From Klebsiella phage vB_KaeM_KaOmega, in the sequence record MN013077.1: a stretch of 64,000 bases of DNA; one strand, given 5' to 3'. Made by a program: the position numbers and the translations under genes. This document shows positions 1 to 64,000 of the stretch, one piece after another. The notes under the pieces were generated by a model. That model saw only the letters and a program-made list of their open reading frames with translations, made no database searches and was not told where the DNA came from. How positions within the stretch are numbered: position 1 is the stretch's first letter; the number at the start of each line of letters is the position of its first letter.

Positions 1-100
1 ACCGGGGCCGGAAGTGGAAGCAATGCCGGAGGGTGATCCGTGGCTTGAACCTGTACCGCCTGCCGATCATTTCAATGTTAACCCGGCACAAAAATAATTG

Positions 101-128
101 TTGACGTGTGGTTATAGGTCTGTATAAT
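101..128 (+). promoter_or_regulatory. early sigma70-like promoter: TTGACG, ~17-nt spacer, TATAAT; the -10 is flanked by the inverted repeat ATAGGTC/GACCTAT
   Basis: consensus hexamers seen directly; inverted repeat 114-120/132-138 brackets the -10. Confidence 0.6.
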
Positions 129-171
129 GCGGACCTATAGACAAACGAAACGCCACCAAACGAGGCACAAA

Positions 172-531
172 ATGAAATCATACGCTGAAGCTATCGCCAC
201 CCGTCCCGATCTCCTGGTAAAGGGTGATCTATTCCTTACGCTGGAGACTTTCGATTTTTCCCGTGATATCAACGGCAATACGATCAACAAATATCGCGCC
301 GCGCTTGTCTCAGGCGACGAACAAAGCGTTTTAAACTGGTACGCCGCCGCCAATGAGCTGGAGATCCTCAAATCACCTTATCGCCGTGAACAGTCCCATA
401 ATGACGGCGCAAGCGCCGCCCTTTATCGCTTGGGCTTGCTGGGGTACGAACTGGAATACATTACCACACAATACGGCCCCGGCAAGCGCCGCGCCTATCG
501 AATTTTCTACCGTGTAAAGAATGCAAAATAA
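172..531 (+). CDS. hypothetical early protein (119 aa)
   Basis: ORF track 127..531; internal ATG at 172 preceded by CGAGG RBS-like sequence and the CA-rich leader shared by neighbouring genes. Confidence 0.6.
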   Translation: MKSYAEAIATRPDLLVKGDLFLTLETFDFSRDINGNTINKYRAALVSGDEQSVLNWYAAANELEILKSPYRREQSHNDGASAALYRLGLLGYELEYITTQYGPGKRRAYRIFYRVKNAK

Positions 532-534
532 GTA

Positions 535-563
535 TTGACCAGGGGCCGGAAAGGCCCCATAAT
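535..563 (+). promoter_or_regulatory. early promoter TTGACC-N17-CATAAT with the hairpin GGGGCC-GGAAA-GGCCCC in the spacer
   Basis: seen in sequence; identical copy at 5943-5971. Confidence 0.6.
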
Positions 564-782
564 ACCAGACATACCCAAACAGGCATAAGAGGCCACAAAA
601 TGAAATCATCTTTACTTTTCGCCCTGGTTGACATCGTGATCGGCAACGGTTGCGGGCAACATACTTTCATAGCTAACCGCCCCTATCCGCTGAAGTCATT
701 GCAGGCCGACGCCCGCCTAACCGCCGGGCAGATCCGCCGCTACTTTCGTGAACCACACCCGGCAAAAAGTGCAAAATAATTG

Positions 783-812
783 TTGACGCCGGGCACCGTC
801 CCGGCTTACAAT
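783..812 (+). promoter_or_regulatory. early promoter TTGACG-N18-TACAAT with spacer hairpin CCGGG..CCCGG
   Basis: seen in sequence. Confidence 0.55.
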
Positions 813-841
813 GACCTCACACAAACAAACGAGGCTATAAC

Positions 842-1138
842 ATGCAACAGGCTAACACTCTTTTCATTCTGGCAAACGTAGCGGATCACGTCGTGGCTTC
901 ATTGTCTAACGTGGCGGGCACCGTCCAGATCATTTGCCGCCATATGGATGACAAAGCGCCGAACCGCTTACAAATCAACGTAGACCGCGCCGGGAAAGAA
1001 TTTGTGATCTCTTATGACGCTATCTACAACGGCAAGCGGATCACGCAAGCAAAAAGCCAGCCTATCCCCGGCGATTTTGTCCAGGACGTGATCGCCGATA
1101 TCGTAAACGACACGATCCCAGCGGGGGCCGCTGTATGA
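842..1138 (+). CDS. hypothetical early protein (98 aa)
   Basis: ORF track; ATG follows the CGAGG-containing leader. Confidence 0.6.
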   Translation: MQQANTLFILANVADHVVASLSNVAGTVQIICRHMDDKAPNRLQINVDRAGKEFVISYDAIYNGKRITQAKSQPIPGDFVQDVIADIVNDTIPAGAAV

Positions 1139-1290
1139 ATCCGCATAAACTTTTAATCACCAGCTACACCAGCAAGGCGGATCGCCGTGAAACTTTGGAC
1201 CGCTTAACCCGCTATTATCAGGAGGCCGGGCACAATAAGACAACCGCCCGCGCCCTGGCTAAAAAACGTTTACGTTTTGGTAAAAATTAG
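1135..1290 (+). CDS. hypothetical small protein (51 aa), ATGA-overlapped with the upstream gene
   Basis: manual ORF MNPHKLLITSYTSKADRRETLDRLTRYYQEAGHNKTTARALAKKRLRFGKN; fills the gap to the next promoter. Confidence 0.4.
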   Translation: MNPHKLLITSYTSKADRRETLDRLTRYYQEAGHNKTTARALAKKRLRFGKN

Positions 1291-1292
1291 CT

Positions 1293-1320
1293 TGACGCCC
1301 GGCCCGAAAGGGCCGATAAT
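1293..1320 (+). promoter_or_regulatory. early promoter TTGACG-N16/17-GATAAT with spacer hairpin GGCCCGAAAGGGCC
   Basis: seen in sequence. Confidence 0.6.
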
Positions 1321-1366
1321 CTCTCACATAGGGCGGGGAATGGTTCCCCGCATTATCTAAGAGGTT

Positions 1367-1525
1367 ATGAACATGTTTACTTTGATGACTTGGGAACACG
1401 AATCAAGCGCCCCGATCCGCCGGACCTTTGAAAACTTATGCGCTGCTTATCGCCTGGCGCAAGGCGGTTACTATAAAGCCCAAATCATCGACGAAAACAA
1501 TATTGTAATGTACGAATTTAAATGA
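1367..1525 (+). CDS. hypothetical small protein (52 aa)
   Basis: manual ORF MNMFTLMTWEHESS...; AAGAGG RBS-like sequence upstream; the 5'UTR holds the conserved hairpin TAGGGCGGGGAATGGTTCCCCGC. Confidence 0.45.
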   Translation: MNMFTLMTWEHESSAPIRRTFENLCAAYRLAQGGYYKAQIIDENNIVMYEFK

Positions 1526-1554
1526 TTGACATCCGGCCCGAAAGGGCCGATAAT
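1525..1554 (+). promoter_or_regulatory. early promoter TTGACA-N18-GATAAT with spacer hairpin GGCCCGAAAGGGCC
   Basis: seen in sequence. Confidence 0.6.
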
Positions 1555-1587
1555 GACCCCCACACCAAACAAAAGAGAGACCGTAAA

Positions 1588-1794
1588 ATGATTACTATGA
1601 TTCTGCAAAAGTCCCGCCTGATTGATGTTACCGTCACCCTGTCCGCTTGCGGTGAATCATCCCGCCGGGCCGATCATTACCAGGTTACCGCTGTAAGCGA
1701 CAACGGCGCGATCCTGCTGTCTGAGGCGACCCCCGCGCTACATGAGGCATTTTTGACTTATTCGAAGTGGAAAGGGCCGGAAGAAATAAAATAA
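1588..1794 (+). CDS. hypothetical early protein (68 aa)
   Basis: ORF track 1522..1794; ATG at 1588 follows the GAGAGACCGTAAAATG leader. Confidence 0.55.
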   Translation: MITMILQKSRLIDVTVTLSACGESSRRADHYQVTAVSDNGAILLSEATPALHEAFLTYSKWKGPEEIK

Positions 1795-1801
1795 AAAGTA
1801 G

Positions 1802-1830
1802 TTGACGGCGGGGCCGATAGGCCCCATAAT
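1802..1830 (+). promoter_or_regulatory. early promoter TTGACG-N17-CATAAT with spacer hairpin GGGGCCGATAGGCCCC
   Basis: seen in sequence. Confidence 0.6.
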
Positions 1831-1864
1831 ACCACCACACCAAACGAATAAAGAGAATCACAAA

Positions 1865-2119
1865 ATGTTAAAATTCATCAAATCACTTTTCACCCGTACC
1901 GCCCCGGCTTGCAAGTTGCCACCCCTGGAGGCGAAAGGTGTGATCGCTCGCAAAGTCTCAGAATTGTTTATCATTTCATTGGTTCACAATGGCGGCGACT
2001 GTTACGAAATCATCGAAATGGGCCGCTACACTAAAACAGGATCAAGCCGTGTCCGCTACGGTGAACACCGCGCCCGGAATCATTTTGATTCTGTATGCTG
2101 TATGGTCGGTGCAAAATAA
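1865..2119 (+). CDS. hypothetical early protein (84 aa)
   Basis: ORF track 1802..2119; ATG at 1865 after an A-rich leader. Confidence 0.55.
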   Translation: MLKFIKSLFTRTAPACKLPPLEAKGVIARKVSELFIISLVHNGGDCYEIIEMGRYTKTGSSRVRYGEHRARNHFDSVCCMVGAK

Positions 2120-2122
2120 ACC

Positions 2123-2151
2123 TTGACGGGGCCAACGTTAGGCCCCATAAT
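2123..2151 (+). promoter_or_regulatory. early promoter TTGACG-N17-CATAAT with spacer hairpin GGGGCC..GGCCCC
   Basis: seen in sequence. Confidence 0.6.
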
Positions 2152-2201
2152 GTATCACACAGGGCGACACAACGCCGCCCACAAACAAAAGGCAGACCGT
2201 T

Positions 2202-2564
2202 ATGATCTTCAATATCACCGAACTGAAAAAGAAAATGTCAGAGATGCTCTTCAATATTAGTGAATACGGGCACCCGTCCTACACTATCTTTGAGGCTGTT
2301 TTGTCAAAGTGCCAAAAGTTCGAATTAGTGATCGAGGTTGTACCGGGTCGCCTCCTGAAGTTGGGATCTGGCAAGTGGGGTTATAAACTTGATGCCTACG
2401 TCCAACAGTTAGCCGCCGGGGCCGATCCTATGGCAGATGATTATTGCGATGATGCCGACACTATCGCAAGCGTGGACGGTGAATATTGCCGGACAAAGGC
2501 GGCGCTTTTTGAAGCGATCAGCGAAGTTATCAACGAAGCAAAAGAAAACGTAATAACACGATAA
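2202..2564 (+). CDS. hypothetical early protein (120 aa)
   Basis: ORF track; AGGCAGACCGTTATG leader. Confidence 0.6.
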   Translation: MIFNITELKKKMSEMLFNISEYGHPSYTIFEAVLSKCQKFELVIEVVPGRLLKLGSGKWGYKLDAYVQQLAAGADPMADDYCDDADTIASVDGEYCRTKAALFEAISEVINEAKENVITR

Positions 2565-2578
2565 GCTAAAAAGAATTG

Positions 2579-2608
2579 TTGACGCCGGGAAGCGTTACGG
2601 GTTATACT
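2579..2608 (+). promoter_or_regulatory. early promoter TTGACG-N18-TATACT
   Basis: seen in sequence; spacer is GC-rich with an imperfect dyad. Confidence 0.5.
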
Positions 2609-2656
2609 CTTTTCATCGGGTCACAACAGACCACAACAAACAAAGAGAGAAACAAA

Positions 2657-2734
2657 ATGAGCGTAATCTTCCTAGTATCTGTTTTCGTAGCTATTGCATC
2701 TTCTACCGCAATTTGTATCAAACTGGGATACTAA
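2657..2734 (+). CDS. possible 25-aa hydrophobic micro-protein MSVIFLVSVFVAIASSTAICIKLGY
   Basis: manual ORF after promoter and AGAGAGA RBS-like sequence; ends 5 nt before the next ATG. Confidence 0.3.
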   Translation: MSVIFLVSVFVAIASSTAICIKLGY

Positions 2735-2738
2735 TTAA

Positions 2739-3131
2739 ATGACTACTTTCAACGTTTTACACTTAAACGCTTTTATCGCGGGTTACATTGAGGCAATGTT
2801 TTTTGCAGAGTCCGCCACCGATAGCGACGGCGAAGAGATCGAAAGTTTAGCCGGGTATGAGTTAAGCGCTGAAGCCCTGGACGCTGCCCGCATGGATTGT
2901 GCCCGCTTTATGGACGTTGCGCCTCTGTTACTCAAAGGGGCAATGCTGGCAGGGGTTGACTATGACCACACCCAGGCGGGCCGGGATCTATGGTTTAGCC
3001 GTCAAGGGCACGGCGTAGGATTCTGGGATCGCGGACTTGGGGCGATCGGTGATAAACTCCACGACGTGGCGAAGACTTTCGGATCAAAAAATCTGTTTAT
3101 CAATGATGCCGGATTTATTGAGGTAGAATAA
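2739..3131 (+). CDS. hypothetical early protein (130 aa)
   Basis: ORF track. Confidence 0.6.
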   Translation: MTTFNVLHLNAFIAGYIEAMFFAESATDSDGEEIESLAGYELSAEALDAARMDCARFMDVAPLLLKGAMLAGVDYDHTQAGRDLWFSRQGHGVGFWDRGLGAIGDKLHDVAKTFGSKNLFINDAGFIEVE

Positions 3132-3592
3132 TGAACCTTACAGATCTGAAGTATTACGACGAATTGACCCCAGCGGCGCAAGCTGAAGCCCGGCGCAACG
3201 TTGCCGCTAGTGTGCAGACTCACCACGGGCGGGAAATCGGAAAGGCGTTTTTTAAATTCCAGCGGGACCCAAACAAGGCGATCAATGACCCGCTGCACAT
3301 CCGCCGGATCATCAATGGCGGCGAAGCGTGGCGCAAGATCCGCCAGGAGGGCGACGCCTATCTAATCCGCTTTATCCGGTCCAATAAAGTGATCTTTACT
3401 GATTGCGGGGCGTATGTAGCGTATGTGGACGCCTTCACAATGTTTATTGATGGGTTGGAATACATACCCACAGCCGAACAGCAAAAGACTCTTAGAACGC
3501 CTTACATCGACGTTAACGGGCGGGGGCCTGCGTTTCATGATTGGCTATACCGTATGCACCACAAAATAAAGTTTTTCATGATCCGGGGTTGA
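3131..3592 (+). CDS. hypothetical early protein (153 aa)
   Basis: ORF track; ATGA overlap with the upstream gene. Confidence 0.6.
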   Translation: MNLTDLKYYDELTPAAQAEARRNVAASVQTHHGREIGKAFFKFQRDPNKAINDPLHIRRIINGGEAWRKIRQEGDAYLIRFIRSNKVIFTDCGAYVAYVDAFTMFIDGLEYIPTAEQQKTLRTPYIDVNGRGPAFHDWLYRMHHKIKFFMIRG

Positions 3593-3617
3593 CACCCGGC
3601 GGAATAGGGCCGATAAT
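3589..3617 (+). promoter_or_regulatory. early promoter TTGACA-N17-GATAAT, followed in the 5'UTR by the conserved hairpin TAGGGCGGGGAATGGTCCCCGG
   Basis: seen in sequence. Confidence 0.55.
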
Positions 3618-3670
3618 GTCTCTCATAGGGCGGGGAATGGTCCCCGGCCCAATGAACTGGAGTCAGTACA

Positions 3671-3922
3671 ATGGAAATCAAACACGTAATTTCTGCAAAC
3701 GTCGCCGTTTTAGGTTCTGTAAGTGAAACCCGTGTGAGTCTGGCGAAATGGTGCGCCGCTCAAACTTTCGGGAGTTACGGCGAAAAGGTAACAGAGGTTA
3801 AGCGCTTGCTTTCCTTTGGCAACGTGGGCCGCAAGTTGTTAACAGAGGATATCGCCCGCCGGGTTGAGATCCATTATTCACTTGCTCAAATCATCGTAAA
3901 AGAGATCGAAAGCGCAATTTAA
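3671..3922 (+). CDS. hypothetical early protein (83 aa)
   Basis: ORF track. Confidence 0.6.
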   Translation: MEIKHVISANVAVLGSVSETRVSLAKWCAAQTFGSYGEKVTEVKRLLSFGNVGRKLLTEDIARRVEIHYSLAQIIVKEIESAI

Positions 3923-3960
3923 CCCGGCCCGGCCCCGAAAGGGGCCAAAAGGAAAATAAA

Positions 3961-4140
3961 ATGACTTATTTCAGAAACTTAGAAAACGGGCATTATTACA
4001 CCATATCCGCCGGGCGGGTTCGTTGGTGGCTGGATCATTCTGCCGTGTGGGTCCGTAGTGAACATCTAAAGCCGTGTGACCTTGCCCACTATCCGTATAT
4101 TGGAACCACCACCGGACCAGGGGCCGAAAATGGGCGCTAA
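3961..4140 (+). CDS. hypothetical small protein (59 aa)
   Basis: manual ORF MTYFRNLENGHYYTISAGRVRWW...; follows the stand-alone hairpin GGCCCCGAAAGGGGCC and an AAAAGGAAAA RBS-like sequence. Confidence 0.4.
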   Translation: MTYFRNLENGHYYTISAGRVRWWLDHSAVWVRSEHLKPCDLAHYPYIGTTTGPGAENGR

Positions 4141-4354
4141 TACCCGCAACCGCTACGGCATAACGCGCCGTTTCGGGGTCTGCTATATGCTGGCAGATGA
4201 TCCACAATACAGGGCATTGCTGGAGGCTTACCAGGTCACCAAACTGGACGCCCAAAAGGGCCGGGCCGAACATGCCGCCCACGTAGCGAACATCAAAGCG
4301 TTACACGAATTTTTAGCCGTCGCTGAAAAGCGCCACGACATCCGCCACCGTTGA
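4130..4354 (+). CDS. hypothetical early protein (74 aa)
   Basis: ORF track 4076..4354; internal ATG at 4130. Confidence 0.5.
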   Translation: MGANTRNRYGITRRFGVCYMLADDPQYRALLEAYQVTKLDAQKGRAEHAAHVANIKALHEFLAVAEKRHDIRHR

Positions 4355-4365
4355 GAGTGCAAACC

Positions 4366-4560
4366 ATGATCACAGAATCCGAGATCCGCCAAACGTTAGC
4401 CGCCTTGCGTTACCTCCACGCCTTGCGCCGGGCAAGTGATCCGACTTATGCCGGGTCATGCCTGGCTAACGATGCCGAAAACGGGATCGCCACACTGAAA
4501 GAATTAAACGACCGCATGAGCGACAGCGACCGATCCGACTTCATAGGGGGCGAAATATGA
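4366..4560 (+). CDS. hypothetical early protein (64 aa)
   Basis: ORF track 4351..4560 (TTG); first ATG at 4366. Confidence 0.5.
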   Translation: MITESEIRQTLAALRYLHALRRASDPTYAGSCLANDAENGIATLKELNDRMSDSDRSDFIGGEI

Positions 4561-4757
4561 TCGACTTATCCGGCGTGAAGCCTGGCGATCTGGTCTGGGC
4601 CTTTGACTATCCGACCGATCCACCGTATGACGTTTGCAACGCTTGCAAACTGGAGTATTTGAACACCGGGAAAAATGAGTACCAGTTACGCCGCCCGGAT
4701 AACGGCGTGATCGTTTACTTTCGCTACATCGCACCAATTGAAGGGGCCAAACCATGA
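4557..4757 (+). CDS. hypothetical early protein (66 aa)
   Basis: ORF track; ATGA overlap. Confidence 0.55.
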   Translation: MIDLSGVKPGDLVWAFDYPTDPPYDVCNACKLEYLNTGKNEYQLRRPDNGVIVYFRYIAPIEGAKP

Positions 4758-5068
4758 TCGCCATTACGCCAACCGTTTTAGATTGGTATCGCCAACAGAT
4801 CGCGCCGCCGCTGGCTATCTTCAAACAGGCAGAAAGCAAACAGCGCCGGATCTCCATTCATGAGATCATCACCCTTAACGCCGGGGCGGTCCCGTTCAAT
4901 CCTGGGGCGGGTCGCAACATGGGCAACACGTTAGCGCTTTTGAGTTTACGCCGGAAACGGTCCGCCCTTACCTTGGATTCACTCCGCATGATGGGAGATC
5001 CGCACCGGGTAACAGGTCGCCGGATCGCCAGGGCCTGGGAACGGGCAAACGGTCGAAAGGTTGTATAA
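4754..5068 (+). CDS. hypothetical early protein (104 aa)
   Basis: ORF track; ATGA overlap. Confidence 0.55.
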   Translation: MIAITPTVLDWYRQQIAPPLAIFKQAESKQRRISIHEIITLNAGAVPFNPGAGRNMGNTLALLSLRRKRSALTLDSLRMMGDPHRVTGRRIARAWERANGRKVV

Positions 5069-5487
5069 AATAACAGTGTTTACAGGGGTTGAATTGTTCG
5101 CCCCTTTTTGTTATCCTTTTTTCATGCGATGGCACCTGATGCAGGGGGAGACAAACACCGGACCTGCCCGCTATTCAGGAAGGCGGACCGGACCTGGGTC
5201 TCTCCGGATAGATGAGAATGGTTATCATTCCCAATCAAATCAAATACATACTTTCAAACCGTTGTCAAATTTATTTCGTACTCCTGTATAAATGTACATG
5301 GTTCTAAAACGTCCTGAATCGCGTTTTAAGCCGTTTTCCCCTTACCCGGTATCCTACATCATAAAAATATAGATCTCTCGAAATCGGACTTTCGCACTTT
5401 TTGCCCTTGCAAACGTAAAAATTTTATGTTAGACCTGAAGGGCTGAAAGCCGGGTTTACGTTGACAAAACTTTACAATTCTCCCTAT

Positions 5488-5516
5488 TGCATCGATCCGC
5501 CATTGTGCTATTATTT
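5488..5516 (+). promoter_or_regulatory. putative promoter TTGCAT-N17-ATTATT ahead of the 5568 gene; its 5'UTR contains a TAGGGCGG... hairpin variant
   Basis: seen in sequence; weaker match. Confidence 0.4.
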
Positions 5517-5567
5517 ATCACGTAGGGCGGCAATGACGCGACGGCCCGCAGAGAGGAGACAGTAAAA

Positions 5568-5939
5568 ATGAACCTGACCAACTTCAACCGCTACTACATC
5601 CGCGACGAACAGGCAAACGCTTTTGGGTACGATCGTTCGTTCGAAATGCAACAGCACGTAGGCGGCGCAAAGTTACACGTTGAAACTGTTACCTTTGAAA
5701 ACTATTTTATGGCGACCTTTGACAATGGTTTACAGATCTCCATTGAGTACAAAGGCGGCGTGATGACTCTCGCCACTGAGGATAAATTCCGCAAAAAAGA
5801 TCTTTTGAATCATCCAGGTTTTGCCAGCAACAAAGAATTATTGATTAAAATTTATATCCGCTGGGTAGTGGGCCGCATCGCAACAGAAGAGCAGATCGCC
5901 GCCCTGGTGGATCTGGCTCTGAATCTGGATTTAAATTAA
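5568..5939 (+). CDS. hypothetical early protein (123 aa)
   Basis: ORF track; strong RBS-like sequence GAGAGGAGA. Confidence 0.65.
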   Translation: MNLTNFNRYYIRDEQANAFGYDRSFEMQQHVGGAKLHVETVTFENYFMATFDNGLQISIEYKGGVMTLATEDKFRKKDLLNHPGFASNKELLIKIYIRWVVGRIATEEQIAALVDLALNLDLN

Positions 5940-5942
5940 TAG

Positions 5943-5971
5943 TTGACAAGGGGCCGGAAAGGCCCCATAAT
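5943..5971 (+). promoter_or_regulatory. early promoter TTGACA-N17-CATAAT with spacer hairpin GGGGCCGGAAAGGCCCC
   Basis: seen in sequence; identical to the promoter at 535. Confidence 0.6.
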
Positions 5972-6016
5972 ACCCACTCAAGCAACAAACCACTAAGAAC
6001 ACTGGAGACCGTAAAA

Positions 6017-6331
6017 ATGACCAAATCTAAATTTTTCGAAATGCTGGATCGCTACCTGTCAAGCCATAACGAGTGGGCCAAACTTGGCAACGGTTACGAC
6101 TCATACAAGGCCGAACAGTTAAAACCTTATGTTTTCCATGAGGACCCGGCGAACCTGGAGAAATGGAAAGCTAAAGATCCGTCCTATCCTTGGACCGCTC
6201 ACGCTTCAGGTTTTACCCTGGCTGATTGTTGGCATGTTGAGGTAATGCAACATAAAACCGCTGAAGCGGCAGAAAAGCAAAACAAAATTTTCACCCGCTG
6301 GATCGCAGACTATCAAAAGGCCCGCGCTTAA
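6017..6331 (+). CDS. hypothetical early protein (104 aa)
   Basis: ORF track; CTGGAGACCGTAAAAATG leader. Confidence 0.6.
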   Translation: MTKSKFFEMLDRYLSSHNEWAKLGNGYDSYKAEQLKPYVFHEDPANLEKWKAKDPSYPWTAHASGFTLADCWHVEVMQHKTAEAAEKQNKIFTRWIADYQKARA

Positions 6332-6576
6332 TGTCCCGGCTTTTTAAAATCAATCTTCCATTGTGGGCCGCTTTAGCGGTCCTCATTGCCTTTTTTGGCG
6401 ATACGGTCAACAATTGGATTTTGTCCGCTGTACTTGGACCGGATCAACTGGTCACAACATTTTTAAACGCTTTCGGCGCTACACTGGCAACGGCCCGCCT
6501 TGCCTATCGTGGCAAATCAATAAACCGTTATGATCTGGCGCTATCACTGCCCGCCCTGGTTACCTGCCTAAACTGA
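6331..6576 (+). CDS. small membrane protein (81 aa, two predicted TM helices)
   Basis: ORF track; hydrophobic sequence; ATGT overlap. Confidence 0.55.
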   Translation: MSRLFKINLPLWAALAVLIAFFGDTVNNWILSAVLGPDQLVTTFLNAFGATLATARLAYRGKSINRYDLALSLPALVTCLN

Positions 6577-6577
6577 A

Positions 6578-6607
6578 GAGGCCCGCCACCCCGGCGGGCT
6601 TTTTGTT
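6578..6607 (+). terminator. rho-independent terminator GCCCGCCACCCCGGCGGGC followed by TTTTGTT
   Basis: GC hairpin plus T tract. Confidence 0.7.
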
Positions 6608-6634
6608 GCATCCAGATCCGTGACCTGTTATAAT
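6606..6634 (+). promoter_or_regulatory. promoter TTGCAT-N17-TATAAT
   Basis: seen in sequence. Confidence 0.55.
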
Positions 6635-6680
6635 ACTTACTCACCCGGCAACCGGGCCAAACAACTGGAGACCGTAAAAC

Positions 6681-6881
6681 ATGACAACCGCCAACCGCCT
6701 GATCGATGTTCTGAATGATGCAAAGGCAAACCGTTTAGCCGTGGCAATCAAAGAAGAGGCAAACGGGCTGATCCTGGCAAGTGTTACCGATGGCTGTTAC
6801 ACTGAATCATTCCATGCTGATACACTGGAGTATCTCGCCCACAGATTAGAAATGATCGTTGACGATTGGCGGCTATTGTGA
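6681..6881 (+). CDS. hypothetical protein (66 aa)
   Basis: ORF track; CTGGAGACCGTAAAACATG leader. Confidence 0.6.
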   Translation: MTTANRLIDVLNDAKANRLAVAIKEEANGLILASVTDGCYTESFHADTLEYLAHRLEMIVDDWRLL

Positions 6882-6898
6882 TCCGACCAAACCAAACA

Positions 6899-6925
6899 GG
6901 CCCGGCATAGTCCGGGCTTTTTAGT
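6899..6925 (+). terminator. rho-independent terminator CCCGGCATAGTCCGGG followed by CTTTTTAG
   Basis: hairpin plus T tract; ends the early + strand block. Confidence 0.7.
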
Positions 6926-7099
6926 GCCTGCAATCCGGCCCGGTATTGGTCCGACTCCCCCAGCCTATAAGCCCTTATCATTTAACATTGTGGAAATCAA
7001 CATCTAATTTTATTCATAAAAACATGCATAATTGAATACAGGAGGCGCTAACCCACTAGCCAGGGTTGAGAGTAGCGGGCCGCATAGGGCCTTACAGCG

Positions 7100-7560
7100 C
7101 GTTTTAGCCCCTATTGACTTCTATCTGCAAACGTGTATCAGGCCACAACTGACTAAATCACCTTTTCTTTACATAACTTGACACTATTTATTCATTTATC
7201 TGCATAATGCGAGAATGATTATCATTTACAATCAATAACTTAACTTTTTATTGACTTCTGACAAAACACGGTTTTACGTTCCCACGGATCAAGGGAGGGC
7301 GCGCCGGAGGCGCGACCAATAGAAAACAGGTAACGAACCCTCCCCCGTTGCTAGCTCGCAACGGTTTAGGCTTACGTTCCCACGGTCAAGGGATGACCGC
7401 TATCACCTGTTTTCTATTGGTCATTTGTGATTGAAAATCACGTAAAGTCAAGTTTTATTTTACAAATGAGAGTTATTCTTATCTGCATAAAGATTGGTTT
7501 TATCTGCATAAATACGTAAACAGGCGGACCCGGTACGGGCCGGAGGGCCTGAGAGGAGAG
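7100..7560. repeat. iteron and palindrome cluster: TTATCTGCATAA x3 (7197, 7482, 7505); ATTGACTTCT x2; direct repeat ACGTTCCCACGG(A)TCAAGGGA x2, each partnered with one arm of the inverted repeat CCAATAGAAAACAGGT/ACCTGTTTTCTATTGG; palindromes GTGATTGAAAATCAC and CGTTGCTAGCTCGCAACG
   Basis: seen directly in sequence; non-coding. Confidence 0.6.
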
Positions 7561-7669
7561 GGCCTTTATTGCTCACAAAACAGCCGAAAGCGTAGCTTTT
7601 GCCTGGCAAAATTCACTCTTCGTGTCAAGCGAAAAATAATTTTTTTTCTTTTTTCGTAAACGATAATGA

Positions 7670-7810
7670 TTCTCATCCGAGAACCATTCTCAAAGGGCGA
7701 ATGCGAGTCATTCTCATTGGCATTCCACAACGTGAGTGAGACTCATTCTCATCTAGGCCACGGCTGGCGGGCCTCTCCACGTGTTGGGAATGATTATCAT
7801 TATCCCGAGT
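7670..7810. repeat. array of about five related sites (ATGATTCTCAT, CCATTCTCA, GTCATTCTCAT, CTCATTCTCAT, AATGATTATCATT); the perfect 13-bp palindrome AATGATTATCATT recurs at 7212 and a variant at 5222
   Basis: seen directly in sequence. Confidence 0.55.
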
Positions 7811-8410
7811 GCGTATAAGGTGTATTATGTTAAATGGGGAAATGTTGGGGGAGGCACACCACAGCCCGGCTGTCAATAAGAGAAGTGTAAAGATGGGCAA
7901 GATGGTAGACATTTTGTGACTTTGATCGCGTAAAGTTAGGGGCTACCGATCGGGATTCAAGATTGGGAGGGAGAGGCTAAGTAATTGATTATTAAGGATA
8001 TTTGGGAAAAATAACAGGTGCCCCTCCCCACCCCTGTTCGCCATGCCTGGCAGCTATATCCATACGCTGAGATATTTTTCTGGTTTCTGGGCAAGAAGGG
8101 CCACCCCTGATCGCGTTCTAAAAATTTTGGCGGGAGGGTATTTTGACATAAAAAGAGGGTACACCCAACGGGAGCGCCTCTTCAGGCGTCCCTTGATATT
8201 TGGGCAATGTGGGAATACAGACGGGTACGTCTCTGTGGGAACAGGTATACCCGGCGGGAGAGGGCCTCCCGGACGGGGTATGGCGCTCGCAGAGTTATCA
8301 ACAGGACAGAACACACGTTCGCCTCTTCAGGCAGTGGGTTAGACTCAAGTGGGACTCTTTAGGCCCTGTCAGGTCTACCAGTGTGGGAAACAAAATCCCG
8401 GAGGGAAGAT

Positions 8411-8434
8411 ACAAAAAAGGCCCGCAAAGGGCCT
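8411..8434 (-). terminator. minus-strand rho-independent terminator (GGCCCTTTGCGGGCC + TTTTTT on the minus strand)
   Basis: hairpin 8419-8433 preceded by an A tract on the plus strand; immediately downstream of the 8442 gene end. Confidence 0.65.
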
Positions 8435-8441
8435 ATGTGGA

Positions 8442-8771
8442 TCACCGGATAGGGAAGTGGGCTTCCTTCAGGTTGCAATTGACGTGTCTGCGGATAGCCA
8501 TCCACCCGATGTGACCAAATCCGTTCAGTTCTTCCTCGAACTGCTTCAGCTTCGCCCGGAGGACTGGGTACTCAACCCCAACCTGACCGGAAGATGTTCT
8601 GGTCATACATATAGTGTGGCACAGATCCATTAGGGCCTCGGACCTGCGCTTATTGTTCCGGGTAACCTGACGAATGGCGTTGGCCTTCCTCAGTTCTTTG
8701 ATATCTTTGTTCCAACGGTGGGCAATGGCAGGTCTACAAGGGCAGGTTTGACTCTTCAGGTGTGGTTTCAT
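8442..8771 (-). CDS. hypothetical basic Cys/His-rich protein (109 aa), monocistronic
   Basis: ORF track; RBS-like sequence AGAGGAACACCT; own promoter 8807-8835 and terminator 8411-8434. Confidence 0.55.
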   Translation of the reverse strand: MKPHLKSQTCPCRPAIAHRWNKDIKELRKANAIRQVTRNNKRRSEALMDLCHTICMTRTSSGQVGVEYPVLRAKLKQFEEELNGFGHIGWMAIRRHVNCNLKEAHFPIR

Positions 8772-8806
8772 AGGTGTTCCTCTTTGGCATGTTTGGAATA
8801 TGTGGG

Positions 8807-8835
8807 AAGTATACTGGTGTTTTGGGAAGGAGTCA
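8807..8835 (-). promoter_or_regulatory. minus-strand promoter TTGACT-N17-TATACT directly downstream of the hairpin GGGCCGAAAGGCCC; transcript would begin in a TTCCCACA motif
   Basis: seen in sequence. Confidence 0.5.
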
Positions 8836-8852
8836 AGGGCCTTTCGGCCCTT

Positions 8853-9143
8853 TTATACGATTTCGAAGGATTTGCGAAACAGGTTCATGTGGTCATTGAG
8901 GAAGACCCATGTGGCACTGTCTCCCTGCTCATAATCGTCGTTGTACACAACCACGATATCATATGGTGGGAATTTGTCAGCATATGTGGTGGTCCGGAAC
9001 CTGTAGGCCTGCCCAACCTGGAATCCATGCCCGTTGTGCTCAAGGCACCGGGCAACCCCGAACTCCGGAACAGGGAAGTATAACTGCGTCCATGTGGGTC
9101 GTGGCGGGCGCGTAGGGACGTTCCAACGATATGCCTTAGACAT
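8853..9143 (-). CDS. hypothetical protein (96 aa)
   Basis: ORF track. Confidence 0.55.
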   Translation of the reverse strand: MSKAYRWNVPTRPPRPTWTQLYFPVPEFGVARCLEHNGHGFQVGQAYRFRTTTYADKFPPYDIVVVYNDDYEQGDSATWVFLNDHMNLFRKSFEIV

Positions 9144-9348
9144 TCACTTTCTCCAGCCAAAAGCCGCTCAGATCGGGCCGCAGGGGGTTAATCGGACCAT
9201 CATCACGGATGATGTATTCCGGATTTCCATCGTTGTCGTAGAGCATACGTGCGCCCTCGTCAACGTAGATGTACCGAAGCTCTTTCTGGGTATACCCATA
9301 CTGCGGGTACTGTTCCACAACCTTGACTTCCCGTGATGCATTAGTCAT
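9136..9348 (-). CDS. hypothetical protein (70 aa)
   Basis: ORF track; RBS-like sequence GAGGAGGTAGC. Confidence 0.6.
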   Translation of the reverse strand: MTNASREVKVVEQYPQYGYTQKELRYIYVDEGARMLYDNDGNPEYIIRDDGPINPLRPDLSGFWLEKVNV

Positions 9349-9357
9349 GCTACCTCC

Positions 9358-9558
9358 TCAGTAAATGGTCTTTGCCGCTTCCATTCCGGCGTCAGTGATC
9401 TTCCAGAATGTCCCCTGAATATCTTTACAATACCCCAGCTTTTCAAGGCCCCGCATAGTTCTTGTCGGGGGCTTATCATACACAACCGTCAAATATCCCG
9501 GTCCGTACTGATGTGCAGTCCACAACCTCAGTAACCAATCTTTCTGTGATGGTGTCAT
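9358..9558 (-). CDS. hypothetical protein (66 aa)
   Basis: ORF track 9358..9573; ATG at 9558 is ATGA-coupled. Confidence 0.55.
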   Translation of the reverse strand: MTPSQKDWLLRLWTAHQYGPGYLTVVYDKPPTRTMRGLEKLGYCKDIQGTFWKITDAGMEAAKTIY

Positions 9559-9893
9559 GACGAAGCCTTCCACCCGGCGTTCCAGCCGAAGTCATAGTCA
9601 GTGACGGGTTTTGCGTTCGGTCCTTTATATCCGCCCGGCGGGCAGTCGCCCTCGAAGTGCTTCAAAGCATCAACGTAGCCAACATACCAGTCTCGTGGCT
9701 TATCGTTTGTCGGATACCATGCCTCACGCAAGACGAATTGACGCCACAGTTCCTGGATAGTGGCTACGTGTTCACGGTGGTAATATCCCGAGTTGTAGAG
9801 GTTATGCTCTCCATTATACAGCGCGTCGAAGACGCGCTTCTCCAGCACTACCTCTTCGTCGCTGTCGGGGAGAATTGGCTCGATATTATCCAC
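9555..9893 (-). CDS. hypothetical protein (112 aa), GTG start
   Basis: ORF track; TAAGGAG RBS-like sequence 5 nt upstream of the GTG. Confidence 0.55.
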   Translation of the reverse strand: MDNIEPILPDSDEEVVLEKRVFDALYNGEHNLYNSGYYHREHVATIQELWRQFVLREAWYPTNDKPRDWYVGYVDALKHFEGDCPPGGYKGPNAKPVTDYDFGWNAGWKASS

Positions 9894-9902
9894 AGAAACT
9901 CC

Positions 9903-10178
9903 TTAGTTATCAACAGGTTCGCCACTATGGCGGGTTGTTGGAATCAGCACCGCTTGTTGACCTACGCCTACCACAATTTGGAAACGTGGATCACGCCGTG
10001 GGTCTGGTTTCGCCAACATTTCCCGCAACTCGTCCGGGTTAGCTTCCCGGTACGTGTAGTTCAAGTCGGTTATGATGCAGAACGTTTCGGCAATCTCTCT
10101 TGCTATTTCCTTGTCCGGGCAAACTGCAAGCAGCTTTCCTGACGGGTCCAGTATGCTGTGTGCTGCGAGATCCATCAC
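9903..10178 (-). CDS. hypothetical protein (91 aa)
   Basis: ORF track. Confidence 0.55.
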   Translation of the reverse strand: MMDLAAHSILDPSGKLLAVCPDKEIAREIAETFCIITDLNYTYREANPDELREMLAKPDPRRDPRFQIVVGVGQQAVLIPTTRHSGEPVDN

Positions 10179-10366
10179 AAAACCTCCGGGGGTGTGTAGT
10201 CACACTCCAGCAGGGCCAGAAGCTGATTCAGCTTCAGGTGCCCGGTGATCACGTGCTTCTCTTCCGACAGGTCTTCTTTTGAAGTCAGGAAGACGACGGT
10301 AATCGGCAGCGAACGCTCACAAGACTGATAGAAGTGAGTCAGAACTTTGTCATTTCTCATCAGCAA
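10175..10366 (-). CDS. hypothetical protein (63 aa)
   Basis: ORF track; ATGA overlap. Confidence 0.5.
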   Translation of the reverse strand: MLMRNDKVLTHFYQSCERSLPITVVFLTSKEDLSEEKHVITGHLKLNQLLALLECDYTPPEVL

Positions 10367-10560
10367 TCTCCCAGACGCCGCATGAAGCTGGCTACGTCAT
10401 CTTCGTTCGCCGGGCGGATAATGACCACGAGATGACCACGATACTTCCGGGCCACGAACTCTGCCTGACCCCAGTTGTACGTCATGGCACGGATGTTCCC
10501 GTTGATGTCCTCGATAACGTGAGGGACGTTCAGTGTTTCTTCAGTTGGTGTATAACTCAT
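10360..10560 (-). CDS. hypothetical protein (66 aa)
   Basis: ORF track. Confidence 0.55.
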   Translation of the reverse strand: MSYTPTEETLNVPHVIEDINGNIRAMTYNWGQAEFVARKYRGHLVVIIRPANEDDVASFMRRLGDC

Positions 10561-10769
10561 TGTTTATCCTCCAATTCCGCCAATCGGGCGGTGTCTCGTG
10601 CGATACGTTCTTTGAGCAGGGCAATCTCCCGATCGCGGTGCTCTTCGTCTGTTGCCAGGGGGTACTCCACAACCAGTCCGGTAGACAGGATCTTCAGTTC
10701 GGTACGGTGCCCGTTGGCATAGTGAATGATACGGGTCCCGGCCTTGTACATCTTCTCCAAATCCTTCAT
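10557..10769 (-). CDS. hypothetical protein (70 aa)
   Basis: ORF track 10557..10880; ATG at 10769 with GGAGGG RBS-like sequence. Confidence 0.5.
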   Translation of the reverse strand: MKDLEKMYKAGTRIIHYANGHRTELKILSTGLVVEYPLATDEEHRDREIALLKERIARDTARLAELEDKQ

Positions 10770-10903
10770 AGTCCCTCCACAATCGTGCAGTACCCGGCGA
10801 AGGCGAAGATCGCCGCCAGTAGGCCCCAAGACAGCCATGCGTACCACGCAGGCCATAGTAGATAGTCGCAGTTCTCCCATGCGGCGTTAGGGTTGTCATT
10901 CAT
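10766..10903 (-). CDS. possible small membrane protein (45 aa) MNDNPNAAWENCDYLLWPAWYAWLSWGLLAAIFAFAGYCTIVEGL
   Basis: manual ORF; ATGA overlaps at both ends; GAGGAAG RBS-like sequence. Confidence 0.4.
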   Translation of the reverse strand: MNDNPNAAWENCDYLLWPAWYAWLSWGLLAAIFAFAGYCTIVEGL

Positions 10904-11079
10904 ACCAGCTTCCTCTTCTTCGCCTGATCCTGGAGGGTTTCAAACAGGTACATGACCTTCTCATCACGCTCCCAAGCCTCGCCCCGGCGAGCGCTGAGAT
11001 GGTTCAAGGTCTCCATCAGGTGTGCGTCGCCCATGCGATCTACGCGACCTGAGATACCCTTCTTATAGTCTTCTGTCAT
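10900..11079 (-). CDS. possible small protein (59 aa) MTEDYKKGISGRVDRMGDAHLMETLNHL...
   Basis: manual ORF; ATGA overlaps at both ends. Confidence 0.45.
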   Translation of the reverse strand: MTEDYKKGISGRVDRMGDAHLMETLNHLSARRGEAWERDEKVMYLFETLQDQAKKRKLV

Positions 11080-11261
11080 TCCACGAGTCCCCTTTTCCCA
11101 GCTTCACGCAGAAGCTCTGCCAGTACCCCCTCCGGCTTACCGTCGGAGTCTTTCCGTTGCCAAGTAACGCTCACCTTGGCAAGCTGAACGTACAGGCTAA
11201 GTTTTTCGTCAGACAGGGCCTTGATTCTGACCTTTAGTAGTTCCAGTTCTTCCTCTGTCAC
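11076..11261 (-). CDS. hypothetical acidic protein (about 61 aa), GTG start
   Basis: ORF track 11076..11291; GAGGAG RBS-like sequence 6 nt before the GTG. Confidence 0.45.
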   Translation of the reverse strand: MTEEELELLKVRIKALSDEKLSLYVQLAKVSVTWQRKDSDGKPEGVLAELLREAGKRGLVE

Positions 11262-11289
11262 AATCTTCTCCTCTTCAGTTGATATGCCC

Positions 11290-11321
11290 AATATACACCC
11301 ATATGTTTACGCTGTAAACAT
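11290..11321 (-). promoter_or_regulatory. minus-strand promoter (TTTACA-N18-TATATT) overlapped by the perfect palindrome ATGTTTAC-GCT-GTAAACAT (11303-11321); candidate operator
   Basis: seen in sequence. Confidence 0.45.
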
Positions 11322-11359
11322 GTTTCGAAGTATTTGTCGAAAAAAGTGTATTTCTTAAA

Positions 11360-11395
11360 CATGAAAACCGCCCGGAAGGGGCGGTTGCGGTTTAT
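11360..11395. terminator. bidirectional terminator AACCGCCCGGAAGGGGCGGTT
   Basis: GC hairpin with T-rich flanks on both strands; member of the recurring AACCGCCC..GGGCGGTT family. Confidence 0.6.
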
Positions 11396-11595
11396 TTGCG
11401 GAAGATTTCCACCTGTACCGGGTCGTATGCCCCTTCAGGATTGAACGGGTGTCTCCAGCACGAGAACAGGTTTTGGTCATCCTTGCTGTCCTTGATGCGT
11501 TTCCGAACCTCTTTGAGACTGGTGAAGTACCCGATGTGGACGATGTAGTCTTCTTCCAGGATAAGATACTCAAGCTCATACAGATATGCTTTCAT
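11392..11595 (-). CDS. hypothetical protein (67 aa)
   Basis: ORF track; GGAGAATGAC RBS-like sequence. Confidence 0.55.
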   Translation of the reverse strand: MKAYLYELEYLILEEDYIVHIGYFTSLKEVRKRIKDSKDDQNLFSCWRHPFNPEGAYDPVQVEIFRK

Positions 11596-11596
11596 G

Positions 11597-12067
11597 TCAT
11601 TCTCCGTATTTTGCTTTCAGGCGGGCCAACTGGGCGCGTTCCTCGATCTCCCGACGTTCAGCCGCCTGCTGTTCTGCCTTTTCTGCACGGAGGCGCTGTG
11701 CCTCCCGATGGTCCACCAAACGAGCATCGTACTTGCGCTTGGCGATGATCTCTGCATCCTCCAGCATCAACTGCCGCTCGGCAGAATATTTCTCATAATC
11801 TTCGTCAGAGATTTCATCAACCGCATAAGAAGATCCGAAGTAGCCGTTAATTCCCAGAGTGATGTCCGCCCCGGCGGTAAACTCGTAGTCCTTGTTCAGG
11901 CTACGATCCTGGGCCACAGTGTCCAGATAGATGGCATGAGCCAGTAACTCAATTGCCTGTTCCCGAGACTGAGTTGACTGAAGGGTCATATCGCTGTCAG
12001 TGCGACCTTCGCAGTAGCCTCCACGGTAAACGGCATCATTCTCACGATAAGAAATAATTGTGTACAT
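11597..12067 (-). CDS. hypothetical protein (156 aa) with charged coiled-coil C-terminus
   Basis: ORF track 11597..12088; ATG at 12067 is TAATG-coupled. Confidence 0.55.
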   Translation of the reverse strand: MYTIISYRENDAVYRGGYCEGRTDSDMTLQSTQSREQAIELLAHAIYLDTVAQDRSLNKDYEFTAGADITLGINGYFGSSYAVDEISDEDYEKYSAERQLMLEDAEIIAKRKYDARLVDHREAQRLRAEKAEQQAAERREIEERAQLARLKAKYGE

Positions 12068-12267
12068 TAGAACCCCTGTTTTGTCCAAGGCAGTATCATA
12101 TGGAACTGCCTGATTGTAAATTCTACGCCGGGGTTAGCCTTAGCCAAGGCCCCGAGGTTATGTGCTGCCACGTGCATGGAGGTGTAGACACAAAACTGCC
12201 CATCGATCTGGACAACTGCATCATGACCTTTTCGAGTTATGGCAAAAGATTCATGGTAACCGCCCAT
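12067..12267 (-). CDS. hypothetical protein (66 aa)
   Basis: ORF track 12067..12315; ATG at 12267 with GGAGG RBS-like sequence. Confidence 0.45.
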   Translation of the reverse strand: MGGYHESFAITRKGHDAVVQIDGQFCVYTSMHVAAHNLGALAKANPGVEFTIRQFHMILPWTKQGF

Positions 12268-12499
12268 CGGCAACCTCCACATAATCGGCATCAGGGGCGG
12301 CAAGCACATCTGCAAGTTCTTGATTTCTCAGGTCAAGCTCTCTCTGACACTCATCGCCCCAGCGGCGAACATAACTTTTCCCACGGACTGCCGCAGGCTC
12401 AGGGTTACGACGCAGGTAACCTTTCACAAAGTCAACCTCTTCTTTCAGTCGCTCATCGGTGAGCGCCTTAACGTCCTTACGGATACCGAAACCTGCCAT
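12251..12499 (-). CDS. hypothetical protein (82 aa)
   Basis: ORF track 12251..12535; ATG at 12499 with GGAGGG RBS-like sequence. Confidence 0.5.
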   Translation of the reverse strand: MAGFGIRKDVKALTDERLKEEVDFVKGYLRRNPEPAAVRGKSYVRRWGDECQRELDLRNQELADVLAAPDADYVEVADGRLP

Positions 12500-12500
12500 A

Positions 12501-12776
12501 TCACCCTCCGCAGTATTTGTTGACTGGTTCACCATTGATGTCTAAATCGGTGATTACGTGTTGAGGGCCAGTATAGTCCTCCGCCAGTTTCTTTGCAACC
12601 CTTTTCGCTTCGTCCAAGGTTTCAAAATCCTTGATGTCGGGGTCGCCGTGGGAGTAATGCTGCTGGACATACTGCCAGAAGGGCCACCAGAAGCCTCTGT
12701 TATACTTCACCCGGTAATACTCGACCACCCGCCCGTTGGCGAAGGTCTTTACGTTCTTCTCAATCAGAATTTTCAT
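12501..12776 (-). CDS. hypothetical protein (91 aa)
   Basis: ORF track. Confidence 0.55.
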   Translation of the reverse strand: MKILIEKNVKTFANGRVVEYYRVKYNRGFWWPFWQYVQQHYSHGDPDIKDFETLDEAKRVAKKLAEDYTGPQHVITDLDINGEPVNKYCGG

Positions 12777-12779
12777 TTG

Positions 12780-13097
12780 TCACCACGATATTTTCACGTT
12801 ATGCCCCAGATTTCCTACTTGGACGTCATAACCCGCATCGAAAAACCTCTTCGACACGTACCTCATTTCTTCCAAACTCTCCGCAGAGTGCATGATCGAT
12901 CTTTTGGCGTCCCGATCTCCACACTTGGCGTTCTCAACGAGAGAATTTATCATAATGACCGTCCCGAAAATCTTCTCCTCCCACTTGGAGGGTACGCCCG
13001 TAGGATACTTTTTCCGGATATCCTTTGCAGGAGGTATGTTAACTTGAATGTTATCCGGGTTCAATCCCTCGTCCTTTGCTGTTTTCCACCACGCCAT
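12780..13097 (-). CDS. hypothetical protein (105 aa)
   Basis: ORF track; GGAGGAAAAAATG. Confidence 0.6.
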   Translation of the reverse strand: MAWWKTAKDEGLNPDNIQVNIPPAKDIRKKYPTGVPSKWEEKIFGTVIMINSLVENAKCGDRDAKRSIMHSAESLEEMRYVSKRFFDAGYDVQVGNLGHNVKISW

Positions 13098-13221
13098 TTT
13101 TTCCTCCGAGTGCCATTATTTTGAAGTTTTCTGTAGAAAAGTGCCAGAATTTTGACTTTTACGTGCAAAAATGGCACCTTTTTACATGATTTGTGCAGGA
13201 TACCTGAAAATAAGCCCAAAA

Positions 13222-13449
13222 TCAACGATTTTTGATAAATTGATAGCCCGGAACCTTCAAAAAGGCAATTTGCTTTTCCACCTGCTCCATGACGAACTTT
13301 GCCCACTCCGGATAGACTGTTTCGAAGAAAGCCATCTCTTCCTTGTCGTACAGGAAGCTGTCACTCAGTTGGTGGACAAAATCTATCACCTCTTCAGGGC
13401 AAAATATTGCCACAGTCCCCTCTTTTACCTCCAATTCAAGTATTTTCAT
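13222..13449 (-). CDS. hypothetical acidic protein (75 aa)
   Basis: ORF track; ATGA overlap. Confidence 0.55.
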   Translation of the reverse strand: MKILELEVKEGTVAIFCPEEVIDFVHQLSDSFLYDKEEMAFFETVYPEWAKFVMEQVEKQIAFLKVPGYQFIKNR

Positions 13450-13682
13450 ACGGCTACGAATCCATCCTCGTTCATGAGTACGTGGTTCGGTGCCCAGAAA
13501 TTGTGCCGGGACTCAAGCCACAGGTAGAATCGACGCTTGCGGGACAACGGGTGTGGCTCTGTCTCGTAGGAAACGAGGGCCGTTCGGCCCTTATTCTTCC
13601 CACGCAGGATACGCACACGCTGATCCTTTTTCCACTGGCACGGCACCCGTGGAGAGTCGTAGCATTTAGGCAGACATTCCAT
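13446..13682 (-). CDS. small protein with a KOW-like motif (78 aa; RVRILRGKNKGRTALV)
   Basis: ORF track 13446..13727; ATG at 13682; motif resembles the KOW motif of L24/NusG. Confidence 0.45.
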   Translation of the reverse strand: MECLPKCYDSPRVPCQWKKDQRVRILRGKNKGRTALVSYETEPHPLSRKRRFYLWLESRHNFWAPNHVLMNEDGFVAV

Positions 13683-14178
13683 GATATGGCCCCTTTCCGC
13701 AGAACCTTTCCCAGAGCGCAGAGTCAATACCGTGTAGCCCCGGCAGCAGTTCTGTGAGTTGTGGTGTTATGCCGGGATACAGAAACTCCAGCATCTCCAG
13801 TTCTTCGTTCTGAATGTCTCGACAATCCAAGAAGAACTCTGTCATCTTTATCGGCGGTTGCCACACCTTTCCGATCCTGCGTTTCAGGAACACATCCCCG
13901 CCGGGCATAGCCATCCAGGCTATCCTGTCCAGCTTCCCCGTTGTGGAAATACTGAAATGTGTTGGCACCGATGTGACTGTACCACCCAAGTATGGGCCGA
14001 TATCGAAACGGAACTTAATGGCGGGTTTGCCGACGTTCTGCACGACACGGTTATCCTTGCGGTAGCCTCCGTTTCCTGTGAAGATCAAGTTCCCGACGTA
14101 TTTACGCCGGGTCAGATCGCGCCATGTCCACTCCTTGAACAGCTTGTGCAGAGTGGTTTTAGTCATCCGTGGAATCAT
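13666..14178 (-). CDS. hypothetical protein (170 aa)
   Basis: ORF track 13666..14214; ATG at 14178 with GGAGGAAAG RBS-like sequence. Confidence 0.55.
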   Translation of the reverse strand: MIPRMTKTTLHKLFKEWTWRDLTRRKYVGNLIFTGNGGYRKDNRVVQNVGKPAIKFRFDIGPYLGGTVTSVPTHFSISTTGKLDRIAWMAMPGGDVFLKRRIGKVWQPPIKMTEFFLDCRDIQNEELEMLEFLYPGITPQLTELLPGLHGIDSALWERFCGKGPYHGMSA

Positions 14179-14306
14179 TACTTTCCTCCGGTAGGATCTC
14201 AAATTTGGCAACACCCAGCACCACTACGTGGCCCAAAGACAGGACTCCTGTCCAAGGTGTACCGTTACGTTTGGGTCGGGTCCCTTCAACGTCACAGAAG
14301 CCGTTT

Positions 14307-14639
14307 TTAAGCTCCGTGGATGTGAAAATCTGACCCTTTGGAAACACCTTGTTGAAATCCGTAATTACGTTCGTACATCTCAGCTTCACGATTCATCTCC
14401 TCGTACTCAATAGCCACGGCTTTCTGCCACTCTTTCACGTGCGGGCTAATAGCATCTACCACGAGGCAGGCCCGCTGCCGAAGGGTTTCAGAGAAGCGCC
14501 CGGAGTTCTGGGTTTCCTGCGTGATCGCTGACACCTCAATATCCAAATCTTTGCCGACAAACCCCTTACGGTACATGTCGTGGGCCTCCACGGCAATGGC
14601 TTCCCACAGGTGCCAGTGCATATCTTCTACTTGCATCAA
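14307..14639 (-). CDS. hypothetical protein (110 aa)
   Basis: ORF track. Confidence 0.55.
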   Translation of the reverse strand: MMQVEDMHWHLWEAIAVEAHDMYRKGFVGKDLDIEVSAITQETQNSGRFSETLRQRACLVVDAISPHVKEWQKAVAIEYEEMNREAEMYERNYGFQQGVSKGSDFHIHGA

Positions 14640-14869
14640 TAAACCCTCCTTCCGGTTTCCAAAGACATTTCAATCGCCTCGATATCATGAGACGCCGCTG
14701 TGATATTTGCCGAATGTTCAACACGTTGCCAAGGTGTGTACTCATCCGTGTAAACGTCAGTTCTGTTCAGCTTGTCCAGCCAATCCTTCAGGAGCGAAAG
14801 CTCCACCTTCAATTGTTGCCGCTCATAACTATCAAGCACCTTCCCCGCAGGGATATTACTGTTCGACAT
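14636..14869 (-). CDS. hypothetical protein (77 aa)
   Basis: ORF track 14636..14902; ATG at 14869 with GGGAGGG RBS-like sequence. Confidence 0.5.
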   Translation of the reverse strand: MSNSNIPAGKVLDSYERQQLKVELSLLKDWLDKLNRTDVYTDEYTPWQRVEHSANITAASHDIEAIEMSLETGRRVY

Positions 14870-14965
14870 AACCCTCCCGTATCCCCTCCAGAGGATAATC
14901 AATTACTTATCCCGTAAAAGGGATAACCGACATGACTAGTATACACGACTGAATCTGGATTGCAA

Positions 14966-14992
14966 GCAATAAAAAACCGCCCGAAGGCGGTT
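14966..14992 (-). terminator. terminator AACCGCCCGAAGGCGGTT (minus strand: hairpin followed by TTTTTTATTG)
   Basis: immediately after the stop of the 14992..16179 gene. Confidence 0.65.
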
Positions 14993-16179
14993 TAAAGAAG
15001 GGAGGAAGTGTCCAGCAGAGTCCAGTCTCTAACGATGCCGCTCTCAATCCCCGGCAAGAGTCCGTTTGTGGCGTTCCCTGCACCGTAGAGGTTGCCGTTT
15101 TCCAAATAATAGCTCTGGTAAACGTTAGCTCTCGACATATACCAATTTCTGGACGGGTTCATGGTCGCCGATGGCATTTCTACAAAGGTCCCCTTGTAAG
15201 CGCCGTTTGTCCAAGTTGGGTCTCCGGAACTACCTACAGCATTCGATGGCGGGTTGTTCCCTGTACACCACCACTTACCATCGGCATTTAGGAACTTAGC
15301 CATGTAAGATCCAACAGCGAAAGTGGAGTCCTCTATCGAGATATTTGGGGCTGCAACAATCGCCGGGGTCGGATAGTTTGCGTTTGCCCCTATCCCCCTC
15401 CCGATGGAACCGGACGATTGGAAACCGTTTGACCAAATTTGGTGGTAATTCGGCATCGTCGCGTGCGCTCTCAATGTGAACAACGCCTGGTTTCCGCCAA
15501 CAATTTTCTTGTTAAGGTTGTTCGTCAAAGAGGGTATAAAGGTCAGAGCCGTGTTGGCATTTGTTGATCCACCAAGCTGACCACCCGCACCGAATCCCCA
15601 TCCACCAACCCTACCGTCACTCAACAAGACCCATGTTGTGTCTGAAACATCGAATGGAAACGCAACCTGGAGTATTTCAACGCCAACTGTTGGAGATCCC
15701 ACATTTACCCATGCGTTTTTCTGACTCAATGTGTTTCCTGAGCCACAAGCCCCGTACTGATTTGTCCCTCTCAGCTTCAGTAGTGTGCCACCATTATGCA
15801 GGAGAGCAAACGTGAAGTTAGAAATTTGCCAGTCTTTAAGTCCGGCAGCAGAAATATCAATCTGGCTAGTGATATCTGTTGCTGTGATAAGTTGTGCGGC
15901 AAGAGATCCAAAGTAATTGTTTACTCCGACCATCTTCCACCGTTCAGTATTAGTCCTCCAGACAACCGTCCTGTAGGCGCATCTGAACTCTTTCACATCG
16001 GACCCAAGAAGGGTCCAAGTAGTGACCGCAGCACCAGTTCCGCTCGTATAGGCATCTGTTATTACGTATAAGTTACCGGATGATGTTAGCGCGGCAATTC
16101 CGTTGCCGATCATCCCCATTTCTACAATCTTCCCGGCGGGAGGTGGGACTTTACCTCCGGACATCATCAATTCAAGCAT
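14992..16179 (-). CDS. Gly/Ser/Thr/Asn-rich beta-type protein (395 aa), tail-fibre-/adhesin-like in composition
   Basis: ORF track; AGGAGGATTTATG RBS-like sequence; low-complexity G/S/T/N-rich sequence with many aromatic residues. Confidence 0.6.
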   Translation of the reverse strand: MLELMMSGGKVPPPAGKIVEMGMIGNGIAALTSSGNLYVITDAYTSGTGAAVTTWTLLGSDVKEFRCAYRTVVWRTNTERWKMVGVNNYFGSLAAQLITATDITSQIDISAAGLKDWQISNFTFALLHNGGTLLKLRGTNQYGACGSGNTLSQKNAWVNVGSPTVGVEILQVAFPFDVSDTTWVLLSDGRVGGWGFGAGGQLGGSTNANTALTFIPSLTNNLNKKIVGGNQALFTLRAHATMPNYHQIWSNGFQSSGSIGRGIGANANYPTPAIVAAPNISIEDSTFAVGSYMAKFLNADGKWWCTGNNPPSNAVGSSGDPTWTNGAYKGTFVEMPSATMNPSRNWYMSRANVYQSYYLENGNLYGAGNATNGLLPGIESGIVRDWTLLDTSSLL

Positions 16180-16230
16180 AAATCCTCCTGTGAAAAGGTA
16201 ATTTTATCACACATCCCTGTGAAATTCACC

Positions 16231-16401
16231 TTACAGGGGTGCGATATCCGCTCCCGGGACTTCCTGAACTACCGGGCGTCCGCCGATATTGACTTCAACG
16301 TACCAGTTCTCTGTATCAACAACCGGAGAAAGAGTCTTCCCGGTCAGACCTTCAAATGGGCCGGAGATGAATCGGATTTGTTGATATTCACTAAGTGGCA
16401 T
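16231..16401 (-). CDS. possible small protein (56 aa) MPLSEYQQIRFISGPFEGLTGKTLSPVVDTENWYVEVNIGGRPVVQEVPGADIAPL
   Basis: manual ORF; GAGGAAG RBS-like sequence; overlaps the upstream gene end by 58 nt. Confidence 0.35.
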   Translation of the reverse strand: MPLSEYQQIRFISGPFEGLTGKTLSPVVDTENWYVEVNIGGRPVVQEVPGADIAPL

Positions 16402-16853
16402 TTATCTTCCTCGTTAATAAACAAAGACATATCTGTCTTAAAGTCGTATTCTCTACGCCAAAAGACAGCCATAGTTTCGATGATTTGCGTCCCGTACATC
16501 GTACTGATGAACGAAATATCACCGTAGGTTAATTCCTTGCCGACAGGCAAGGCATCATAGAAGTGCCTCGGGACCGGAGACCAGAACTCAATACCCTTCC
16601 AGAAGAACTGGGCCTTTCGGTGCGTTCGCTCGTCGAAGGCATATTTATCCCAAGCATCCCTCCCAGCCATCCCGTCTCGTCCAGTCATGCCCATAGGACC
16701 AGTCGGGCCGGGGTTCTTCTGGGTTGCCCGATAGGCCGACATGTCAGAGATCTCTTCGATGCATCTATACACATCACCAAGGGAGCACTCAACCCCCCGA
16801 TCTTCAAGAACCTTATGGAGGGCCTCAAGGATATTTGGTCTCTCAACTGCCAA
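16344..16853 (-). CDS. hypothetical protein (169 aa) with a short collagen-like Gly-X-Y run (GPTGPMGMTGRDGMAGRD); TTG start
   Basis: ORF track; GGAGG RBS-like sequence 6 nt before the TTG, just after the upstream stop. Confidence 0.5.
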   Translation of the reverse strand: MAVERPNILEALHKVLEDRGVECSLGDVYRCIEEISDMSAYRATQKNPGPTGPMGMTGRDGMAGRDAWDKYAFDERTHRKAQFFWKGIEFWSPVPRHFYDALPVGKELTYGDISFISTMYGTQIIETMAVFWRREYDFKTDMSLFINEEDKCHLVNINKSDSSPAHLKV

Positions 16854-16865
16854 GGGATACCTCCA

Positions 16866-17204
16866 TCATTTGATGCCCTTAACACCATCGAGGCGGTCGA
16901 TCTCCTCGCGGATCGCATCGGCGTAGTCCTTGTCAACAGTGACTACGATCACCTCAGTGGTTTGGGTCTTCTTCCATCGGCGGAAGAACGTTACCAAGGA
17001 CAGGTCATGGCGGCTTGACGGGAAGTCGTCATCGGTCTTGTACACATAACCAGACTCAACCTTCACCTCTGCATCATCTGCCGGGTCATCGTAGTCTTCT
17101 TGCTCAACGCCGTCGAACGTGATCAGGACATCATCGTGATAATGACCTTTCCAGTATTCTTCGTCGTTATAAAACTGCTTCCAGAGGGCACCTTGTACTT
17201 TCAT
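16866..17204 (-). CDS. hypothetical acidic protein (112 aa)
   Basis: ORF track 16866..17252; ATG at 17204 with GGAGA RBS-like sequence. Confidence 0.5.
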   Translation of the reverse strand: MKVQGALWKQFYNDEEYWKGHYHDDVLITFDGVEQEDYDDPADDAEVKVESGYVYKTDDDFPSSRHDLSLVTFFRRWKKTQTTEVIVVTVDKDYADAIREEIDRLDGVKGIK

Positions 17205-17339
17205 TTGAGTTCTCCGATAAAGTTTGCGACGGGAATGCCCGTCAGGATTCACCAGTGCGATTCTGAGAGATTTTCTGGGAGAAGATGATAAATCACCTTG
17301 CCTCGGTGCAAAACCTCTTAGAATGCGTTACAGAGCGTT

Positions 17340-17546
17340 TTACGGAACCTGTGTGCAACTGGCATTGGGACTGCCTTGCATCAATCGGCAGATCATTGTC
17401 TTTTCAGATGTCTTCGTGACGATGTAATCCGGACAGGCAATGATCGTTGCACCACCACCGTGGTCATGTATGGTACACTTATTCAGGTCTTCTTCCGCAT
17501 TGACCCCGAAGGCCAGAACTGCCAACAAAATAATCAACTTTTTCAT
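17340..17546 (-). CDS. small secreted protein (68 aa) with N-terminal signal peptide MKKLIILLAVLAFGVNA
   Basis: ORF track; hydrophobic N-terminus followed by a Cys-containing mature part. Confidence 0.55.
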   Translation of the reverse strand: MKKLIILLAVLAFGVNAEEDLNKCTIHDHGGGATIIACPDYIVTKTSEKTMICRLMQGSPNASCTQVP

Positions 17547-17595
17547 AGCTTTTTACCCAACATGCATCCGATCCAAAAACAACACCCGATCCAAA

Positions 17596-17898
17596 CTACT
17601 GAGAAGATTGCTGCTGCGATGTACGGTCCAACCATTCATCATACTCCTTCTGCAAACCCTCAAGGGTTGAGTTCATGATGAGAGGATTGCCCTCCACCGG
17701 CTCAATAACATACAGGGCACCCGACACGTTGTCAACCTCTGACATCATCTTTTTGATGTCTTCTCGGTCAAAAACTTCCCGAGGCATCCCCGGAAAGGCT
17801 GTCAGAATCATGCTCTTGCAGTTTCTGGCAAAGCCGCAGTTGGAGGGTTGCCCACCGACAACCGCCATGTATGCAACACTTCCGAAACGTGAACGCAT
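17596..17898 (-). CDS. hypothetical protein (100 aa)
   Basis: ORF track. Confidence 0.5.
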   Translation of the reverse strand: MRSRFGSVAYMAVVGGQPSNCGFARNCKSMILTAFPGMPREVFDREDIKKMMSEVDNVSGALYVIEPVEGNPLIMNSTLEGLQKEYDEWLDRTSQQQSSQ

Positions 17899-18158
17899 CA
17901 GTTTAAACTCCCAAATGAGCCTTCTGCAACTACGGAAAGGCTTTTGTAGTCAACAACTTGGTAGTCGCCATAGGTGATCCCGGAGTTGTGGATCATTTCC
18001 TTAGCGCTATCCACAGACAGAGCCACACCCAAGAAGTCTTTCCATCCGCCAACGGCGTGGTGGTGACTGTTTGCGAATACCAGAAGCATCCGGCCCGGGG
18101 TGTATCCCGCTGCGGCAGTCAGTGCTTCAATTGTAGGTTCTTTGTTCATTTCCAGCAT
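17898..18158 (-). CDS. hypothetical protein (86 aa)
   Basis: ORF track; ATGA overlap. Confidence 0.55.
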   Translation of the reverse strand: MLEMNKEPTIEALTAAAGYTPGRMLLVFANSHHHAVGGWKDFLGVALSVDSAKEMIHNSGITYGDYQVVDYKSLSVVAEGSFGSLN

Positions 18159-18160
18159 GG

Positions 18161-18460
18161 TTAATCCTCATCCCAATTGATTTTACTGGCCCGGTGGCAA
18201 ATCATTAACCGGGTCGCCTCTGTTTGTTTACCCTGTCCGAGGAGTGTATTGTAATCCCGGCGGAACTGCAACTCTTTTATTGTGTCATCCAGCATCGGCT
18301 GGAGAACCTCCATCAGCATCTCTGCCTTTTCCGGATGCAAGGTCTCAAAAAGATCCCACCCACCGTCGGTATCCTCCTCCTCATCACCGAAGAACTCTTC
18401 ACGGAGTTCTGGAGACATCACATGAACGAGGAGATTAGAGTATCTGGTGTATTTCCCCAT
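18161..18460 (-). CDS. hypothetical acidic protein (99 aa)
   Basis: ORF track. Confidence 0.55.
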   Translation of the reverse strand: MGKYTRYSNLLVHVMSPELREEFFGDEEEDTDGGWDLFETLHPEKAEMLMEVLQPMLDDTIKELQFRRDYNTLLGQGKQTEATRLMICHRASKINWDED

Positions 18461-18633
18461 CAGCTACGCACCTTGTGCAAGACGCCAATGATAAAAGCGC
18501 CAACAAGGCCAAAGAACAGGCCGTTAACTGCTGCCTGCGGCGTAGTCATTTGGCCCAAATACGCACCAAGCCCGCCAATCAAGGACACTACACCAATGAT
18601 GAATGCTTTCTCTGCGGTGGATACCTTTTTCAT
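18460..18633 (-). CDS. small membrane protein (57 aa) MKKVSTAEKAFIIGVVSLIGGLGAYLGQMTTPQAAVNGLFFGLVGAFIIGVLHKVRS
   Basis: manual ORF; GGAGATAGAAATG RBS-like sequence; TGATG coupling to the downstream gene; two predicted TM segments. Confidence 0.5.
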   Translation of the reverse strand: MKKVSTAEKAFIIGVVSLIGGLGAYLGQMTTPQAAVNGLFFGLVGAFIIGVLHKVRS

Positions 18634-18687
18634 TTCTATCTCCTGTTTCGTTTGATAGGACCCATCATACAGGGTCCTGAGTGGATG

Positions 18688-19146
18688 TCAATCTTTTTCG
18701 AAAGCATTTAATGCCTGAAGCTCTTTCCAGGCTGTCATCCATGCCTGCTTGACCCGGGAATACTCTTTAGGGTGTGCGACCTCCAACAGACGAAGCTCAT
18801 CCCGGGTAATATTCCGCTCATCCTCAAAGAACTCCATAGCCTCGTCAGGAAGGTAAGCCGTAAAGACGATCTCTTTGAACTTGAGCGTCCTGTTTCTCGA
18901 CGTTGGTGGATCGATTATCACCCTTTCGGTAGTGACTGCCGGGCCTGTGATAGTGTTGTTATTCATCTCCCTTATCAACCTTTCCCATTCCCGGGCCTTG
19001 ATGTCAGAAGGTGTTGGAGTCCAAGGTTGATGAATATTCGGAGATGTGTACCCATCCCCAATTCTCCACGGTCCGCTAATCCCCGTTGTCTCGCTACCCA
19101 TCAATGAAGAATTGATGTGGTCCTTCAGGCTCTTATGTTCACTCAT
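18688..19146 (-). CDS. member 1 of a tandem paralog family (152 aa); C-terminal motif E(L/F)..L(E/A)...P.EY..(V/F)..AW
   Basis: ORF track; shares a C-terminal motif with the next four genes. Confidence 0.55.
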   Translation of the reverse strand: MSEHKSLKDHINSSLMGSETTGISGPWRIGDGYTSPNIHQPWTPTPSDIKAREWERLIREMNNNTITGPAVTTERVIIDPPTSRNRTLKFKEIVFTAYLPDEAMEFFEDERNITRDELRLLEVAHPKEYSRVKQAWMTAWKELQALNAFEKD

Positions 19147-19540
19147 CTGGCATCATCTCCCCCAAGTCAAAGGCCCTATAAGCTCGGCGCTTATTCCACT
19201 CGTTCGCCCAAGCCTCCCGGATCGATTTCCACTCGTACTCATCCACCACCTTGATAAAAGAAAGTTCGTCACCGTTCAATTGGGTAGCATCCTCAATCAT
19301 GGCAAAGGTTTCTGGTTTCAACCGTACCTTAAATGGAAGCCCCGCATACGATAAAACATAAAGCTCCGTGCTGATACCCATAGGCCCGGGAGTCCCGGAC
19401 ACCCCTATATCCCCTCTCGGTCCGGATAGCCCGTCTATCCCCATCACAACCCCTGTTGTCGCATCGTAGCGAAGGTGAGCCGCCTGTAATTCCCGACGAA
19501 CTCTATCCGCTGCACTGGGACTAATATTTCGCTTTTGGCC
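19139..19540 (-). CDS. paralog family member 2 (133 aa) with a collagen-like stretch GPRGDIGVSGTPGPMG
   Basis: ORF track 19139..19660; ATG at 19540 with GGAGA RBS-like sequence. Confidence 0.5.
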   Translation of the reverse strand, partial: GQKRNISPSAADRVRRELQAAHLRYDATTGVVMGIDGLSGPRGDIGVSGTPGPMGISTELYVLSYAGLPFKVRLKPETFAMIEDATQLNGDELSFIKVVDEYEWKSIREAWANEWNKRRAYRAFDLGEMMPDE

Positions 19541-20000
19541 CATTGTATTTCTCCAGTAAAAGACGATCAGCTTCATCCAAAGCCCCGGCAAACAGGGGCA
19601 CCATAGGGGCAAGATCTGCGTACAGAACCTCGAACATTGCCACCTCGCCCTCGTCAACATTGTGAGTATCTAAGAAGATCTCCTCGATCGATAGTCGCTC
19701 CGTGTCGTTCCGTCCAAAGGCATGATAAACCAAACGATCTCCTTTCTCCGGGCAGGTCCGCCATTGTAGAAGACCACTCATGCTTTTGGTCCACAGACGG
19801 AGATCTCCATTCTTCATCTCGTGGCGCATGGTAAACTCACGAGTGGTGTTGGGTCCGGTAGGGACTTCCAAGGACAATCCCCGGAATTTACCTTCCAACT
19901 TGGTTACGATCTGCCGTCTGACCGGATCGCCCATGACCGCCTTCCAACTCCAGTCTCGGGCCAGCCTCTCGATTACATCTTTGATTTCACTCATTATCAA
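19521..20000 (-). CDS. paralog family member 3 (159 aa)
   Basis: ORF track. Confidence 0.55.
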   Translation of the reverse strand: MIMSEIKDVIERLARDWSWKAVMGDPVRRQIVTKLEGKFRGLSLEVPTGPNTTREFTMRHEMKNGDLRLWTKSMSGLLQWRTCPEKGDRLVYHAFGRNDTERLSIEEIFLDTHNVDEGEVAMFEVLYADLAPMVPLFAGALDEADRLLLEKYNGPKAKY

Positions 20001-20512
20001 TCCTTCAGTGGGAAAAATACAGACAGGGTATTAGAACCCGCCGCCTTGTCGAGTTTCCGGATAACACCGAAAAACTCTCGGTTCATATCTATCAACATCT
20101 GCTCGTCACCATAAAGCATCTGGAACATATCCAACTCTTCAAATGTTGGACGCCAAGGATCGTCAAACATCTCCGTCAGGTGGGTTTTCAATCCTGCACC
20201 GTTATCGTAGATGCAGGAGTTTCCCGTCACTGTCAAACGAGATCGGGATAGCATCAGTCCGGGAATCTCCAAGCTCACCAAGTCACCCGATTCTGGGTCG
20301 ATGTTCGCCTTTACCATCTTCTCGATATCCCAAGAGGAGTCGGTTTTGGTCTTCAGGTAGAACGATGCTCGGCTATCTACATCTATTCCTCGCTCCACCC
20401 GGTACTCCAAGAACTTGAAGAAGACCTGGTGCTTCAACCAGTGGTTCCAACCGATCCAACGGGCACCCTGCCCGAACACCTCACGGGTTATCTCCTCTGA
20501 AGTCTTTCTCAT
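19997..20512 (-). CDS. paralog family member 4 (171 aa)
   Basis: ORF track 19997..20584; ATG at 20512 with GGAGAGA RBS-like sequence. Confidence 0.5.
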   Translation of the reverse strand: MRKTSEEITREVFGQGARWIGWNHWLKHQVFFKFLEYRVERGIDVDSRASFYLKTKTDSSWDIEKMVKANIDPESGDLVSLEIPGLMLSRSRLTVTGNSCIYDNGAGLKTHLTEMFDDPWRPTFEELDMFQMLYGDEQMLIDMNREFFGVIRKLDKAAGSNTLSVFFPLKD

Positions 20513-20906
20513 ATTTGTCTCTCCACTCGTTAAGTTCATCTTTTGCCAGTTGTTTTGCACGAAGATCCGACCACAGTGCCTCAAAGGCTTTATACTCCTC
20601 GGGGTAAGTGGTTTCGAAGATCGCTAAGTCATCCATGTCCAAATTGTCAGGATCAAGGAACAACTCTGTTATATCATACTCTGACCACAGTGTAACCTTC
20701 ACACCCTCGTAAGTCAACTCTTGTTCTGCCTTTCTGATGAAAGGTCCCTGCGGGCCTGTCATAGAACCCAATCCATTCCACTGCCGACCGTCCCATGCGT
20801 ACAAATCAGATCCCACTATGTAGGTATCTCCAGCGGTAACTTTTTGGGGCGGGCACGGCAGTTCATGAACCCCGTTCAGATAACCCTTTATGGATAAACT
20901 GTTCAT
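20481..20906 (-). CDS. paralog family member 5 (141 aa) containing GPQGP
   Basis: ORF track 20481..20960; ATG at 20906 with GGAGG RBS-like sequence. Confidence 0.5.
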   Translation of the reverse strand: MNSLSIKGYLNGVHELPCPPQKVTAGDTYIVGSDLYAWDGRQWNGLGSMTGPQGPFIRKAEQELTYEGVKVTLWSEYDITELFLDPDNLDMDDLAIFETTYPEEYKAFEALWSDLRAKQLAKDELNEWRDKYEKDFRGDNP

Positions 20907-20952
20907 AAACCTCCAAAAGAAAAGGTCGATCGTCTTTCGACGATCGACCCGA

Positions 20953-21396
20953 TTATCCAAAGAACAGTACGATTACTGTTACGATGGCGTATACCGCCGC
21001 CCCGGCAATGAGAATCATCCCGAAGGGCTTGCGTGTGAAGCGCTTGAGGCGAGCAAACAAGGAGTTCCTTTTCTTATGCTCCGCAACAAAATTATTGCAG
21101 AGTGTCAGGAAAGCGTTGATCTCCCCAGCATGTCCCGTCATAGCGAATGGAGTGTGCTTCAACTCTCCGGGGTTCGGGACTGCAATCGGCCCGGAAGGTG
21201 TTTCTACCACCATTCCGTGCTGATTTACCCGGTAAGTAACCCCTCGGACCTTATCTTCAAGAACATAAGCCCTGAATCCCCGAGCGTCCGCCTTGGCCCT
21301 GCGGATAGATCCGCAAGAGTATTCCAGACGATCCCCTCGGATCAGGTCGAGGTTACCCTCTACCATCGGAAGTTGACGAACGTATGCGTAAAACAT
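20953..21396 (-). CDS. hypothetical protein (147 aa) with a C-terminal TM helix
   Basis: ORF track. Confidence 0.55.
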   Translation of the reverse strand: MFYAYVRQLPMVEGNLDLIRGDRLEYSCGSIRRAKADARGFRAYVLEDKVRGVTYRVNQHGMVVETPSGPIAVPNPGELKHTPFAMTGHAGEINAFLTLCNNFVAEHKKRNSLFARLKRFTRKPFGMILIAGAAVYAIVTVIVLFFG

Positions 21397-21601
21397 AGCC
21401 TTCCTCCCGTTGTAAGATTCCGCACACCCATTTTACCATGTTATGCAAAAATACAACAGGAGACTCTTGACAAAGTTGACATGTTGTCATTTTACACAAC
21501 AAATTATCCGCTTCACATTTAAATCGCTAAAATACATTTTAATACATCGAAAATGCCTATCGTCGGGATCTGGTCAATAGGCATAACCTTGCAGTGAATT
21601 T

Positions 21602-22195
21602 TTAGTCAAAAGTTCTTTCACATCTCTGTTGGAATCTCTCCAGTGCGATCGACGTCCTTGGTTCTGCCAATCCGGTGCCGTAAACATAGGAATTTCCCCT
21701 CATCGTTTTACGAACACCATACGATCCCAACTCCAAGTCTTCGTACATAACGTCGAACCCGTCTTCGGTCTCAATCACCTCTGTTGGAAGAGCATAAAAC
21801 TCCATCAGGAACTTCTTCATCTTTCCGGCGATCCATAGCGCGTCAGTCCGGGTGTAGAAGTTTCTTTCATCACTGAGCTTTATCAGTTCCAGCTTGAGGA
21901 ACACAGGAAGATGTGTCTCATCAAGGATCGGCTCATCCCGGTAGCAAGGGGTCAAAGCCATCCAACGTCCCGGCTTGAGTTTACCTTCTTTCTCCAACTG
22001 GAGGAAAGACTGCTCCGCAGATGCCACGACGGTATCATCACCTGCGCCATACAATCGGCTGTCGTGTACGCCCGCCGGGCAGGTGTGAGACATTACGTCC
22101 GGGTCCACAAGTGCCGGGACCTTCTTGGTCTCGAACCAAAGTCCCCACCAATTGGTGGCGTCCTTGATTAATTGCAGGTTCATAGGATATTTCAT
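21602..22195 (-). CDS. hypothetical protein (197 aa)
   Basis: ORF track. Confidence 0.55.
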   Translation of the reverse strand: MKYPMNLQLIKDATNWWGLWFETKKVPALVDPDVMSHTCPAGVHDSRLYGAGDDTVVASAEQSFLQLEKEGKLKPGRWMALTPCYRDEPILDETHLPVFLKLELIKLSDERNFYTRTDALWIAGKMKKFLMEFYALPTEVIETEDGFDVMYEDLELGSYGVRKTMRGNSYVYGTGLAEPRTSIALERFQQRCERTFD

Positions 22196-22196
22196 A

Positions 22197-22457
22197 TCAC
22201 CCCCGGTGACCGTTTTTGAATGCCCGTTGAGTAATACCGGAGAACTTTTTCAGATCCTCCATCTTGAACCCCGGGTAGTTTTCTTCCAAGAAGCCCTGCA
22301 TGGCCCCATATAGATCAGACATCTCGACAAGAATCATGACGTGGCTACCCTGACGGTGTGCATCCAGCAGTTCCTCGACCTCTTCTTGAATCTTGCCGAG
22401 AGATCCGAAACGGCGTTTTTCTATTTTGTCCAAGTGATAACCTGGTTTACTTTCCAC
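22197..22457 (-). CDS. small MazG/HisE-like NTP pyrophosphohydrolase (86 aa), GTG start
   Basis: EEVEELLDA...E..D motif typical of the all-alpha NTP-PPase fold; GAGGAGG RBS-like sequence. Confidence 0.5.
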   Translation of the reverse strand: MESKPGYHLDKIEKRRFGSLGKIQEEVEELLDAHRQGSHVMILVEMSDLYGAMQGFLEENYPGFKMEDLKKFSGITQRAFKNGHRG

Positions 22458-22469
22458 AATGTGCCCTCC

Positions 22470-22961
22470 TCACGGACAACAGCGGTCTGACCCGCCGCAG
22501 TAATATGACCAGTTCTTACCGTTATAGTAATTTACTGATCCGACTCTTTCACATCTCTCGCAGCGTTCCTCTCTTACGTAGTAGTCTATGCTGCACGAGT
22601 GTGGCCTGTTGAAAGCCTCGATTATGTCAAAGCATAAGGTTCTTAACCACTGCATCTGATTATGGTCACAAACCTCCAGCAAGTCAATCTCTTCTTTTCT
22701 GGGTCGGGCAGGATCTTCGAAATATGGTGTCACAACCCACCCAAGTGCGAGACTGGTTACCTCACCGTCCACCACGTTGTACACAATATCCTCTATGTGG
22801 CGGACAGTAACTTCTTCGATTACTTCCTTGCAGGCTTTTCCACCAATGCTTACTTTCCCGTTACGGATGTTGTCCTCAATCCAACGAATCACCGGGAATT
22901 TCTCCCGGTGTGTTTTCATTGACAACAGGTAAGCCATTCGCCCGTTGTTCATTGTTACCAT
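22470..22961 (-). CDS. hypothetical protein (163 aa) with a C-terminal Cys cluster (CERCERV...CGGSDRCC)
   Basis: ORF track. Confidence 0.55.
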   Translation of the reverse strand: MVTMNNGRMAYLLSMKTHREKFPVIRWIEDNIRNGKVSIGGKACKEVIEEVTVRHIEDIVYNVVDGEVTSLALGWVVTPYFEDPARPRKEEIDLLEVCDHNQMQWLRTLCFDIIEAFNRPHSCSIDYYVREERCERCERVGSVNYYNGKNWSYYCGGSDRCCP

Positions 22962-24073
22962 ACAGAATCCTGTACATTGAGGATCAGTTCTTCAGCCAAT
23001 CGCTTGTTGCTGTTCTTCGGCAACTTACTCTCGTGGTAAAGAACTTCACGGATCAGTTTGTCCTTGTCTTCTGCCCACTCAACGATATCCTCATAGCTGT
23101 GGGTTCCGTTACGGATGCCGAGCAATTCCTCTGCGTCCGGTCGGCGAACGATAACCTGACCAGTTTCCAGGATTTCCTGTCCCATACGGAGCAGGCGCAC
23201 CAAGTGCATGGCATGTTTGGTGTCGTAACCGAACTTCTCTTCCAGTTCGTGCCGGGCGGCGTTACGGTTCTTCACCCACTGCCAGTAGTTGTGGTGCTTA
23301 TCTTTCGCCGTCATGTGATCCTGACGGAGATACTTCACGATGAACAGCGGCGGTTGCTTCTTCACAGATTCCGGGATCTCGTCGTACTGCAACTTACGGA
23401 TCGAGCCGTCTGGGTTGAACATTGGCCCAACGTCCGCTCGGTGATCCGGCACAACGCCGTAGATGTCAGCACCGAATGGCACCAAGGTGCATAGACCTTC
23501 CATGTTGTTCAGTTTACGCATGAAGTCTTCGTGCTTCAACACCTTCACGTCAAGGTAGCTCTGCACCAAGCGGAAGAACTCCAGTTGGGTCGGCTTGGCT
23601 TCGGGCATCGGGTTGTTGATATGCTTGTTGTGACCCTTGATGCGTTTCAACTGCGCCATCGCATACCCGCCGAAGCGGTAAGCAACGTTTTTGTTCAGCA
23701 GTTCTGGCAAGAACGACTTCAAGTAGTCCCACGCCGGATGCTTGTACAGGGTCGCTTGGTCATCGGTGAATCCAAGCTCGATGATGTTGGGGTTCATGTC
23801 GCAGAACAATTCCATGAAGTTGTTCAGTTCGTAAACCTTACCATCCTCTTCGTCCTCAATCCCCATTTCACGGAGAGTGCGGAACGGTGCCCGGATGACT
23901 CCCGGGCGGGCAACGATGATGCCACGGATATCGGTATCGCTAGTCGGAGTCGCCGTACCATACGCATGAGATCCGGCGAGACATAACATCAGCACCTTCG
24001 ACACGTCTTTGTGACTTTCCAGTTTCTCGACGATGCTTTTTACCCTTCCATTTGTCACAATGGTATTTTCCAT
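22955..24073 (-). CDS. Pol-beta-superfamily nucleotidyltransferase (372 aa; motif GSHAYGTATPTSDTDIRGI)
   Basis: ORF track 22955..24106; ATG at 24073 with GGAGGA RBS-like sequence; canonical GS..D.D minimal NTase motif. Confidence 0.65.
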   Translation of the reverse strand: MENTIVTNGRVKSIVEKLESHKDVSKVLMLCLAGSHAYGTATPTSDTDIRGIIVARPGVIRAPFRTLREMGIEDEEDGKVYELNNFMELFCDMNPNIIELGFTDDQATLYKHPAWDYLKSFLPELLNKNVAYRFGGYAMAQLKRIKGHNKHINNPMPEAKPTQLEFFRLVQSYLDVKVLKHEDFMRKLNNMEGLCTLVPFGADIYGVVPDHRADVGPMFNPDGSIRKLQYDEIPESVKKQPPLFIVKYLRQDHMTAKDKHHNYWQWVKNRNAARHELEEKFGYDTKHAMHLVRLLRMGQEILETGQVIVRRPDAEELLGIRNGTHSYEDIVEWAEDKDKLIREVLYHESKLPKNSNKRLAEELILNVQDSVW

Positions 24074-24160
24074 TAATCCTCCAGTCGTGCAAATCACAGA
24101 GACCAACCCACCCGGGCTTCTTCACCCGGATGAAATTGTTGCAGTTCGTACAGTCTTTGG

Positions 24161-24562
24161 TTAGAGACATTTTACCCCGTAAACAATTAGCGCGATCACC
24201 ATACCACTTGTGTAGATTGCACCGAAGACATGTTGACCGTAAGTGAACGTTTTGGTCTTGCCTGCATTGGCGATGCCCAAAATGTATCCAACAATGATCG
24301 ATGCCCAGTGAACAATCAGGATGCCGAGGCTCAGTGCGCCAGGAGACCAAATGTACAGCGAGTAAGAAAGGTACGCTGCAAAGATACCCATCAAGGTCTT
24401 GAAGAGAAGAGACCCGGCACCCAGCGTCCGCTGTTCGAACTTCAATGCTTCCGGCTTAATGCTTTCTAAGAAGAGCATCAGGCCCAAGCTGATTACATTC
24501 AGGCTCGCGCCCAAGCAGAAGATTACCATAAGAACGATGTACTGCCAAGTTGGTGCCAACAT
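24161..24562 (-). CDS. integral membrane protein (133 aa, about 4 TM)
   Basis: ORF track; hydrophobic. Confidence 0.55.
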   Translation of the reverse strand: MLAPTWQYIVLMVIFCLGASLNVISLGLMLFLESIKPEALKFEQRTLGAGSLLFKTLMGIFAAYLSYSLYIWSPGALSLGILIVHWASIIVGYILGIANAGKTKTFTYGQHVFGAIYTSGMVIALIVYGVKCL

Positions 24563-24963
24563 TATAATTTCTCCTCATAAATATCAGTGATGAGGTCAGA
24601 GACCTCGAAAGGTTCTAACTCTTCGACGTTGATCAGGCGCTTCAAACGCTCAATAACGAAGTCCTTCTTCACAAACACATCCGACAGGTGTGCAATGTCC
24701 TGCTTCCCACGCACCCCACTGACCAACTGCTTGTACCGGATATGCTCATAATACTCTTCCCGGGTGATGTCTGTCAACATCTTTCCATCTGCGAGTTTCA
24801 AAAAGACAGTGCCGTGGTCCCAGTCGAATCCGCTGTGGGCAGAGTCTACACTGACACGGGGTGTTCCGCCAATGGTCACGAAACCTTTGTCGATCTGTAC
24901 CGCCACTTTGTCTTCCGGGTTGCATTTCTGCAACTGCTCAATCAACTCTTTAACTTTTATCAT
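24562..24963 (-). CDS. hypothetical protein (133 aa)
   Basis: ORF track; ATGA overlap. Confidence 0.55.
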   Translation of the reverse strand: MIKVKELIEQLQKCNPEDKVAVQIDKGFVTIGGTPRVSVDSAHSGFDWDHGTVFLKLADGKMLTDITREEYYEHIRYKQLVSGVRGKQDIAHLSDVFVKKDFVIERLKRLINVEELEPFEVSDLITDIYEEKL

Positions 24964-25259
24964 TTGCCGACCTTACAGAAATGTGCCAGAGCCAACCCGA
25001 TCAGGGACAGAACTGCCGCCGCCAAGATGAAAGGTAAAAAGAACGGCAGTATTGTCAGCAGTACCGGGGTGATGAAGCCAAGAACAGCGCCAACCAATGA
25101 TCCCAGCATCGCCCCATTTTCACGATTGTAACTCGGTTCCCCGGCAAGGGCCAAGAGTACCACCCCTAACCACACCAAGACGCCGATTATCGCCCATACC
25201 CACCCTATCATCACGACACTTCCGATAGCGTTCGAAGCCGCAACCATTAAATCAAACAT
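24960..25259 (-). CDS. membrane protein (99 aa, 3 TM)
   Basis: ORF track; hydrophobic. Confidence 0.55.
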   Translation of the reverse strand: MFDLMVAASNAIGSVVMIGWVWAIIGVLVWLGVVLLALAGEPSYNRENGAMLGSLVGAVLGFITPVLLTILPFFLPFILAAAVLSLIGLALAHFCKVGK

Positions 25260-25261
25260 GA

Positions 25262-25717
25262 TTAACCCCTTTTCAGATGGAACTTTTTGAGTTCAACTAT
25301 GAAATTGCGTTCTGTTTCCGTAAAGTCTACCCACTGGCAGAAATCACCTTCCTCGAAGTACCCCGCCGGGGCCTCGCCGTCCTCGTCCAGCTTCACGTCG
25401 TAAAAGTAATCTGGCAGAACGAAGGCAATAGCCGTCAGTGCTCCGTTCAGTGCATCTTCTTCCTCGTGGAAGTAGGCATACGGGATGGAATTTGGAATCT
25501 TGTCCGCAAATTCATACATACGCTGCTGGTATCCTCCATCGAGTACGATGAAGGTCTTGTCCTTCTTCAGCCACTGGTCGATCAGTTTTACCTTCGGATT
25601 GTCCCGAGGCTCATCGGAGTAATCCGCAATCAGTTCGCAGGCGGCGTGTCCGGCTTGGATTCCTGCCTGGATACCCATGATATACTGATTCACCAAGAAA
25701 TACATGCGAGTCTTCAC
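25262..25717 (-). CDS. Pth2-like peptidyl-tRNA hydrolase family protein (151 aa; motif MGIQAGIQAGHAA)
   Basis: resembles the GKGKIAAQ.GHAA motif of PTH2; assignment tentative. Confidence 0.5.
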   Translation of the reverse strand: MKTRMYFLVNQYIMGIQAGIQAGHAACELIADYSDEPRDNPKVKLIDQWLKKDKTFIVLDGGYQQRMYEFADKIPNSIPYAYFHEEEDALNGALTAIAFVLPDYFYDVKLDEDGEAPAGYFEEGDFCQWVDFTETERNFIVELKKFHLKRG

Positions 25718-26037
25718 TCTTTACCTCCGAAAATTTTACGGGCCAATTCCTCATTGCCGATCGTGTGGTTCCAAATCCAGCAGACGATTTCGATAATCCA
25801 AGCCACAACATAAAACAGGACCAGCAGGCTCCAACCAAGAGGCCACAACACCGCCATCAGGAACCACCCAAGCATCAGTAGGCTCCAGTCCACATTTTTG
25901 TGGTTCAACGGATCAAGCAGATTACCGTCAAATTTACGAGGCATCTGGATATACCACCCGCACTGGCGTAGCTTAATGCCTAAAAACCAAAGCACGGCAC
26001 TAATACAGACGCCAAGTAGGTAAATTTGAATCGTCAT
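25714..26037 (-). CDS. membrane protein (107 aa, 3 TM, Trp-rich)
   Basis: ORF track. Confidence 0.5.
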   Translation of the reverse strand: MTIQIYLLGVCISAVLWFLGIKLRQCGWYIQMPRKFDGNLLDPLNHKNVDWSLLMLGWFLMAVLWPLGWSLLVLFYVVAWIIEIVCWIWNHTIGNEELARKIFGGKE

Positions 26038-27322
26038 ATCCTTCCTCCTCTCTTAATTTTTTGATTTCTGCCTTAACCCGGGTCAGGGCACGGGCAACGT
26101 ATTTTACTTTCATCGCTCGGATCTCAGAAGAGATTAATTCACGGCGACCTGCGAGCCTTGTGGAGATCTCTTTGCTTTTCTCGGAGATTTCCAGTCGGTT
26201 CTTATGCAACTCAACAGCACAGGCCCATAATACATGAGGCTGGTCGTAGATGTCAAACATTTTCTCCGGGCCACGGCCCCGGGCATCACACAGACAAGCC
26301 TCGATGAATTTCAGTGCGAACTGATTTTCCTGCGGCTTATGAGCCTTTATGCGTTCAATCAGGTCAAACACCTTTCGAGGCTTCAGGTCCATGATCCTGT
26401 GCAGCCGAGTATGGTCAGCACAAACACGGTGAGCCAGGTCAGCCCATTTGTTCGGTACGCCGAATCGATCACCCAGTTGTGCAACCAACCCGAGACCGAA
26501 CTCTTCGTGCCCGTGCAGGTTCCCGTACTCAAAATACTGGACCTTTCCTAAGTCGTGGCACAGGACTGCCCATTTCACCTCCGGTGACGAAATGATGCGC
26601 TGGGCATAGTCCAAACACAGCAGCGTGTGAACGTATGCGTCACCCTCGGGGTGGTGAGCTTTCGGCTGCAATGCACCCCGCAGGTTAGCCACCTCTGGCA
26701 TTTCTCCAAGGTTGCAGAGCATGTCGATCATTAATGATGGTCGGTTATCATTACTCTGGTCCTCGAAGCATTTGCGGATCTCTGCCATCTTACGCTCTTT
26801 CGGCAGCGCTGCCAAGGTCGCCTTTGCACTCTCACAAATGAACATCGTTGAGTGGTCCACGACGAACTTGCCGCCGAAGCGGGCTAAGAAGCGGGCCAGT
26901 CGGTAGATGCGGAGAGGGTCTTCACGCATCGCTGCCGCTGACACGTTCCGAAGTACACCCTTCTGGATATCACGGATACCGCCGTATGGGTCGATGTATT
27001 CCCCGGTATCGAGATCCTTTGCGATCGCATTAATGGTCAGGTCCCGGCGGGCCAAGTCCTCTTGGATCGTCACGTCTGGACTGAACATTACCTCAAAGTC
27101 ATGGTATCCGTCACCCGTGGAACTCTCAGTACGGGCCAGGGCATACTCTTCCTTCGTTTCCGGGTGCAGGTAGACTGGGAAAGCCGCCCCGACTTGTTCA
27201 AAACCGGAGGCGATCATGTCTTCGTGGGTGGAGCCGACCACGACGTAATCACGGTCCTTACTCTCAACACCCATCAGTTCATCGCGGACCGCCCCGCCAA
27301 CTAAATAAACTTTCATAGCCAT
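26000..27322 (-). CDS. cca: tRNA nucleotidyltransferase (CCA-adding enzyme) with C-terminal HD domain
   Basis: N-terminal GGAVRD...D.D NTase head, class II CCA-enzyme body and an HD phosphohydrolase region; 440 aa. Confidence 0.85.
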   Translation of the reverse strand: MAMKVYLVGGAVRDELMGVESKDRDYVVVGSTHEDMIASGFEQVGAAFPVYLHPETKEEYALARTESSTGDGYHDFEVMFSPDVTIQEDLARRDLTINAIAKDLDTGEYIDPYGGIRDIQKGVLRNVSAAAMREDPLRIYRLARFLARFGGKFVVDHSTMFICESAKATLAALPKERKMAEIRKCFEDQSNDNRPSLMIDMLCNLGEMPEVANLRGALQPKAHHPEGDAYVHTLLCLDYAQRIISSPEVKWAVLCHDLGKVQYFEYGNLHGHEEFGLGLVAQLGDRFGVPNKWADLAHRVCADHTRLHRIMDLKPRKVFDLIERIKAHKPQENQFALKFIEACLCDARGRGPEKMFDIYDQPHVLWACAVELHKNRLEISEKSKEISTRLAGRRELISSEIRAMKVKYVARALTRVKAEIKKLREEEGYDDSNLPTWRLY

Positions 27323-27459
27323 TCCCTCTGTTGATAGCCTTTCTTAAACCCGGTCTCCCAGTCTTCAAACTGCACAGTCCCGGGGCGATATGGATTTTTG
27401 TTCTCAAACATTCCGTTCTTGAATCCCCAGTCGTGGCCCTCCATGTACTCTTTTGTCAT
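27313..27459 (-). CDS. possible small protein (48 aa) MTKEYMEGHDWGFKNGMFENKNPYRPGTVQFEDWETGFKKGYQQREWL
   Basis: manual ORF; ATGA overlaps at both ends; GAGGAGA RBS-like sequence. Confidence 0.45.
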   Translation of the reverse strand: MTKEYMEGHDWGFKNGMFENKNPYRPGTVQFEDWETGFKKGYQQREWL

Positions 27460-27788
27460 ACTCGCTCTCCTCGTAAGTTTACTGACCAGCGCTCAATATC
27501 CTTTTCCCAATCCATCGTGCGCTTTGGCATCTCTTTCTCACCACGCAGGTATCTTAGAATATTCAGCGGGTGCTTGTCAACAAAAGAAATGTCACTGAAC
27601 GGGTCGTACTCTCCACGAAGCATGTTCTCGAATCGAGTGAACTCGTTATCGGCCTTCGGTTCAATAGTCATCACGTCGAAATCATCGTGTGGGCGAGAAG
27701 GATCATGAGGGTACACGATCATTTCATACCCGGACAGGGTTCTGGCTTTCTTTGTAAACACCGGGCGGTAAAAAATGTCGTATTTCAT
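27456..27788 (-). CDS. hypothetical protein (110 aa)
   Basis: ORF track 27456..27854; ATG at 27788 with GAGGAGACAATC RBS-like sequence (the track start lies inside a terminator). Confidence 0.55.
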   Translation of the reverse strand: MKYDIFYRPVFTKKARTLSGYEMIVYPHDPSRPHDDFDVMTIEPKADNEFTRFENMLRGEYDPFSDISFVDKHPLNILRYLRGEKEMPKRTMDWEKDIERWSVNLRGERV

Positions 27789-27841
27789 GATTGTCTCCTC
27801 TTCAATGACTGCCATTATACACATCGCTGAACGCAATGCAA

Positions 27842-27874
27842 CAAAAAAGGCCACCTTCGGGTGGCCTTTTTATT
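27842..27874. terminator. bidirectional terminator AAAAAGGCCACCTTCGGGTGGCCTTTTT
   Basis: perfect GC hairpin with A and T tracts. Confidence 0.75.
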
Positions 27875-28385
27875 ATTTTGGGGATATCCAGTAGAAGGGT
27901 TTCGGAAGATCCAGTTTTTTCTTCGGGTCCCAAATGAAATACCCGTATCCGGCACCATCTGTTTTACCGTCTTCCGTGAAGGAAGGGCGTTTGGAAAGAG
28001 TCACCAAATGATCAAGAGGGTACTGTTTCCAGAAATCCTCTCGACGCATACTCTCCAAGAACCCCAAGCGAAGAAGCATGATTACAACATCTGCATCCTT
28101 GTGGGCCTTCTCCACGAACTCCTGTGCCAGCGAGTAAGGCGGGTTGGTTATAATGCAATCCACACGATCGTAAGAAGTATTAAGATAATCAACACCGTCC
28201 CTGATCTCTCCCCACGCCGAACCGATCGGCAGTTCGTTGTAAAAGCGCCCGGAGGCGCGACACGGTTCCATGTAGGTCCAGCCCTTTCGGATTGGAATCA
28301 GGTCGAACAGACATTTAACAGCCCACTCCGGGGTTTCGTACACGTCGAAAGCCTTACGTTCGCCCTTTGGCTTCAATGCCGCCAT
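27873..28385 (-). CDS. DNA N6-adenine methyltransferase (170 aa; phage Dam-like, motif IV NPPY)
   Basis: CIITNPPY motif and small phage N6A-MTase architecture. Confidence 0.8.
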   Translation of the reverse strand: MAALKPKGERKAFDVYETPEWAVKCLFDLIPIRKGWTYMEPCRASGRFYNELPIGSAWGEIRDGVDYLNTSYDRVDCIITNPPYSLAQEFVEKAHKDADVVIMLLRLGFLESMRREDFWKQYPLDHLVTLSKRPSFTEDGKTDGAGYGYFIWDPKKKLDLPKPFYWISPK

Positions 28386-29398
28386 TAATCTTCCTCTCCA
28401 ACATAGAACTGACTGCCTGCCAGGATTTCTTCAATCAAGCACTCCAGTGCCTGCTGACGAGTATTCTGCGAAGGATCGAGGTCAAGACCAAAGGCAACAC
28501 CAATCTCCTCGATCTCGTCCATATTGTACTCATCGAAATCTTTCGGGCACAAGGTGCTCAGGCGGAACACTTTTTTGTAACCGTCGTCCAGAGTGATGTC
28601 GAACTCGTCTCCCTGCGGGAAGTCTTCCGCTGACTTCACTTTTGTTTCTGGGAACGGCATGGATACAACCTCCGTGGTTGGCTTACCTTGCCCTTTGACC
28701 ACCAAATCCCACCACTCTTTTGGTGATAAATCACCACGTGCCTCTTCACAAGTGGTTGCGCCATATCCCACCAACCCTCCGTCGGGGGTCTTCATCAAAA
28801 CCCCAGGCTTTCCATTATCATTGACAATGGCGATTTCAGGTTGATTAGGTGCAGCCTTCTCCAGCCTTTCACGCATCTCTTCTGCGGTCAGGTAGATTTC
28901 CCCTGCACGTTCGAACAACTCAGCCAGTTCAATAGGTGTCAGGACCTCAGCCATCATCCCGTAGAACTTCTCTTTGAAGAGACGTTCATAAAACTTGCTA
29001 CGGGCGATCACGTGGGCACTATCACCACCAGACCCCAACTGAACGTTGTGGAACATGAAATAACAACCGTCTTCGCAAATACGCTCGTCCCCTGCCAGGA
29101 AGATCGTGGTTGCTGCACTGGCGCATTCACCGATAGCACGAGTAATGATCTTCGCCTTGCTGTCACGGAAAGCAGCGAGGTACATGTCGGCAATGTCTAC
29201 GCGCCCGCCCGGGGACGTAATCAGGATTTCAATAACATCCTCTTCCTCTGCGGTCCGAATCATGTCCAAACCCTCGAAGTGGTTTCGCGGATCGTTGTCC
29301 AGTTCGGTCACATAGAGACGCCAGTCACGGCGCTCTTGAGGGGTACACCACAGATTACCACGGTAAGTCTGGTCAACGGTATCAAATTGCTCTTCCAT
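28385..29398 (-). CDS. ClpP-family serine protease-like protein (337 aa)
   Basis: ITSPGGRVD...GECASAATTIFLAG resembles the ClpP/S14 active-site region; long acidic C-terminal extension. Confidence 0.7.
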   Translation of the reverse strand: MEEQFDTVDQTYRGNLWCTPQERRDWRLYVTELDNDPRNHFEGLDMIRTAEEEDVIEILITSPGGRVDIADMYLAAFRDSKAKIITRAIGECASAATTIFLAGDERICEDGCYFMFHNVQLGSGGDSAHVIARSKFYERLFKEKFYGMMAEVLTPIELAELFERAGEIYLTAEEMRERLEKAAPNQPEIAIVNDNGKPGVLMKTPDGGLVGYGATTCEEARGDLSPKEWWDLVVKGQGKPTTEVVSMPFPETKVKSAEDFPQGDEFDITLDDGYKKVFRLSTLCPKDFDEYNMDEIEEIGVAFGLDLDPSQNTRQQALECLIEEILAGSQFYVGEED

Positions 29399-29874
29399 CA
29401 GGCCCCCTTGTTCAGTTCAGTACGGACACGAATGTGGTTCTGGAGAATCCACTCGATAACCTGCGAGCGGTCAGAGTCCACGATCACTTCATGGTGACGC
29501 TTAAACATATCGAGAATCTTCTGTGCCTCTACGGCGTATCGCGCCGCCCGGTCGATAAACAGCAAACGATCCTTTGCTTCGCTGGTCACCGGACAGAGTT
29601 CACTCGGAACCTCGATGTCCGACAGGTGGTCAACAATTTCCTGGCGTTCAGAGAACATCAGGTTCACCTCTTGGTCGATCGGCATAGAGAGGTTGAACAG
29701 TTTGTACCAAAAGCCTGTTTTAACATTCTGCTTACGGATGGCGATGATCTCTTCCTTCATGTTGAGAAAGAGGAGTTCTGCCAGATCCTCAAGGCGTTCG
29801 GCATCCACCGCGCCACAGTTTTTAAGCTCCATCAGCTTACGATGTTCAACCGTAGCGAAAATACCCTTATCCAT
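29398..29874 (-). CDS. hypothetical protein (158 aa)
   Basis: ORF track 29398..29955; ATG at 29874 with AAGGGAGAG RBS-like sequence. Confidence 0.5.
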   Translation of the reverse strand: MDKGIFATVEHRKLMELKNCGAVDAERLEDLAELLFLNMKEEIIAIRKQNVKTGFWYKLFNLSMPIDQEVNLMFSERQEIVDHLSDIEVPSELCPVTSEAKDRLLFIDRAARYAVEAQKILDMFKRHHEVIVDSDRSQVIEWILQNHIRVRTELNKGA

Positions 29875-29884
29875 AAACTCTCCC

Positions 29885-30232
29885 TTAGATACCGACGAGG
29901 TAGTGAAATTTTCCGTCATCTGACGTAATTTTGTCAATAACGTAGTACCACTCATTGATACCTCGCTTAACAGGAATGCTTACCCGGTCCCCCGGTGACA
30001 ACTGCACGTCCGACACGTGCTCAATCGCCTCTCGGAAATAACGCCAGTGTGTCATCTCCTTGAAAGCACAGATCCGCTTGTTGGACCCATCCACGGTCCA
30101 AAGCGCTTGGTTGGCCCACTGGCCTACCGACCACTTCCCGGTCTTCTTATCCTTACCCAGTGCATAGGCGCTGTTAAGGTTATTCCGATTTAATGCCACG
30201 CTTGTTCTCCATACTGACCAAAAACTTCTCAA
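29885..30232 (-). CDS. hypothetical protein (115 aa)
   Basis: ORF track. Confidence 0.45.
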   Translation of the reverse strand: MRSFWSVWRTSVALNRNNLNSAYALGKDKKTGKWSVGQWANQALWTVDGSNKRICAFKEMTHWRYFREAIEHVSDVQLSPGDRVSIPVKRGINEWYYVIDKITSDDGKFHYLVGI

Positions 30233-30776
30233 GGACTTCGTGGTTTTTATCGTGCAGAAGGTTCAAGGTACGGATACCCTGCTTCTTCGCCAGATTTACC
30301 GCCGTCGCCGTTCCACCTTTCGGGTCTCCCTTCTTGGTTTCGAGGGCGTAATATAGCACAAATTTACTCTGGTTCAAGTACGCATTGCCAAGATCGGCAC
30401 CGAACAACTGGTGTACGTTCCGTTCATGGAGCTTGCGAGCACCTTGGGATAACCTCTCCCACCCACCATGCACTTCCTTCACCCAATCCCAACGCATCTC
30501 TGCGTGTTCCGGGAACTGTCTGTCCACAGCGTCCAAAGTGATGTCCCACGTATTGACAAGGCCATCACCACCTGTGAAACCTCTCCAAGGAATGAAGATC
30601 TCACATTTTGCACCTTCAAATCTCTGCGCTCCACGTTGGAACGCCGCATCTGCCCCGGCAGCTTTACCGGAACGCAAAACAAACCCCATGCGGGCCAGTC
30701 GGTAAGCGGCGTCCTCCATGACGCCTACGACTTCAGCCGGGGTTTCACGGGAACCAATCCCGGTGTATGCCGTCAT
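30180..30776 (-). CDS. DprA/Smf-like (SLOG-type) Rossmann-fold protein (198 aa)
   Basis: GIGSRETP...SGKAAGADAAFQRGA matches the DprA/LOG-like nucleotide-binding signature. Confidence 0.55.
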   Translation of the reverse strand: MTAYTGIGSRETPAEVVGVMEDAAYRLARMGFVLRSGKAAGADAAFQRGAQRFEGAKCEIFIPWRGFTGGDGLVNTWDITLDAVDRQFPEHAEMRWDWVKEVHGGWERLSQGARKLHERNVHQLFGADLGNAYLNQSKFVLYYALETKKGDPKGGTATAVNLAKKQGIRTLNLLHDKNHEVLEKFLVSMENKRGIKSE

Positions 30777-30778
30777 TA

Positions 30779-31525
30779 TTACTCCTGATTTAAGTCACGC
30801 TCCCGCGCCTTAACCACTGCCTTACAGAACGGGCTACGGACGATATCGTCACTGGAACCTTCAACAAACTCTGCCAGATGGAAGAGATTGTGACGATCGA
30901 TAAACTCAATCGCCCAGTCCAGCCCGGATTCACGGCCCTTCATGTCGTTCTGAGTGACATCCCCCAGGCAGAACATTTTGGAACCCTCACCCAGTCGTGT
31001 CATGATCGTGTATGCAGTCTCTTCGTCCGTGTTCTGGAACTCGTCGATGATAACCACAGAATCCTCAAAGGATCGACCACGCACGTACTCCAGAGGAACG
31101 AACTCAATGTTCTTGTTGTTCAACTGGGTCTCGTAGTAGTTCGCTCCGTAGCGATCCTTGACCACCTGAACCAGCGCCGCGAGGTACGGTTCAAATTTCT
31201 CTCGGATATCGCCCGGCAGCAGGCCCAAACTGTTACCCATGCCCACGGTTGGGCGGGACAGGACGATCTTTTTAATCTTCCCAGATTTGAGCCAGTCAAT
31301 GACGGTACTCATCACAACGAAAGTCTTACCAGTGCCAGCGGGGCCGTTGACAAACACGGCATCCTTCTGGTTTACCGCGCTCAAAAGGCTTTTCTGGAAG
31401 TGGGTACGGGTTTGGATAGCCTTAGCCAGTTCCACCTCTTCCTTGGCACGTGGTGTTACCACACGCTCACGGCTTGCCTTCTTCTCACGGCGAGATTGAC
31501 GCTCTTGACGATTGTTATGACGCAT
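30779..31525 (-). CDS. phoH: PhoH-like ATPase
   Basis: Walker A GPAGTGKT within a PhoH-type domain. Confidence 0.85.
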   Translation of the reverse strand: MRHNNRQERQSRREKKASRERVVTPRAKEEVELAKAIQTRTHFQKSLLSAVNQKDAVFVNGPAGTGKTFVVMSTVIDWLKSGKIKKIVLSRPTVGMGNSLGLLPGDIREKFEPYLAALVQVVKDRYGANYYETQLNNKNIEFVPLEYVRGRSFEDSVVIIDEFQNTDEETAYTIMTRLGEGSKMFCLGDVTQNDMKGRESGLDWAIEFIDRHNLFHLAEFVEGSSDDIVRSPFCKAVVKARERDLNQE

Positions 31526-31540
31526 AGTACCTCCTAACGA

Positions 31541-31924
31541 TTAGGGATATTGCTTAAATGGAAGCTGGAAGTGTGGACCATCCTTAAAGGTGGTCCAGTC
31601 ACCGCCCCATTCAAGCGGTACGCCGAGTTCCTTCGCTGCTGCCTTCATAGCATCCGCCAGAGGATAGTAATACTTCCAATCCCAACTGACTTTGCCATCA
31701 ACCAGAGGCCAAAGATCCACTGCGTGGCCTGTCAAGTGACGACTATTCATCGTCTTGCTCTTGCCCTCGGCAACGTACTTACGCTGGGTTTCGATGGTCC
31801 GAAGACCCTCCCCAACGGTGAAGTCCCGGTCTACCTTAGTCAGTGCAAGTTTGACAACCTTAACGAGGTCCGGATGGACCCCTTTCAGGCGCTCAAGGCT
31901 ACGTTTGCCCAGTACAAATGCCAT
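31541..31924 (-). CDS. peptidase M15 family L-alanyl-D-glutamate endopeptidase (endolysin)
   Basis: SRHLTGHAVDL...DG..DW zinc-ligand pattern of T5-type endolysins. Confidence 0.75.
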   Translation of the reverse strand: MAFVLGKRSLERLKGVHPDLVKVVKLALTKVDRDFTVGEGLRTIETQRKYVAEGKSKTMNSRHLTGHAVDLWPLVDGKVSWDWKYYYPLADAMKAAAKELGVPLEWGGDWTTFKDGPHFQLPFKQYP

Positions 31925-31932
31925 ATTACTCC

Positions 31933-32346
31933 TTATTGCAGGGTTGGCTTACTTACGACGCCATAAAGAAGCTCCTGCTGCACTTCCTCAAGCGCCGGGA
32001 TGATCTGGAGATTCATCTCCGAGATCGCATCCTGATACAGAAGATCAGAATGATATTGCTTCAGATAAACCGGATTCAGCGCCGCCAAATGCTCGGTGAA
32101 GATGTTCCGCAGTTTATTGTGATAATCTTCCCCGGCAAGAAGATTGACCAGCTTTTCTTGGTCACGAATGCGGCGAACATCATCTGCCGTCTTGTCTTCG
32201 ATATCCTGAAGAAACTCCAGAGTCTCCTCAGCCACCTCAAGCTGCGGGTCGATATTCATTGCCGCCAGTCGGTCCGCCACGATGTGTACCAGATCCAGAT
32301 GCGCTGCGTCCGGAGAAACTACGGTATTCTCAGCCAGTTCACTCAT
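31933..32346 (-). CDS. hypothetical acidic protein (137 aa)
   Basis: ORF track 31933..32412; ATG at 32346 with AAGGAGAAGGG RBS-like sequence. Confidence 0.55.
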   Translation of the reverse strand: MSELAENTVVSPDAAHLDLVHIVADRLAAMNIDPQLEVAEETLEFLQDIEDKTADDVRRIRDQEKLVNLLAGEDYHNKLRNIFTEHLAALNPVYLKQYHSDLLYQDAISEMNLQIIPALEEVQQELLYGVVSKPTLQ

Positions 32347-32356
32347 TCCCTTCTCC

Positions 32357-32647
32357 TTACAGTTCGCCAATGTCGAAATCGCCAGCTTTGACGACTTCTT
32401 TTTCAGACTCAAAGTGAGCCACTAACTCAGTGTACCCGCCGATGTAACGATCGTCAAGGAAAATCTGCGGCACTGTGGCAGCAGGTCGCCCCGTCGCATC
32501 TTTCACCCAAGCGTTCATTTGCATGAAGAACACTTCGTCCTCCAGAACATCCTTGTACGTGAACTCCAACAGTTTGGACTGAAGCAGTTCCTTGGCCCGC
32601 ACACAGTACGGGCAGTTTTCCTTACCGAACACTGTAAAGTACATCAA
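32357..32647 (-). CDS. glutaredoxin/NrdH-like redoxin (CPYC active site)
   Basis: KENCPYCVRAKELL motif; lies next to nrdAB. Confidence 0.75.
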   Translation of the reverse strand: MMYFTVFGKENCPYCVRAKELLQSKLLEFTYKDVLEDEVFFMQMNAWVKDATGRPAATVPQIFLDDRYIGGYTELVAHFESEKEVVKAGDFDIGEL

Positions 32648-32868
32648 ACCTCCACGAACATAGCCAATACGGGCGACTTGGCATCGAAGTAATCTACGTG
32701 CGCCTCCAGCGGACCGTGGTTCTCAAAAGTCCCCAACGTGTGAGGGATGCCGTCAGCGTCATAGACCAAGTTCAGGTCTTTGCTGTATTTGTACACAGAA
32801 CCCGGCTTAAACGGGTTATCCATACTCTTTGCTGCCACTTTGCAATAGACATCCTGCAAATCTTCCAT
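32644..32868 (-). CDS. hypothetical protein (74 aa)
   Basis: ORF track; ATGA overlap. Confidence 0.55.
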   Translation of the reverse strand: MEDLQDVYCKVAAKSMDNPFKPGSVYKYSKDLNLVYDADGIPHTLGTFENHGPLEAHVDYFDAKSPVLAMFVEV

Positions 32869-33089
32869 TATTCCTCCACGATTTCAAAAGTTGCCACAAT
32901 CGCGCTGTCTTCATCGCAACAAGCGGCACGAACCGTAACCCCATCAGGTTCTAATTCCCAGTTGTGATCAGTTTCGTCGATGGAATCGTTGTCAGCAACG
33001 CCATACTCCAAGTCTGCCCCGTACACCTTTCCGATGGTGAAGAATTTTCCATACCCATTACCAACGGTCTTACATTTCAGCTTTGCCAT
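32868..33089 (-). CDS. hypothetical protein (73 aa)
   Basis: ORF track 32868..33128; ATG at 33089 with AAGGAGG RBS-like sequence. Confidence 0.55.
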   Translation of the reverse strand: MAKLKCKTVGNGYGKFFTIGKVYGADLEYGVADNDSIDETDHNWELEPDGVTVRAACCDEDSAIVATFEIVEE

Positions 33090-33099
33090 AAAAACCTCC

Positions 33100-34197
33100 T
33101 TACAGGTCCATATTGAAGTCGGACGCACTCATTGAAGAATCAACCTGACCGGACAGATACTGACCGTTCTCGGTTTCCTGTGGTGTTACTTGGACGTTCC
33201 CGGTGTTCAGGTGGCTGTTGATCCACGGGATGGGGTTCTTGGTCGGCTTGCCGATCAGTTCACCCAGGCCAACTGCTCGCATACGCTGGTCGGTGATGTA
33301 GTCGATATAACCGTCCAGCATACCTTTGTTCAGACCGATCATAGAACCGTCTTTGAACAGGAAGCTGCCCCAGTCTTTCTCCTGCACCGATGCGTCGATA
33401 AAGCCCTGTCGTGCCTCTTCGTAGCAATCTTCTGCCACACGTGCAAACAGGTCACCTTCGTTACCGTTCTGCATTTCTTTCAGCATATACTGAGTTCCAG
33501 ACAAATGCAAGGCTTCATCACGTGCAATCAGTTCGATAATGTTGGTATTGCCCAGCATCACTCCGCGCTCACCAAAAGCAAACGAGCAGGCAAAGCTCAC
33601 GTAGAAGCGGATCGCTTCCAGTGCGTTGATATTGTGCAGGCACAGGTACAGCGCACGGGCATGGGTGTACGGATCAACCGGAAGGTTCAGGGCCTTGCGG
33701 CAGTTCAGTTCGTACAGATCATCATACATCTTCGTCACCGCTTCAGCGCGGGCGATAATCTCCGGAGACTTCATGATATCGTCAAAGACGATCGATGGGT
33801 CAGCCAAGATGTTGCGGATGATGTGGGTGTATGAGCGAGAGTGGATTGTCTCACTAAACGCCCAAGTCTCAACCCAAGTTTCCAGGGTGGTGTCGGATAC
33901 GATCGGCAGAAGGACTGCGTTCGGCCCACGGCCCTGTACAGAATCCAGAAGGATCTGGTACTTCAGGTTACTGATGAAGATGTGCTTCTCGTGATCCGGC
34001 AGGTTCATGTAGTCGATTCGGTCACGAGTGACGTTCACCTCTTCAGGACGCCAGAAGAACGCCAGTTGCTTCTCAATCAGCTTCTCGAACTTGGCATGTT
34101 TCTGCTGGTCATAACGAGAAACGTTCGGTGTCTCGCCGAGGAACATCGGCTGAGTCAGGAAGTCGAATTTGTTCTGGTTGAAAGTGCTGTAAGACAT
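33100..34197 (-). CDS. nrdB: ribonucleoside-diphosphate reductase beta subunit
   Basis: ferritin-like di-iron R2 sequence; ATG at 34197 with a strong RBS-like sequence. Confidence 0.9.
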
Positions 34198-34267
34198 TGT
34201 TTTCTCCTTTTCTCTAAACTTGTGGTCCATTATACAGATGCCGGACCAAGTGTCAACACCCTAAGAC

Positions 34268-34298
34268 AGAAAAACCGCCCCGAAGGGCGGTTTACTAT
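34268..34298. terminator. terminator AACCGCCCCGAAGGGCGGTT with A/T flanks
   Basis: seen in sequence. Confidence 0.65.
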
Positions 34299-34465
34299 TT
34301 CAGGATTCTCTGCATATCCCGGTATATCGCCCGGTGATCCCTACAGGAGCACAAGTTTACACGATACCCGTTGTTGAGGACATCCTTTTTCATCCCTGCG
34401 TCGTAATCCTTGGTCCAACTAATCATCCGCCAGCGGCGGTAGATGAACCACCATAACACAGTCAT
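34295..34465 (-). CDS. possible small Trp/Arg-rich protein (56 aa) between nrdA and the terminator
   Basis: ORF track 34295..34501; ATG at 34465 with AAGGGG RBS-like sequence. Confidence 0.4.
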   Translation of the reverse strand: MTVLWWFIYRRWRMISWTKDYDAGMKKDVLNNGYRVNLCSCRDHRAIYRDMQRILK

Positions 34466-34473
34466 ACGGCCCC

Positions 34474-36732
34474 TTACAGTTTGCAAGCACCACCGCCGCA
34501 ACCATCATCATCCTGATCGTTGCCGTCTTTGGTCTCTTGGTAGTACAGAGTCTTCAGCCCATGCTTATACGCCCACATGATGTCACGCAGCACGACCTTA
34601 ATCGGCAGCTTACCGCCCGGGAAATCCCAAGGCTTGTAGAAGGTGTTCGCCGACGCAGCTTGGTCGATGAACTTCTGCATGATTGCCACGAGGCCCAAAT
34701 AAGGGAGCGGAGAATCCATGTCCCACTTGTACTCGTAGACCACGCTTGGGTCTTCTACCCCCGGCACCAACACTGGCAGCATCCCTGCGGAGGATTTCTT
34801 GAAGGAAATCGCATCACGAGGAGGCTCGAACCCGTTGGTGGAGTTGGTGATTTGGCTGGAGGTCTCACAAGGCATCATCGTGGACAGCGTAGAGTTACGC
34901 AGGCCATGAAGCGCGATGTCGAGGCGCAGCTTTTCCCAATCCATCTTCAGTTCCGCAGTGTGGAGGGCATCCACTTCTTTCTTGTAACGGTCGATCGGCA
35001 GAATGCCTTGGGAGTACGTGGTCTCATGGAAGAGATCACATTTACCCAGTTCTTTCGCCAGGTCAACCGACGCTTCCAGCAGGTAATACTGGAATGCTTC
35101 AGCCAGTTCGTGAACAGCGTTTGCTGCACGAGGATCGCTGTACTTCAGCCCGCGCTTCGCCAGGTAGTACGCCAAGTTGGTCCAGCCGATACCCAGTGTA
35201 CGGCGCAGTTTAGTCTTCTCCGCAGCCAGTACCGGATAGTTCTGGTAGTCCAGCAGACGATCCAGAGCACGAACCAGTGTACGGACAGGCTCACGCATGT
35301 CTTCCAGGTTCTCAATCTTACCAAGGTTAATGGCAGACAGAGTACACAGGGCCACTTCACCCGGGTCTTTCGGGTCGTTAATGTCATTGATCGGGTGCGT
35401 CGGCAGCGCGATCTCCATGCACAGGTTGGACTGTTTCACCGGGGCCTGTTTAGGGTCAAACGGGCTGTTGGTGTTGCAGTGGTCAACGTGCTGAACATAA
35501 ATACGACCAGTTTGTGAACGCTCCTGCCCAAAGACAGAGAATGCGTCCGCCGCAGAGATAGACTTCTTCGCCACGGAAGGATCTGCTTCCAGTTCCTCGT
35601 AAAGCTGTTGGAATTTCTCCTGGTCAGAGAAGAAATACTCATACAGCTTACCACCTGCCACGTTAGGATGGAACAACGTGATGTTTTTGCCATGCTGAAG
35701 ACGAGTGTACAGCAGCTTGTTGATCTGGAGGCCATAATCCACATGGCGAGCACGGGTGCTCTCGGTGCCACGGTTGTTCTTCAGAACGATCAGGCTCTCA
35801 AAATCCCAGTGCCACATCGGGTAGAAATAGTTAGCCGATGCCTTACGGACGCCGCCCTGAGAGGTCCACCCAAGAGACTCTTGGTACATACGGACAATCG
35901 GCACGGTGCCTGCGTGTTTAACCTCACCACCACGGATGGCTGCATCCTGACCACGAATCATACCGAAGTTCAGGCCGATCCCTGCACGTTGCGCCGCATA
36001 CTTACCTTGTGCGGTGTTGGCATTAAAGATCTGGTTGATGTCGTCACCAGACTCGATCAGTACGCAAGAGCTAAACTGACGGGTCGGGGTACGAACACCT
36101 GCCATGATCGGGGTCGGTAAGGACACCTTCATCAGGGACACGTTCTCGTACAGATCAACAATTCGATCCAGACGGGTCTTTTTATCTTCCTTAGACAAGA
36201 GACCCATAGCGATCAACATCAGCGCCATCTGAGGAGATTCGTAAATCTCCCCGGTAACACGGTTCTTGACCAGATACTTGTCTTCGTACTGGCGCATGGC
36301 GGCATAGGTGTAATCGAAGTCGCGGTCGTGAACGATCTTATCATTCAGGAAAGCAATCTCATCACGGGCGTAATCGTCCAGCAGGTGACGATCGTACTTG
36401 CCGTTGCCCACGTTCAGATAAATCTGATGGAACAGGTCGAACGGCTGGAAATCACCATATGCCTCTTTACGGATCTTGAACAGCAGCAGTCGTGCAGCAG
36501 CGTACTGATAATCCGGGTTCTGAACACTAATCAGGTCGGATGCCGCCTTAATCAGGGTTTCGTGAATGGCCTTTGTTGTTACGCCATCGAACATTTGGAT
36601 CTGGGCTTTCATAAGGATCTCTGATGCACAAACATCGAGACCCTCACATGCCCACTCTACCACACGGTTAGCCTTCTCGGCATCGAACTTCTCTGTCGAA
36701 CCGGAATTTTTTACAACATTAATGCTGGTCAA
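34474..36732 (-). CDS. nrdA: ribonucleoside-diphosphate reductase alpha subunit (class Ia)
   Basis: 752 aa with ATP-cone and catalytic motifs (C..NLC, GxGxxG) typical of NrdA. Confidence 0.9.
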   Translation of the reverse strand: MTSINVVKNSGSTEKFDAEKANRVVEWACEGLDVCASEILMKAQIQMFDGVTTKAIHETLIKAASDLISVQNPDYQYAAARLLLFKIRKEAYGDFQPFDLFHQIYLNVGNGKYDRHLLDDYARDEIAFLNDKIVHDRDFDYTYAAMRQYEDKYLVKNRVTGEIYESPQMALMLIAMGLLSKEDKKTRLDRIVDLYENVSLMKVSLPTPIMAGVRTPTRQFSSCVLIESGDDINQIFNANTAQGKYAAQRAGIGLNFGMIRGQDAAIRGGEVKHAGTVPIVRMYQESLGWTSQGGVRKASANYFYPMWHWDFESLIVLKNNRGTESTRARHVDYGLQINKLLYTRLQHGKNITLFHPNVAGGKLYEYFFSDQEKFQQLYEELEADPSVAKKSISAADAFSVFGQERSQTGRIYVQHVDHCNTNSPFDPKQAPVKQSNLCMEIALPTHPINDINDPKDPGEVALCTLSAINLGKIENLEDMREPVRTLVRALDRLLDYQNYPVLAAEKTKLRRTLGIGWTNLAYYLAKRGLKYSDPRAANAVHELAEAFQYYLLEASVDLAKELGKCDLFHETTYSQGILPIDRYKKEVDALHTAELKMDWEKLRLDIALHGLRNSTLSTMMPCETSSQITNSTNGFEPPRDAISFKKSSAGMLPVLVPGVEDPSVVYEYKWDMDSPLPYLGLVAIMQKFIDQAASANTFYKPWDFPGGKLPIKVVLRDIMWAYKHGLKTLYYQETKDGNDQDDDGCGGGACKL

Positions 36733-36750
36733 GCGGATCTCCTTATTGAA

Positions 36751-36981
36751 TTACTTAGCTTCAGGCTTTTTGACTTCGTACTGCTCAACATCTTCCTCGG
36801 AAGCCGCACCGAGGCGGATTGTTTTACCGGAGTACGGGTCGTGGTACGTGTCGTCGTAACCCATCGACTCATCACACAGGTCGTTGAACTGCAACCAGCC
36901 AATATACTCGGCTTTGCTTTGGAAGCCACGTTTGAACCACTTAGTCTGCTCATCCGGAACAGCATTGTTTTTCTTCGCCAT
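36751..36981 (-). CDS. hypothetical protein (76 aa)
   Basis: ORF track. Confidence 0.55.
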   Translation of the reverse strand: MAKKNNAVPDEQTKWFKRGFQSKAEYIGWLQFNDLCDESMGYDDTYHDPYSGKTIRLGAASEEDVEQYEVKKPEAK

Positions 36982-36983
36982 GA

Positions 36984-37478
36984 TTATGCTCCTTTCACCA
37001 GGTTGAAAATGTCATCCATGTCATCGAACTCTGGCAAGTCCATGACGATCACGTCGCTACGATCCTCGCGTTTGGTGTACTTGCGAGTGTTGACCTTTTC
37101 CACAGACGGAATGTCGAACGACAAGGAGTTCACCAGTGCAGCACCAACGGCACTGTTCACGTCGAGGACATCTACTTTATCATAAATTCCCACGAACGGG
37201 AAGTCACGTTCATCACGCAGACGACCTGAGAAAATGGTTGTCGTGCGGAACATGTAAGGCTTATCAGCACATCGGACATTTACGCCGTCCATGCGGTCAA
37301 TCTTGCATGGGACGTACAGACCAGTCTCTTCATTCAGGACAGAGACCTCAAATCCGATCAGGTGCAACACTTGGCGAAGAGTTTCCTTTTTCTTCATGTC
37401 CTTTCCAAGAAACTTTGCACACTCGACGATGAAATCCAGAGTCACAGAGCCATATTTAATATTTTTACCGAAAGCCAT
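36984..37478 (-). CDS. hypothetical protein (164 aa)
   Basis: ORF track 36984..37499; ATG at 37478 with GGAGATG RBS-like sequence. Confidence 0.55.
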   Translation of the reverse strand: MAFGKNIKYGSVTLDFIVECAKFLGKDMKKKETLRQVLHLIGFEVSVLNEETGLYVPCKIDRMDGVNVRCADKPYMFRTTTIFSGRLRDERDFPFVGIYDKVDVLDVNSAVGAALVNSLSFDIPSVEKVNTRKYTKREDRSDVIVMDLPEFDDMDDIFNLVKGA

Positions 37479-37511
37479 TCTACATCTCCTCGTACACAAA
37501 TTCCGGGGCCA

Positions 37512-37541
37512 ATGCCCCGGTCATAACAGAATAGGGTAAGG
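37512..37541 (-). promoter_or_regulatory. minus-strand promoter TTGACA-N17-TATTCT next to the hairpin CCGGGGCATTGGCCCCGG
   Basis: seen in sequence. Confidence 0.4.
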
Positions 37542-37559
37542 TTACTTCTTTGTCAAACT

Positions 37560-38582
37560 TTATTTTGCAACATGGCCCGGAATTAACTGACGGTGCTGGA
37601 TGAACCCCTTGAAGTTACCCGACCAGAAGTTACCGTCACGATCAACATGAGTGATCCCCTCTTCCCATGTCTCAACACACCAGAATACGTTTACTTGCTG
37701 CTGTCCATACTCGACGTCATCCCAAGTCTCTTCGATCTCTCGCGCCTGATGTTCGAAAGGAGAAGCATGGACCTTCTTCCCAGCAACCAGTCGGGTGTAG
37801 ATGTCCAGAGCCTTGTCCTTGGTGCTATCCAGGCGGCGGTAGCTCACCTGACCACAACAAGAGGCAGAAATACGTAGCGCTTCTTCTTCGGTCAGCATTA
37901 CCGGGCGATCATTCTCGTCCAGAACGCAGTAACCTTCGAAGATATAGGCGTCACCCTCTGGACCGAAGCCGTACACGTGGTCAACATACGGTGTGTGCCA
38001 TACACCCGCAGGAAGCAACTCCGGCTCAGAGTTCTCCAGTGCCTCCTTCATGAGGTTAGCCAGAACCTCGATCGTTGGGTCGGCGTCAGCATCGACACGA
38101 AGCCACAGGAAGTTTTCCATTTCCGTTGTGGTCATGACCGTCTTCATCATCTGGAACGGTTCGATCAGGCGATTAGCGATCTGTTTGTGATACCCCGCCT
38201 TATCCATCGCCAGTGCCACACGACCCATGACGGTTGCGGCATATTGCCAAGCCTCTCTTCCAAGTACCGGACCTGGAGCCTTAAACTCCTCTGGCATGAT
38301 AACACGACCATCATGCTCAAAACCTTTGTCCTGCATACCTGACTGATTGGCACCGAAACGAACTGGCATCGCCAAGTTGTTCTGCATCAATTCAACCATC
38401 TTTTTGATCGGCACGGCGCGGGATGACATCGCGTTGCGGCTGAACAGTCGGTGAGTCATAAACTCACTGTGGATGATACGGGGGTACGTCAGTTCAAACG
38501 TCGTGATACGCCCGCCACGCTGACCCACCGAATCCGCAATGATCTGAACTTCGATGTTTCCCTTGCTAAATACCTGACCCAT
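37560..38582 (-). CDS. thyX: flavin-dependent thymidylate synthase
   Basis: ThyX signature region ...THRLFSRNAMSSRA (RHR-x7-S-like); 340 aa. Confidence 0.8.
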   Translation of the reverse strand: MGQVFSKGNIEVQIIADSVGQRGGRITTFELTYPRIIHSEFMTHRLFSRNAMSSRAVPIKKMVELMQNNLAMPVRFGANQSGMQDKGFEHDGRVIMPEEFKAPGPVLGREAWQYAATVMGRVALAMDKAGYHKQIANRLIEPFQMMKTVMTTTEMENFLWLRVDADADPTIEVLANLMKEALENSEPELLPAGVWHTPYVDHVYGFGPEGDAYIFEGYCVLDENDRPVMLTEEEALRISASCCGQVSYRRLDSTKDKALDIYTRLVAGKKVHASPFEHQAREIEETWDDVEYGQQQVNVFWCVETWEEGITHVDRDGNFWSGNFKGFIQHRQLIPGHVAK

Positions 38583-38597
38583 TAAAATCTCCTCTAA

Positions 38598-38780
38598 TTA
38601 CTTCAACTTACGCAATCGGTAAGGACCAACAATATTGTGCCGGACAGCAAGGTAGATGTCAAACATCTCCTTACACATGTCCTGAGTTACCCGGAAAGAG
38701 GTGAGGAGGTCTCCCTCCTCAGACCTCACCTCAACATGCTCGTCATAGCGAACGATGTATCGACCTTTTCCGCACCGCAT
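38598..38780 (-). CDS. hypothetical small protein (60 aa)
   Basis: ORF track 38598..38819; ATG at 38780 is TAATG-coupled. Confidence 0.45.
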   Translation of the reverse strand: MRCGKGRYIVRYDEHVEVRSEEGDLLTSFRVTQDMCKEMFDIYLAVRHNIVGPYRLRKLK

Positions 38781-39391
38781 TACAGGGTTTCCAGCAGCCA
38801 CTCGGCAATCACGTTCCAATCACTGGATACTAAATCGTATTGGGTACGAGGGGCCTCTTCCTGAGTGAACGGGGTGTCAAATTTTACCTTGATCACCTCG
38901 TCCGGGAACTGGTTCAGGAACTGGTGACGATCGTCGATGATTACGCCACCAGCCACGCCTGCTTTTACTTTTGTCGCATAAAACCCGCTGCCGTCAGAAC
39001 CACCGTCCAGATCCAAAAATGGGCACTGGCGCTTCAGGAAGCGTACTTTGCTGCTGAAGTGGCCCTTCTTGCAGTAAGATACGAACCTAATCGGGTGACC
39101 TGCCTCATGGAGGCGACGGACGGCATCAACTGCCCCCGGCAAAGGCTTCAATTTGTCGTAAAGATGCGGATCTTCCCAGAACTCATAAGGTTCAATGGCT
39201 TCCTTGCAGCGATTAGGGAAATACTTGGACAGGTTGTAATTATACAATCCATTCTCGTAACGATCGCGCTGCATAGCGTCGCTATCTGGGTCACACTGAT
39301 ACACATCCGTCATCCAGTCAAGCCAAGGCCAGCCGGAATCGACAAAGGTCAGGTCCACATCGATCAGGATCGGGGTCTTAGTGAATGACAT
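38780..39391 (-). CDS. HAD-superfamily 5'(3')-deoxyribonucleotidase-like protein
   Basis: DVDLT motif I and NT5C-like sequence; ATG at 39391. Confidence 0.65.
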   Translation of the reverse strand: MSFTKTPILIDVDLTFVDSGWPWLDWMTDVYQCDPDSDAMQRDRYENGLYNYNLSKYFPNRCKEAIEPYEFWEDPHLYDKLKPLPGAVDAVRRLHEAGHPIRFVSYCKKGHFSSKVRFLKRQCPFLDLDGGSDGSGFYATKVKAGVAGGVIIDDRHQFLNQFPDEVIKVKFDTPFTQEEAPRTQYDLVSSDWNVIAEWLLETL

Positions 39392-40037
39392 ACAGGTCGC
39401 TCCCTTTACAGTCTTGCACAAACTCACAAATCTTACGGACCGTTCCGTTAAGATCGCCTTCTTCGTTCAGAATATCAGTCTCGTACATCCGGAGATGTTC
39501 AGGAAACTCTTTCGCATAGATATATCGGCGAGAATCCCCATCGAAGTTGTACTCCGTACCATCTTTCTTGAGTCGGTGGATTCGGACAAGGAAATAATTG
39601 TCCGGGCCGACCACATTCACAACCGGAATGGATTCCTCCAGAAACCCTCCGTCGCTAACCACAACTACCAGTTGCACACCTGCCGGGGTTTCATCCTTCA
39701 GCTTTTGCAACTTGGCAGCGAAAGCCTTGCCAAACACATCGTTTCCGAAGGTTGGCTTCATGATATTCTCGGAGCAGTGGATCATCCAGTCACGAGGACT
39801 GACGTTCACGCCGTTGACCTGGAGATATGGGCACGGCTTCTCTTTGTACTCACGCTCGTAAAGAGCGAACCACAGCTTCCGGCTCAGGCCCGATGCCCGG
39901 ATGGCGATATCGAACAGAAGCTCCTTGAACTCCATGTGGACGACCTCAAACCCCGGCGTATTGATGTAACTGTGGAGACCTTCGCACAATGCATCTTTGC
40001 CAGCGCCCGCCGGGGCGTTCAAATTAATCAGGATCAT
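39378..40037 (-). CDS. deoxynucleoside monophosphate kinase-like P-loop protein
   Basis: LNAPAGAGKD P-loop resembling T4 gp1-type dNMP kinases. Confidence 0.6.
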   Translation of the reverse strand: MILINLNAPAGAGKDALCEGLHSYINTPGFEVVHMEFKELLFDIAIRASGLSRKLWFALYEREYKEKPCPYLQVNGVNVSPRDWMIHCSENIMKPTFGNDVFGKAFAAKLQKLKDETPAGVQLVVVVSDGGFLEESIPVVNVVGPDNYFLVRIHRLKKDGTEYNFDGDSRRYIYAKEFPEHLRMYETDILNEEGDLNGTVRKICEFVQDCKGSDLYVIH

Positions 40038-40342
40038 TAGTTCTCAAACTCCTCTCTGTACCAAGATGGCTTTTTAGCCAAATAACCATTAATCCGCTCA
40101 AGTTCATCAAGGACCGCACGGGCCTTACCTTCACTGGTGAATTTTCGGATTGTTTTCCAACCCTTCCTGTGAAGAGGACTACCAACATAAGGTTCACTTT
40201 CCACATACCGGAACTCCTGAACCTTATACTTAAAGAAGTAGGAAGTTGGGTCATAGAAGACACGATACTTGAACTGGTCCCCATTTTCCCTGTGCGCCTG
40301 CTTCTTGTCAAGCGCAGCTTTCATCTCTGCCGTAATAAACAT
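40037..40342 (-). CDS. hypothetical protein (101 aa)
   Basis: ORF track. Confidence 0.55.
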   Translation of the reverse strand: MFITAEMKAALDKKQAHRENGDQFKYRVFYDPTSYFFKYKVQEFRYVESEPYVGSPLHRKGWKTIRKFTSEGKARAVLDELERINGYLAKKPSWYREEFEN

Positions 40343-40359
40343 GATCGTTTCTCCCTTTC

Positions 40360-40390
40360 CAAAAATAAAACCGCCCCGAAGGGCGGCTTT
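40360..40390 (-). terminator. minus-strand terminator CCGCCCCGAAGGGCGG with a T tract on the minus strand
   Basis: seen in sequence. Confidence 0.6.
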
Positions 40391-40392
40391 GA

Positions 40393-41475
40393 TTACAGAA
40401 TGTTCGCCAGCGTTTTCTTCATCGCTGCCTTCTCACGAACGTTCTGTCGGTCACGGGCACAAGACCCGCATTCCTGACAACGGTACACCTTAAATTTGGA
40501 CAGGAAGGTGTGGGCAGATTTGCCTTTTTCTTCCACCAAATCGTCGGAACCGCAGCGTACACATCGCATCACAGACTGATCCGGGTGGAACAGGGCAATG
40601 TTGGGGTGCTTACGCATAAACGGACGAACGGTCAGGTACAGTTCTTCCAGTGTCGGGATATCCCCGATGTTGTACTCTTCCATTTCGTCGAATGCCGTAG
40701 GATCACCTTCCACACAGCGACGCCACAGACCGAATCCTTCGTGAGACAACTTACGGCTGTCCAGTTCGAAGTAGTTACACGCCGCTTCCAGTGCATTGGA
40801 AGGCAGAGAAAACGACTCCTTCAGTGCCGCCAGTGTGTCGATCGTGATGTATGGGCTTGGTGGTTGCATACCGTAATATGCGAAACGCTGGTTGGCCCAA
40901 CCACGGTCGAAACGGGCGTTGTGTGCAATGAAGATATCACACTCGTCAAGGACTTGCCAGAGATCCTGAATCAGTTTTTTATCTGATTGATGATCTCGTG
41001 CAAACTCTTCCGGGTAGTCGGTCAGTTTACGACTGAAGATGGACGGGTTGTGCAGCCACTTCCCGGCGAACGTCAGCATGTACGGCTCTTGAATAACCTG
41101 CTTCGGCGCGATGAATTGCTTGAAGCGACCAAACGAATAGGCGATGCTCGGAGAGGTCTCGACATCACCAAGAAACACTTTGGCACCCGGGTTATTTTCC
41201 TTCACCTTTTCAATGAAGGTCTTTTGGATCTCAGCGACAGTCTTGCCGCTATTGACCTGTTGCTGCATGAAATCCGCATACTCGTCCGGAGTTGGGATGC
41301 TGTCGATCAGTTCCTGAACAGTGTCCAGATTACGTGCTTCCAGTTCACGCTTCAGCATGTTGCGTACAGTTGACTCTTGAGATTCCTTGCCCAGTTGACG
41401 GGCCACCTCACGTTGGGACAACCCACCCTTCATCAGAGCCATAACCTGTTCAACAGTAAAAGTCACATTAGCCAA
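40393..41475 (-). CDS. DEDDh 3'-5' exonuclease (DnaQ/RNase T-like) with N-terminal HTH domain
   Basis: IAHNARFDRGW exo III motif; N-terminal HTH-like segment LSQREVARQLG. Confidence 0.7.
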   Translation of the reverse strand: MANVTFTVEQVMALMKGGLSQREVARQLGKESQESTVRNMLKRELEARNLDTVQELIDSIPTPDEYADFMQQQVNSGKTVAEIQKTFIEKVKENNPGAKVFLGDVETSPSIAYSFGRFKQFIAPKQVIQEPYMLTFAGKWLHNPSIFSRKLTDYPEEFARDHQSDKKLIQDLWQVLDECDIFIAHNARFDRGWANQRFAYYGMQPPSPYITIDTLAALKESFSLPSNALEAACNYFELDSRKLSHEGFGLWRRCVEGDPTAFDEMEEYNIGDIPTLEELYLTVRPFMRKHPNIALFHPDQSVMRCVRCGSDDLVEEKGKSAHTFLSKFKVYRCQECGSCARDRQNVREKAAMKKTLANIL

Positions 41476-41489
41476 AATTAATCTCCCGA

Positions 41490-41723
41490 TTACTTACAAA
41501 ATTCGATAATGTCTACCACGGCGAAGTCACGAACATCGTCTTTATCGACATCGTGCGCCTTGATGAACCACTGAGCGCCTTTATGGTACTCACTTTCCCC
41601 GTACCAGAACATTGGGGCACCCTTGATGGTTCGATAACCGCATTCACCTCTCCAGTTACGGTAGAAGAACCGAATGTTCGGGGCATCCAACCCCGCATAC
41701 AGACTTCGATCGATCTTACTCAT
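41490..41723 (-). CDS. hypothetical protein (77 aa)
   Basis: ORF track 41490..41753; ATG at 41723. Confidence 0.5.
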   Translation of the reverse strand: MSKIDRSLYAGLDAPNIRFFYRNWRGECGYRTIKGAPMFWYGESEYHKGAQWFIKAHDVDKDDVRDFAVVDIIEFCK

Positions 41724-42285
41724 AAAGATAGTCTTCCTCCAATTTCCGGACAAACTCAGTGACGTAGATGGTGATCATTACGCCCTTGTCCAGGTTCTCG
41801 TCAATAACGATACCGAAGTTCAGGTAGGCGTTACGGGCGATAGTTTCCTTTGTCCACCTCTTGAGTGACTTCTTCAAGTCGGCGACAATCTCTCCGTGGA
41901 ACTTATGGTGGAGATAGTCCCTTTCAAGATAGTCTGCCAGTCTACGCAGAGTTTCACTCATTGTCAACCCTGTTTTTCCTTCCATGTGCTTAGACCACAA
42001 CTTCTGGACTCCGCCCTCGAAAAGATTAAGAGTTGACCCAATGACCCCACGGCATTTTCCGTCGTAATGGTCATGGTCCAAACATGGGTCTGTCATCGGC
42101 TCCCGCAGGATAGCACAAAGGCCACCCTGCTCCAAAAGGAGTTGATCCCTATAGGCCGCAATACTCTTCGACCCAGACACCCACTTATCCTTGCTCAAAG
42201 GTACACGAATCGGCGTTGTAGCCTTCACTTTAGCAGTGAAGCTGGGCTTCCTCGATCGCCTTCTTCTCCCTGTCCGTATTGCCAC
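41716..42285 (-). CDS. recombination endonuclease VII-family protein
   Basis: C..C...DPCLDHDHYDGKCRG matches the T4 gp49-type zinc/HNH-like motif. Confidence 0.75.
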   Translation of the reverse strand: MAIRTGRRRRSRKPSFTAKVKATTPIRVPLSKDKWVSGSKSIAAYRDQLLLEQGGLCAILREPMTDPCLDHDHYDGKCRGVIGSTLNLFEGGVQKLWSKHMEGKTGLTMSETLRRLADYLERDYLHHKFHGEIVADLKKSLKRWTKETIARNAYLNFGIVIDENLDKGVMITIYVTEFVRKLEEDYLYE

Positions 42286-42889
42286 TAATACCCTCCATCG
42301 TCAGAGCGAAAAGGAACTCCTCCCGGGTCGGGTTTTTGAAGTCCTCAAAATATCCCAGCATGGTCCGGCGGAACAGAGTAACAGGAAAGTCAAACTTATC
42401 CGACAGTGATCCGACATTTGTACCGACGCCTGTACTGGTCAGGGCAATATCTGAACCCAGCCCGTTCCTTATCCTCTCGTCGTTTTGCGTTAAGAGGAAC
42501 ATAGCCATGCCCGGTATGTAATCTGACCTTTTGCAACGAGACATCACCTCTGCCAAGTTTTCAGGATACTCCATCCTCTCAAAACCTCGCCCGGTGACGA
42601 GGACCTCATCATAAACGAGGCCCCTTGTCTTTTCTGCCCAAGACCACTGATTAGTGCAGTAAAAGTTGATCAGAAAATCAACATTCAGAACCTTGTCACG
42701 AACAATGATCTCGTCGAAGTGTTTCCTGTCTACAGACTCGTATGTTTTATCGCGGGAAAGGGTCCCCTGCAAAGAAAACCTCCAGTCCTGCTTGTCACTC
42801 CGGTCGTAACACAGGATGACCTTACGTGTTGCGTTCTTTAAGATCGAATCCCAGTCTCTCTCCGTTTCTTTCAAGGAAACACCCTCCAA
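42230..42889 (-). CDS. hypothetical protein (219 aa)
   Basis: ORF track. Confidence 0.5.
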   Translation of the reverse strand: MEGVSLKETERDWDSILKNATRKVILCYDRSDKQDWRFSLQGTLSRDKTYESVDRKHFDEIIVRDKVLNVDFLINFYCTNQWSWAEKTRGLVYDEVLVTGRGFERMEYPENLAEVMSRCKRSDYIPGMAMFLLTQNDERIRNGLGSDIALTSTGVGTNVGSLSDKFDFPVTLFRRTMLGYFEDFKNPTREEFLFALTMEGISGNTDREKKAIEEAQLHC

Positions 42890-43460
42890 TCAGGATGGCG
42901 TCGGCGAGGTCGGTAGCCCCGCCATTCTTTCCAGACTTGTTATAGCCCTTCAGGAATCCCGGATGCAGGATCTCGCAAACACGCATCATTTCGTTTTTGC
43001 CCATCTTCACCTTGACCATCTTCGTCCCGGCATCGTTCATGGTTTCCTGTTCTTCACCCGGTAACCACTTACGCGCCCAAGACTTAACCGATGTTGGTGC
43101 GATGACATGAATTTGGTCCATAGTATACCCATCCCGCAGGAGAGTCAACTGGATAGCATAAAACAATCCAGCCAAGTCTCGTGTGGCATCACCAACGGAA
43201 CCCAAACTCAACGACTCAAGAACGATATGATCCACATCGAAAGAATCGCAAACCCCCGCAATCTGCCCGGTGATGTATGCGATCTGCTCCGCCGTATGCT
43301 CGAAGTACATGCACCAACCTTTGGAGTCTTTGGCCTTCTTCTCCGAACCAGTGGTGTGGAGGACCTCCTTAAAGATCGGCACCCCGTCCTCCAGAACCAC
43401 GTAGGCACAGGAGGACAAACTCTGGTCAATCGTCAATAAGCGCATCATCATCCCCAGCAA
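42822..43460 (-). CDS. RuvC-like Holliday junction resolvase
   Basis: LLTIDQSLSSCAYVVL...TDLADAILIG resembles RuvC/A22 resolvase catalytic motifs. Confidence 0.65.
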   Translation of the reverse strand: MLGMMMRLLTIDQSLSSCAYVVLEDGVPIFKEVLHTTGSEKKAKDSKGWCMYFEHTAEQIAYITGQIAGVCDSFDVDHIVLESLSLGSVGDATRDLAGLFYAIQLTLLRDGYTMDQIHVIAPTSVKSWARKWLPGEEQETMNDAGTKMVKVKMGKNEMMRVCEILHPGFLKGYNKSGKNGGATDLADAILIGGCFLERNGERLGFDLKERNT

Positions 43461-43761
43461 TAAAATGGTACTGATCCATCAGAAATACGTAGTTCAGGAC
43501 TACCTTTTTCACTTCGTCGTAAACGGTGAACATGGCATAGCGATCTCCCGGGTACGGAACTCCGACCGGGTAAACCTCACACAGGCTATTCACCCGCTTA
43601 TCGAACCATTGAATACGCCAAGGCTCTTCCAACATCGTCCACGGTTCTTCGATGAGATAAAAAGTTTTTGAAGCTCCGGGCACTGCTGCCGCCCGGATCT
43701 CGTCTGCCTTTATCATCTCTTCGACGCGAACATCCAAACCGCCAGCGCCGTTTTGAATCAT
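43426..43761 (-). CDS. hypothetical protein (111 aa)
   Basis: ORF track; ATGA overlap. Confidence 0.55.
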   Translation of the reverse strand: MIQNGAGGLDVRVEEMIKADEIRAAAVPGASKTFYLIEEPWTMLEEPWRIQWFDKRVNSLCEVYPVGVPYPGDRYAMFTVYDEVKKVVLNYVFLMDQYHFIAGDDDALIDD

Positions 43762-44879
43762 TACACAACCCCCACTTTACGGAGAACATGACCCAGTGTG
43801 GTTTTATCATCCGGGGTGCGCTTCATATACACCGCCTGGAAGATAACCGATGCCCACTGCCCGGCGCTGAACTTTCGATCCACGCCCATGTGGTCAGTGA
43901 ACTCCACCCCATCAGGGAACCACTCCTTATACTGATTGACGATCGCCCCCCACATGGCCTTCTCATCCTGGCAGGGAGAGATGACCTGGAAAGCAGATGT
44001 TTCACCAAACTTGATCTTGTCGAAGTTCTGGTACGGCTTAACGTTATCCGACTGGTCACCGAACAACATCTGGTAACCAAAGAATTTCTGGCCCCAGCCT
44101 TTTACCTTACCTTTCTCCATCCAGATCTCACCCATAGACTCATCAATAAGCCACGGAAGCGGATGCTTCCAGTCTCGCTCTGTAGAGTCCCGCATGGTGT
44201 TAAAGATAAGCCCCGGGCACTGAACCTGATCTTTGTCGAATGATGCCACGATGTAGTTGAATTTGCCAGTCTTTTTGTAATGCAACCAGCCTTCATACTG
44301 CTTCATGGTTAAATAATCATCAGCCTCGATCCCGTCGATAACGATCGCCCCGTACTTACGCTGGACGTATTCTCGGGTGTCTGCCAAGAGCACCGGGCGG
44401 ACAGTATCCTCACGATTACCCTTGTAGATCTCCGGCGTAGGCAGTGCCAATCGGAAGTTCCCACTGCCGCCGAGAACCCCAAGACCATTGGTCGTGCCCA
44501 TGTGCTCAAGGATCGCATTGATCTTGATCTTCAGTAAGTGGAGGCAGTTTTCAACGGGTTCCGGGTACTGCTTATCCGTAATCGTGAAATCATCACGGGT
44601 CCAAGGAGTGAACTCCCGGCCCGCTGCCGCCATCTTTGCTTCCATGTTGGTGTTCTGATCCTTCAGCCACCCGCCGACCACTGTTTTCTGTCGGCCCCAG
44701 AACTCTGTTTTGTTCTTGAACTCCATCTGGCGACCAGATTTGTTGTGGGTTGCGATAATGGTCCGCTTCTCTGCGCCCGCCGCCGCAACATAACACGTCT
44801 GATCCAAATCAAGAACAATAGTAACATCATCCGTAACAATATCCTTCAGGTTTTCTACAACAGGATAACCCATTACCAA
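43761..44879 (-). CDS. FEN-family 5'-3' exonuclease / flap endonuclease (T4 RNase H / T5 D15-like)
   Basis: N-terminal IVLDLDQT and DGIEADDY acidic clusters plus H3TH-like GDQSDNVKPYQNFDKIKFGETSA. Confidence 0.65.
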   Translation of the reverse strand: MVMGYPVVENLKDIVTDDVTIVLDLDQTCYVAAAGAEKRTIIATHNKSGRQMEFKNKTEFWGRQKTVVGGWLKDQNTNMEAKMAAAGREFTPWTRDDFTITDKQYPEPVENCLHLLKIKINAILEHMGTTNGLGVLGGSGNFRLALPTPEIYKGNREDTVRPVLLADTREYVQRKYGAIVIDGIEADDYLTMKQYEGWLHYKKTGKFNYIVASFDKDQVQCPGLIFNTMRDSTERDWKHPLPWLIDESMGEIWMEKGKVKGWGQKFFGYQMLFGDQSDNVKPYQNFDKIKFGETSAFQVISPCQDEKAMWGAIVNQYKEWFPDGVEFTDHMGVDRKFSAGQWASVIFQAVYMKRTPDDKTTLGHVLRKVGVV

Positions 44880-44885
44880 CTCCTC

Positions 44886-45386
44886 TTAAAACGCATCACC
44901 AAAGTCCTCTTCTTCCTTGACGGGGCGCTTGAACTTAAAGTCCGGCCCCATGTACTCACTCAGGTAGTCGATATTAAGCGACCAATCCTGCTGGCTGCGC
45001 TGCCGCCATGTGGCGAACTCACTTTTCAGGTAGGCAATGGCCTGATCACGAGTGATCCCATTCACCTTCATGAATTGCTTGATCGCCCTTTCCAGTTTCC
45101 CGTTCTTCTCGGCGAGGCCAGGGTGGTGGAACTCATGGCACGGCGGACACAGGCTCATGAGGCCGACCAGTTTAACCTCTCCGTTTTCGAATGTCCAGCT
45201 TTCATGGCACTCAACTGGATGTTTTCTCCCATTGCCGCCCTGACCACCACAGATCTGGCACTTATAGTTGTGCTCGGCATAGCACTTACGCCGAATCTTA
45301 TCCCACTGGGCCTGCGTCAGGTAGGATCGCAGGTTGTTATCCCAAGCGGTCTGTGGGATAAGACAAATTTTATGCTTAATATTCAA
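44886..45386 (-). CDS. Cys/His-rich zinc-binding protein, possibly HNH-like (166 aa), TTG start
   Basis: ORF track; GAGGAGGA RBS-like sequence before the TTG; CQICGG...HPVECHE...CPPCHEFHH. Confidence 0.5.
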   Translation of the reverse strand: MNIKHKICLIPQTAWDNNLRSYLTQAQWDKIRRKCYAEHNYKCQICGGQGGNGRKHPVECHESWTFENGEVKLVGLMSLCPPCHEFHHPGLAEKNGKLERAIKQFMKVNGITRDQAIAYLKSEFATWRQRSQQDWSLNIDYLSEYMGPDFKFKRPVKEEEDFGDAF

Positions 45387-45389
45387 CTG

Positions 45390-45534
45390 CCTAATCCTCC
45401 TCTACAACCTCATAAACTTTGGTGATTGATCCATACCAATCTTCAAGTTTATCCTCCAGTAAGTGTTCTAGCCGCTCGGCAGTGACTCCCATCTCTTCCA
45501 ATTCACCAGGCTCACAGATTATCTTTAAAATCAT
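45390..45534 (-). CDS. possible small acidic protein (47 aa)
   Basis: manual ORF MILKIICEPGELEEMGVTAERLEHLLEDKLEDWYGSITKVYEVVEED; overlaps the NADAR gene end by 22 nt. Confidence 0.3.
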
Positions 45535-46069
45535 GCCTTACCCTCTGGTATCCGCCACACTTATCGATCAGCGCATCAGTCGCCCGGTCCCAAGCCTTAC
45601 CTAGCAGGTTAAGTCCCAGCCAATTCTGCTCTTCATGAATCATCGGGTGAAACTCATCCATGCCGATACCCCAGATCTTGTCTCGTGGTGAAGCCTCTAC
45701 GAAACTTCGGCCCCTCAGTCTGTGAATGATAGCAGCGCCACGCAGATCCAGATCGAACACGAGTCGGCAGTAGCAGACATTCTCGACGATCTGCTCTCGG
45801 GACTTCTCCCACAGTTCGTTGTTGAACCCCTTTACTTTACGACCAAGCATCTTGGCCTCTTGGGGATGGTAAGCCTCAACAATCTGCCGGGCGATGTTGA
45901 GGTCGGCGAACAGCATGGCCTTTTCGTACATCATCATGTGTTCCCCGGTGTAGAATTTTACACCCTCCTGCTCATGGCGCGGCAGAAAGAACGCCTTGTC
46001 ACTTCGATAATGATTACTGAACATGTCCTTCCAAGAATAGAAGAACACGTGCTTGTCTGTCACTTTCAT
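45512..46069 (-). CDS. NADAR (YbiA-like N-glycosidase) domain protein (185 aa)
   Basis: KIWGIGMD and ..LGLNLLGKAW motifs of the DUF1768/NADAR family; ATG at 46069 is ATGA-coupled. Confidence 0.75.
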   Translation of the reverse strand: MKVTDKHVFFYSWKDMFSNHYRSDKAFFLPRHEQEGVKFYTGEHMMMYEKAMLFADLNIARQIVEAYHPQEAKMLGRKVKGFNNELWEKSREQIVENVCYCRLVFDLDLRGAAIIHRLRGRSFVEASPRDKIWGIGMDEFHPMIHEEQNWLGLNLLGKAWDRATDALIDKCGGYQRVRHDFKDNL

Positions 46070-46266
46070 GATAGCACACTCCATACCAGCGCCCCAAACG
46101 CCATTAAAAGGAGAACGGCTATCAAAGTTAATGCCAAAGTAAAACCGACGACATCTCGGGCATACAGACCGAAGTCTTGGAATACCGGAATCATCACTGC
46201 CGGGATGATGCAGGCCACAACAATGATGAACAGTACGTAAATCCCGCCAAAAATCAAAGTCTTCAT
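46066..46266 (-). CDS. small membrane protein (66 aa, 2 TM)
   Basis: ORF track 46066..46311; ATG at 46266. Confidence 0.5.
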   Translation of the reverse strand: MKTLIFGGIYVLFIIVVACIIPAVMIPVFQDFGLYARDVVGFTLALTLIAVLLLMAFGALVWSVLS

Positions 46267-46601
46267 AGTCCATCTCCAAAAATAAGTGACGCCGGGCAAC
46301 TGATCCGGCAATCATCTGTTAAAGGGAACTCCTGGAGGTACTGTGCCAACAGGATGCTTGAGTTGTTGCTATACTGCCCGGCGTTGATGTGAATGTAAGA
46401 GATCTCCCACGGAAACAGGGGACTGTTCACGATATGAGTCTCTACGATATCCATCAATTGACCGAACGTGATCAGCGGCTCACCTTTTGACGGGAGGTAA
46501 AGACCAAACCGCAGGCCAGCCGGGCCAGTCGGTTCCATCTTACGGAACCCTACCGCTTTTGACATATCTACAGCAAAAACTTCAATTGTTACAGTTTCCA
46601 T
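46263..46601 (-). CDS. hypothetical protein (112 aa)
   Basis: ORF track. Confidence 0.55.
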   Translation of the reverse strand: METVTIEVFAVDMSKAVGFRKMEPTGPAGLRFGLYLPSKGEPLITFGQLMDIVETHIVNSPLFPWEISYIHINAGQYSNNSSILLAQYLQEFPLTDDCRISCPASLIFGDGL

Positions 46602-47113
46602 CAGTAGAGATCCTCGCTAAAAAGTTCGTCATCTGGGCCAGTCTTCTTACGAACAGTATTCAACTGCCCGGCATATTTTGCGATGATGACTGCCTCTTCT
46701 CGGGTGTGGTACTCACCCCACTGGTCGATGAACCCTTGGTCCTCCCCCGTAACGTGGTCGCTGACCACTTTATCACGAAGTTGGTCCAAGACCAAGGCCA
46801 TGTCCTTCGAATAGTGACGGGACCCTGGGATTACCAACACGCCACCATCTTTCAACTGAAAACGGTTTGCAGCGCACACGATGCGGCGCTGTAGTTTGCG
46901 ACCGTCCCACCAATCCGCAATTTTGTAGCACACATCAGGAAGGTCCTGCGGGATGTTTTTCTCAAGATAACCAAACACGTTTGCCTTCATCTTTCGAACG
47001 AAGTCCTCTTGCAACAAGCGGATCTGCGGATCAGCGTAGTTGCCATGAAGGTCGAGACTCAAGTCGGCATTACCGTTTGATACCACCATTGCGTATTCTT
47101 CAAATAACGTCAT
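46601..47113 (-). CDS. hypothetical protein (170 aa)
   Basis: ORF track. Confidence 0.55.
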   Translation of the reverse strand: MTLFEEYAMVVSNGNADLSLDLHGNYADPQIRLLQEDFVRKMKANVFGYLEKNIPQDLPDVCYKIADWWDGRKLQRRIVCAANRFQLKDGGVLVIPGSRHYSKDMALVLDQLRDKVVSDHVTGEDQGFIDQWGEYHTREEAVIIAKYAGQLNTVRKKTGPDDELFSEDLY

Positions 47114-47328
47114 CAGTTCCTCCAGTATACGTTTTTGTCTTTTGCTATCATGCGGCTTACTTCTTGTGCGGACAGTCGGTCATAACTTGCACCGTCTTCC
47201 CGGTAGGCACCGCACGGAACCCAATCCGGGGTGGAGAAGCTGTAGTGCTGATAGAAGATCGTTCCTTTGCAAATCTCCATTTCCAGCCACGGGAGGTGGG
47301 CAGACCTGATTTTGAAATATGTCATCAT
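47113..47328 (-). CDS. hypothetical protein (71 aa)
   Basis: ORF track 47113..47472; ATG at 47328 with GAGGTG RBS-like sequence. Confidence 0.5.
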   Translation of the reverse strand: MMTYFKIRSAHLPWLEMEICKGTIFYQHYSFSTPDWVPCGAYREDGASYDRLSAQEVSRMIAKDKNVYWRN

Positions 47329-47332
47329 CACC

Positions 47333-47542
47333 TCAGTGTTTAACGTATTTGGAGGGGCAGGAACCGCCGCCCTCGTGAGTGATTGCCACCGTGGTGCGCC
47401 CGTTGCTGTAGATGCACACCTTATCGCTGCCGTCGGTGTAGTAATCTTCCAAGTCAAGCGTCTGCGCTGCATGGGCCGCTGAGAAGTTTACCAAGCCTGT
47501 GATCAGGCATCCGAGTGCAAAACCTAAGATCAGTTCTTTCAT
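47333..47542 (-). CDS. small secreted protein (69 aa) with signal peptide MKELILGFALGCLITGLVNFSAAHA
   Basis: ORF track; hydrophobic N-terminus; shares a C..I...GGG...C pattern with the protein at 17340-17546. Confidence 0.55.
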   Translation of the reverse strand: MKELILGFALGCLITGLVNFSAAHAAQTLDLEDYYTDGSDKVCIYSNGRTTVAITHEGGGSCPSKYVKH

Positions 47543-48057
47543 TACATTTCCTCCATCGTTTGAGATACATCGTCTAAAAACTGTTTTTGGATCTGGTCGG
47601 CGTACTCGCCTTCTGTCGGCAAGCGCAGGATGTCAGCGCCCCAGCGGTTTGCGTTCATCATGATGTGCAGAGGTCCTCTGCGCCATTCACTGTACCATTC
47701 GTTCAGTTTGTCGTGCTCTTTGTGCATACTGTCCAACTGGTCAATAAGATAATACGCATGATTCAGGAACTTTGCAACCAATTTCACAATGTTTTCGTAC
47801 TTCGGTGGGAAAGGGTTGTATTCGAACATCTTGTCCAGGATAACCATCTCGCGGACCATTTCACGAACAGTGCCGATCGGATTGGCTACCGGGGAGTCTT
47901 CCCAGTTGAAGCGGTACAGGGACTCGCAAATCTCCTTGCATCGCTTCTCTTTCTTCTCTTGGCTCTTCGGGGCTTGGAAGAAGATCTCTGCCGGAGGGTA
48001 AACAGACACGTTGTTGATCCACTTTTCGATGAAGGTCAGGTTGATACTGTTGCTCAT
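47542..48057 (-). CDS. hypothetical protein (171 aa)
   Basis: ORF track. Confidence 0.55.
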   Translation of the reverse strand: MSNSINLTFIEKWINNVSVYPPAEIFFQAPKSQEKKEKRCKEICESLYRFNWEDSPVANPIGTVREMVREMVILDKMFEYNPFPPKYENIVKLVAKFLNHAYYLIDQLDSMHKEHDKLNEWYSEWRRGPLHIMMNANRWGADILRLPTEGEYADQIQKQFLDDVSQTMEEM

Positions 48058-48126
48058 GATATTTCCTCTTTCGTTGTTTGATGGTGGTAGTATACAGGAG
48101 TGGAGGCAGGAGTCAAGAGGCAGATA

Positions 48127-48158
48127 AAGAAAAACCGCCCCGGAGGGCGGTTGTTTTA
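48127..48158. terminator. bidirectional terminator AACCGCCCCGGAGGGCGGTT
   Basis: GC hairpin with A/T flanks. Confidence 0.7.
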
Positions 48159-48434
48159 GTATTGGTCTTCGGCGTAACGACGCTCGTTCTGCTTGTCACT
48201 TGGCAGGACATAGAACGCTTGCTCATCGTTACGGACCGGGGCCGGGCGAGGGGTCGGGTCCAGATGGGCCAGTTTGACACCCGACGGAATTTCGTTGATG
48301 GTGAAGGTGGTGTTGACCAGTTGGCCCGCCAGTTCATCCATACGCATGGAAACAAAAGCGGCGACGGAACGGCCCTCACGGTCAGCCAGGAAACGCAGTT
48401 TTTCGAAGGTTGCATCGTTGAAGTTAATGTTCAT
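48156..48434 (-). CDS. hypothetical protein (92 aa)
   Basis: ORF track. Confidence 0.55.
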   Translation of the reverse strand: MNINFNDATFEKLRFLADREGRSVAAFVSMRMDELAGQLVNTTFTINEIPSGVKLAHLDPTPRPAPVRNDEQAFYVLPSDKQNERRYAEDQY

Positions 48435-48507
48435 ATTGTAAATCTCCTTTCTGAATTATGTTTGGGTTAACCGCCCCCGAAGGGGCGGGGTACTGCATAG
48501 CGGGGTA

Positions 48508-48825
48508 TTACTCGCCGTCTTCTTCAGAAGCTCGGCCCATCAGGATGTCCAGTTCGTTCAGTTGTTCGATCTGGTCTTCCAGCGCCGCACGTTTTTTCTC
48601 TGCGGCGTCCTGCTTGTCGTACTCGCCGTTGATCAGGGTACGCAGGAATTTCGGGTCGATGTTCAGATCTTCTTTGGTGATCGCCAGAATACTCTTCAGG
48701 TCTTCGGCAGCATCTTTCTGCTTACGGATGGCGTCAACGCCTTCCTGAACAATGTTTGCCAGACGCTTACGAACAGCCGGGTCAGAAGGCAGGGTCTTGA
48801 TCAGTTCAACTTTTACTTTAGCCAT
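48508..48825 (-). CDS. hypothetical protein (105 aa)
   Basis: ORF track; AGGAGTAACACAAATG. Confidence 0.6.
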   Translation of the reverse strand: MAKVKVELIKTLPSDPAVRKRLANIVQEGVDAIRKQKDAAEDLKSILAITKEDLNIDPKFLRTLINGEYDKQDAAEKKRAALEDQIEQLNELDILMGRASEEDGE

Positions 48826-48869
48826 TTGTGTTACTCCTCTTCAGTGAATGTATGAGCATTATGCTCGTT

Positions 48870-48898
48870 TTAACTCAGTGTGTCAACAACTTTTTGAA
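48870..48898 (-). promoter_or_regulatory. minus-strand promoter TTGACA-N17-CATAAT
   Basis: seen in sequence upstream of the 48825 start. Confidence 0.5.
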
Positions 48899-48899
48899 A

Positions 48900-49076
48900 C
48901 TACCGGACGAACATTCGTCCTTGCTCGTAGTACCCGTTTTTAATACCACGGGGAGCAGACAGAGACTTTACCGCAGTACCTCCGCAATTGCAAGGGGCAG
49001 TTTCGCGCTCTGCAATCTTTCGATTCTTGTCAAATACTGCCCCGCACTCGGGGCATTTGTAAGAATACATCGGCAT
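48900..49076 (-). CDS. zinc-ribbon protein (58 aa; CPEC...CNC, FmdB-like)
   Basis: manual ORF MPMYSYKCPECGAVFDKNRKIAERETAPCNCGG...; TAATG-coupled to the MazG gene. Confidence 0.55.
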   Translation of the reverse strand: MPMYSYKCPECGAVFDKNRKIAERETAPCNCGGTAVKSLSAPRGIKNGYYEQGRMFVR

Positions 49077-49438
49077 TACTTGTCGGTCTCCAGGATCTTA
49101 CGCTCGGTCGACAGATCGCGGTTCTCTGCCAGTTCGTTATCGAACTTGCTCGGGTAGCGAGCCTTCAGCTTACGGATCACACGGTCCTGCTCGGCATCGA
49201 AGTCGGTGTTCAGGGCATCCATCGCCAGTGCCAGATACCACAGCAGGTCGCCCATTTCCTCTTTCAGGTTTGTGGTGTCCAGCGGTTTACCGTAGAACAG
49301 TGACTTCTTCAGAGCATCCTGAAACTCTGCCGCTTCCGTTACCAGTCCCATAGAGGCGTGAATCAGGCGCGGGCCAACCGCATCCAGATAAAAGTTATGG
49401 GACTCGGTACGAATGGCATCTTTAATAAACTGCGACAT
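49076..49438 (-). CDS. MazG-family nucleotide pyrophosphohydrolase (120 aa)
   Basis: GLVTEAAEF...EEMGDLLWYLA MazG motifs; ATG at 49438 with AAGGAGA RBS-like sequence. Confidence 0.75.
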   Translation of the reverse strand: MSQFIKDAIRTESHNFYLDAVGPRLIHASMGLVTEAAEFQDALKKSLFYGKPLDTTNLKEEMGDLLWYLALAMDALNTDFDAEQDRVIRKLKARYPSKFDNELAENRDLSTERKILETDK

Positions 49439-49492
49439 CAACTTCTCCTTTTCTGTTTCAGTGGGGCCATTATACATGACCCCGGCACACTG

Positions 49493-49933
49493 TCAACGAC
49501 TTTCGTAAAACTTTTTTGCTTGCTCACGACGTTTTTTGTCACGAGCCTCCTTCTCGATCCGGTTGGCCTCGTTCCATTTGCGCCAACGTTCACGTTGAAC
49601 GGAGTGGGCAACTTTGTAGACACGATTTTTCTCGTGCTGGTTCATCCAATCCAAATCGCCTTCTACAATGGCACATTCATGGAAACTATCCCAGTACAAG
49701 AAAGTCTTAGCCAAACGCTCGGTATCCAAGATAACATACTCTGCTAACTGGCAGCGCTTACGGTCGTCAGACGACAAATTGTCGTAGACGTCCAAGATCT
49801 TCTTCTCTCTGATCAAATCCATAATCAGTGTCACCGGGGGCCGGGTGGCCCGCCGTGGAGTGATATACTTATCCCATGCCCATACCAAGACCAGAAGAAT
49901 AAACAAACCTGTGCAGACCCATAACCCCGTCAT
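49493..49933 (-). CDS. membrane-anchored protein (146 aa) with N-terminal TM and basic C-terminus
   Basis: ORF track; ATGA overlap with the ligase gene. Confidence 0.55.
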   Translation of the reverse strand: MTGLWVCTGLFILLVLVWAWDKYITPRRATRPPVTLIMDLIREKKILDVYDNLSSDDRKRCQLAEYVILDTERLAKTFLYWDSFHECAIVEGDLDWMNQHEKNRVYKVAHSVQRERWRKWNEANRIEKEARDKKRREQAKKFYESR

Positions 49934-51297
49934 TCCAGATCCTCCGCAATTGCCCGCAGCAGATCCAGCAGGGAGTCAGACGCTTCGATCACTTCCTCCA
50001 GACTGTTCGCCTTAGTCTTGTCCATGCGAATCTCAACGAATTTGTAGTTGAGTCGCGGCAGGAACAGAGACTGAAGCTCTTTGGTCTCTGACTTGGTGAT
50101 GTCGTTAGCCTTGATCGTAATGATCTGGCCTATGAAGTATTCCGATGGCTTCTTGCGAAGAGCATCGGTAAGGCCGGAGCCAACGCCAACTTCCAGCAGT
50201 CCGTCACGAGTACGACAGATCAGTGCGCCGACGAGGCTCGGATCTTTCTTGTGCGGCGTTGTAGCCACGACTTCCAGATCAACATCGAACTCGTTCTTCA
50301 ACTTGACGCCTTTCTTCGTCTTGTTGTCTCCCCACGGCATCTTCGCCTCTTTGAGGACGGTGCCCTCTTTCTTCTGGAGACGCATCTCGATGAAGTGGTC
50401 GATCGCTTCCTTCAGGCTATTGATCTTACGCCCCGTAACCATACGGAAATTATAAGGCAGATCAACATCGCGGACGAGTAGGTCGGCATCAATTCGACGA
50501 TCTGCGTAGTCGGTCTTGGACTTACGATCGATATACTCTTCCATCGTCACGATGTCCCAGATCACCAAGCGTACACGATCACGATCGATGTCTTCAGGGT
50601 CTTGGTTAAGGTAACCGTTGCCTTCTGCACGTTCCATAACCCCATGCAGGCCATTTTCGTCAATAACCAAGCCTTCACCGTGCGCCACAAAAGCACCACG
50701 GCTTTCTGCCGCCTGCATGAGGCGTTGCTCAACATCCTCCGGAGCACGGAAGTTCAGTTCCTTCCCGGAGCGGGAACGGTAGATCACTTGCTCAGGCCAC
50801 ACCATGATGTCCGCATACAGACCGTCCATCTTCTCGTCGGAGAAAGCGCCCTTGTAGTTGAACTTACGCAGCAGATCCTCTTTGAACAGGGTGTAACTCT
50901 GATACGGCGGCTCCGTGATCAGATCTTTCCACACCTTGTTGGTCAGAGTCGTCTGAATGCCGCACTCCAGATCTCGGTTGATGATCTTCAGCAGGGTGCT
51001 AGGCTCTTCGCAGGTTTGCACCAGTTGTTCCATGTACGACTTGGCATCGTCGCCCGTATAAACTCGCCCAGCGATGTTCTTCACCAGCAGATCCACGCTT
51101 TCCGCCAGCGGAGTCAGTCCATTAGTGAAGAACGGAACCCTCAATCCACGGACGAAGAAATTCAGTTCTTTGGAGTAAGCGATCCGGAAGGATTGTTTAA
51201 GGCCCTCATTATCGGCATTGGCTCGCAGGATCGCTTCCTTCTCCTTCAGGGATCGGGTTGCAGACAACTCTGCGAGAATACTCGTTACGTTTGACAT
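49930..51297 (-). CDS. ATP-dependent DNA ligase
   Basis: KxDG adenylation motif (SDEKMDGLYAD) plus ligase OB-fold region; 455 aa. Confidence 0.85.
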   Translation of the reverse strand: MSNVTSILAELSATRSLKEKEAILRANADNEGLKQSFRIAYSKELNFFVRGLRVPFFTNGLTPLAESVDLLVKNIAGRVYTGDDAKSYMEQLVQTCEEPSTLLKIINRDLECGIQTTLTNKVWKDLITEPPYQSYTLFKEDLLRKFNYKGAFSDEKMDGLYADIMVWPEQVIYRSRSGKELNFRAPEDVEQRLMQAAESRGAFVAHGEGLVIDENGLHGVMERAEGNGYLNQDPEDIDRDRVRLVIWDIVTMEEYIDRKSKTDYADRRIDADLLVRDVDLPYNFRMVTGRKINSLKEAIDHFIEMRLQKKEGTVLKEAKMPWGDNKTKKGVKLKNEFDVDLEVVATTPHKKDPSLVGALICRTRDGLLEVGVGSGLTDALRKKPSEYFIGQIITIKANDITKSETKELQSLFLPRLNYKFVEIRMDKTKANSLEEVIEASDSLLDLLRAIAEDLE

Positions 51298-51391
51298 TTG
51301 GTCTCCTCATTAACGCCACAATTGTAAGCCCGGCGAGAATAGCGCCGCCGAGAATTAAGAATACCGCAATAAACCGGATCGCGTCAAGCAT
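51209..51391 (-). CDS. possible small membrane protein (60 aa) overlapping the ligase start
   Basis: ORF track; ATG coupled to the upstream stop; overlaps the ligase N-terminus by about 89 nt. Confidence 0.3.
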   Translation of the reverse strand: MLDAIRFIAVFLILGGAILAGLTIVALMRRPNVKRNEYSRRVVCNPIPEGEGSDPASQCR

Positions 51392-51809
51392 TATCTAGTG
51401 ACCAGAGCAATACCGACTCTTCTACCTCAAAGTCGTAATCATCAACTTGACCGGACTCACGATCGATATGCGTGTGATAACTGCACGTCCAGCGATAAAC
51501 ACCAGGGTCCATGTCATCCACATCTGGAGGGAGTCCGAGATATTCCGCCTCCGGACCATTGTCCAGAAGAGCAGGGTGAATGTTCGGTGTTTCCAGAACA
51601 GTTACACGTCCTGCATAATCGACAGCCACAATCCACACACTCCCGTTAGGAGAGTCGTAATCAGGCTCATCTTCGTCATCAAACGGCTGGATCTCTTCCT
51701 CCCGAGGGAAGTCTTTCAACTTTTCACGGGGAGATTCCTCAATTTTTGGCTGCTCAAGGCATCGTCCGATTCCTGCATCCAGCCACATCTCCGATAAACT
51801 CTTAGCCAC
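51384..51809 (-). CDS. hypothetical acidic protein (141 aa), GTG start
   Basis: ORF track; GGAGG RBS-like sequence 5 nt before the GTG. Confidence 0.55.
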   Translation of the reverse strand: MAKSLSEMWLDAGIGRCLEQPKIEESPREKLKDFPREEEIQPFDDEDEPDYDSPNGSVWIVAVDYAGRVTVLETPNIHPALLDNGPEAEYLGLPPDVDDMDPGVYRWTCSYHTHIDRESGQVDDYDFEVEESVLLWSLDNA

Positions 51810-52026
51810 GCTTACCTCCGAGGTAAAGTATGTTGATCTCGTGCTTCAGGAGCGCGATCTCATTCTCCAGGATGCTATCGAGAGCCTCCAAATGCTTCAC
51901 CGTACCTTTCGGTGGGTGAAGACCATCTTTACGGAACATTGCCAAGGTTCTCAGTGTACCTTGGATTGCATCACGACGTAGCTGCCGCTTCAGGATTGCT
52001 TTGTCCAGTTTGTTCTTTCTGCTCAC
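51802..52026 (-). CDS. hypothetical protein (74 aa), GTG start
   Basis: ORF track; AAGGGG RBS-like sequence; overlaps the upstream gene by about 56 nt. Confidence 0.4.
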   Translation of the reverse strand: MSRKNKLDKAILKRQLRRDAIQGTLRTLAMFRKDGLHPPKGTVKHLEALDSILENEIALLKHEINILYLGGKRG

Positions 52027-52237
52027 GAACCCACCCCTTTGATTTCATATACGCCTCTGCCGAGGGCCAGTTGTTATCGACGACAGCCTTTAACCAATCA
52101 TGGTCAAGACCGTCATGGACGTGTTCTGAGTACAGGTCGTTAATTGTCTCCAAGTGATCCTCTTGACCTTGGTCAACGAGATAATCACGGAGCGCCGTCA
52201 CCCGGCGACCCAGCTTGCACGATTCGCAATCACACAT
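51971..52237 (-). CDS. hypothetical protein (88 aa) with N-terminal CDCESC
   Basis: ORF track 51971..52285; ATG at 52237 with GGAGGA RBS-like sequence. Confidence 0.55.
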   Translation of the reverse strand: MCDCESCKLGRRVTALRDYLVDQGQEDHLETINDLYSEHVHDGLDHDWLKAVVDNNWPSAEAYMKSKGWVREQKEQTGQSNPEAAATS

Positions 52238-52571
52238 CAACTTCCTCCACGACGCGAAGTCTTTGAGCCAGAACCCAAGTTCCACCTTGTGACTCTGGTC
52301 TCTGGAATGTTCTGATCCCCTGAACCCTCACCTTGAACCACTTCCGAGTTTCCCCAGACTTCAGGTCGGTTTTCAGATGTGGGGCAACAGGGGCCAGTGT
52401 ACAGTGCCAGCCGGGCCGCAGGGCGAATCCCTTTGTCGGGTGGGACTCTGCCTCCATCCACTGCCCCGGCACCACTACGAGCTTCCTGTTGATAAACAGA
52501 GGCCCTATCGTACCATCTTTCCGCACACGGAACAACTTGTATGCGGTTATTTCAAGACATATCTCAGCCAT
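52230..52571 (-). CDS. hypothetical protein (113 aa)
   Basis: ORF track 52230..52649; ATG at 52571. Confidence 0.5.
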   Translation of the reverse strand: MAEICLEITAYKLFRVRKDGTIGPLFINRKLVVVPGQWMEAESHPTKGFALRPGWHCTLAPVAPHLKTDLKSGETRKWFKVRVQGIRTFQRPESQGGTWVLAQRLRVVEEVDV

Positions 52572-52866
52572 CAATATGCTCCAGAACCAGCAGGTGTTTG
52601 CACCGCTTGTTGTTTGCCCAGACCAGAAGCGCCATGTCCATCCATGCAACCTGATCCGGGTCTCCGGTCACGGTTAAGTGCATGTTGTCACAGTTCTGCC
52701 TTACTTTCGTCACAGTGAAGTCAATATTGGCCCGGTTCATCCTTTCCTCAAGATACTCCAACTGGTCGTTCAGATCAATACTCCATTTGTAAAATCGCGG
52801 TTTTTCTTGTGCCCGGTAGATCTCTTCCATGCGATCAACCACGCCATCCGCAAAACTCAGTGTCAT
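52564..52866 (-). CDS. hypothetical protein (100 aa)
   Basis: ORF track 52564..52926; ATG at 52866 is ATGA-coupled. Confidence 0.5.
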   Translation of the reverse strand: MTLSFADGVVDRMEEIYRAQEKPRFYKWSIDLNDQLEYLEERMNRANIDFTVTKVRQNCDNMHLTVTGDPDQVAWMDMALLVWANNKRCKHLLVLEHIDG

Positions 52867-53069
52867 TCTACCCCCTTCATTCCAGCCCGGCACTCTGGGC
52901 AATACCAAACCCCTAAGCCAGGACATTCCGAATCTTCCACATAATTGTCGGGTTTGTCCGATACAGTCACTGATTGACCGATCACCGCCCCCGGTATTTT
53001 GTAGAAACAGATATGCGGCCCAACACCATAGTGAGGGTATGACCCATCAGCACAGTTACCACACATCGC
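52863..53069 (-). CDS. Cys-rich zinc-finger-like protein (68 aa; CGNC...CPECRAG)
   Basis: ORF track 52863..53204; ATG at 53069 with GGAAGA RBS-like sequence. Confidence 0.45.
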   Translation of the reverse strand, partial: AMCGNCADGSYPHYGVGPHICFYKIPGAVIGQSVTVSDKPDNYVEDSECPGLGVWYCPECRAGMKGVE

Positions 53070-53283
53070 GTTTCTTCCCACGAGGATGCAGATCCATATC
53101 CACAGCCAAGAACGGATTCTTACGCGCCCAGCGCTCTTCTTTGGTCTCCAGCCCATAGTTAAGATAGGACAACAACCAACGGCCCAGCACAACAGCCAAC
53201 ACAATGATCACCACGAAGGCTACCAAGTCCAACTCTCGTTGATTCAGGCCGAATGCCACGATATCGTTCACACATTGTTTCAT
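53056..53283 (-). CDS. small membrane protein (75 aa)
   Basis: ORF track 53056..53298; ATG at 53283. Confidence 0.5.
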   Translation of the reverse strand: MKQCVNDIVAFGLNQRELDLVAFVVIIVLAVVLGRWLLSYLNYGLETKEERWARKNPFLAVDMDLHPRGKKRDVW

Positions 53284-53381
53284 GATTTTCTCCCGCACAA
53301 TGATTTAATGAAGACTGTCAAGAGACAGACCGCTGTCAGGTAGACACCAACACATAGCATGATTTTCATAAATTCCATCAT
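53280..53381 (-). CDS. possible 33-aa hydrophobic peptide MMEFMKIMLCVGVYLTAVCLLTVFIKSLCGRKS
   Basis: manual ORF; TGATG and ATGA coupling at both ends. Confidence 0.35.
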   Translation of the reverse strand: MMEFMKIMLCVGVYLTAVCLLTVFIKSLCGRKS

Positions 53382-53662
53382 CAGATCATCTCCATCGTAA
53401 TCAGTACATTGTCGAGGTCATCAGCAGTAAGCTGGAGTTCAGACTTCATACTATCTTCCACACGATGATAAATCAACCCCTTTTCCACATATTTAATCAT
53501 CACATCATAATATTTTCCCAACAGGGTGTCCCATCCACATTCGTAAACAGACACCATGCAGACTTTCAGGCCAGCTTTTGCTGAGTGCCATGCCTCACGC
53601 ACAGCTTCCAGGTGGGCTAATTCCAGTTCGTCAATTTTATTACGTTGCTTATTACTTAACAT
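53381..53662 (-). CDS. hypothetical protein (93 aa); first gene of the minus-strand block
   Basis: ORF track. Confidence 0.55.
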   Translation of the reverse strand: MLSNKQRNKIDELELAHLEAVREAWHSAKAGLKVCMVSVYECGWDTLLGKYYDVMIKYVEKGLIYHRVEDSMKSELQLTADDLDNVLITMEMI

Positions 53663-54026
53663 TCTATAACCCTCATACGGTTGTCTCGTTTCGATGTGTG
53701 CATTCTATGATCCAATGATCCTCTTGTCAATACTTTAAATTTAAAATTTTTCATGTAAGATCTATATAAAGATCCTAAAGATCAATAGAAATCTTCTATT
53801 GTTTTCTTGTTTTTAATAATTATTATGAATGAATATGAATAATAATTATAAGATCAATAATTTATGAGTGTAACGAATAAATTATAAGATTAATAAAACC
53901 GTAGCCCGGAGGGCGAGCGTAGCGAGGTTTATAGATTCTATTATTACTTCGTGTGTCTTTCGCGGCTACATGGTTGACAACCGATTTGGTTCGTGAAACA
54001 CTGAGCAGGGTTTCAAAGGAGGGTGT
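53663..54026. promoter_or_regulatory. AT-rich divergent control region with clustered GATC sites and repeated (A)TAAGATCAATA(A/G) motifs
   Basis: seen in sequence; candidate divergent promoters and/or replication origin. Confidence 0.5.
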
Positions 54027-54398
54027 GTGAAGGATTTTGTTGTTCCAGAGGGTTCTTTTGTAAGCCTCCCTACTCTGTGGGGCTTCGACTTGCCTGCCGA
54101 AGACTTCAAGAGGATGTTCTTGTTACATTTCCGATTCAAGTATTTCGCAGAGCAAGCGTTTCAGAGTGGTGAAGATGTAAGGCGCTGTTACTACGAGTCG
54201 CAGGAAACTCTGTGCGGCTTGTTTGGTATGTCTGAAACTTCAAGGTCAAAAGTCAGCAAGTTCCTCAAGCGGATGGAGGAGGCGGGGTATGTCTCAATCA
54301 TTCGTGAGAAAGTAATGCTTTATGGTTCATTCAAACCAAGGCATTACATTGTGGTTAACGACCCTGCACTTTTGAAAAGATATAACCTGGCCCCTTGA
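54027..54398 (+). CDS. winged-helix (HTH) DNA-binding protein (123 aa), GTG start
   Basis: ORF track; AAGGAGG RBS-like sequence; HTH-like LCGLFGMSETSRSKVSKFLKRMEEAGYV. Confidence 0.6.
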   Translation: MKDFVVPEGSFVSLPTLWGFDLPAEDFKRMFLLHFRFKYFAEQAFQSGEDVRRCYYESQETLCGLFGMSETSRSKVSKFLKRMEEAGYVSIIREKVMLYGSFKPRHYIVVNDPALLKRYNLAP

Positions 54399-54416
54399 CG
54401 GGGCCTTTTTCTTTTT
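54388..54416 (+). terminator. rho-independent terminator GGCCCCTTGACGGGGCC + TTTTTCTTTTT
   Basis: seen in sequence. Confidence 0.75.
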
Positions 54417-54452
54417 GTAATATCGCTGTACTTTAACTGAGAGGAGAGAAAT

Positions 54453-55343
54453 ATGATTCGTGCGTATCTTGGCGGAAGCCAACTGGATGTCGAATTTGGA
54501 ACATTCGCCGGGGGTGAGCGTAGCGTCCGCATCAACGGTTATATGCTGACAAGCCCATTCAACCCTGACCTGAAAGAGAACATCCCTGAAGGTAAAGACC
54601 TGGTGGTTTATGCTCACGTTGATAGTTCAGATGCCATCATGGATCTGCTTCTGTTTACAGATGCATTCAACCGCTTGGGCCGTGGTACGGGCCACTTGGT
54701 TAAAAAGGTGTGCTGCCTTCCGTACATTCCGTATGCCCGACAAGACCGGGTAATGGTCCCTGGCGAACCGCTGTCTGCCGAGGTGTTTGGCAGAATCATC
54801 GGCCTATGCGCCTTTGACCGTATCATTGTGGATGACCCACACTCGGATGTGTCTCCTTCACACATCAAAAACGTCTCCATCTTCGAACAATATGAACTGG
54901 CGTTGGATATTCTCGGCCCAGGGTTCTTTGATGATGCCGTTATCGTAGCGCCGGATGCCGGGGCGATTAAGAAGGTTACCAAACTGGCGAAGAAGGTTAA
55001 TCACCGACACATCGGTGTGGGAACTAAGCATCGTGATCTTGTGACCAACAATATCACTGATACAACTTACGCAGGGCCGGATGTTAATGGTAAGCGTGTC
55101 ATCATGGTGGATGACATCTGCGATGGTGGTCGAACCTTTATCGAACTCGGGAAGGTGCTCCGTGCCAATGGTGCCAAAGAGGTGATTCTTTACACCACCC
55201 ACGGCATTTACTCCTACGGCGCGGATGTGTTCCGTGATGTTATCGACGAAGTTTATTCCGCTTACCCGTGGATGAAGAACCTCGAAGGACGAAACGAAAA
55301 TAATATTTTCAAATCGGTTGACAAGATGGTCGAGTTCAAGTAA
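54453..55343 (+). CDS. ribose-phosphate pyrophosphokinase (Prs) homolog; candidate ADP-ribose pyrophosphokinase (Adps-like)
   Basis: IPYARQDR, PRPP-binding loop RVIMVDDICDGGRT and THGIYS motifs; RBS-like sequence GAGAGGAGAGAAATATG. Confidence 0.8.
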   Translation: MIRAYLGGSQLDVEFGTFAGGERSVRINGYMLTSPFNPDLKENIPEGKDLVVYAHVDSSDAIMDLLLFTDAFNRLGRGTGHLVKKVCCLPYIPYARQDRVMVPGEPLSAEVFGRIIGLCAFDRIIVDDPHSDVSPSHIKNVSIFEQYELALDILGPGFFDDAVIVAPDAGAIKKVTKLAKKVNHRHIGVGTKHRDLVTNNITDTTYAGPDVNGKRVIMVDDICDGGRTFIELGKVLRANGAKEVILYTTHGIYSYGADVFRDVIDEVYSAYPWMKNLEGRNENNIFKSVDKMVEFK

Positions 55344-55394
55344 TATTCACAACGTTCCGGGGCAATGTGCCCCGATTTCACTGAGGAGATTTAT

Positions 55395-57185
55395 ATGTTA
55401 CATAATGACCTGCCTATTCTGTTTGCTGACTGGTACAAGCCGAGCCACATTTCCATGTACAGCAAAAAGTCTGAGATCGTACAGGACAACCTGACACCAC
55501 GCTCAAGCAAACACTTCCAGCACTTCTCTGACAGTGACCAGCGTGTTATGTCTGCGGGCCTGCAAGGCTTTATTAAGTGGTTCCTGATCGAACACTTCAA
55601 CCGCGAGTTCTTCGGTCGTCCGAAAGAAGAAGTTATCGGCGAGTTCAAAGAAATCTGTGACTTGGCTATCGGCCCGGACATGGTTGAAACGTGGGGCTTT
55701 GAAAAGCTGCACGATCTTGGATATCTGCCTGTTGAAATCCGCGCCCTGCCGGAAGGTACACTTTCTCCGGTACAAGTGCCGCTGTTCACCATTCAGAACA
55801 CGCACCCGGACTTCTACTGGCTTCCTAACTATCTGGAGTCAGTGATCTCCTCCGAAAACTGGAAAACCGTAACCACGGCAACCATTTTCTGGCAGTATCG
55901 TAAGCTGGCTGAACTGTGGGCGCAGAAAACCTGTGACAGCAACCTGCACGTTCCATACCAGATTCACTGTTTCGCTTATCGTGGTCAGGCTGGTACTCAC
56001 GATGCGGCACAGTCTGAACTGGGCCAACTGATGAACTCTCAGGGCACCGATACCATTCCGGCGATCCTGTATGCAAACCGTTATTACGGTATGAAGGGTA
56101 AGTTCGTTTCCGGCTCCATCCCGGCATCCGAGCACAGTGTTGCAACAACGAACATCGGCTTCATCATCGGACGCCTTCGTTCTGAGCATCCTGAAATGTC
56201 GCTGGATGACCTGCGTTTCCACGCAGAGGTCGAGTTCCTGCGCCGTTACATCACTGAAATCTTCCCGAAAGGTTTCGTGTCATACGTCGGCGACAGCTAC
56301 GACTGGTTCCGTCTGATTACAGAGGGTGTTCGCATCCTGAAAGACGAAATCATGGCCCGTGACGGTCGTGTAGTATTCCGTCCGGACTCCGGCGTACCGG
56401 AAGACATCATCTGCGGAACACTCGACTGGCGCAAGATCGAAGATTTGGATGAAGCAGGGACTCTGGAACGTGCTGCTGAGTGGGCACTGGAAAGCGCCGA
56501 AGAGGAAGTTCGCCAGGACACCCCGCACGGTGAATGTGGCGATGAGACCGTTGAACGTTACTTCCTGTTCGATGGTGACCTGTACCTTATGAAGGGTGAG
56601 CTTGACTGGAACCGTTATGACAAGCAGTATTACTACATCGACGGCAGTCGTGTTCTGTCTTACGAAAAAGCGGAACTGACCAACGAGCAGAAAGGCTCTG
56701 TTGAACTGCTGTACGATGTGTTCGGTGGCGACCTGAACTCCAAAGGCTATCGCACCCTGGATACTCACGTCGGCCTGATTTACGGTGACTCCATCACCGT
56801 GGCCCGTGCGAAAGAGATCTTCGAGCGCCTTGAAGCAAAAGGCTTTGCATCGAACAACGTTGTGTTCGGTGTTGGTTCCTTCACTACCCAGTTCAACACC
56901 CGCGATTCTCTGGGTCAGGCCGTGAAGGCAACTGGTGCGGTTATTGACGGTCAGCAAATCATGGTCGTCAAAGAGCCTAAGACCGACCTCGGCAAGAAGT
57001 CTGCACAGGGCTTCCTGAAGGTTGTTCGTGGCGAGGATGGCGAACTGAAGCTGGTTGATAACCTGCAACTTGAACAGGTTAACGACGCCGACAACGAACT
57101 GCGTGTGGTGTTCCGCGACGGTAAACTGCTGGTAGACGAAACACTGACTGAGATCCGTGAACGTGTTACCGCAAATCTGAAATAA
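55395..57185 (+). CDS. nadV: nicotinamide phosphoribosyltransferase (NAMPT/NadV) homolog; candidate Namat-like enzyme (596 aa)
   Basis: ORF track 55365..57185; ATG at 55395 with GAGGAG RBS-like sequence; NAMPT-family sequence throughout and about 100 aa longer than typical NadV. Confidence 0.8.
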   Translation: MLHNDLPILFADWYKPSHISMYSKKSEIVQDNLTPRSSKHFQHFSDSDQRVMSAGLQGFIKWFLIEHFNREFFGRPKEEVIGEFKEICDLAIGPDMVETWGFEKLHDLGYLPVEIRALPEGTLSPVQVPLFTIQNTHPDFYWLPNYLESVISSENWKTVTTATIFWQYRKLAELWAQKTCDSNLHVPYQIHCFAYRGQAGTHDAAQSELGQLMNSQGTDTIPAILYANRYYGMKGKFVSGSIPASEHSVATTNIGFIIGRLRSEHPEMSLDDLRFHAEVEFLRRYITEIFPKGFVSYVGDSYDWFRLITEGVRILKDEIMARDGRVVFRPDSGVPEDIICGTLDWRKIEDLDEAGTLERAAEWALESAEEEVRQDTPHGECGDETVERYFLFDGDLYLMKGELDWNRYDKQYYYIDGSRVLSYEKAELTNEQKGSVELLYDVFGGDLNSKGYRTLDTHVGLIYGDSITVARAKEIFERLEAKGFASNNVVFGVGSFTTQFNTRDSLGQAVKATGAVIDGQQIMVVKEPKTDLGKKSAQGFLKVVRGEDGELKLVDNLQLEQVNDADNELRVVFRDGKLLVDETLTEIRERVTANLK

Positions 57186-57189
57186 TATT

Positions 57190-57216
57190 AGCCGCCCTTC
57201 GGGGCGGTTTTCTTCT
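57190..57216 (+). terminator. terminator CCGCCCTTCGGGGCGG + TTTTCTTCTCTC
   Basis: seen in sequence. Confidence 0.7.
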
Positions 57217-57230
57217 CTCAGGAGGATAGA

Positions 57231-57422
57231 ATGAGAAATCCTGTGGCTCGTAATGACTACAATCGCGCAGCAACGCACCCAGATCGCTCTAAGCGGCCTC
57301 AAAAGACGGTAGACGAGGGTTTGCTCGACTACTTTGCAGAAAACGCTGAGAACGTCGCATACAGCGAATATGAACGTGCCTCCACAAACGCCCCCGGCGC
57401 TCCCCTTCCACCCGGGCGTTGA
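57231..57422 (+). CDS. hypothetical protein (63 aa)
   Basis: ORF track; CAGGAGGATAGAATG. Confidence 0.55.
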   Translation: MRNPVARNDYNRAATHPDRSKRPQKTVDEGLLDYFAENAENVAYSEYERASTNAPGAPLPPGR

Positions 57423-57447
57423 CTATCATTAAGTCCTCCAGTAAAAT
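57419..57447 (+). promoter_or_regulatory. promoter TTGACT-N17-TAAAAT
   Basis: seen in sequence. Confidence 0.5.
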
Positions 57448-57481
57448 GACCATATCACTTGATTAACTTACTGTTGGACTT

Positions 57482-57733
57482 ATGAATCCCTATAAACTCA
57501 CTCTCAGCTTTATCACCCCTGATTACACTTCTGAAGAACATTGTGAGCATTACCCCACCCTTCAAGACGCTCTCGATGACGCCGACGATTTAGCTTTCAG
57601 TACCGTCGGATTCCCTCTTGAGGATTGGCAAAATGTTGACTTTGGTGAAGGTAATCACCTATACTCGTTTTACCCGAATGAGGTTGATAAAACCTCTCGC
57701 TATAAGCTGGCAATCCTGAAGGAGGAAGTTTGA
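57482..57733 (+). CDS. hypothetical acidic protein (83 aa)
   Basis: ORF track. Confidence 0.5.
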   Translation: MNPYKLTLSFITPDYTSEEHCEHYPTLQDALDDADDLAFSTVGFPLEDWQNVDFGEGNHLYSFYPNEVDKTSRYKLAILKEEV

Positions 57734-57966
57734 GAAAGTTTCAGTACCTTGTAACAATCGACCTTGATGATAAACATCTTGAGGATCTGATCAGGAAGGA
57801 CCCAAGCCTTCTGGAAGGTGAAGTGTTCAAAGATGTGACTCCGGAAACATTCGTGTCTTTCATCGCAACAGGTATTCCGGCAGCTATGGATATCTCCTTG
57901 AAGGAAGGTCTTGGCGACACTGGCAACAGTAAAGTCAGAACAATTTTTGCAGGAGAGTGCCGATGA
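57730..57966 (+). CDS. hypothetical protein (78 aa), TTG start, uncertain
   Basis: ORF track; no ATG available; GGAGGAAG lies immediately upstream. Confidence 0.35.
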   Translation: MRKFQYLVTIDLDDKHLEDLIRKDPSLLEGEVFKDVTPETFVSFIATGIPAAMDISLKEGLGDTGNSKVRTIFAGECR

Positions 57967-58190
57967 AACAGGTCATTGAAGTGAAAATCACGGCGACGTT
58001 TGATTACGACAATCCAGAGCTTCTGGAACTGCTGAAGGCCAAGATGGTTGACACGGGCATGACTGCCGATCAGATCCGCGCCCAAGCCAAGTCAGAAATC
58101 TTCGCTGGGTTCAAAGAACTCATTGATGATGACATGCGGGGAGAGAAACTTCCCGGATTTACTTACACAGTGGAGGATATTTCAGTATGA
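57963..58190 (+). CDS. hypothetical protein (75 aa)
   Basis: ORF track 57957..58190; ATG at 57963 with GGAGAG RBS-like sequence. Confidence 0.55.
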   Translation: MKQVIEVKITATFDYDNPELLELLKAKMVDTGMTADQIRAQAKSEIFAGFKELIDDDMRGEKLPGFTYTVEDISV

Positions 58191-58279
58191 ACAGCACAGA
58201 ATTGGTGATTGGTTATGGCGAAGGAATCCGCAGTGCGGAAGACGTAGATGTTTTCTCAGAGGAGAACTGGAATGTTTGA
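58187..58279 (+). CDS. possible 30-aa acidic micro-protein MNSTELVIGYGEGIRSAEDVDVFSEENWNV
   Basis: manual ORF; ATGA-coupled; paralogous to the next micro-ORF. Confidence 0.3.
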   Translation: MNSTELVIGYGEGIRSAEDVDVFSEENWNV

Positions 58280-58363
58280 TGAGTTTGATGGCTTTGTAGG
58301 CTGGGGTGAAGGCATATCTTCTGAAGAGGACTGGGGAGTTTTCGATGAGCGCCCGGACCTTTA
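58271..58363 (+). CDS. possible 30-aa acidic micro-protein MFDEFDGFVGWGEGISSEEDWGVFDERPDL
   Basis: manual ORF; tandem duplicate of the previous one. Confidence 0.3.
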
Positions 58364-58515
58364 ATCACCTGCCGGGGGCGGATGACCCCCGGAACCACGA
58401 ATACAAGGGTTACATTTGCCTTTGTTTTGTGTGCGGAAACAAATATCTTGGTCCAAAACGCTCGGTTATGTGCAATCTTTGTGCAAACGGTAAAAAGCCT
58501 GTTGACAAAGAGTAG
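58345..58515 (+). CDS. Cys-rich small protein (56 aa; CLCFVCGNK...CNLCANG)
   Basis: ORF track 58306..58515; ATG at 58345 with GGGGAG RBS-like sequence. Confidence 0.45.
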   Translation: MSARTFNHLPGADDPRNHEYKGYICLCFVCGNKYLGPKRSVMCNLCANGKKPVDKE

Positions 58516-58772
58516 GGCTACAGGTAATCTGAATATGTCCCGAACGAGATGACAATCAAGTAGGTGGATGGATAAGTCAACCCGGTCTGTTAAACGACCA
58601 AAGTGCCATTGCGGTTCGGGTTGAGTTCAGCCGGATAAACAGCGGCTCCATCGACGACCTCTGGAATAGCGACGGTTGCTTCAGGCCCTCGGGCCACCCG
58701 TAACGTGAAACATGTTTTTGCTGGACGAGAAGGGGAAGTCAACCCCACGGGCATACGTCCTCTGCCCATCTT

Positions 58773-58848
58773 GCTGGATTAGCTCAGAAGGTAGAGCGCC
58801 TCACTTGTAATGAGGATGTCGCGGGTTCGAATCCTGCATCCAGCACCA
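58773..58848 (+). tRNA. tRNA-Thr (anticodon TGT)
   Basis: hand-folded cloverleaf; TAGCTCAGAAGGTAGAGC D-arm; GGTTCGAATCC T-loop; encoded CCA. Confidence 0.8.
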
Positions 58849-58854
58849 GATCAT

Positions 58855-58931
58855 GCAACGTTGCCGGAGTCTGGTAACGGCTCTCGCTGCAAACGAGATG
58901 AGCACTGGTTCGAATCCAGTACGTTGCTCCA
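58855..58931 (+). tRNA. tRNA-Cys (anticodon GCA)
   Basis: acceptor GCAACGT/ACGTTGC; anticodon loop CTGCAAA; T-loop GGTTCGAATCC; CCA. Confidence 0.7.
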
Positions 58932-58932
58932 A

Positions 58933-59009
58933 GCGTCTTTGGTCCAATTGGTAGAGGCACTACACTCAAAATGTAGGGGTTCCCAGTTCGAATCTGGGAA
59001 GGCGCACCA
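58933..59009 (+). tRNA. tRNA with anticodon loop CTCAAAA (reads as CAA) but type-I, Trp-like body; isotype uncertain
   Basis: acceptor GCGTCTT/AAGGCGC; D-arm CCAATTGGTAGAGG; perfect T-arm; CCA. Confidence 0.55.
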
Positions 59010-59015
59010 CACATT

Positions 59016-59138
59016 GGCGACTGAGGTTGAGGAGAAATGGGAATCGCTCAGGCATGAGTAGACCATCTATCCAATAGGGCACTTCGCTCCCGGGTTGATC
59101 GCCGGGCTGTTCGGGTTCGAATCCTGGGGTCGCTGCCA
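59016..59138 (+). tRNA. atypically long tRNA-like element (123 nt): tRNA 3' half (GGTTCGAATCC, acceptor GGTCGCT-G-CCA) pairing with 5' GGCGACT across an extra insertion of about 45 nt
   Basis: hand-folded; the length does not fit a canonical tRNA. Confidence 0.35.
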
Positions 59139-59154
59139 ATTTTCATGTAACCTA

Positions 59155-59183
59155 TTGACATAGTGTAATTATGCTGCTAAGAT
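59155..59183 (+). promoter_or_regulatory. promoter TTGACA-N17-TAAGAT inside the tRNA region
   Basis: seen in sequence. Confidence 0.5.
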
Positions 59184-59209
59184 GAATACACTAACTCAAT
59201 GGGGGCATT

Positions 59210-59584
59210 ATGAGCAAGGCTGCGATTGTAACTCGTAAGCGTGGTCGCCCAAGCAAAGAAGAGAGCACAGCAATTGCCCTTGAAAAGGCAATGCTTGATC
59301 TCCGAGGCGAATTGGCCCGTCTGACGCCGAAGGCCATTACTACTCTCGAAAACCTGCTCACAACGGGTACAGAGAAGGTGAAGGAAACCACGGCGAAGTA
59401 TATCCTTGAGCAGGCTAAAGAGGTTAACAACCTCTACACTGAAGAGGATAACGAAGACGACGCAGCAGGCGGCACAACATCTGCCTCTTCTGAAACTCAC
59501 GCTGGTTCTTCTGACGAGATGAAAAATGCCATCCCGTTGACTACCCAGATTCGTGAGTATAAAGTAGTAGGTGAAGATGATTAA
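59210..59584 (+). CDS. hypothetical DNA-binding-like protein (124 aa; N-terminal RKRGRPSK AT-hook-like, acidic C-terminus)
   Basis: ORF track; GGGGG RBS-like sequence. Confidence 0.6.
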   Translation: MSKAAIVTRKRGRPSKEESTAIALEKAMLDLRGELARLTPKAITTLENLLTTGTEKVKETTAKYILEQAKEVNNLYTEEDNEDDAAGGTTSASSETHAGSSDEMKNAIPLTTQIREYKVVGEDD

Positions 59585-59587
59585 TTG

Positions 59588-59614
59588 GAAGGCTCCCGAA
59601 GGAGCCTTTATTAG
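59588..59614 (+). terminator. hairpin AGGCTCCCGAAGGAGCCT + TTATT (weak terminator)
   Basis: seen in sequence. Confidence 0.5.
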
Positions 59615-59749
59615 AAGTTCTCTTTTGACGGGCACTTGTTAACGACCCGCAGCATGGCGTCGGTGTACAACGGCGTTTGATGGCGAGGAAGGTCTATAGG
59701 GATCAGCGCAGATCCTTGGATATCAGGTGAGCCGTACAAAAGAGAATTT

Positions 59750-59837
59750 GGGGAGTTATTTCCGTAGAGGTAGCGGTGCAGACTGTAAATCTGTTGTCAT
59801 TGCGACTCGGGTGGTTCGACTCCATCACTCCCCACCA
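59750..59837 (+). tRNA. tRNA-Tyr (anticodon GTA), type II
   Basis: anticodon loop CTGTAAA; long variable arm; T-loop GGTTCGACTCC; CCA. Confidence 0.8.
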
Positions 59838-59843
59838 AATTTT

Positions 59844-59938
59844 AGTAGGATGGCTGAGTGGCTTAAAGCAGCATCTTGGAAAGGTGTCGGTCGCAGTGAC
59901 CCTGCGGCCCGGGAGTTCAAATCTCCCTCCTACTGCCA
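59844..59938 (+). tRNA. tRNA-Ser (anticodon GGA), type II
   Basis: anticodon loop TTGGAAA; long variable arm; T-loop GAGTTCAAATCTCCC; CCA. Confidence 0.65.
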
Positions 59939-59942
59939 GATC

Positions 59943-60020
59943 GGATCGTTAGCTCAATTGGTTAGCAGCAAGGCACTTTTAATGCCGAGGTTCGGGGTTC
60001 GAGTCCCTGACGGTCCACCA
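59943..60020 (+). tRNA. tRNA-Lys (anticodon TTT)
   Basis: TAGCTCAATTGGTTAG D-arm; loop CTTTTAA; T-loop GGTTCGAGTCC; CCA. Confidence 0.7.
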
Positions 60021-60180
60021 GAAAGAAGAGGGTCCAAGCTGGTACTGAGTGCGAAAGCATACTCTAAGCCCAGATGGAGGCCACCCTGAAGTCGTCCAAC
60101 TGAAGGTCCCTGGTTGAGTAATACTTCCCCGCCTGTCGGGTACAGTTCTCAGTCACACCTGACGGGGCGCACCCAATTAT

Positions 60181-60256
60181 TGGTCTTTCGTATAATCGGT
60201 TATTACGGCGGACTGTTAATCCGTTTATCCGGGTTCGAGTCCCGGAGGACCAGCCA
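60181..60256 (+). tRNA. tRNA-Asn (anticodon GTT)
   Basis: anticodon arm GGCGGACTGTTAATCCG identical to E. coli tRNA-Asn; U1 start; CCA. Confidence 0.85.
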
Positions 60257-60306
60257 AACACTAAGTGTACTTAATCAATAGTCATTTCGATGGCTATTCG
60301 TTAAAA

Positions 60307-60384
60307 GCACCTATCGTCTAATTGGAATAGGACACCGACCTTTCACGTCGGCAAATACGGGTTCGAGTCCCGTTGGGTGTACCA
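60307..60384 (+). tRNA. tRNA-Glu (anticodon TTC)
   Basis: anticodon arm CCGACCTTTCACGTCGG; T-loop GGTTCGAGTCC; CCA. Confidence 0.7.
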
Positions 60385-60390
60385 GTTTTT

Positions 60391-60471
60391 AGGTTGGTAG
60401 ATTAATGGAGTTGTGGAACTCCACCGGGTTCCAACCCCGGCTCCGGGGGTTCGACTCCTCACCTTCCTGCC
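60391..60471 (+). tRNA. atypical tRNA-like element: His-like anticodon arm with an 8-nt loop TTGTGGAA, an extra hairpin CCGGGTTCCAACCCCGG, poor acceptor pairing
   Basis: hand-folded; D-loop GGTTGGTAG and T-loop GGTTCGACTCC present; ends in CCA. Confidence 0.35.
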
Positions 60472-60587
60472 ATCTTTGAGGTGTTACAGTTAAATCCTGT
60501 GTCGGAAGTGCGAATCGCGCGATAGCTGCCAATTGACAACGGGTAAGGCTGTACAGGACTCGGACTCCCATCTCAAAACCAAATTCA

Positions 60588-60663
60588 GGTCCTATGGTAT
60601 CAGCGGTAAACATACTCGCCTGTCACGCGAGAGTCACGGGTTCGAATCCCGTTAGGACCGCCA
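60588..60663 (+). tRNA. tRNA-Asp (anticodon GTC)
   Basis: loop CTGTCAC with stem CTCGC/GCGAG; T-loop GGTTCGAATCC; CCA. Confidence 0.85.
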
Positions 60664-60667
60664 CTTT

Positions 60668-60743
60668 TGGGGATTAGCTCAGTTGGTAGAGCGCTCGACC
60701 GATAATCGAGAGGTCACTGGTTCAAGTCCAGTATCCCCAACCA
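60668..60743 (+). tRNA. tRNA-Ile (anticodon GAT; C at position 33)
   Basis: TAGCTCAGTTGGTAGAGC D-arm; loop CCGATAA; T-loop GGTTCAAGTCC; CCA. Confidence 0.75.
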
Positions 60744-60747
60744 CATA

Positions 60748-60824
60748 CGGTGTGTAGCTCAGTCTGGTAGAGCGATTGCTTTGGGAGCATTAGGTCCGAG
60801 GTTCGAGTCCTCGTACACCGACCA
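60748..60824 (+). tRNA. tRNA-Pro (anticodon TGG)
   Basis: loop TTTGGGA; T-loop GGTTCGAGTCC; 3' end CACCGACCA. Confidence 0.8.
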
Positions 60825-60830
60825 AATTAT

Positions 60831-60905
60831 TGCGAGGTAGTTCAGCGGTAGAACAGGGGTTTCATACGCCTCATGTCGGCAGTTCGATTCTGCCCTTCGC
60901 AACCA
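60831..60905 (+). tRNA. tRNA-Met (anticodon CAT; elongator- or Ile2-type)
   Basis: loop TTCATAC; 1-72 base-paired; T-loop GTTCGATTC; CCA. Confidence 0.7.
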
Positions 60906-60911
60906 AATTAT

Positions 60912-60989
60912 GCTCCAGTAGCCCAATTGGTAGAGGCACTTGATTTAGGATCATGTCAGTGATGAGTTCGAATCTCTCCTGGAGTACCA
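60912..60989 (+). tRNA. tRNA-like gene with weak stems; anticodon loop TTTAGGA (reads TAG) on a type-I body; isotype uncertain, possibly a pseudo-tRNA
   Basis: D-arm CCAATTGGTAGAGG as in the tRNA at 58933; T-stem only 3 bp. Confidence 0.4.
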
Positions 60990-60995
60990 TATAAA

Positions 60996-61072
60996 GCATC
61001 CATAGTGTCAGCGGCCTAACACTCCGTCCTTCCAAGTCGGAACCCTCGGTTCGAATCCGAGTGGATGCTCCA
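60996..61072 (+). tRNA. tRNA-Gly (anticodon TCC)
   Basis: loop CTTCCAA; T-loop GGTTCGAATCC; 3' GCTCCA. Confidence 0.8.
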
Positions 61073-61112
61073 ATTTAATTGCCCGTGGTGATCGGGTTAT
61101 CTCACCCAGTGT

Positions 61113-61188
61113 AGGGGATTAGTTTAATTGGCAAAACAGCGGGTTTTGATCCCGCTAGCGCGAGGTTCGAATCCTCCATCCCCCGCCA
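61113..61188 (+). tRNA. tRNA-Gln (anticodon TTG); A1-C72 unpaired
   Basis: anticodon stem GCGGG/CCCGC with loop TTTTGAT; D-stem GTTT/AAAC; CCA. Confidence 0.75.
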
Positions 61189-61258
61189 AACTAAAGGGTT
61201 TTCGAAATGGTAGCGCTGCCGCTCTGCAAACCCACACGCAAAGCTGCGAGAACCCTTT
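61189..61258 (+). ncRNA. structured RNA element: 10-bp inverted repeat CTAAAGGGTT...AACCCTTTAG enclosing a CTGCAAA loop-like segment; not a canonical tRNA
   Basis: seen in sequence between two tRNAs; no T-loop. Confidence 0.3.
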
Positions 61259-61261
61259 AGT

Positions 61262-61337
61262 GTGGCCTTAATTCAGTAGGTAGAATCCCCGGTTGTGAAC
61301 CGGGCAGTCGTGGGTTCAAGTCCCACAGGTCACCCCA
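61262..61337 (+). tRNA. tRNA-His (anticodon GTG; discriminator C)
   Basis: anticodon stem CCCGG/CCGGG with loop TTGTGAA; T-loop GGTTCAAGTCC; C73 then CCA. Confidence 0.8.
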
Positions 61338-61350
61338 ATTTGAGGTGTTT

Positions 61351-62016
61351 ATGAACGAAATGATGATCGTCTCTTCCCCGCAAGGAGGCAAGTATCTTCC
61401 CCCTCCGGCCCCGACGGGGTATCAATTTTTGGCAGTAGCCGACAACTCCATGACTCCCGACCTGGCAGGAAACAAAATCTCCACTAACAGAAGCGGGGTG
61501 AGTAAAGATGTTGTGGACGGTCACGATGTTATACTGAACACTCAGGGCGGCTTCATCCAATACAATTACGGATTGAACCTGTCCGCTATCAGACGTGGAG
61601 CCAGGATAGACACTATGGTGTATCTTGATCCTGCTGTAGATTTTTACCCCTCCGGCTTATACCCCACGATGGTAGGTTTCGCAGGCATCGACACCCTAGA
61701 TTATTGGTCCTTCGGTGTCAAATTTTTAAATGGGGCCACTGTTCTTTGCTTCTATGTATGGGACGGCTCCAATCCGGTACAACTCAACAGTACAGTTCCT
61801 ATCAACAAGGGCTGGCACCTATTGAGCTACGAAATGAAAGCAGACGGCGTTCATTTGTATGTCGATGAGAAAGAAGTGTTGTTCCGGGCAGTAAGTAACA
61901 CCGAATTTCAAACTTGGTCAAATGCCCAAGGTGGAGTTTCAGCCTCTCCTCTGACCCTTTTCAGAGCAGCAGGTCAACTTCTCCGCACAAGAACAGCTTG
62001 GACAAGTATCAAATAA
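61351..62016 (+). CDS. hypothetical protein (221 aa) embedded in the tRNA cluster
   Basis: ORF track 61345..62016 (GTG); ATG at 61351 with GAGGTG RBS-like sequence. Confidence 0.6.
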   Translation: MNEMMIVSSPQGGKYLPPPAPTGYQFLAVADNSMTPDLAGNKISTNRSGVSKDVVDGHDVILNTQGGFIQYNYGLNLSAIRRGARIDTMVYLDPAVDFYPSGLYPTMVGFAGIDTLDYWSFGVKFLNGATVLCFYVWDGSNPVQLNSTVPINKGWHLLSYEMKADGVHLYVDEKEVLFRAVSNTEFQTWSNAQGGVSASPLTLFRAAGQLLRTRTAWTSIK

Positions 62017-62027
62017 TGGAAGATAGG

Positions 62028-62110
62028 GCGTAGTGGTACGCACCCGGATTTGAACCCCGGCCCGCTGTGGCGACCCCACGGTGATAGTTCGACTCTATTA
62101 TCTTCCGCCA
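62028..62110 (+). tRNA. tRNA-Ser (anticodon TGA), type II
   Basis: acceptor GGAAGAT/ATCTTCC-G-CCA resembling E. coli tRNA-Ser(UGA); loop TTTGAAC; long variable arm. Confidence 0.65.
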
Positions 62111-62114
62111 ATTT

Positions 62115-62201
62115 AGAAGAGTGGCGAAATAGGTAGCCGCACCGGACTGCTAATCCGGGGTCCCTCGGGGCCTGAGAGTTCAAGTCTCTCCTCTTCTGCC
62201 A
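62115..62201 (+). tRNA. tRNA-Ser (anticodon GCT), type II
   Basis: anticodon stem CCGGA/TCCGG with loop CTGCTAA; long variable arm; T-loop GAGTTCAAGTCTCTC; CCA. Confidence 0.8.
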
Positions 62202-62206
62202 AACAT

Positions 62207-62282
62207 GGAACTGTAGCTCAGTTGGTAGAGCGGTTGCCTGAAGAGCAGCGCGTCAGCGGTTCAAATCCGTTCAGTTCCACCA
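62207..62282 (+). tRNA. tRNA-Phe (anticodon GAA)
   Basis: TAGCTCAGTTGGTAGAGC; loop CTGAAGA; T-loop GGTTCAAATCC; CCA. Confidence 0.85.
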
Positions 62283-62322
62283 AATTCCAATAAGAATAAA
62301 ATATCTCCTCTCCTTCGCCTCA

Positions 62323-62352
62323 GTGCCCTCCCTTCGTGGAGGGCTTTTTTAT
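62323..62352 (+). terminator. terminator GCCCTCCCTTCGTGGAGGGC + TTTTTT at the end of the tRNA cluster
   Basis: seen in sequence. Confidence 0.75.
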
Positions 62353-62392
62353 TTGTACTTTCGGTGATAAAATACTCGAAAGGAGGATTCAA

Positions 62393-63217
62393 ATGCTTGA
62401 ACTTTTAGCGATGACTGGCAAAAAGTACGACCCTGACCCGACAGACGTGCAAGGTCAGGTTTTCTTCACCGCCACTTCAGGAACTGATTGGACGGTTCCA
62501 GAGGGTGTCTATGCTATATCTGTTGTCTGTATTGGAGGAGGACAACCATCCGGATCAGGAAACACTTATGGTAAGAACGGCGGGGATCTCCGATGGAAGA
62601 ATAAGATTCCCGTCACCCCTGGTGAAATTCTGAGAATCCGGGCATCTGTTGCAACACCATATACATCAACATCAGGCCAAGCATCCAACATAGTCAGGAA
62701 AGACACTGGTGAAATTCTTCTTCAGGCAGGAGGGGGAGGAAATACCGTGGAGGTATCAACTCCGCTTGGTGGTGATGTTGGCGGCGGTAACGGAGGAAAA
62801 GGTAACGGGAGAGGCGGCGGCGGCGCTGGAGGTTATACTGGAGATGGCGGGATGGGAGAGATGAATGGTACTTCCGGTCAGCCCGGTTCAGGAGGCGGCG
62901 GAGGAGGAGGGTCTTACTACCGTTACAACACAAACTATTATGGCGCTGGAGGAGGTGGTACAGGTGTCCACGGACAAGGTAACAACGGTAGCGGAGGTAC
63001 TTCAGGAACAAATCCTTCCGCAGCAGGGGGAAGGTATGGCAGTTGGTTCTCAACAACACCTACGGCACAGAGACCAACGATAGGCAACGGACCTAACGCA
63101 GGGGATTTCGGAGGCGGAGCGGGAGGATCATCTGGTTATAATGGTTCCAGAGGTGCTGTCAGAATCATCTGGGGGAAAGGTCGTGAATTTCCTTCGACGG
63201 AGACTCAAGATGTCTAA
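62393..63217 (+). CDS. very glycine-rich protein (274 aa; runs such as GGGGGGGS, GGGNGGKGNGRGGGGAGG)
   Basis: ORF track 62336..63217; ATG at 62393 with AAAGGAGGATTC RBS-like sequence. Confidence 0.65.
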   Translation: MLELLAMTGKKYDPDPTDVQGQVFFTATSGTDWTVPEGVYAISVVCIGGGQPSGSGNTYGKNGGDLRWKNKIPVTPGEILRIRASVATPYTSTSGQASNIVRKDTGEILLQAGGGGNTVEVSTPLGGDVGGGNGGKGNGRGGGGAGGYTGDGGMGEMNGTSGQPGSGGGGGGGSYYRYNTNYYGAGGGGTGVHGQGNNGSGGTSGTNPSAAGGRYGSWFSTTPTAQRPTIGNGPNAGDFGGGAGGSSGYNGSRGAVRIIWGKGREFPSTETQDV

Positions 63218-63581
63218 TTTCTTCATCAGGTATAAGAAGTATCTTATCGGCATCGGGGTTGCGATCCTGTTGCTGTTCTCCTTTAACTGGTACGTTGGCA
63301 CCAAGGAGTCTGCGGCATACGACCGTGGTTTCCAGTCTGCAAACGTTCAGTGGGAGAAAAAAGGCAAAGAGTACGTGGACCTTATCGACAAAGGTAAGGC
63401 CGAGAACACGGCTCTTAACGAAGAACTGGCCCGGGTGTCTGAGGAAAAGCGTAAACTCGAAGAGGCCCGCCGTCATAATGTAAACGACAAACAGATAGAA
63501 TACAACAAGACTGAAGCCGCCCGGAAGAAAGGGTTGGATGATGACTTTGTGGATCTGTATAATGAATCTTTGGGGGGCTGA
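63210..63581 (+). CDS. inner-membrane spanin (Rz-like): N-terminal TM plus coiled-coil periplasmic domain
   Basis: ORF track 63141..63581; ATG at 63210; TM helix LIGIGVAILLLFSF followed by a charged helical region. Confidence 0.6.
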   Translation: MSNFFIRYKKYLIGIGVAILLLFSFNWYVGTKESAAYDRGFQSANVQWEKKGKEYVDLIDKGKAENTALNEELARVSEEKRKLEEARRHNVNDKQIEYNKTEAARKKGLDDDFVDLYNESLGG

Positions 63582-63895
63582 TGAGGAAGTTCATTCTCGG
63601 AATGTTCATGGTTCTGGCACTGTCAGCGTGTAGCAACAAAGACAGAATCCCAGAGGTGGCCTTTAAGGGCACCACGGTAGAAGACCTTGTAGACAAGCCG
63701 GACCGAGAGTTGATGCGTAAGGCTCCACCAAAGCAGTACCTCAAAAAAGGTACAGACAACGGTGAAGGCGCGGTTGTTATAAGTAACAACAACTTGCGGG
63801 CAGGGACAGTTGAGCGCAGGCTCGAAGACCTCCAGCAATACGTCTGCAACCTCTTCAAAGACCCGGTTGGGGAAGTCTGCGAAAAGGGTAAGTGA
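63581..63895 (+). CDS. outer-membrane lipoprotein spanin (Rz1-like); lipobox LALSAC
   Basis: signal peptide with lipobox and Cys; ATGA-coupled to the Rz-like gene. Confidence 0.6.
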   Translation: MRKFILGMFMVLALSACSNKDRIPEVAFKGTTVEDLVDKPDRELMRKAPPKQYLKKGTDNGEGAVVISNNNLRAGTVERRLEDLQQYVCNLFKDPVGEVCEKGK

Positions 63896-63904
63896 TTGTG
63901 CCAA

Positions 63905-63938
63905 AAGGCTCTCCATTCGTGGAGGGCCTTTTCTTTTG
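63905..63938 (+). terminator. terminator AGGCTCTCCATTCGTGGAGGGCCT + TTTCTTTT
   Basis: seen in sequence. Confidence 0.7.
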
Positions 63939-64000
63939 GGGCACTTTGTGATAATATACCTACTATCGACACATGTCAATTTCTTAATTCAGGAGAGTTA

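Follow-up and report, generated by a model that had tools for sequence, protein, structure and literature searches.

A probable two-gene NARP1 module in a Certrevirus myophage and the domain inserted in its predicted Namat

Introduction

A gene for a homolog of ribose-phosphate pyrophosphokinase (Prs), followed directly by one for a long NAMPT-like transferase, lies in a 64,000-nt stretch (the window) of Klebsiella phage vB_KaeM_KaOmega (MN013077.1), and raises the question of which NAD+ pathway the two enzymes would serve. The original prediction saw in the pair a candidate NARP1 pathway, that is, an ADP-ribose pyrophosphokinase (Adps) with a nicotinamide ADP-ribose transferase (Namat). In such a pathway, host defence of the SIR2, TIR or SEFIR type would split NAD+ into ADP-ribose (ADPR) plus nicotinamide, Adps would take the beta,gamma-pyrophosphate from ATP and place it on the distal ribose of ADPR, at the 1'' hydroxyl, to give ADPR-PP, and Namat would exchange the pyrophosphate of ADPR-PP for nicotinamide to yield NAD+ directly. 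With NAD+ rebuilt, phage replication would continue.

Published work already covers the NARP1 pathway, its distribution (∼4% of phages), its structures and the same gene pair in sister phages, and NARP1 is among the systems that current anti-defence annotation tools recognise. Here, we have analysed the window and conclude that the pair is very probably an intact, plain two-gene NARP1 module of a Certrevirus myophage. This conclusion draws on the structure of the two genes, the families to which they belong, their near identity to NARP1 genes already catalogued and the published catalytic and specificity residues that they keep; that the pair has these enzymatic activities and an anti-defence phenotype is what we infer.

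Results

Two open reading frames on the + strand make up the locus, 54453..55343 (296 aa) and 55365..57185 (606 aa counted from the first ATG), and the features mapped on them are collected in Table 1. The first in-frame ATG of namat, at 55365, forms the loop of the intergenic hairpin and has no RBS. We favour the start at 55395, which gives the 596-aa protein of the original prediction, because this ATG is preceded at 6 nt by the RBS GAGGAG and all relatives are annotated with it as the start. The gap between adps and namat is then 51 nt, too small for a third gene. Terminators had been predicted on either side of the pair, and the scan recovered both of them. That on the 5' side (54389-54405) is GGCCCC-TTGAC-GGGGCC, an all-GC 6-bp stem with a 5-nt loop, followed by a T-run (tail TTTTTCTTTT); that on the 3' side (57190-57209) is AGCCGCCC-TTCG-GGGCGGTT with a T-run, an 8-bp stem with 6 GC pairs and a T-rich tail. 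That the two genes form one transcription unit is plausible, but this part of the prediction is unproven, as a sigma-70-like site lies between the genes (55318-55346) and is possibly an internal promoter for namat.

Table 1. Mapped features of the adps-namat locus, in window coordinates
Feature	Position	Strand	Evidence
Intrinsic terminator of upstream gene, 5' module boundary	54389..54415	+	terminator scan and sequence
Sigma-70-like promoter candidate TTGACG-17-TAATAT, 9/12 matches, overlapping the 5' terminator	54395..54423	+	scan; weak evidence
RBS AGGAG, 6 nt 5' of the adps ATG	54442..54446	+	sequence
adps, Prs-like predicted ADP-ribose pyrophosphokinase, 296 aa	54453..55343	+	ORF call, Pfam/PHROGs/NCBIfam, residue alignment
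Sigma-70-like site TTGACA-17-TAATAT, 10/12 matches, at the adps 3' end	55318..55346	+	scan
Intergenic 7-bp hairpin CGGGGCA-ATG-TGCCCCG, without T-run	55358..55374	+	sequence
RBS GAGGAG, 6 nt 5' of the namat ATG 55395	55383..55388	+	sequence
namat, NAMPT-like predicted nicotinamide ADP-ribose transferase, 596 aa	55395..57185	+	ORF call, Pfam/PHROGs/NCBIfam, PDB match, residue alignment
Selectivity-clamp loop (SCL) region, S37-S38-K39-H40-F41 onward	55503..55544	+	alignment; rule from PMC12774641
Small Namat insertion, aa 254-276	56154..56222	+	alignment with SPbetaL1, FADO and ICP1 Namat
Large Namat insertion, aa 342-431, helix and beta-meander module, motifs TPHGECG and DWNRYDKQYYYIDG	56418..56687	+	alignment, AlphaFold2 model
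Selectivity-clamp helix (SCH) signature G494-S-F-T-T-Q-F-N-T-R-D504	56874..56906	+	alignment; motif from PMC12774641
Intrinsic terminator, 3' module boundary	57190..57219	+	terminator scan and sequence

NARP1 is defined operationally as a Prs/Adps homolog and a Namat homolog within 10 genes of each other (Osterman et al. 2024), and the two genes here are direct neighbours on one strand, with terminators on either side. The window belongs to Certrevirus, and its DNA is 96.7% identical to that of Enterobacter phage vB_ExiM_F1M1E/F2M1E. Compared with the F1M1E proteins OL744211_00277/00278, its Adps has 1 aa changed and its Namat 4 aa. Tables S1/S2 of Osterman et al. 2024 mark these two F1M1E proteins 'Namat within 10 genes: Yes' and, respectively, 'Adps-associated'; CR8, phiTE and CB7 are also in these tables. 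The pair is thus a catalogued instance rather than a candidate discovery. Compared with the Certrevirus NARP1 loci in the same tables (F1M1E, CR3, CR8, PBES 02, PcCB7V, phiTE and CB7), the window has the same gene order and terminators. It differs from F1M1E in the upstream gene, the match beginning at window position 54392, and it lacks the HNH endonuclease genes that phiTE, CB7 and the DU_PP phages carry within the module.

The first protein was assigned to the Prs/phosphoribosyltransferase family by Pfam, PHROGs and NCBIfam, and the Prs motifs that had been read from it are present (YARQDR at aa 94, RVIMVDDICDGGRT at aa 215 and THGIY at aa 249). Databases name the two proteins 'ribose-phosphate pyrophosphokinase' and 'nicotinamide phosphoribosyltransferase', which would fit canonical NAD+ salvage, in which a true PRPP synthetase and a true Nampt make NMN and host NadR or NadD/PncC finish NAD+. 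Also in keeping with canonical salvage, the first protein passes the NCBIfam model TIGR01251 (139.7 bits, cut-off 113). Against it, the other 11 NCBIfam Prs models (8 equivalog, 3 subfamily) were failed by 3- to 7-fold, as they are by proven Adps; the best scores of the window protein on these models are 64-108.6 bits, for cut-offs of 296-536, and the E. coli Prs control reaches 531.9. On TIGR01251/PRK01259 the window protein (139.7/108.6 bits) stands with the Adps of Bas63 (138.5/100.8), SPbetaL1 (106/74) and ICP1 (98/80) rather than with E. coli Prs (422.7/531.9), and on phrog_619 it scores 285.6 bits, within the range of proven Adps (246-333; E. coli Prs 193). Pairwise identity was dropped as a test of Adps against Prs, being uninformative: the window protein is 27-32% identical to tested Adps enzymes and 30% identical to E. 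coli Prs.

The residues that matter for Adps are kept. Lys192 falls in the same alignment column as ICP1 K185 and SPbetaL1 K162, the beta-hairpin catalytic lysine whose mutation abolishes Adps activity. The acceptor (ADPR) site, defined in ICP1 structures by F18, R87, H121, D161, D212 and D213, is represented by F18, R96, H130, D168, D220 and D221. A remodelled PP loop, which binds the ATP donor in ICP1 (C215-S220 and F221), is conserved among Adps; its window counterpart, C223-D-G-G-R-T-F229, matches Bas63 Adps at every position, the E. coli Prs sequence here being I-D-T-G-G-T-L. Two adenine-ring contacts of ICP1, F92 and F223, are M101 and E231 in the window, as in Bas63. Past the THG histidine there are 46 residues, where E. 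coli Prs has 65 and four proven Adps have 38-51; judged from this length, the alpha11-alpha12 C-terminal filament/regulatory module of Prs appears to be missing, which argues against a true PRPP synthetase. Motif and residue mapping, curated-profile scores, this C-terminal truncation and gene linkage together suggest that the first protein is an Adps, with a predicted ADPR-PP-forming activity. Canonical salvage is further disfavoured by published results, as SPbetaL1 Adps gave no product in a Prs-type assay and Bas63 NARP1 was functional in a pncC nadR double mutant.

The second protein was assigned to the NAMPT/NAPRTase family by the same three resources and passes PRK09198. This match, too, would suit canonical salvage, as would the finding that Namat enzymes also form NMN from PRPP in vitro, which SPbetaL1 Namat does when ADPR-PP is absent; the window enzyme may thus have some canonical activity as well. 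Since PRK09198 and phrog_448 each lump Namat and Nampt together, both were dropped as discriminators, and we relied on the SCH motif, PDB scores and phrog_15800. The catalytic core is intact, with D12, Y14, F193, R196, D219, H247, R329, D331, G464 and D465 in the window for D13, Y15, F189, R192, D215, the catalytic His, R306, D308, G360 and D361 in SPbetaL1. The adenine clamp specific to Namat was defined in SPbetaL1 structures, where the SCH motif of Namat is GS-X-phi1-X-phi2-X-phi3-TRD (PMC12774641). The window SCH fits this motif, with positions 3 and 7 aromatic and a non-aromatic Thr at position 5; the counterpart in NARP2 NadV is GGGLLQQLDRD or GGGLLQEVTRD, and this GGGLLQ motif of Nampt is absent from the window protein. 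For the SCL, the Namat rule is that the beta1-beta2 loop is long, that its third residue is Arg, Lys or Tyr, and that its third or fourth residue stacks (PMC12774641). In the window the loop is long and its third residue is Lys; the fourth, His (Trp in Bas63), is at most a candidate for stacking.

Scores point the same way. With the SPbetaL1 Namat structures 9W5X/9W5W the window protein scores 414 bits, and with Nampt structures from bacteria and animals 158-190 bits. On phrog_15800 it has 564 bits, where Namats score 312-480 and NadV 99-111. Its identity is 42-47% to the Namats of Bas63, SPbetaL1, FADO and ICP1, against 30-31% to NARP2-type NadV. Profile and structure comparison of Prs with Adps and of NAMPT with Namat, named with the original prediction as the way to check it, therefore came down on the side of Adps and Namat, by the missed Prs equivalog cut-offs and by the Namat structure scores. 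We predict that the second protein is a Namat that would form NAD+ directly, and we regard canonical salvage as improbable.

A Nampt-like gene could also belong to a different or extended pathway, namely NARP2 (Nampt with an Nmnat, often together with Nudix), NARP1-AP (which has the Macro-domain phosphatase Adpp in the NARP1 operon), RyDEP-extended NARP1 (which has an RyR-domain glycosidase there) or NARP3 (PnuC and NadR). Phages of Enterobacteria or relatives supply examples of all four, and the search for their partner genes covered 64 kb of a genome of ∼150 kb. Of 60 window ORFs, each 123 aa or longer, none had a Pfam match to Nmnat (CTP_transf_like), NUDIX, Macro, RyR, PnuC or NadR, and nine short ORFs beside the pair had none either. 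The downstream tRNA region showed no NMNAT or Nudix domain; the absence of an NMNAT/Nudix partner from the window had been noted originally. Macro and RyR were likewise not matched by the nearest ORFs, two upstream and five downstream. Moreover, the gap between adps and namat leaves no room for a third gene, no phage with NARP1 and NARP2 together was found by Osterman et al. 2024, and the transferase is distant from NARP2-type NadV. On the 64 kb searched, these alternative pathways are very unlikely. The near-identical catalogued pair, the Adps residues, the Namat clamp motif and the absence of alternative partners from the window instead uphold the assignment of the pair as NARP1 (Adps and Namat).

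The second protein had been noted to be about 100 aa longer than canonical NadV and suspected of carrying an extra domain. Both points are borne out: compared with SPbetaL1 Namat (491 aa), it has a 21-aa insertion (aa 254-276) and a ∼90-aa insertion (aa 342-431). The small insertion is at the same position as in Bas63 Namat. It is at the small-insertion site, too, that namat is interrupted by an HNH endonuclease gene in phiTE and CB7. The large insertion, whose position is also common to Bas63 Namat and hence not peculiar to this locus, starts 11 residues past the catalytic R329/D331 strand.

An insertion so near the catalytic strand may have crippled the transferase, in which case the module would be a decaying or inactive remnant; HNH endonuclease genes between adps and namat, and splitting namat, in phiTE, CB7, DU_PP_I and DU_PP_IV would be in line with such decay. 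In the window, however, each ORF is intact and has a good RBS, all catalytic residues are kept, as largely are those of the clamp, the insertion flanks are 75-98% conserved across relatives, and Bas63 Namat, with an insertion at the same site, works in vivo. We consider a remnant highly improbable and an intact module the better account.

For PcCB7V, F1M1E, CR3, CR8, phiTE and CB7, identity in the large insertion is 91-100%, and the insertion site is a hot spot of cassette swapping, at which close relatives carry unrelated or reduced cassettes. The insertion gave zero Pfam or PDB matches, and no description of a Namat insertion was found in our literature search. The AlphaFold2 model of the whole Namat is poor (mean pLDDT 58), its alignment being limited to relatives at least 68% identical; it is usable for the insertion alone (pLDDT ∼70-95) and not for active-site geometry or the placement of the insertion relative to the pocket. 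The consensus of the domain has an invariant G...WNRxDKxxY, usually in the form TPHGExG...WNR(Y/H)DKQYYYxDG.

The same domain also occurs free-standing, as proteins of 88-156 aa among the early genes of phages without NARP1. Its BFVD match is a stand-alone 156-aa ORF of Vibrio phage S4-7; that this match is a mere Namat fragment was ruled out, as the ORF has unrelated neighbours and the genome lacks a Namat core. Some 'short' metagenomic matches (e.g. P0144, P0166) are Namat fragments. The stand-alone homologs are surrounded by small hypothetical early or replication genes that give no functional clue, two contigs being too short to judge.

Discussion

The window pair can be compared with several known systems. 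The founding NARP1, validated in vivo, is that of Escherichia phage Bas63 (JohannRWettstein, genes 79-80), which has the same Adps-then-Namat order, the PP loop CDGGRTF, the SCL Lys at position 3, a long Namat (∼593 aa) and the two insertion sites. Bas63 is a Felixounavirus, of a different phage family, its proteins are 31% (Adps) and 42% (Namat) identical to those of the window, and the sequence of its large insertion is unrelated. SPbetaL1 Adps and Namat, studied by in vitro biochemistry and in 9W5X/9W5W, and ICP1 Adps, solved by crystallography and cryo-EM, have the catalytic Lys, acceptor residues, Namat core and SCH found in the window. Identity to the SPbetaL1 and ICP1 proteins is 29-32% for Adps and 46-47% for Namat, and their Namats (491-498 aa) lack both insertions. 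With NARP2 Nampt (NadV of KVP40-like phages; Lw1/leE type) and with cellular Nampt and Prs, the window proteins share folds and the nicotinamide/ribose-binding core residues. NARP2 Nampt differs in having GGGLLQ for the aromatic SCH, a short SCL, an Nmnat partner rather than a Prs homolog, and a preference for PRPP.

As another instance of NARP1, the locus adds little to knowledge. The inserted Namat domain is its sole new element, the rest of the module being already known. We put forward, as a tentative reading that is on balance doubtful, that the 90-aa insertion is an autonomous phage domain with its own function in the NAD+ arms race and not a passive loop. Its role could then be, for example, to bind an ADPR-derived ligand or immune signal, to dock a partner, or to shield Namat from a host inhibitor. 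Binding of a ligand or of a host protein by the insertion would give NARP1 an extra layer, one that structural work on short Namats, which do not have the insertion, has missed.

For the phage itself, the module would be expected to confer resistance to defences that convert NAD+ to ADPR and nicotinamide, such as Thoeris I, DSR1/2, SIR2-HerA and SEFIR. Because the Adpp phosphatase is lacking from the window, the phage is predicted to be sensitive to aRES. Such a predicted resistance profile for a myophage of the Enterobacter/Cronobacter/Pectobacterium type would be useful in predicting host range for phage therapy or biocontrol.

The gene pair and its boundaries

The original prediction of a Prs-like gene (adps) beside a NAMPT-like gene (namat) is borne out by two open reading frames on the plus strand with agreeing family profiles. 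The first protein matches Pfam Pribosyltran, Pribosyl_synth and Pribosyltran_N, PHROG 619 and TIGR01251, and contains all three motifs quoted for it, RVIMVDDICDGGRT at residue 215, YARQDR at residue 94 and THGIY at residue 249; the second matches Pfam NAPRTase, PHROG 448 and NCBIfam PRK09198. The bounding terminators were recovered by a terminator scan exactly where they had been predicted. Since GAGGAG lies 6 nt upstream of position 55395 and relatives are annotated from MLHNDL, this position is almost certainly the true start of namat, giving the predicted 596 residues. A perfect intergenic hairpin has the spurious first ATG (55365) as its loop and might serve in RNA processing, RNA stability or translational coupling. 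It lies in the adps-namat intergenic region, which in phiTE holds an HNH endonuclease gene. As to the claim of one transcription unit, co-transcription is likely, and a second promoter is possible because a sigma-70-like site precedes namat.

Table. Features of the NARP1 locus and its surroundings
Feature	Coordinates	Strand	Size	Remark
adps ORF	54453..55343	+	296 aa	
namat ORF, first-ATG version	55365..57185	+	606 aa	
Terminator	54389-54405			GC-rich hairpin and T-run; terminator scan
Terminator	57190-57209			GC-rich hairpin and T-run; terminator scan
Intergenic hairpin	55358-55374		7 bp	CGGGGCA-ATG-TGCCCCG, without T-run; between adps and namat
Sigma-70-like site	55318-55346			upstream of namat
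Upstream neighbour	54027-54398	+	123 aa	weak winged-helix matches (TrmB, HTH_Crp_2, ArsR), all under cut-off
NADAR-domain ORF	45512-46315	-	267 aa	PF08719, E 7.5e-34
tRNA gene cluster	~58700-61000	+		downstream of module; inferred from homologous F1M1E region

The pair is an instance of a known NARP1 module

The region matches Certrevirus myophages of ~145-150 kb (CR3, CR8, PBES 02, PcCB7V, phiTE, CB7 and the Enterobacter/Pantoea phages vB_ExiM_F*M1E), and a neighbouring 22-kb stretch is 96.7% identical to vB_ExiM_F1M1E/F2M1E. The window proteins differ from those of F1M1E by a single residue in Adps (T176I) and by 4 of 596 residues in the NAMPT-like protein. Osterman et al. report 859 NARP1-encoding phages; they list OL744211_00277 of F1M1E as 'Namat within 10 genes: Yes' (Table S1) and OL744211_00278 as 'Adps-associated' (Table S2), and their tables also include CR8, phiTE and CB7. 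Because the F1M1E pair is listed there, the NARP1 reading is right and the window pair is an already known module, published as a catalogue entry. In vitro, SPbetaL1 Adps converts ADPR and ATP to ADPR-PP, from which SPbetaL1 Namat forms NAD+ with nicotinamide; in vivo, NARP1 counters SIR2-HerA without need for host pncC or nadR (Osterman et al.). By homology, the window proteins would carry out the same chemistry.

Residue-level comparisons also support the NARP1 reading. ICP1 Adps structures have been solved with ADPR/ATP and with ADPR-PP/AMP (Liu et al., PMC13586617). We aligned the window protein with Adps of Bas63, SPbetaL1, FADO and ICP1 and with E. coli Prs. The catalytic lysines ICP1 K185 and SPbetaL1 K162, whose mutation abolishes activity, align with window K192, and the acceptor residues F18, R96, H130, D168, D220 and D221 are kept. 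The PP loop, C-D-G-G-R-T-F, is that of Bas63 Adps, whereas E. coli Prs has I-D-T-G-G-T-L; DLHAEQ of Prs is replaced by DPHSDV. ICP1 F92 and F223 are Met and Glu in the window, departures shared by Bas63. Past the THG histidine the window protein has 46 residues, E. coli Prs 65 and the proven Adps 38-51; such a short C-terminus agrees with the loss of alpha11-alpha12 that defines the family. Pairwise identity is non-discriminating (27-32% to proven Adps, 30% to E. coli Prs). The proposed HMM comparison did discriminate: the curated models TIGR01251/PRK01259 separate Adps from Prs, and the window protein (139.7/108.6 bits) scores like proven Adps (Bas63 138.5/100.8; SPbetaL1 106/74; ICP1 98/80) and not like E. 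coli Prs (422.7/531.9). It falls far below every one of the remaining 11 models for Prs, of which 8 are equivalog and 3 subfamily models.

The second protein likewise sides with Namat rather than NAMPT in structure matches, identity and clamp motif. Its top PDB matches (414 bits, compared with 158-190 bits for cellular Nampt) are the SPbetaL1 Namat structures that Lan et al. (PMC12774641) solved with nicotinamide and with NAD+ (9W5X, 9W5W), and it shares 42-47% of residues with four proven Namats, compared with 30-31% for NadV. The catalytic core is fully kept (D12, Y14, F193, R196, D219, H247, R329, D331, G464, D465). One of the two parts of the Namat 'selectivity clamp' defined in the same paper is a variable loop with Arg, Lys or Tyr at its third position; as read from sequence, the window loop S37-S38-K39-H40-F41 agrees in part, with Lys at position 3 and His, which may or may not stack, at position 4. 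The clamp-helix segment is G494-S-F-T-T-Q-F-N-T-R-D504, whereas NARP2-type NadV (KVP40-like phi-pp2, Lw1) carries GGGLLQQLDRD or GGGLLQEVTRD there, and its GGK loop is short.

Searched against Pfam, 60 ORFs of the window match ribonucleotide reductase, PhoH, NADAR, MazG, NT5C, HD, PolyA_pol (nucleotidyltransferase head), ligase and helicase domains, and none matches CTP_transf_like (Nmnat), NUDIX, Macro, RyR, PnuC or NadR, in agreement with the lack of an NMNAT/Nudix partner noted at first. Macro and RyR domains are also absent from the immediate neighbours, a weak winged-helix gene upstream and five small ORFs downstream. Since these partner domains were not found among the window ORFs searched, the locus is a plain two-gene NARP1, and not NARP2, NARP1-AP, a RyDEP-extended form or NARP3. 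NARP1-AP carries the Adpp phosphatase, which overcomes aRES; by analogy, aRES should block the window phage.

The upstream neighbour is kept in PcCB7V, CR3, CR8 and phiTE; the F*M1E phages have it replaced, and their similarity begins only at window 54392. The homologous F1M1E region has 17 annotated tRNAs (Thr, Cys, Leu, Tyr, Ser, Lys, Asn, Asp, Ile, Pro, Met, Gly, Gln, His, Phe and others). The NADAR ORF lies ~8 kb from the pair and has 90 aa of unassigned N-terminal sequence ahead of its domain. NADAR enzymes strip ADP-ribose from guanine bases, reversing DarT. If this holds for the window ORF, it would be a second ADP-ribose-related counter-defence candidate, whose product would be the Adps substrate.

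The large Namat insertion: a module also found outside Namat

The excess of ~100 aa noted at first is accounted for by two insertions relative to the complete Namats of SPbetaL1, FADO and ICP1 (~491-498 aa): one of 21 aa (residues 254-276) and one of ~90 aa (residues 342-431; 56418-56687), the latter beginning 11 residues past the R329/D331 strand. Neither is discussed in the discovery paper (Osterman et al.) or the structural papers (PMC13586617, PMC12774641). Both sites are also occupied by insertions in Bas63 Namat (593 aa), but its large insertion is unrelated in sequence. In phiTE (L011, JQ015307 99210-104311; HNH invasion at 1628-2185 and 3011-3595 of that stretch), CB7, DU_PP_I and DU_PP_IV, two HNH homing-endonuclease genes are inserted in the NARP1 module, one between adps and namat; the second lies at the small-insertion site, where it breaks namat behind ...ATTNIGFII (window residue 258) into ORFs of 278 and 332 aa.

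Among 120 database relatives with flanks 73-98% identical to the window, the large insertion varies from 52 to 92 aa. The 92-aa type occurs in 14 proteins (insertion 58-97% identical, flanks 75-98%), whereas P0015 and P0016, with flanks 88-91% identical, carry a 56-57-aa insertion just 9-14% identical. As the flanks are conserved while the insertion differs, the sequences point to cassette replacement and not gradual drift. Because the short cassettes retain a helix and then an 'EVVxVxGKYYxI'-like hairpin, they may represent a cut-down form of the long module.

AlphaFold2 predicts the 92-aa module as a helix (357-375) followed by an antiparallel beta-meander (385-425). Its pLDDT is ~70-95 when the full protein is modelled, with an otherwise poor core (mean pLDDT 58), and 81-91 when a fragment is modelled. 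The insertion has no Pfam or PDB match. Its one strong match in BFVD (E 1e-7, 35% identity, 156 aa) has the length and the sequence motifs of AOQ26744.1 from Vibrio phage S4-7 (L012:2204-2674), an ORF that stands on its own and is wrongly annotated as nicotinamide phosphoribosyl transferase. This ORF shares ETPHGECG and DWNRYDKQYYYID with the insertion, in a genome with no Namat core. By tblastn, the beta part recurs at 39-55% identity: Bacillus (Tsamsa-like), Pseudomonas putida and Acinetobacter phages have it within their Namat genes, and a Bacteroides phage has it in an ORF that lacks annotation. Searching 1.84 billion representatives exhaustively with phmmer gave 70 clusters, among them long Namats, fragments of split Namats, and fusions of Adps to Namat (~880 aa). 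Some two dozen are proteins shorter than 185 aa, at least 11 of which have unrelated N-termini and end right past the module (P0121, P0127, P0130, P0142, P0145, P0147, P0150, P0151, P0156, P0167, P0169). On longer contigs the neighbours of such genes are small early or replication genes, and NARP1 is absent from the vicinity. The module follows the pattern TPHGExG ... WNRxDKQYYYxDG, with invariant positions G...W-N-R-x-D-K-x-x-Y.

Single-polypeptide fusions join a Prs N-domain to a NAPRTase domain, some with the module (P0157, P0171 and P0186, 876-890 aa; P0122, 417 aa); the Shigella phage Ag3 entry in Osterman Table S1 is a further case. P0159 and P0173 (170-171 aa) carry NISWNR(Y/H)DKxYY(F/Y)(I/L)EMWE, and their C-terminal end resembles the Namat 'KGFAS..VVFG' strand; this subfamily may be degenerate Namat remnants and not true stand-alone proteins.

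Judged from these sequences, the large insertion is an autonomous domain that also occurs as free-standing small phage proteins. We infer that it might act as an adenine-side lid, ligand sensor, docking site or shield. The NARP1 pair itself adds little; a concrete, if modest, lead comes from the insertion module.

What the first reader, a model, noticed from the sequence alone, without database searches (positions are those of the whole stretch)
58933..60989. Non-canonical tRNA-like genes in the tRNA cluster (123-nt element, 8-nt anticodon-loop His-like element, type-I tRNAs reading CAA/TAG)
Hand folding gives about 18 canonical tRNAs but four oddities. (1) 59016-59138 has a perfect T-arm, acceptor and CCA, but about 45 extra nucleotides. 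(2) 60391-60471 has a His-like anticodon arm (compare the genuine tRNA-His loop TTGTGAA at 61262-61337) with one extra G giving an 8-nt loop TTGTGGAA, plus an additional hairpin; this is a possible +1 frameshift-suppressor-like or decoy tRNA. (3) 58933-59009 and (4) 60912-60989 share a Trp-like D-arm yet present anticodon loops CTCAAAA and TTTAGGA (CAA/TAG, Leu codons) on short type-I bodies. These could be recoding tRNAs, tRNA mimics that titrate anticodon nucleases, or pseudogenes. My folds are manual, so the level of error is non-trivial.
Basis: partly seen in the sequence, partly recalled or inferred. Interest (0 to 1): 0.55.

Follow-up and report, generated by a model that had tools for sequence, protein, structure and literature searches.

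The report
Odd tRNA-like genes in phage cluster
In this phage tRNA cluster, two of the four "odd" genes are ordinary phage-type short leucine tRNAs, one is an overlooked, oddly built tryptophan tRNA, and one is a conserved tRNA-shaped RNA of unknown role that resembles phage T4's long-unexplained RNAC.

Summary
The window is a Certrevirus (CR3/CR8/CR9/phiTE group) and 58773-62282 is its tRNA cluster.

- **Elements 3 and 4 (58933-59009, 60912-60989):** These are normal 7-nt-loop tRNA-Leu(CAA) and tRNA-Leu(TAG) with short variable loops. They belong to a widespread phage lineage of short tRNA-Leu that keeps the E. coli LeuRS determinants. They are ordinary for phages.
- **Element 2 (60391-60472):** This was misread. 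The "His-like 8-nt anticodon loop" is the D-arm. The "extra hairpin" is the anticodon arm, with loop UUCCAAC and anticodon CCA (Trp). It carries A1-U72, G2-C71, G3-C70 and G73. The cloverleaf covaries across 11 phages, and no GenBank record annotates it. It is still non-canonical: an invariant 8-9-nt acceptor-to-D connector, and tandem pyrimidine mismatches at 4:69 and 5:68.
- **Element 1 (59016-59138):** This is real. It has an acceptor, a T-arm and GCCA. A 63-nt arm replaces the D-arm, and a hairpin carries an 8-nt loop GUUGAUCG with no purine 37. Seven pairs covary. It has no Rfam match. Shorter relatives occur in Ackermannviridae and in metagenomes. Its architecture matches T4 RNAC, whose function is unknown.

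Frameshift-suppressor, recoding and pseudogene readings are not supported.

The parts
58933..59009 (+). Element 3: tRNA-Leu(CAA), 77 nt, short 5-nt variable loop. Carries A73, a Leu-type D-arm and U48.
   Evidence: ARAGORN. Rfam tRNA 54.9 bits. 96-99% identical in CR3, CR8, PBES02 and F1M1E, where it is annotated tRNA-Leu. Aligned with T4 and E. coli tRNA-Leu.
59016..59138 (+). Element 1: 123-nt tRNA-like RNA as a whole.
   Evidence: RNAalifold gives 38 pairs, 7 of them with compensatory change. 99.6% of cells are paired and 0 of 500 shuffles reach the observed covariation. No Rfam hit. Unannotated in every record that holds it.
59016..59022 (+). Element 1 acceptor stem, 5' strand (GGCGACT). 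It pairs with 59128-59134 (GGTCGCT). G73 is at 59135 and CCA at 59136-59138.
   Evidence: Pairs 4:69 and 6:67 change on both sides in phiTE.
59023..59085 (+). Element 1 long irregular arm, in the place of a D-arm. Its terminal hairpin is CTCA-GGCA-TGAG.
   Evidence: Five compensatory pairs lie within this arm.
59089..59106 (+). Element 1 hairpin CCCGG-GTTGATCG-CCGGG. The 8-nt loop is at 59094-59101.
   Evidence: The loop N-UUGAUC-N is invariant and the stem covaries in IME250, Vi01, L161 and L065.
59111..59127 (+). Element 1 T-arm (TCGGG TTCGAAT CCTGG).
   Evidence: One-sided changes keep the pairing.
60391..60472 (+). Element 2: 82-nt non-canonical tRNA-Trp(CCA)-like gene.
   Evidence: ARAGORN -ps calls tRNA-Trp(cca). 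Covariation is shown. Conserved in 11 phages. Unannotated in all 20 records.
60391..60398 (+). Element 2 acceptor, 5' strand AGGUUGG(U). It pairs with 60461-60468. U.U mismatches sit at 4:69 and 5:68. G73 is at 60469 and CCA at 60470-60472.
   Evidence: This register is 6-7 kcal/mol better than ARAGORN's register in three lineages. Invariant in the alignment.
60399..60406 (+). Element 2 oversized acceptor-to-D connector (AGAUUAAU, or 9 nt counting U8). A normal tRNA has 2 nt here.
   Evidence: Invariant in 11 sequences.
60407..60422 (+). Element 2 D-arm GGAG-TTGTGGAA-CTCC.
   Evidence: Three of its 4 pairs change on both sides. The GG in the loop is invariant.
60424..60440 (+). Element 2 anticodon arm CCGGG-TTCCAAC-CCCGG. 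The anticodon CCA is at 60431-60433.
   Evidence: The first six loop bases UUCCAA are invariant in 11 sequences and the last is C or A. One pair is compensatory.
60446..60460 (+). Element 2 T-arm (GGGG TTCGACT CCTC, 4 bp).
   Evidence: One compensatory G-C to C-G change.
60912..60989 (+). Element 4: tRNA-Leu(TAG), 78 nt, short variable loop, A73. The T-stem has mismatches at 49:65 and 50:64.
   Evidence: ARAGORN. Rfam 44.1 bits. 100% identical in CR8 and CR9. 76-84% identical to annotated tRNA-Leu genes of mycobacteriophage, Streptomyces, Gordonia, Felixounavirus and Vibrio phages.

Best explanation
The four elements are three different things, all transcribed and processed as part of a Certrevirus tRNA operon.

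(a) 58933-59009 and 60912-60989 are working leucine tRNAs of a phage-wide lineage that has lost the long variable arm. The host LeuRS should charge them through A73 and the D/T-loop elbow elements (A15-U48, G18G19, A20a). In E. coli these elements suffice without the variable arm. That they are charged here is inferred.

(b) 60391-60472 is a selected tRNA-Trp(CCA) gene with all the known bacterial Trp determinants that sequence can show. Its 5' side is aberrant: a 7-8-bp acceptor with tandem pyrimidine mismatches, then an 8-9-nt connector. This is why gene finders and all GenBank records miss it. It most likely supplies Trp-tRNA during infection (inferred). A non-translational role is possible, because the same acceptor mismatch is conserved in T4 RNAC.

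(c) 59016-59138 is a non-decoding tRNA-like RNA. An acceptor/T-arm minihelix with GCCA should make it an RNase P and CCA-end substrate (inferred). It has no D-arm and no usable anticodon loop. It is the Certrevirus member of a small phage family defined by a covarying hairpin with the invariant loop N-UUGAUC-N, and it has the same architecture as T4 RNAC. Its most likely action is as a stable tRNA mimic that binds a tRNA-recognising protein. This last step is a guess.
For: **Identity of the window:** megablast gives 92-96% identity to Certrevirus tRNA clusters.

**(a) The Leu tRNAs:**
- ARAGORN and Rfam call both as tRNAs.
- Homologous 75-80-nt tRNA-Leu genes with anticodons CAG, TAG, TAA and CAA occur in Bixzunavirus, Schizotequatrovirus, Felixounavirus, Myunavirus, Seunavirus, and Streptomyces and Gordonia phages.
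- The alignment shows the same D-arm and A73 as class-II T4 and E. coli tRNA-Leu, with only the variable arm deleted.
- E. coli leucine identity depends on A73, A15-U48, G18G19 and A20a, and not on the variable arm (PMC9976931).

**(b) The Trp-like gene:**
- Five pairs change on both sides, 0 of 500 shuffles reach the observed covariation, and all slid controls are lower.
- Sequence conservation starts exactly at A1 and stops at CCA.
- Trp identity elements are G73, the anticodon and the first pair (PMC9976931).

**(c) The tRNA-like RNA:**
- 37 of 38 pairs are kept in phiTE despite about 21% divergence, and 7 pairs are compensatory.
- It is a cassette-like indel bounded by CCA ends.
- The homologous 71-nt form in Serratia phage IME250 scores 36.8 bits, E about 1e-4. 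A form also occurs in Vi01.
- The hairpin stem covaries while the loop stays fixed.
- None of 24 chance pattern matches in bacterial genomes forms the full 5-bp version of this hairpin; three reach 4 of 5 pairs.
- T4 RNAC has the same domain order, supported by 11 compensatory pairs.
Against: - There are no expression, processing or aminoacylation data for any element.
- E. coli LeuRS failed to charge the type-I tRNA-Leu(CAA) of Streptomyces coelicolor (PMC6614811), so charging of the short Leu tRNAs by an enterobacterial LeuRS is not guaranteed.
- In element 2 the acceptor and connector are invariant, so covariation cannot test that part of the fold. A14 is not conserved in its D-loop. G4-C69 and G5-C68, which are determinants in B. 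subtilis tRNA-Trp, are mismatched.
- Element 1 is absent from about half of the sampled Certrevirus genomes, so it is dispensable.
- All compensatory changes in element 1 come from a single divergent lineage (phiTE).
- The wider N-UUGAUC-N family was collected with a pattern that fixed the loop, and I selected the hits by eye.
Confidence: 0.6

Rival explanations
1. One reading: a His-like tRNA with an 8-nt anticodon loop UUGUGGAA that acts as a +1 frameshift suppressor or decoy.
For: The hairpin GGAG-UUGUGGAA-CUCC exists. In the window lineage it resembles the tRNA-His loop UUGUGAA.
Against: - The loop sequence is not conserved. It is UAUGGCA in POP17 and AAAGGCC in CR3. Only the GG expected of G18G19 is kept.
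- The hairpin sits where a D-arm sits.
- The next hairpin has an invariant 7-nt loop beginning UUCCAA, with U33 and A37.
- ARAGORN -ps calls tRNA-Trp(cca) in 9 genomes.
Confidence: 0.02
2. Elements 1 and 2 are decaying tRNA pseudogenes, left behind by the recombination and homing-endonuclease traffic of the cluster, and have no function.
For: - Neither is called by default gene finders.
- Element 1 is present or absent among close relatives.
- The cluster is visibly reshuffled and carries HNH endonuclease insertions in relatives.
- Nucleotides 4-11 of element 2 (UUGGUAGA) look like a displaced D-loop. This is read directly from the sequence.
Against: - Compensatory substitutions occur in three helices of element 2 and four helices of element 1.
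- Conservation boundaries are sharp, running from position 1 to CCA.
- Element 2 is kept in 11 of the 14 genomes compared (the window plus 13 relatives), including lineages 20-26% divergent.
Confidence: 0.1
3. Element 1, and possibly element 2, is a decoy for a host tRNA-targeting defence, such as an anticodon nuclease or an acceptor-end-modifying toxin. Its loop UUGAU copies U34-U38 of tRNA-Gln(UUG). The tRNA-shaped body would titrate the enzyme without being consumed in translation.
For: - UUGAU(C) is exactly the anticodon-plus-37/38 string of the tRNA-Gln(UUG) genes that made up 71 of the first 80 metagenome pattern hits that were classified.
- The family is confined to phage tRNA clusters.
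- Phages of this genus already use an RNA mimic, phiTE pseudo-ToxI, in this very cluster.
- Phage tRNAs that counter PARIS and retron nucleases are established; this is from my own knowledge.
Against: - No defence system that targets tRNA-Gln or tRNA-Trp in these hosts was identified here.
- The loop has 8 nt, and G or A replaces U33.
- The phage also carries a normal tRNA-Gln(UUG).
- Element 1 is dispensable in many relatives.
Confidence: 0.15
4. Element 1 is a true decoding tRNA with a giant D-arm insertion and an 8-membered anticodon loop, for example quadruplet or unconventional reading.
For: - A 5-bp stem, a 4-nt variable loop and a T-arm follow the hairpin in the right order and spacing.
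- G73 with a weak 1:72 pair recalls tRNA-Gln.
Against: - In either loop register, position 37 would be a pyrimidine, and U33 is replaced in one register.
- There is no D-loop GG to form the elbow.
- The mini forms have only 10-14 unpaired nt in place of the D-arm.
- No gene finder or covariance model accepts it.
Confidence: 0.05
5. The short Leu-anticodon tRNAs are charged with another amino acid (for example Trp, as the D-arm suggested to the reader) and recode UUG/CUA.
Against: - The discriminator is A73 (Leu), not G73 (Trp).
- The D-arm matches tRNA-Leu of T4 and E. coli better.
- TrpRS needs the CCA anticodon (PMC9976931).
- The lineage spans all Leu anticodons.
Confidence: 0.02

Closest known systems
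Phage-encoded short tRNA-Leu genes (e.g. KVP40 tRNA-Leu-3, Mycobacterium phage Cali gene 80, Felixounavirus SP116, Myunavirus My1, Seunavirus 4MG)
   Same: Length is 75-80 nt. They share the D-arm G(Y)CCAAYUGGYAGAGGC, the T-loop UUCGAAU, A73 and Leu anticodons. Identity to element 4 reaches 84%.
   Different: Nothing essential. Elements 3 and 4 are members of this lineage. Element 4 has a weakened T-stem.
Class-II tRNA-Leu of T4 and E. coli
   Same: G1-C72, U8, a 3-bp D-stem, the D-loop AAUUGGUAGA, A15/U48 and A73.
   Different: The roughly 10-nt variable stem-loop is missing.
Type-I tRNA-Leu(CAA) of Streptomyces coelicolor (PMC6614811)
   Same: A bacterial-world tRNA-Leu without the long variable arm.
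   Different: It is a cellular gene and its own LeuRS is adapted to it. E. coli LeuRS did not charge it. Homology with the phage lineage was not tested.
Bacterial tRNA-Trp
   Same: Element 2 has anticodon CCA in loop UUCCAAC, an anticodon stem CCGGN/NCCGG like that of E. coli tRNA-Trp (from memory), A1-U72, G2-C71, G3-C70, G73 and a canonical T-loop.
   Different: It has 8-9 nt instead of 2 between the acceptor and D stems. It has mismatches at 4:69 and 5:68, a 4-bp T-stem, and A14 is not conserved.
Phage T4 RNAC (species 1 RNA, rnaC)
   Same: It lies in a tRNA cluster. The domain order is the same as in element 1: 7-bp acceptor, long arm starting at position 8, a second hairpin, then a T-arm with loop UUCGAAU. 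The tandem U.U at 4:69 and 5:68 is conserved in RNAC and is also present in element 2. The function of RNAC is unknown (PMC3014915, PMC9697503).
   Different: There is no detectable sequence homology. The model built from element 1 scores 19 bits, E 0.26, which is no better than ordinary tRNAs score. RNAC has no encoded CCA and its hairpin loop differs (CGUCAA).
+1 frameshift-suppressor tRNAs and yeast mitochondrial tRNA-Thr1 (8-nt anticodon loops)
   Same: The element 1 hairpin has an 8-nt loop on a 5-bp stem.
   Different: Those are otherwise complete tRNAs with a purine at position 37. Element 1 lacks a D-arm and a purine 37. The 8-nt loop in element 2 is a D-loop.
tRNA-Sec and allo-tRNAs (8/5, 8/4, 9/3 folds)
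   Same: Element 2 can be drawn with an 8-bp acceptor and a 4-bp T-stem. Its best Rfam hit is the tRNA-Sec model.
   Different: The score is 30.3 bits against a gathering score of 47. The anticodon is CCA, not UCA. There is no long variable arm and the connector is long.

Membership tests
Canonical elongator tRNA (Rfam RF00005 / ARAGORN cloverleaf) | Called by standard tools at default thresholds | tested here: met
   Elements 3 and 4 only: ARAGORN, and Rfam 54.9 and 44.1 bits against a gathering score of 29.
Canonical elongator tRNA (Rfam RF00005 / ARAGORN cloverleaf) | Seven-bp acceptor without mismatches and a 2-nt connector to the D stem | tested here: not met
   Element 2 has two mismatches and an 8-9-nt connector. 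ARAGORN finds it only with -ps. Its best Rfam hit is tRNA-Sec, below threshold.
Canonical elongator tRNA (Rfam RF00005 / ARAGORN cloverleaf) | D-arm with G18G19, and a 7-nt anticodon loop with U33 and purine 37 | tested here: not met
   Element 1 has no D-arm, and its loop is the 8-nt GUUGAUCG. No tool calls it. Element 2 does meet this feature.
Bacterial tRNA-Leu (E. coli identity set) | A73 discriminator | tested here: met
   Elements 3 and 4 both end ...A-CCA.
Bacterial tRNA-Leu (E. coli identity set) | A15-U48, G18G19 and A20a in the D-loop (PMC9976931) | tested here: met
   The D-loop CAAUUGGUAGA is identical to E. coli from A14 onwards, and U precedes the T-stem.
Bacterial tRNA-Leu (E. 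coli identity set) | Long variable arm (class II) | tested here: not met
   The variable loops are 5-6 nt. This arm is not an identity element in E. coli.
Bacterial tRNA-Leu (E. coli identity set) | Leucylation by host LeuRS | not testable with these tools
   This needs an aminoacylation assay. E. coli LeuRS failed on the S. coelicolor type-I tRNA-Leu.
Phage short tRNA-Leu lineage | Full-length gap-free similarity to 75-80-nt tRNA-Leu genes of unrelated phages | tested here: met
   56 records match element 3 and 260 records match element 4; about three quarters or more of each cover at least 80% of the query. Eight sequences were read and aligned.
Bacterial tRNA-Trp | Anticodon CCA, G73 and the first base pair A1-U72 | tested here: met
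   Element 2. Identity set taken from PMC9976931.
Bacterial tRNA-Trp | G4-C69 and G5-C68 (determinants in B. subtilis) | tested here: not met
   U.U and U/C.U in all 11 copies.
Bacterial tRNA-Trp | Charging by TrpRS and use in translation | not testable with these tools
   Needs an experiment.
+1 frameshift-suppressor tRNA | Eight-nt anticodon loop in an otherwise complete tRNA | tested here: not met
   In element 2 the 8-nt loop is the D-loop, and the anticodon loop has 7 nt.
tRNA-Sec (RF01852) | Score above gathering, UCA anticodon and long variable arm | tested here: not met
   30.3 bits against 47, anticodon CCA and a 4-5-nt variable loop.
tmRNA | tRNA-Ala-like end (G3.U70) plus a tag reading frame | tested here: not met
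   ARAGORN finds no tmRNA. Element 1 has C3-G70 and is only 123 nt.
T4 RNAC-type tRNA-like RNA | Location in a phage tRNA cluster, and domain order acceptor, long arm, hairpin, T-arm | tested here: met
   Element 1 fold compared with the RNAC fold.
T4 RNAC-type tRNA-like RNA | Sequence or covariance-model homology to RNAC | tested here: not met
   The model built from element 1 scores 19 bits, E 0.26, on T4 rnaC, within the range of ordinary tRNAs.
ToxI / pseudo-ToxI antitoxin RNA | Similarity to the phiTE pseudo-ToxI repeats | tested here: not met
   Only chance 12-17-nt matches in the window.

The most novel reading that the evidence does not exclude
Elements 1 and 2 may belong to an unrecognised class of phage 'para-tRNAs', which would also include T4 RNAC and the N-UUGAUC-N mini-RNAs of Ackermannviridae. 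These RNAs are matured like tRNAs but act outside decoding. Recurrent, selected departures would mark them: tandem U.U at acceptor positions 4:69 and 5:68, D-arm replacement, and a fixed loop that copies the tRNA-Gln anticodon. They would work as decoys or regulators of tRNA-binding host proteins such as nucleases, toxins, synthetases or EF-Tu.
Probability: 0.2. Interest if true: 0.75.

Novelty: new variant of a known kind. Interest (0 to 1): 0.5.

Why it matters
- **Annotation:** a covarying tRNA-Trp gene is missing from all 20 matching phage records (a few of which carry no annotation at all). Two or more structured RNAs in the cluster are also unannotated.
- **Short phage tRNA-Leu:** this lineage spans phages of Actinobacteria, Vibrio and Enterobacteria. 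I found no paper discussing it in the searchable library. It is a natural experiment on LeuRS recognition without the class-II arm.
- **T4 RNAC:** RNAC has had no function for 50 years. Element 1 shares its architecture and element 2 shares its acceptor mismatch. These give independent comparative handles and new genetic systems (Cronobacter, Pectobacterium, Enterobacter, Salmonella Vi01) for asking what such RNAs do.
- **Caveat:** none of this changes a paradigm unless a function is shown.

Tried and rejected
- **Element 1 with standard tools:** ARAGORN with intron and pseudogene options found nothing. Rfam at E up to 10 found nothing meaningful.
- **Literature:** searches for phage type-I tRNA-Leu, phage tRNA-like decoys and tRNA-cluster stable RNAs returned no paper on these elements.
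- **IMG/VR pattern scans:**
  - Scans for elements 1 and 2 returned only Certrevirus contigs plus chance matches.
  - The 145-nt elements in L067, L070 and L115 share G1.U72, GCCA, a long arm and UUGAUCGCC. Their hairpin register differs, the element 1 model scores them only 19-21 bits, and they match nothing in the phage collection. I do not count them as members.
- **Metagenome scan:** the hits that were classified were almost all ordinary tRNA-Gln(UUG).
- **Bacterial-genome scan:** only chance matches.
- **Minus-strand ORF over element 2:** F1M1E annotates this ORF as a hypothetical protein. I rejected it because lineages differ by 1- and 2-nt indels inside it.
- **ARAGORN's alternative acceptor register for element 2:** it is 6-7 kcal/mol worse.
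- **ENT3 'tRNA-Stop(tta)' call:** this is a hybrid artefact spanning tRNA-Glu and element 2.
- **Codon-usage explanation:** CUA is 2% and UUG 19% of Leu codons in 55 long ORFs, a rough ORF set.
- **ORFs embedded in the cluster:** they match only PHROGs of unknown function and no Pfam family.
- **pseudo-ToxI:** absent from the window.

Full report
**Context**

Megablast of 58500-62500 finds Certrevirus phages (Vequintavirinae): Cronobacter phages CR3, CR8, CR9 and PBES02, Enterobacter phages ENT3 and F1M1E, and Pectobacterium phages phiTE, CB7 and POP15/17. Identity is 86-96%. In all of them this region is the tRNA cluster upstream of the spanin genes.

ARAGORN at default settings finds 18 tRNAs on the + strand between 58773 and 62282. 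Rfam agrees for these. A tRNA-Tyr(GTA) at 59751-59838 is missed by ARAGORN but is annotated in relatives. A terminator at 62325-62344 closes the cluster.

**Elements 3 and 4 (58933-59009, 60912-60989)**

Both are called as tRNA-Leu(CAA) and tRNA-Leu(TAG) with standard 7-nt anticodon loops. Rfam tRNA scores are 54.9 and 44.1 bits.

They are not peculiar to this phage. Blastn finds gap-free, full-length homologues annotated as tRNA-Leu in 56 and 260 phage records. I read eight of them:
- Mycobacterium phage Cali (CAG)
- KVP40 (TAG)
- Felixounavirus SP116 (TAG)
- T5-like My1 (TAA)
- Streptomyces phage Alone3 (TAG)
- Gordonia phage GodonK (TAG)
- Seunavirus 4MG (TAA)
- Vibrio phage phi-ST2 (CAA)

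All are 75-78 nt.

They differ by deletion of the variable stem-loop. So the 'Trp-like D-arm' is the leucine D-arm.

According to the 2023 identity review, E. coli leucine identity rests on A73, A15-U48, G18G19 and A20a. The anticodon and long variable arm are dispensable, and even minimal tRNA-Leu without them is charged (PMC9976931). All of these elements are present in elements 3 and 4.

A caveat applies. E. coli LeuRS did not charge the type-I tRNA-Leu(CAA) of Streptomyces coelicolor (PMC6614811).

Codon usage gives no special reason for the tRNA-Leu(UAG) gene. CUA is 2% of Leu codons and UUG 19% in 55 long ORFs of the window.

Verdict: ordinary members of a phage-wide short tRNA-Leu lineage. 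I found no paper that discusses that lineage.

With the pseudogene threshold lowered, ARAGORN calls tRNA-Trp(cca) here and in eight relatives.

An alignment of 11 copies with 74-100% identity settles the fold.
- **D-arm.** Its loop varies in sequence but always contains GG.
- **Anticodon arm.** The next hairpin has an invariant loop UUCCAA(C/A), with U33, CCA and A37, and one compensatory stem pair.
- **T-arm.** It has a canonical loop UUCGAYY and one compensatory pair.

In total 5 pairs change on both sides. None of 500 shuffles reaches the observed covariation, and all slid controls are far lower.

The ends are A1-U72, G2-C71, G3-C70, G73 and CCA. Together with the anticodon, these form the bacterial Trp identity set. 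Conservation begins exactly at A1, after a U-rich leader 6 nt downstream of tRNA-Glu, and ends at CCA.

Two features are really non-canonical.
- The acceptor has invariant pyrimidine mismatches at 4:69 and 5:68.
- There are 8-9 invariant nucleotides (UAGAUUAAU) between the acceptor and D stems, where a normal tRNA has two.

This acceptor register is 6-7 kcal/mol better than ARAGORN's register in three lineages. It can be extended by U8-A65 to an 8/4 arrangement.

Rfam's best hit is the tRNA-Sec model at 30.3 bits, below its threshold of 47. None of the 20 phage records that hold the element annotates it. Some annotate a minus-strand ORF instead, but 1- and 2-nt indels between lineages exclude that ORF.

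**Element 1 (59016-59138)**

The element is present at 96-98% identity in ENT3, CR9, CR3, PcCB7V and CB7, and at about 79% in phiTE. It is absent from CR8, F1M1E, PBES02, POP15/17, DU_PP_I and P7_Pc. It is absent as a clean 129-nt cassette bounded by the CCA of tRNA-Leu and its own CCA.

RNAalifold gives this structure:
- a 7-bp acceptor
- a 63-nt irregular arm starting at position 8
- a hairpin CCCGG-GUUGAUCG-CCGGG
- a 4-nt variable loop
- a T-arm with loop UUCGAAU
- G73-CCA

The phiTE copy differs at about a fifth of positions yet keeps 37 of 38 pairs. Seven pairs changed on both sides: two in the acceptor and five in the long arm. None of 500 shuffles reaches this. All of this covariation comes from one lineage.

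There is no D-arm. The 8-nt loop has a pyrimidine where position 37 would be, so decoding is unlikely. Rfam has nothing. A strong sigma-70-like promoter starts 17 nt downstream, so element 1 ends the first transcription sub-unit (Thr-Cys-Leu-element 1).

**Relatives of element 1**

A covariance model of element 1 finds a 71-nt element in Serratia phage IME250 (Ackermannviridae), just 5' of tRNA-Tyr, at 36.8 bits. It has the same acceptor/T-arm/GCCA frame and the hairpin CCCGG-AUUGAUCA-CCGGG, with 14 unpaired nt instead of the long arm.

Salmonella phage Vi01 has the same element with stem UUCUGG/CCAGAA and loop GUUGAUCU, but without a 5' acceptor strand.

Pattern scans added a metagenomic copy, L161 (GCAAGG-GUUGAUCG-CCUUGC, next to a tRNA), and L065/L071 (CUCGG-GUUGAUCG-CCGAG).

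Across these the loop N-UUGAUC-N is fixed, while three stem pairs change on both sides. None of 24 chance matches of the same pattern in bacterial genomes forms the full hairpin.

Two caveats apply to this wider family. The pattern fixed the loop by construction, and I picked the hairpin-forming hits by eye.

UUGAU equals U34-U38 of tRNA-Gln(UUG), which made up nearly all other pattern hits. GAUC is self-complementary.

**Comparison with T4 RNAC**

T4 rnaC is a 139-nt stable RNA in the T4 tRNA cluster. It folds into the same domain order as element 1. Two divergent homologues support that fold with 11 compensatory pairs. Its role is still unknown (PMC3014915; PMC9697503).

Its acceptor is C-G, G-C, A-U, U.U, U.U, C-G, G-C. 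The tandem U.U at 4:69 and 5:68 is kept in all three phages while pair 3:70 covaries. These are the positions mismatched in element 2.

There is no sequence-level homology between element 1 and RNAC. The relation is therefore one of kind, not family.

**Mechanism**

What is shown:
- Elements 1 and 2 are selected RNA structures.
- Element 2 has a Trp anticodon loop and Trp acceptor determinants.
- Elements 3 and 4 carry the LeuRS determinants.

What is inferred:
- All four are co-transcribed and cut out by RNase P and 3' trimming like their neighbours.
- Elements 3 and 4 are leucylated.
- Element 2 is probably tryptophanylated and used in translation, but its RNAC-like acceptor leaves a non-translational role open.
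- Element 1 acts as a stable tRNA mimic.

Which protein such a mimic would bind cannot be said from sequence.

**Novelty**

Elements 3 and 4 are already annotated, although the lineage itself seems not to have been discussed. Element 2 is a new, unannotated variant of tRNA-Trp. Element 1 is a new variant, and a small family, of the phage tRNA-like stable RNA kind typified by T4 RNAC.

Overall interest is moderate.

Noticed in passing
window 59617-59750 (+): The spacer directly upstream of tRNA-Tyr folds into a closed multi-branch structure (MFE -55.4 kcal/mol, z = -5.2). In 7 Certrevirus copies it shows 46 predicted pairs, 6 of them compensatory. It is 97-100% identical in most relatives and is kept even in phiTE and CB7, which have lost most tRNAs. 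It has no Rfam match. It is a candidate further ncRNA.
   Followed up: partly
window 61189-61261 (+): A hairpin with a 15-bp closing stem lies between tRNA-Gln and tRNA-His (z = -4.4). Among the sampled relatives only F1M1E shares it.
   Followed up: partly
window 59751-59838 (+): tRNA-Tyr(GTA) with a weak D-arm is missed by ARAGORN at both default and pseudogene settings. The Rfam tRNA-Sec model scores it 32.9 bits. It is annotated as tRNA-Tyr in CR3, CR8 and F1M1E.
   Followed up: partly
L023 1909-2047 (-) (T4 rnaC); L218, L219: T4 RNAC has a conserved tandem U.U mismatch at acceptor positions 4:69 and 5:68, while the adjacent pair covaries. These are the same positions that are mismatched in element 2. 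RNAC homologues occur in 748 phage records, almost all unannotated.
   Followed up: partly
window 59155-59183 and 59210-59584 (+): A strong sigma-70-like promoter (10/12 matches, extended -10 TG) lies inside the tRNA cluster. It drives a conserved 124-aa ORF (phrog_3330, unknown function, no Pfam match).
   Followed up: partly
window 59010-59138 vs L001, L002, L010, L006: Element 1 plus its 6-nt spacer is gained or lost as an exact cassette between two ...CCA ends. This suggests recombination between neighbouring T-arm/CCA segments.
   Followed up: yes
L003 3106-3164 (phiTE): phiTE carries its pseudo-ToxI antitoxin mimic in this same cluster. The window has no counterpart.
   Followed up: yes
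L004 2824-2903; L009 2854-2933: CR3 and PcCB7V hold an 80-nt atypical 'tRNA-Glu(CTC)' with mismatched anticodon stem pairs and an odd variable region. It is absent from the window.
   Followed up: no
L067 1538-1682; L070 2777-2921; L115: 145-nt tRNA-like elements (G1.U72, GCCA, long arm, UUGAUCGCC, T-arm) lie between tRNA-Leu and tRNA-Ile/Ala in uncultured large-phage contigs. They match nothing in the phage collection, and their relation to element 1 is uncertain.
   Followed up: partly
window 60021-60180 and 60473-60587 (+): These are long conserved spacers between tRNA genes with no significant fold (z = 0.4 and -1.1). The first ends in ...GGGGCGCACCCA, which resembles a tRNA 3' end and may be a gene remnant.
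   Followed up: no
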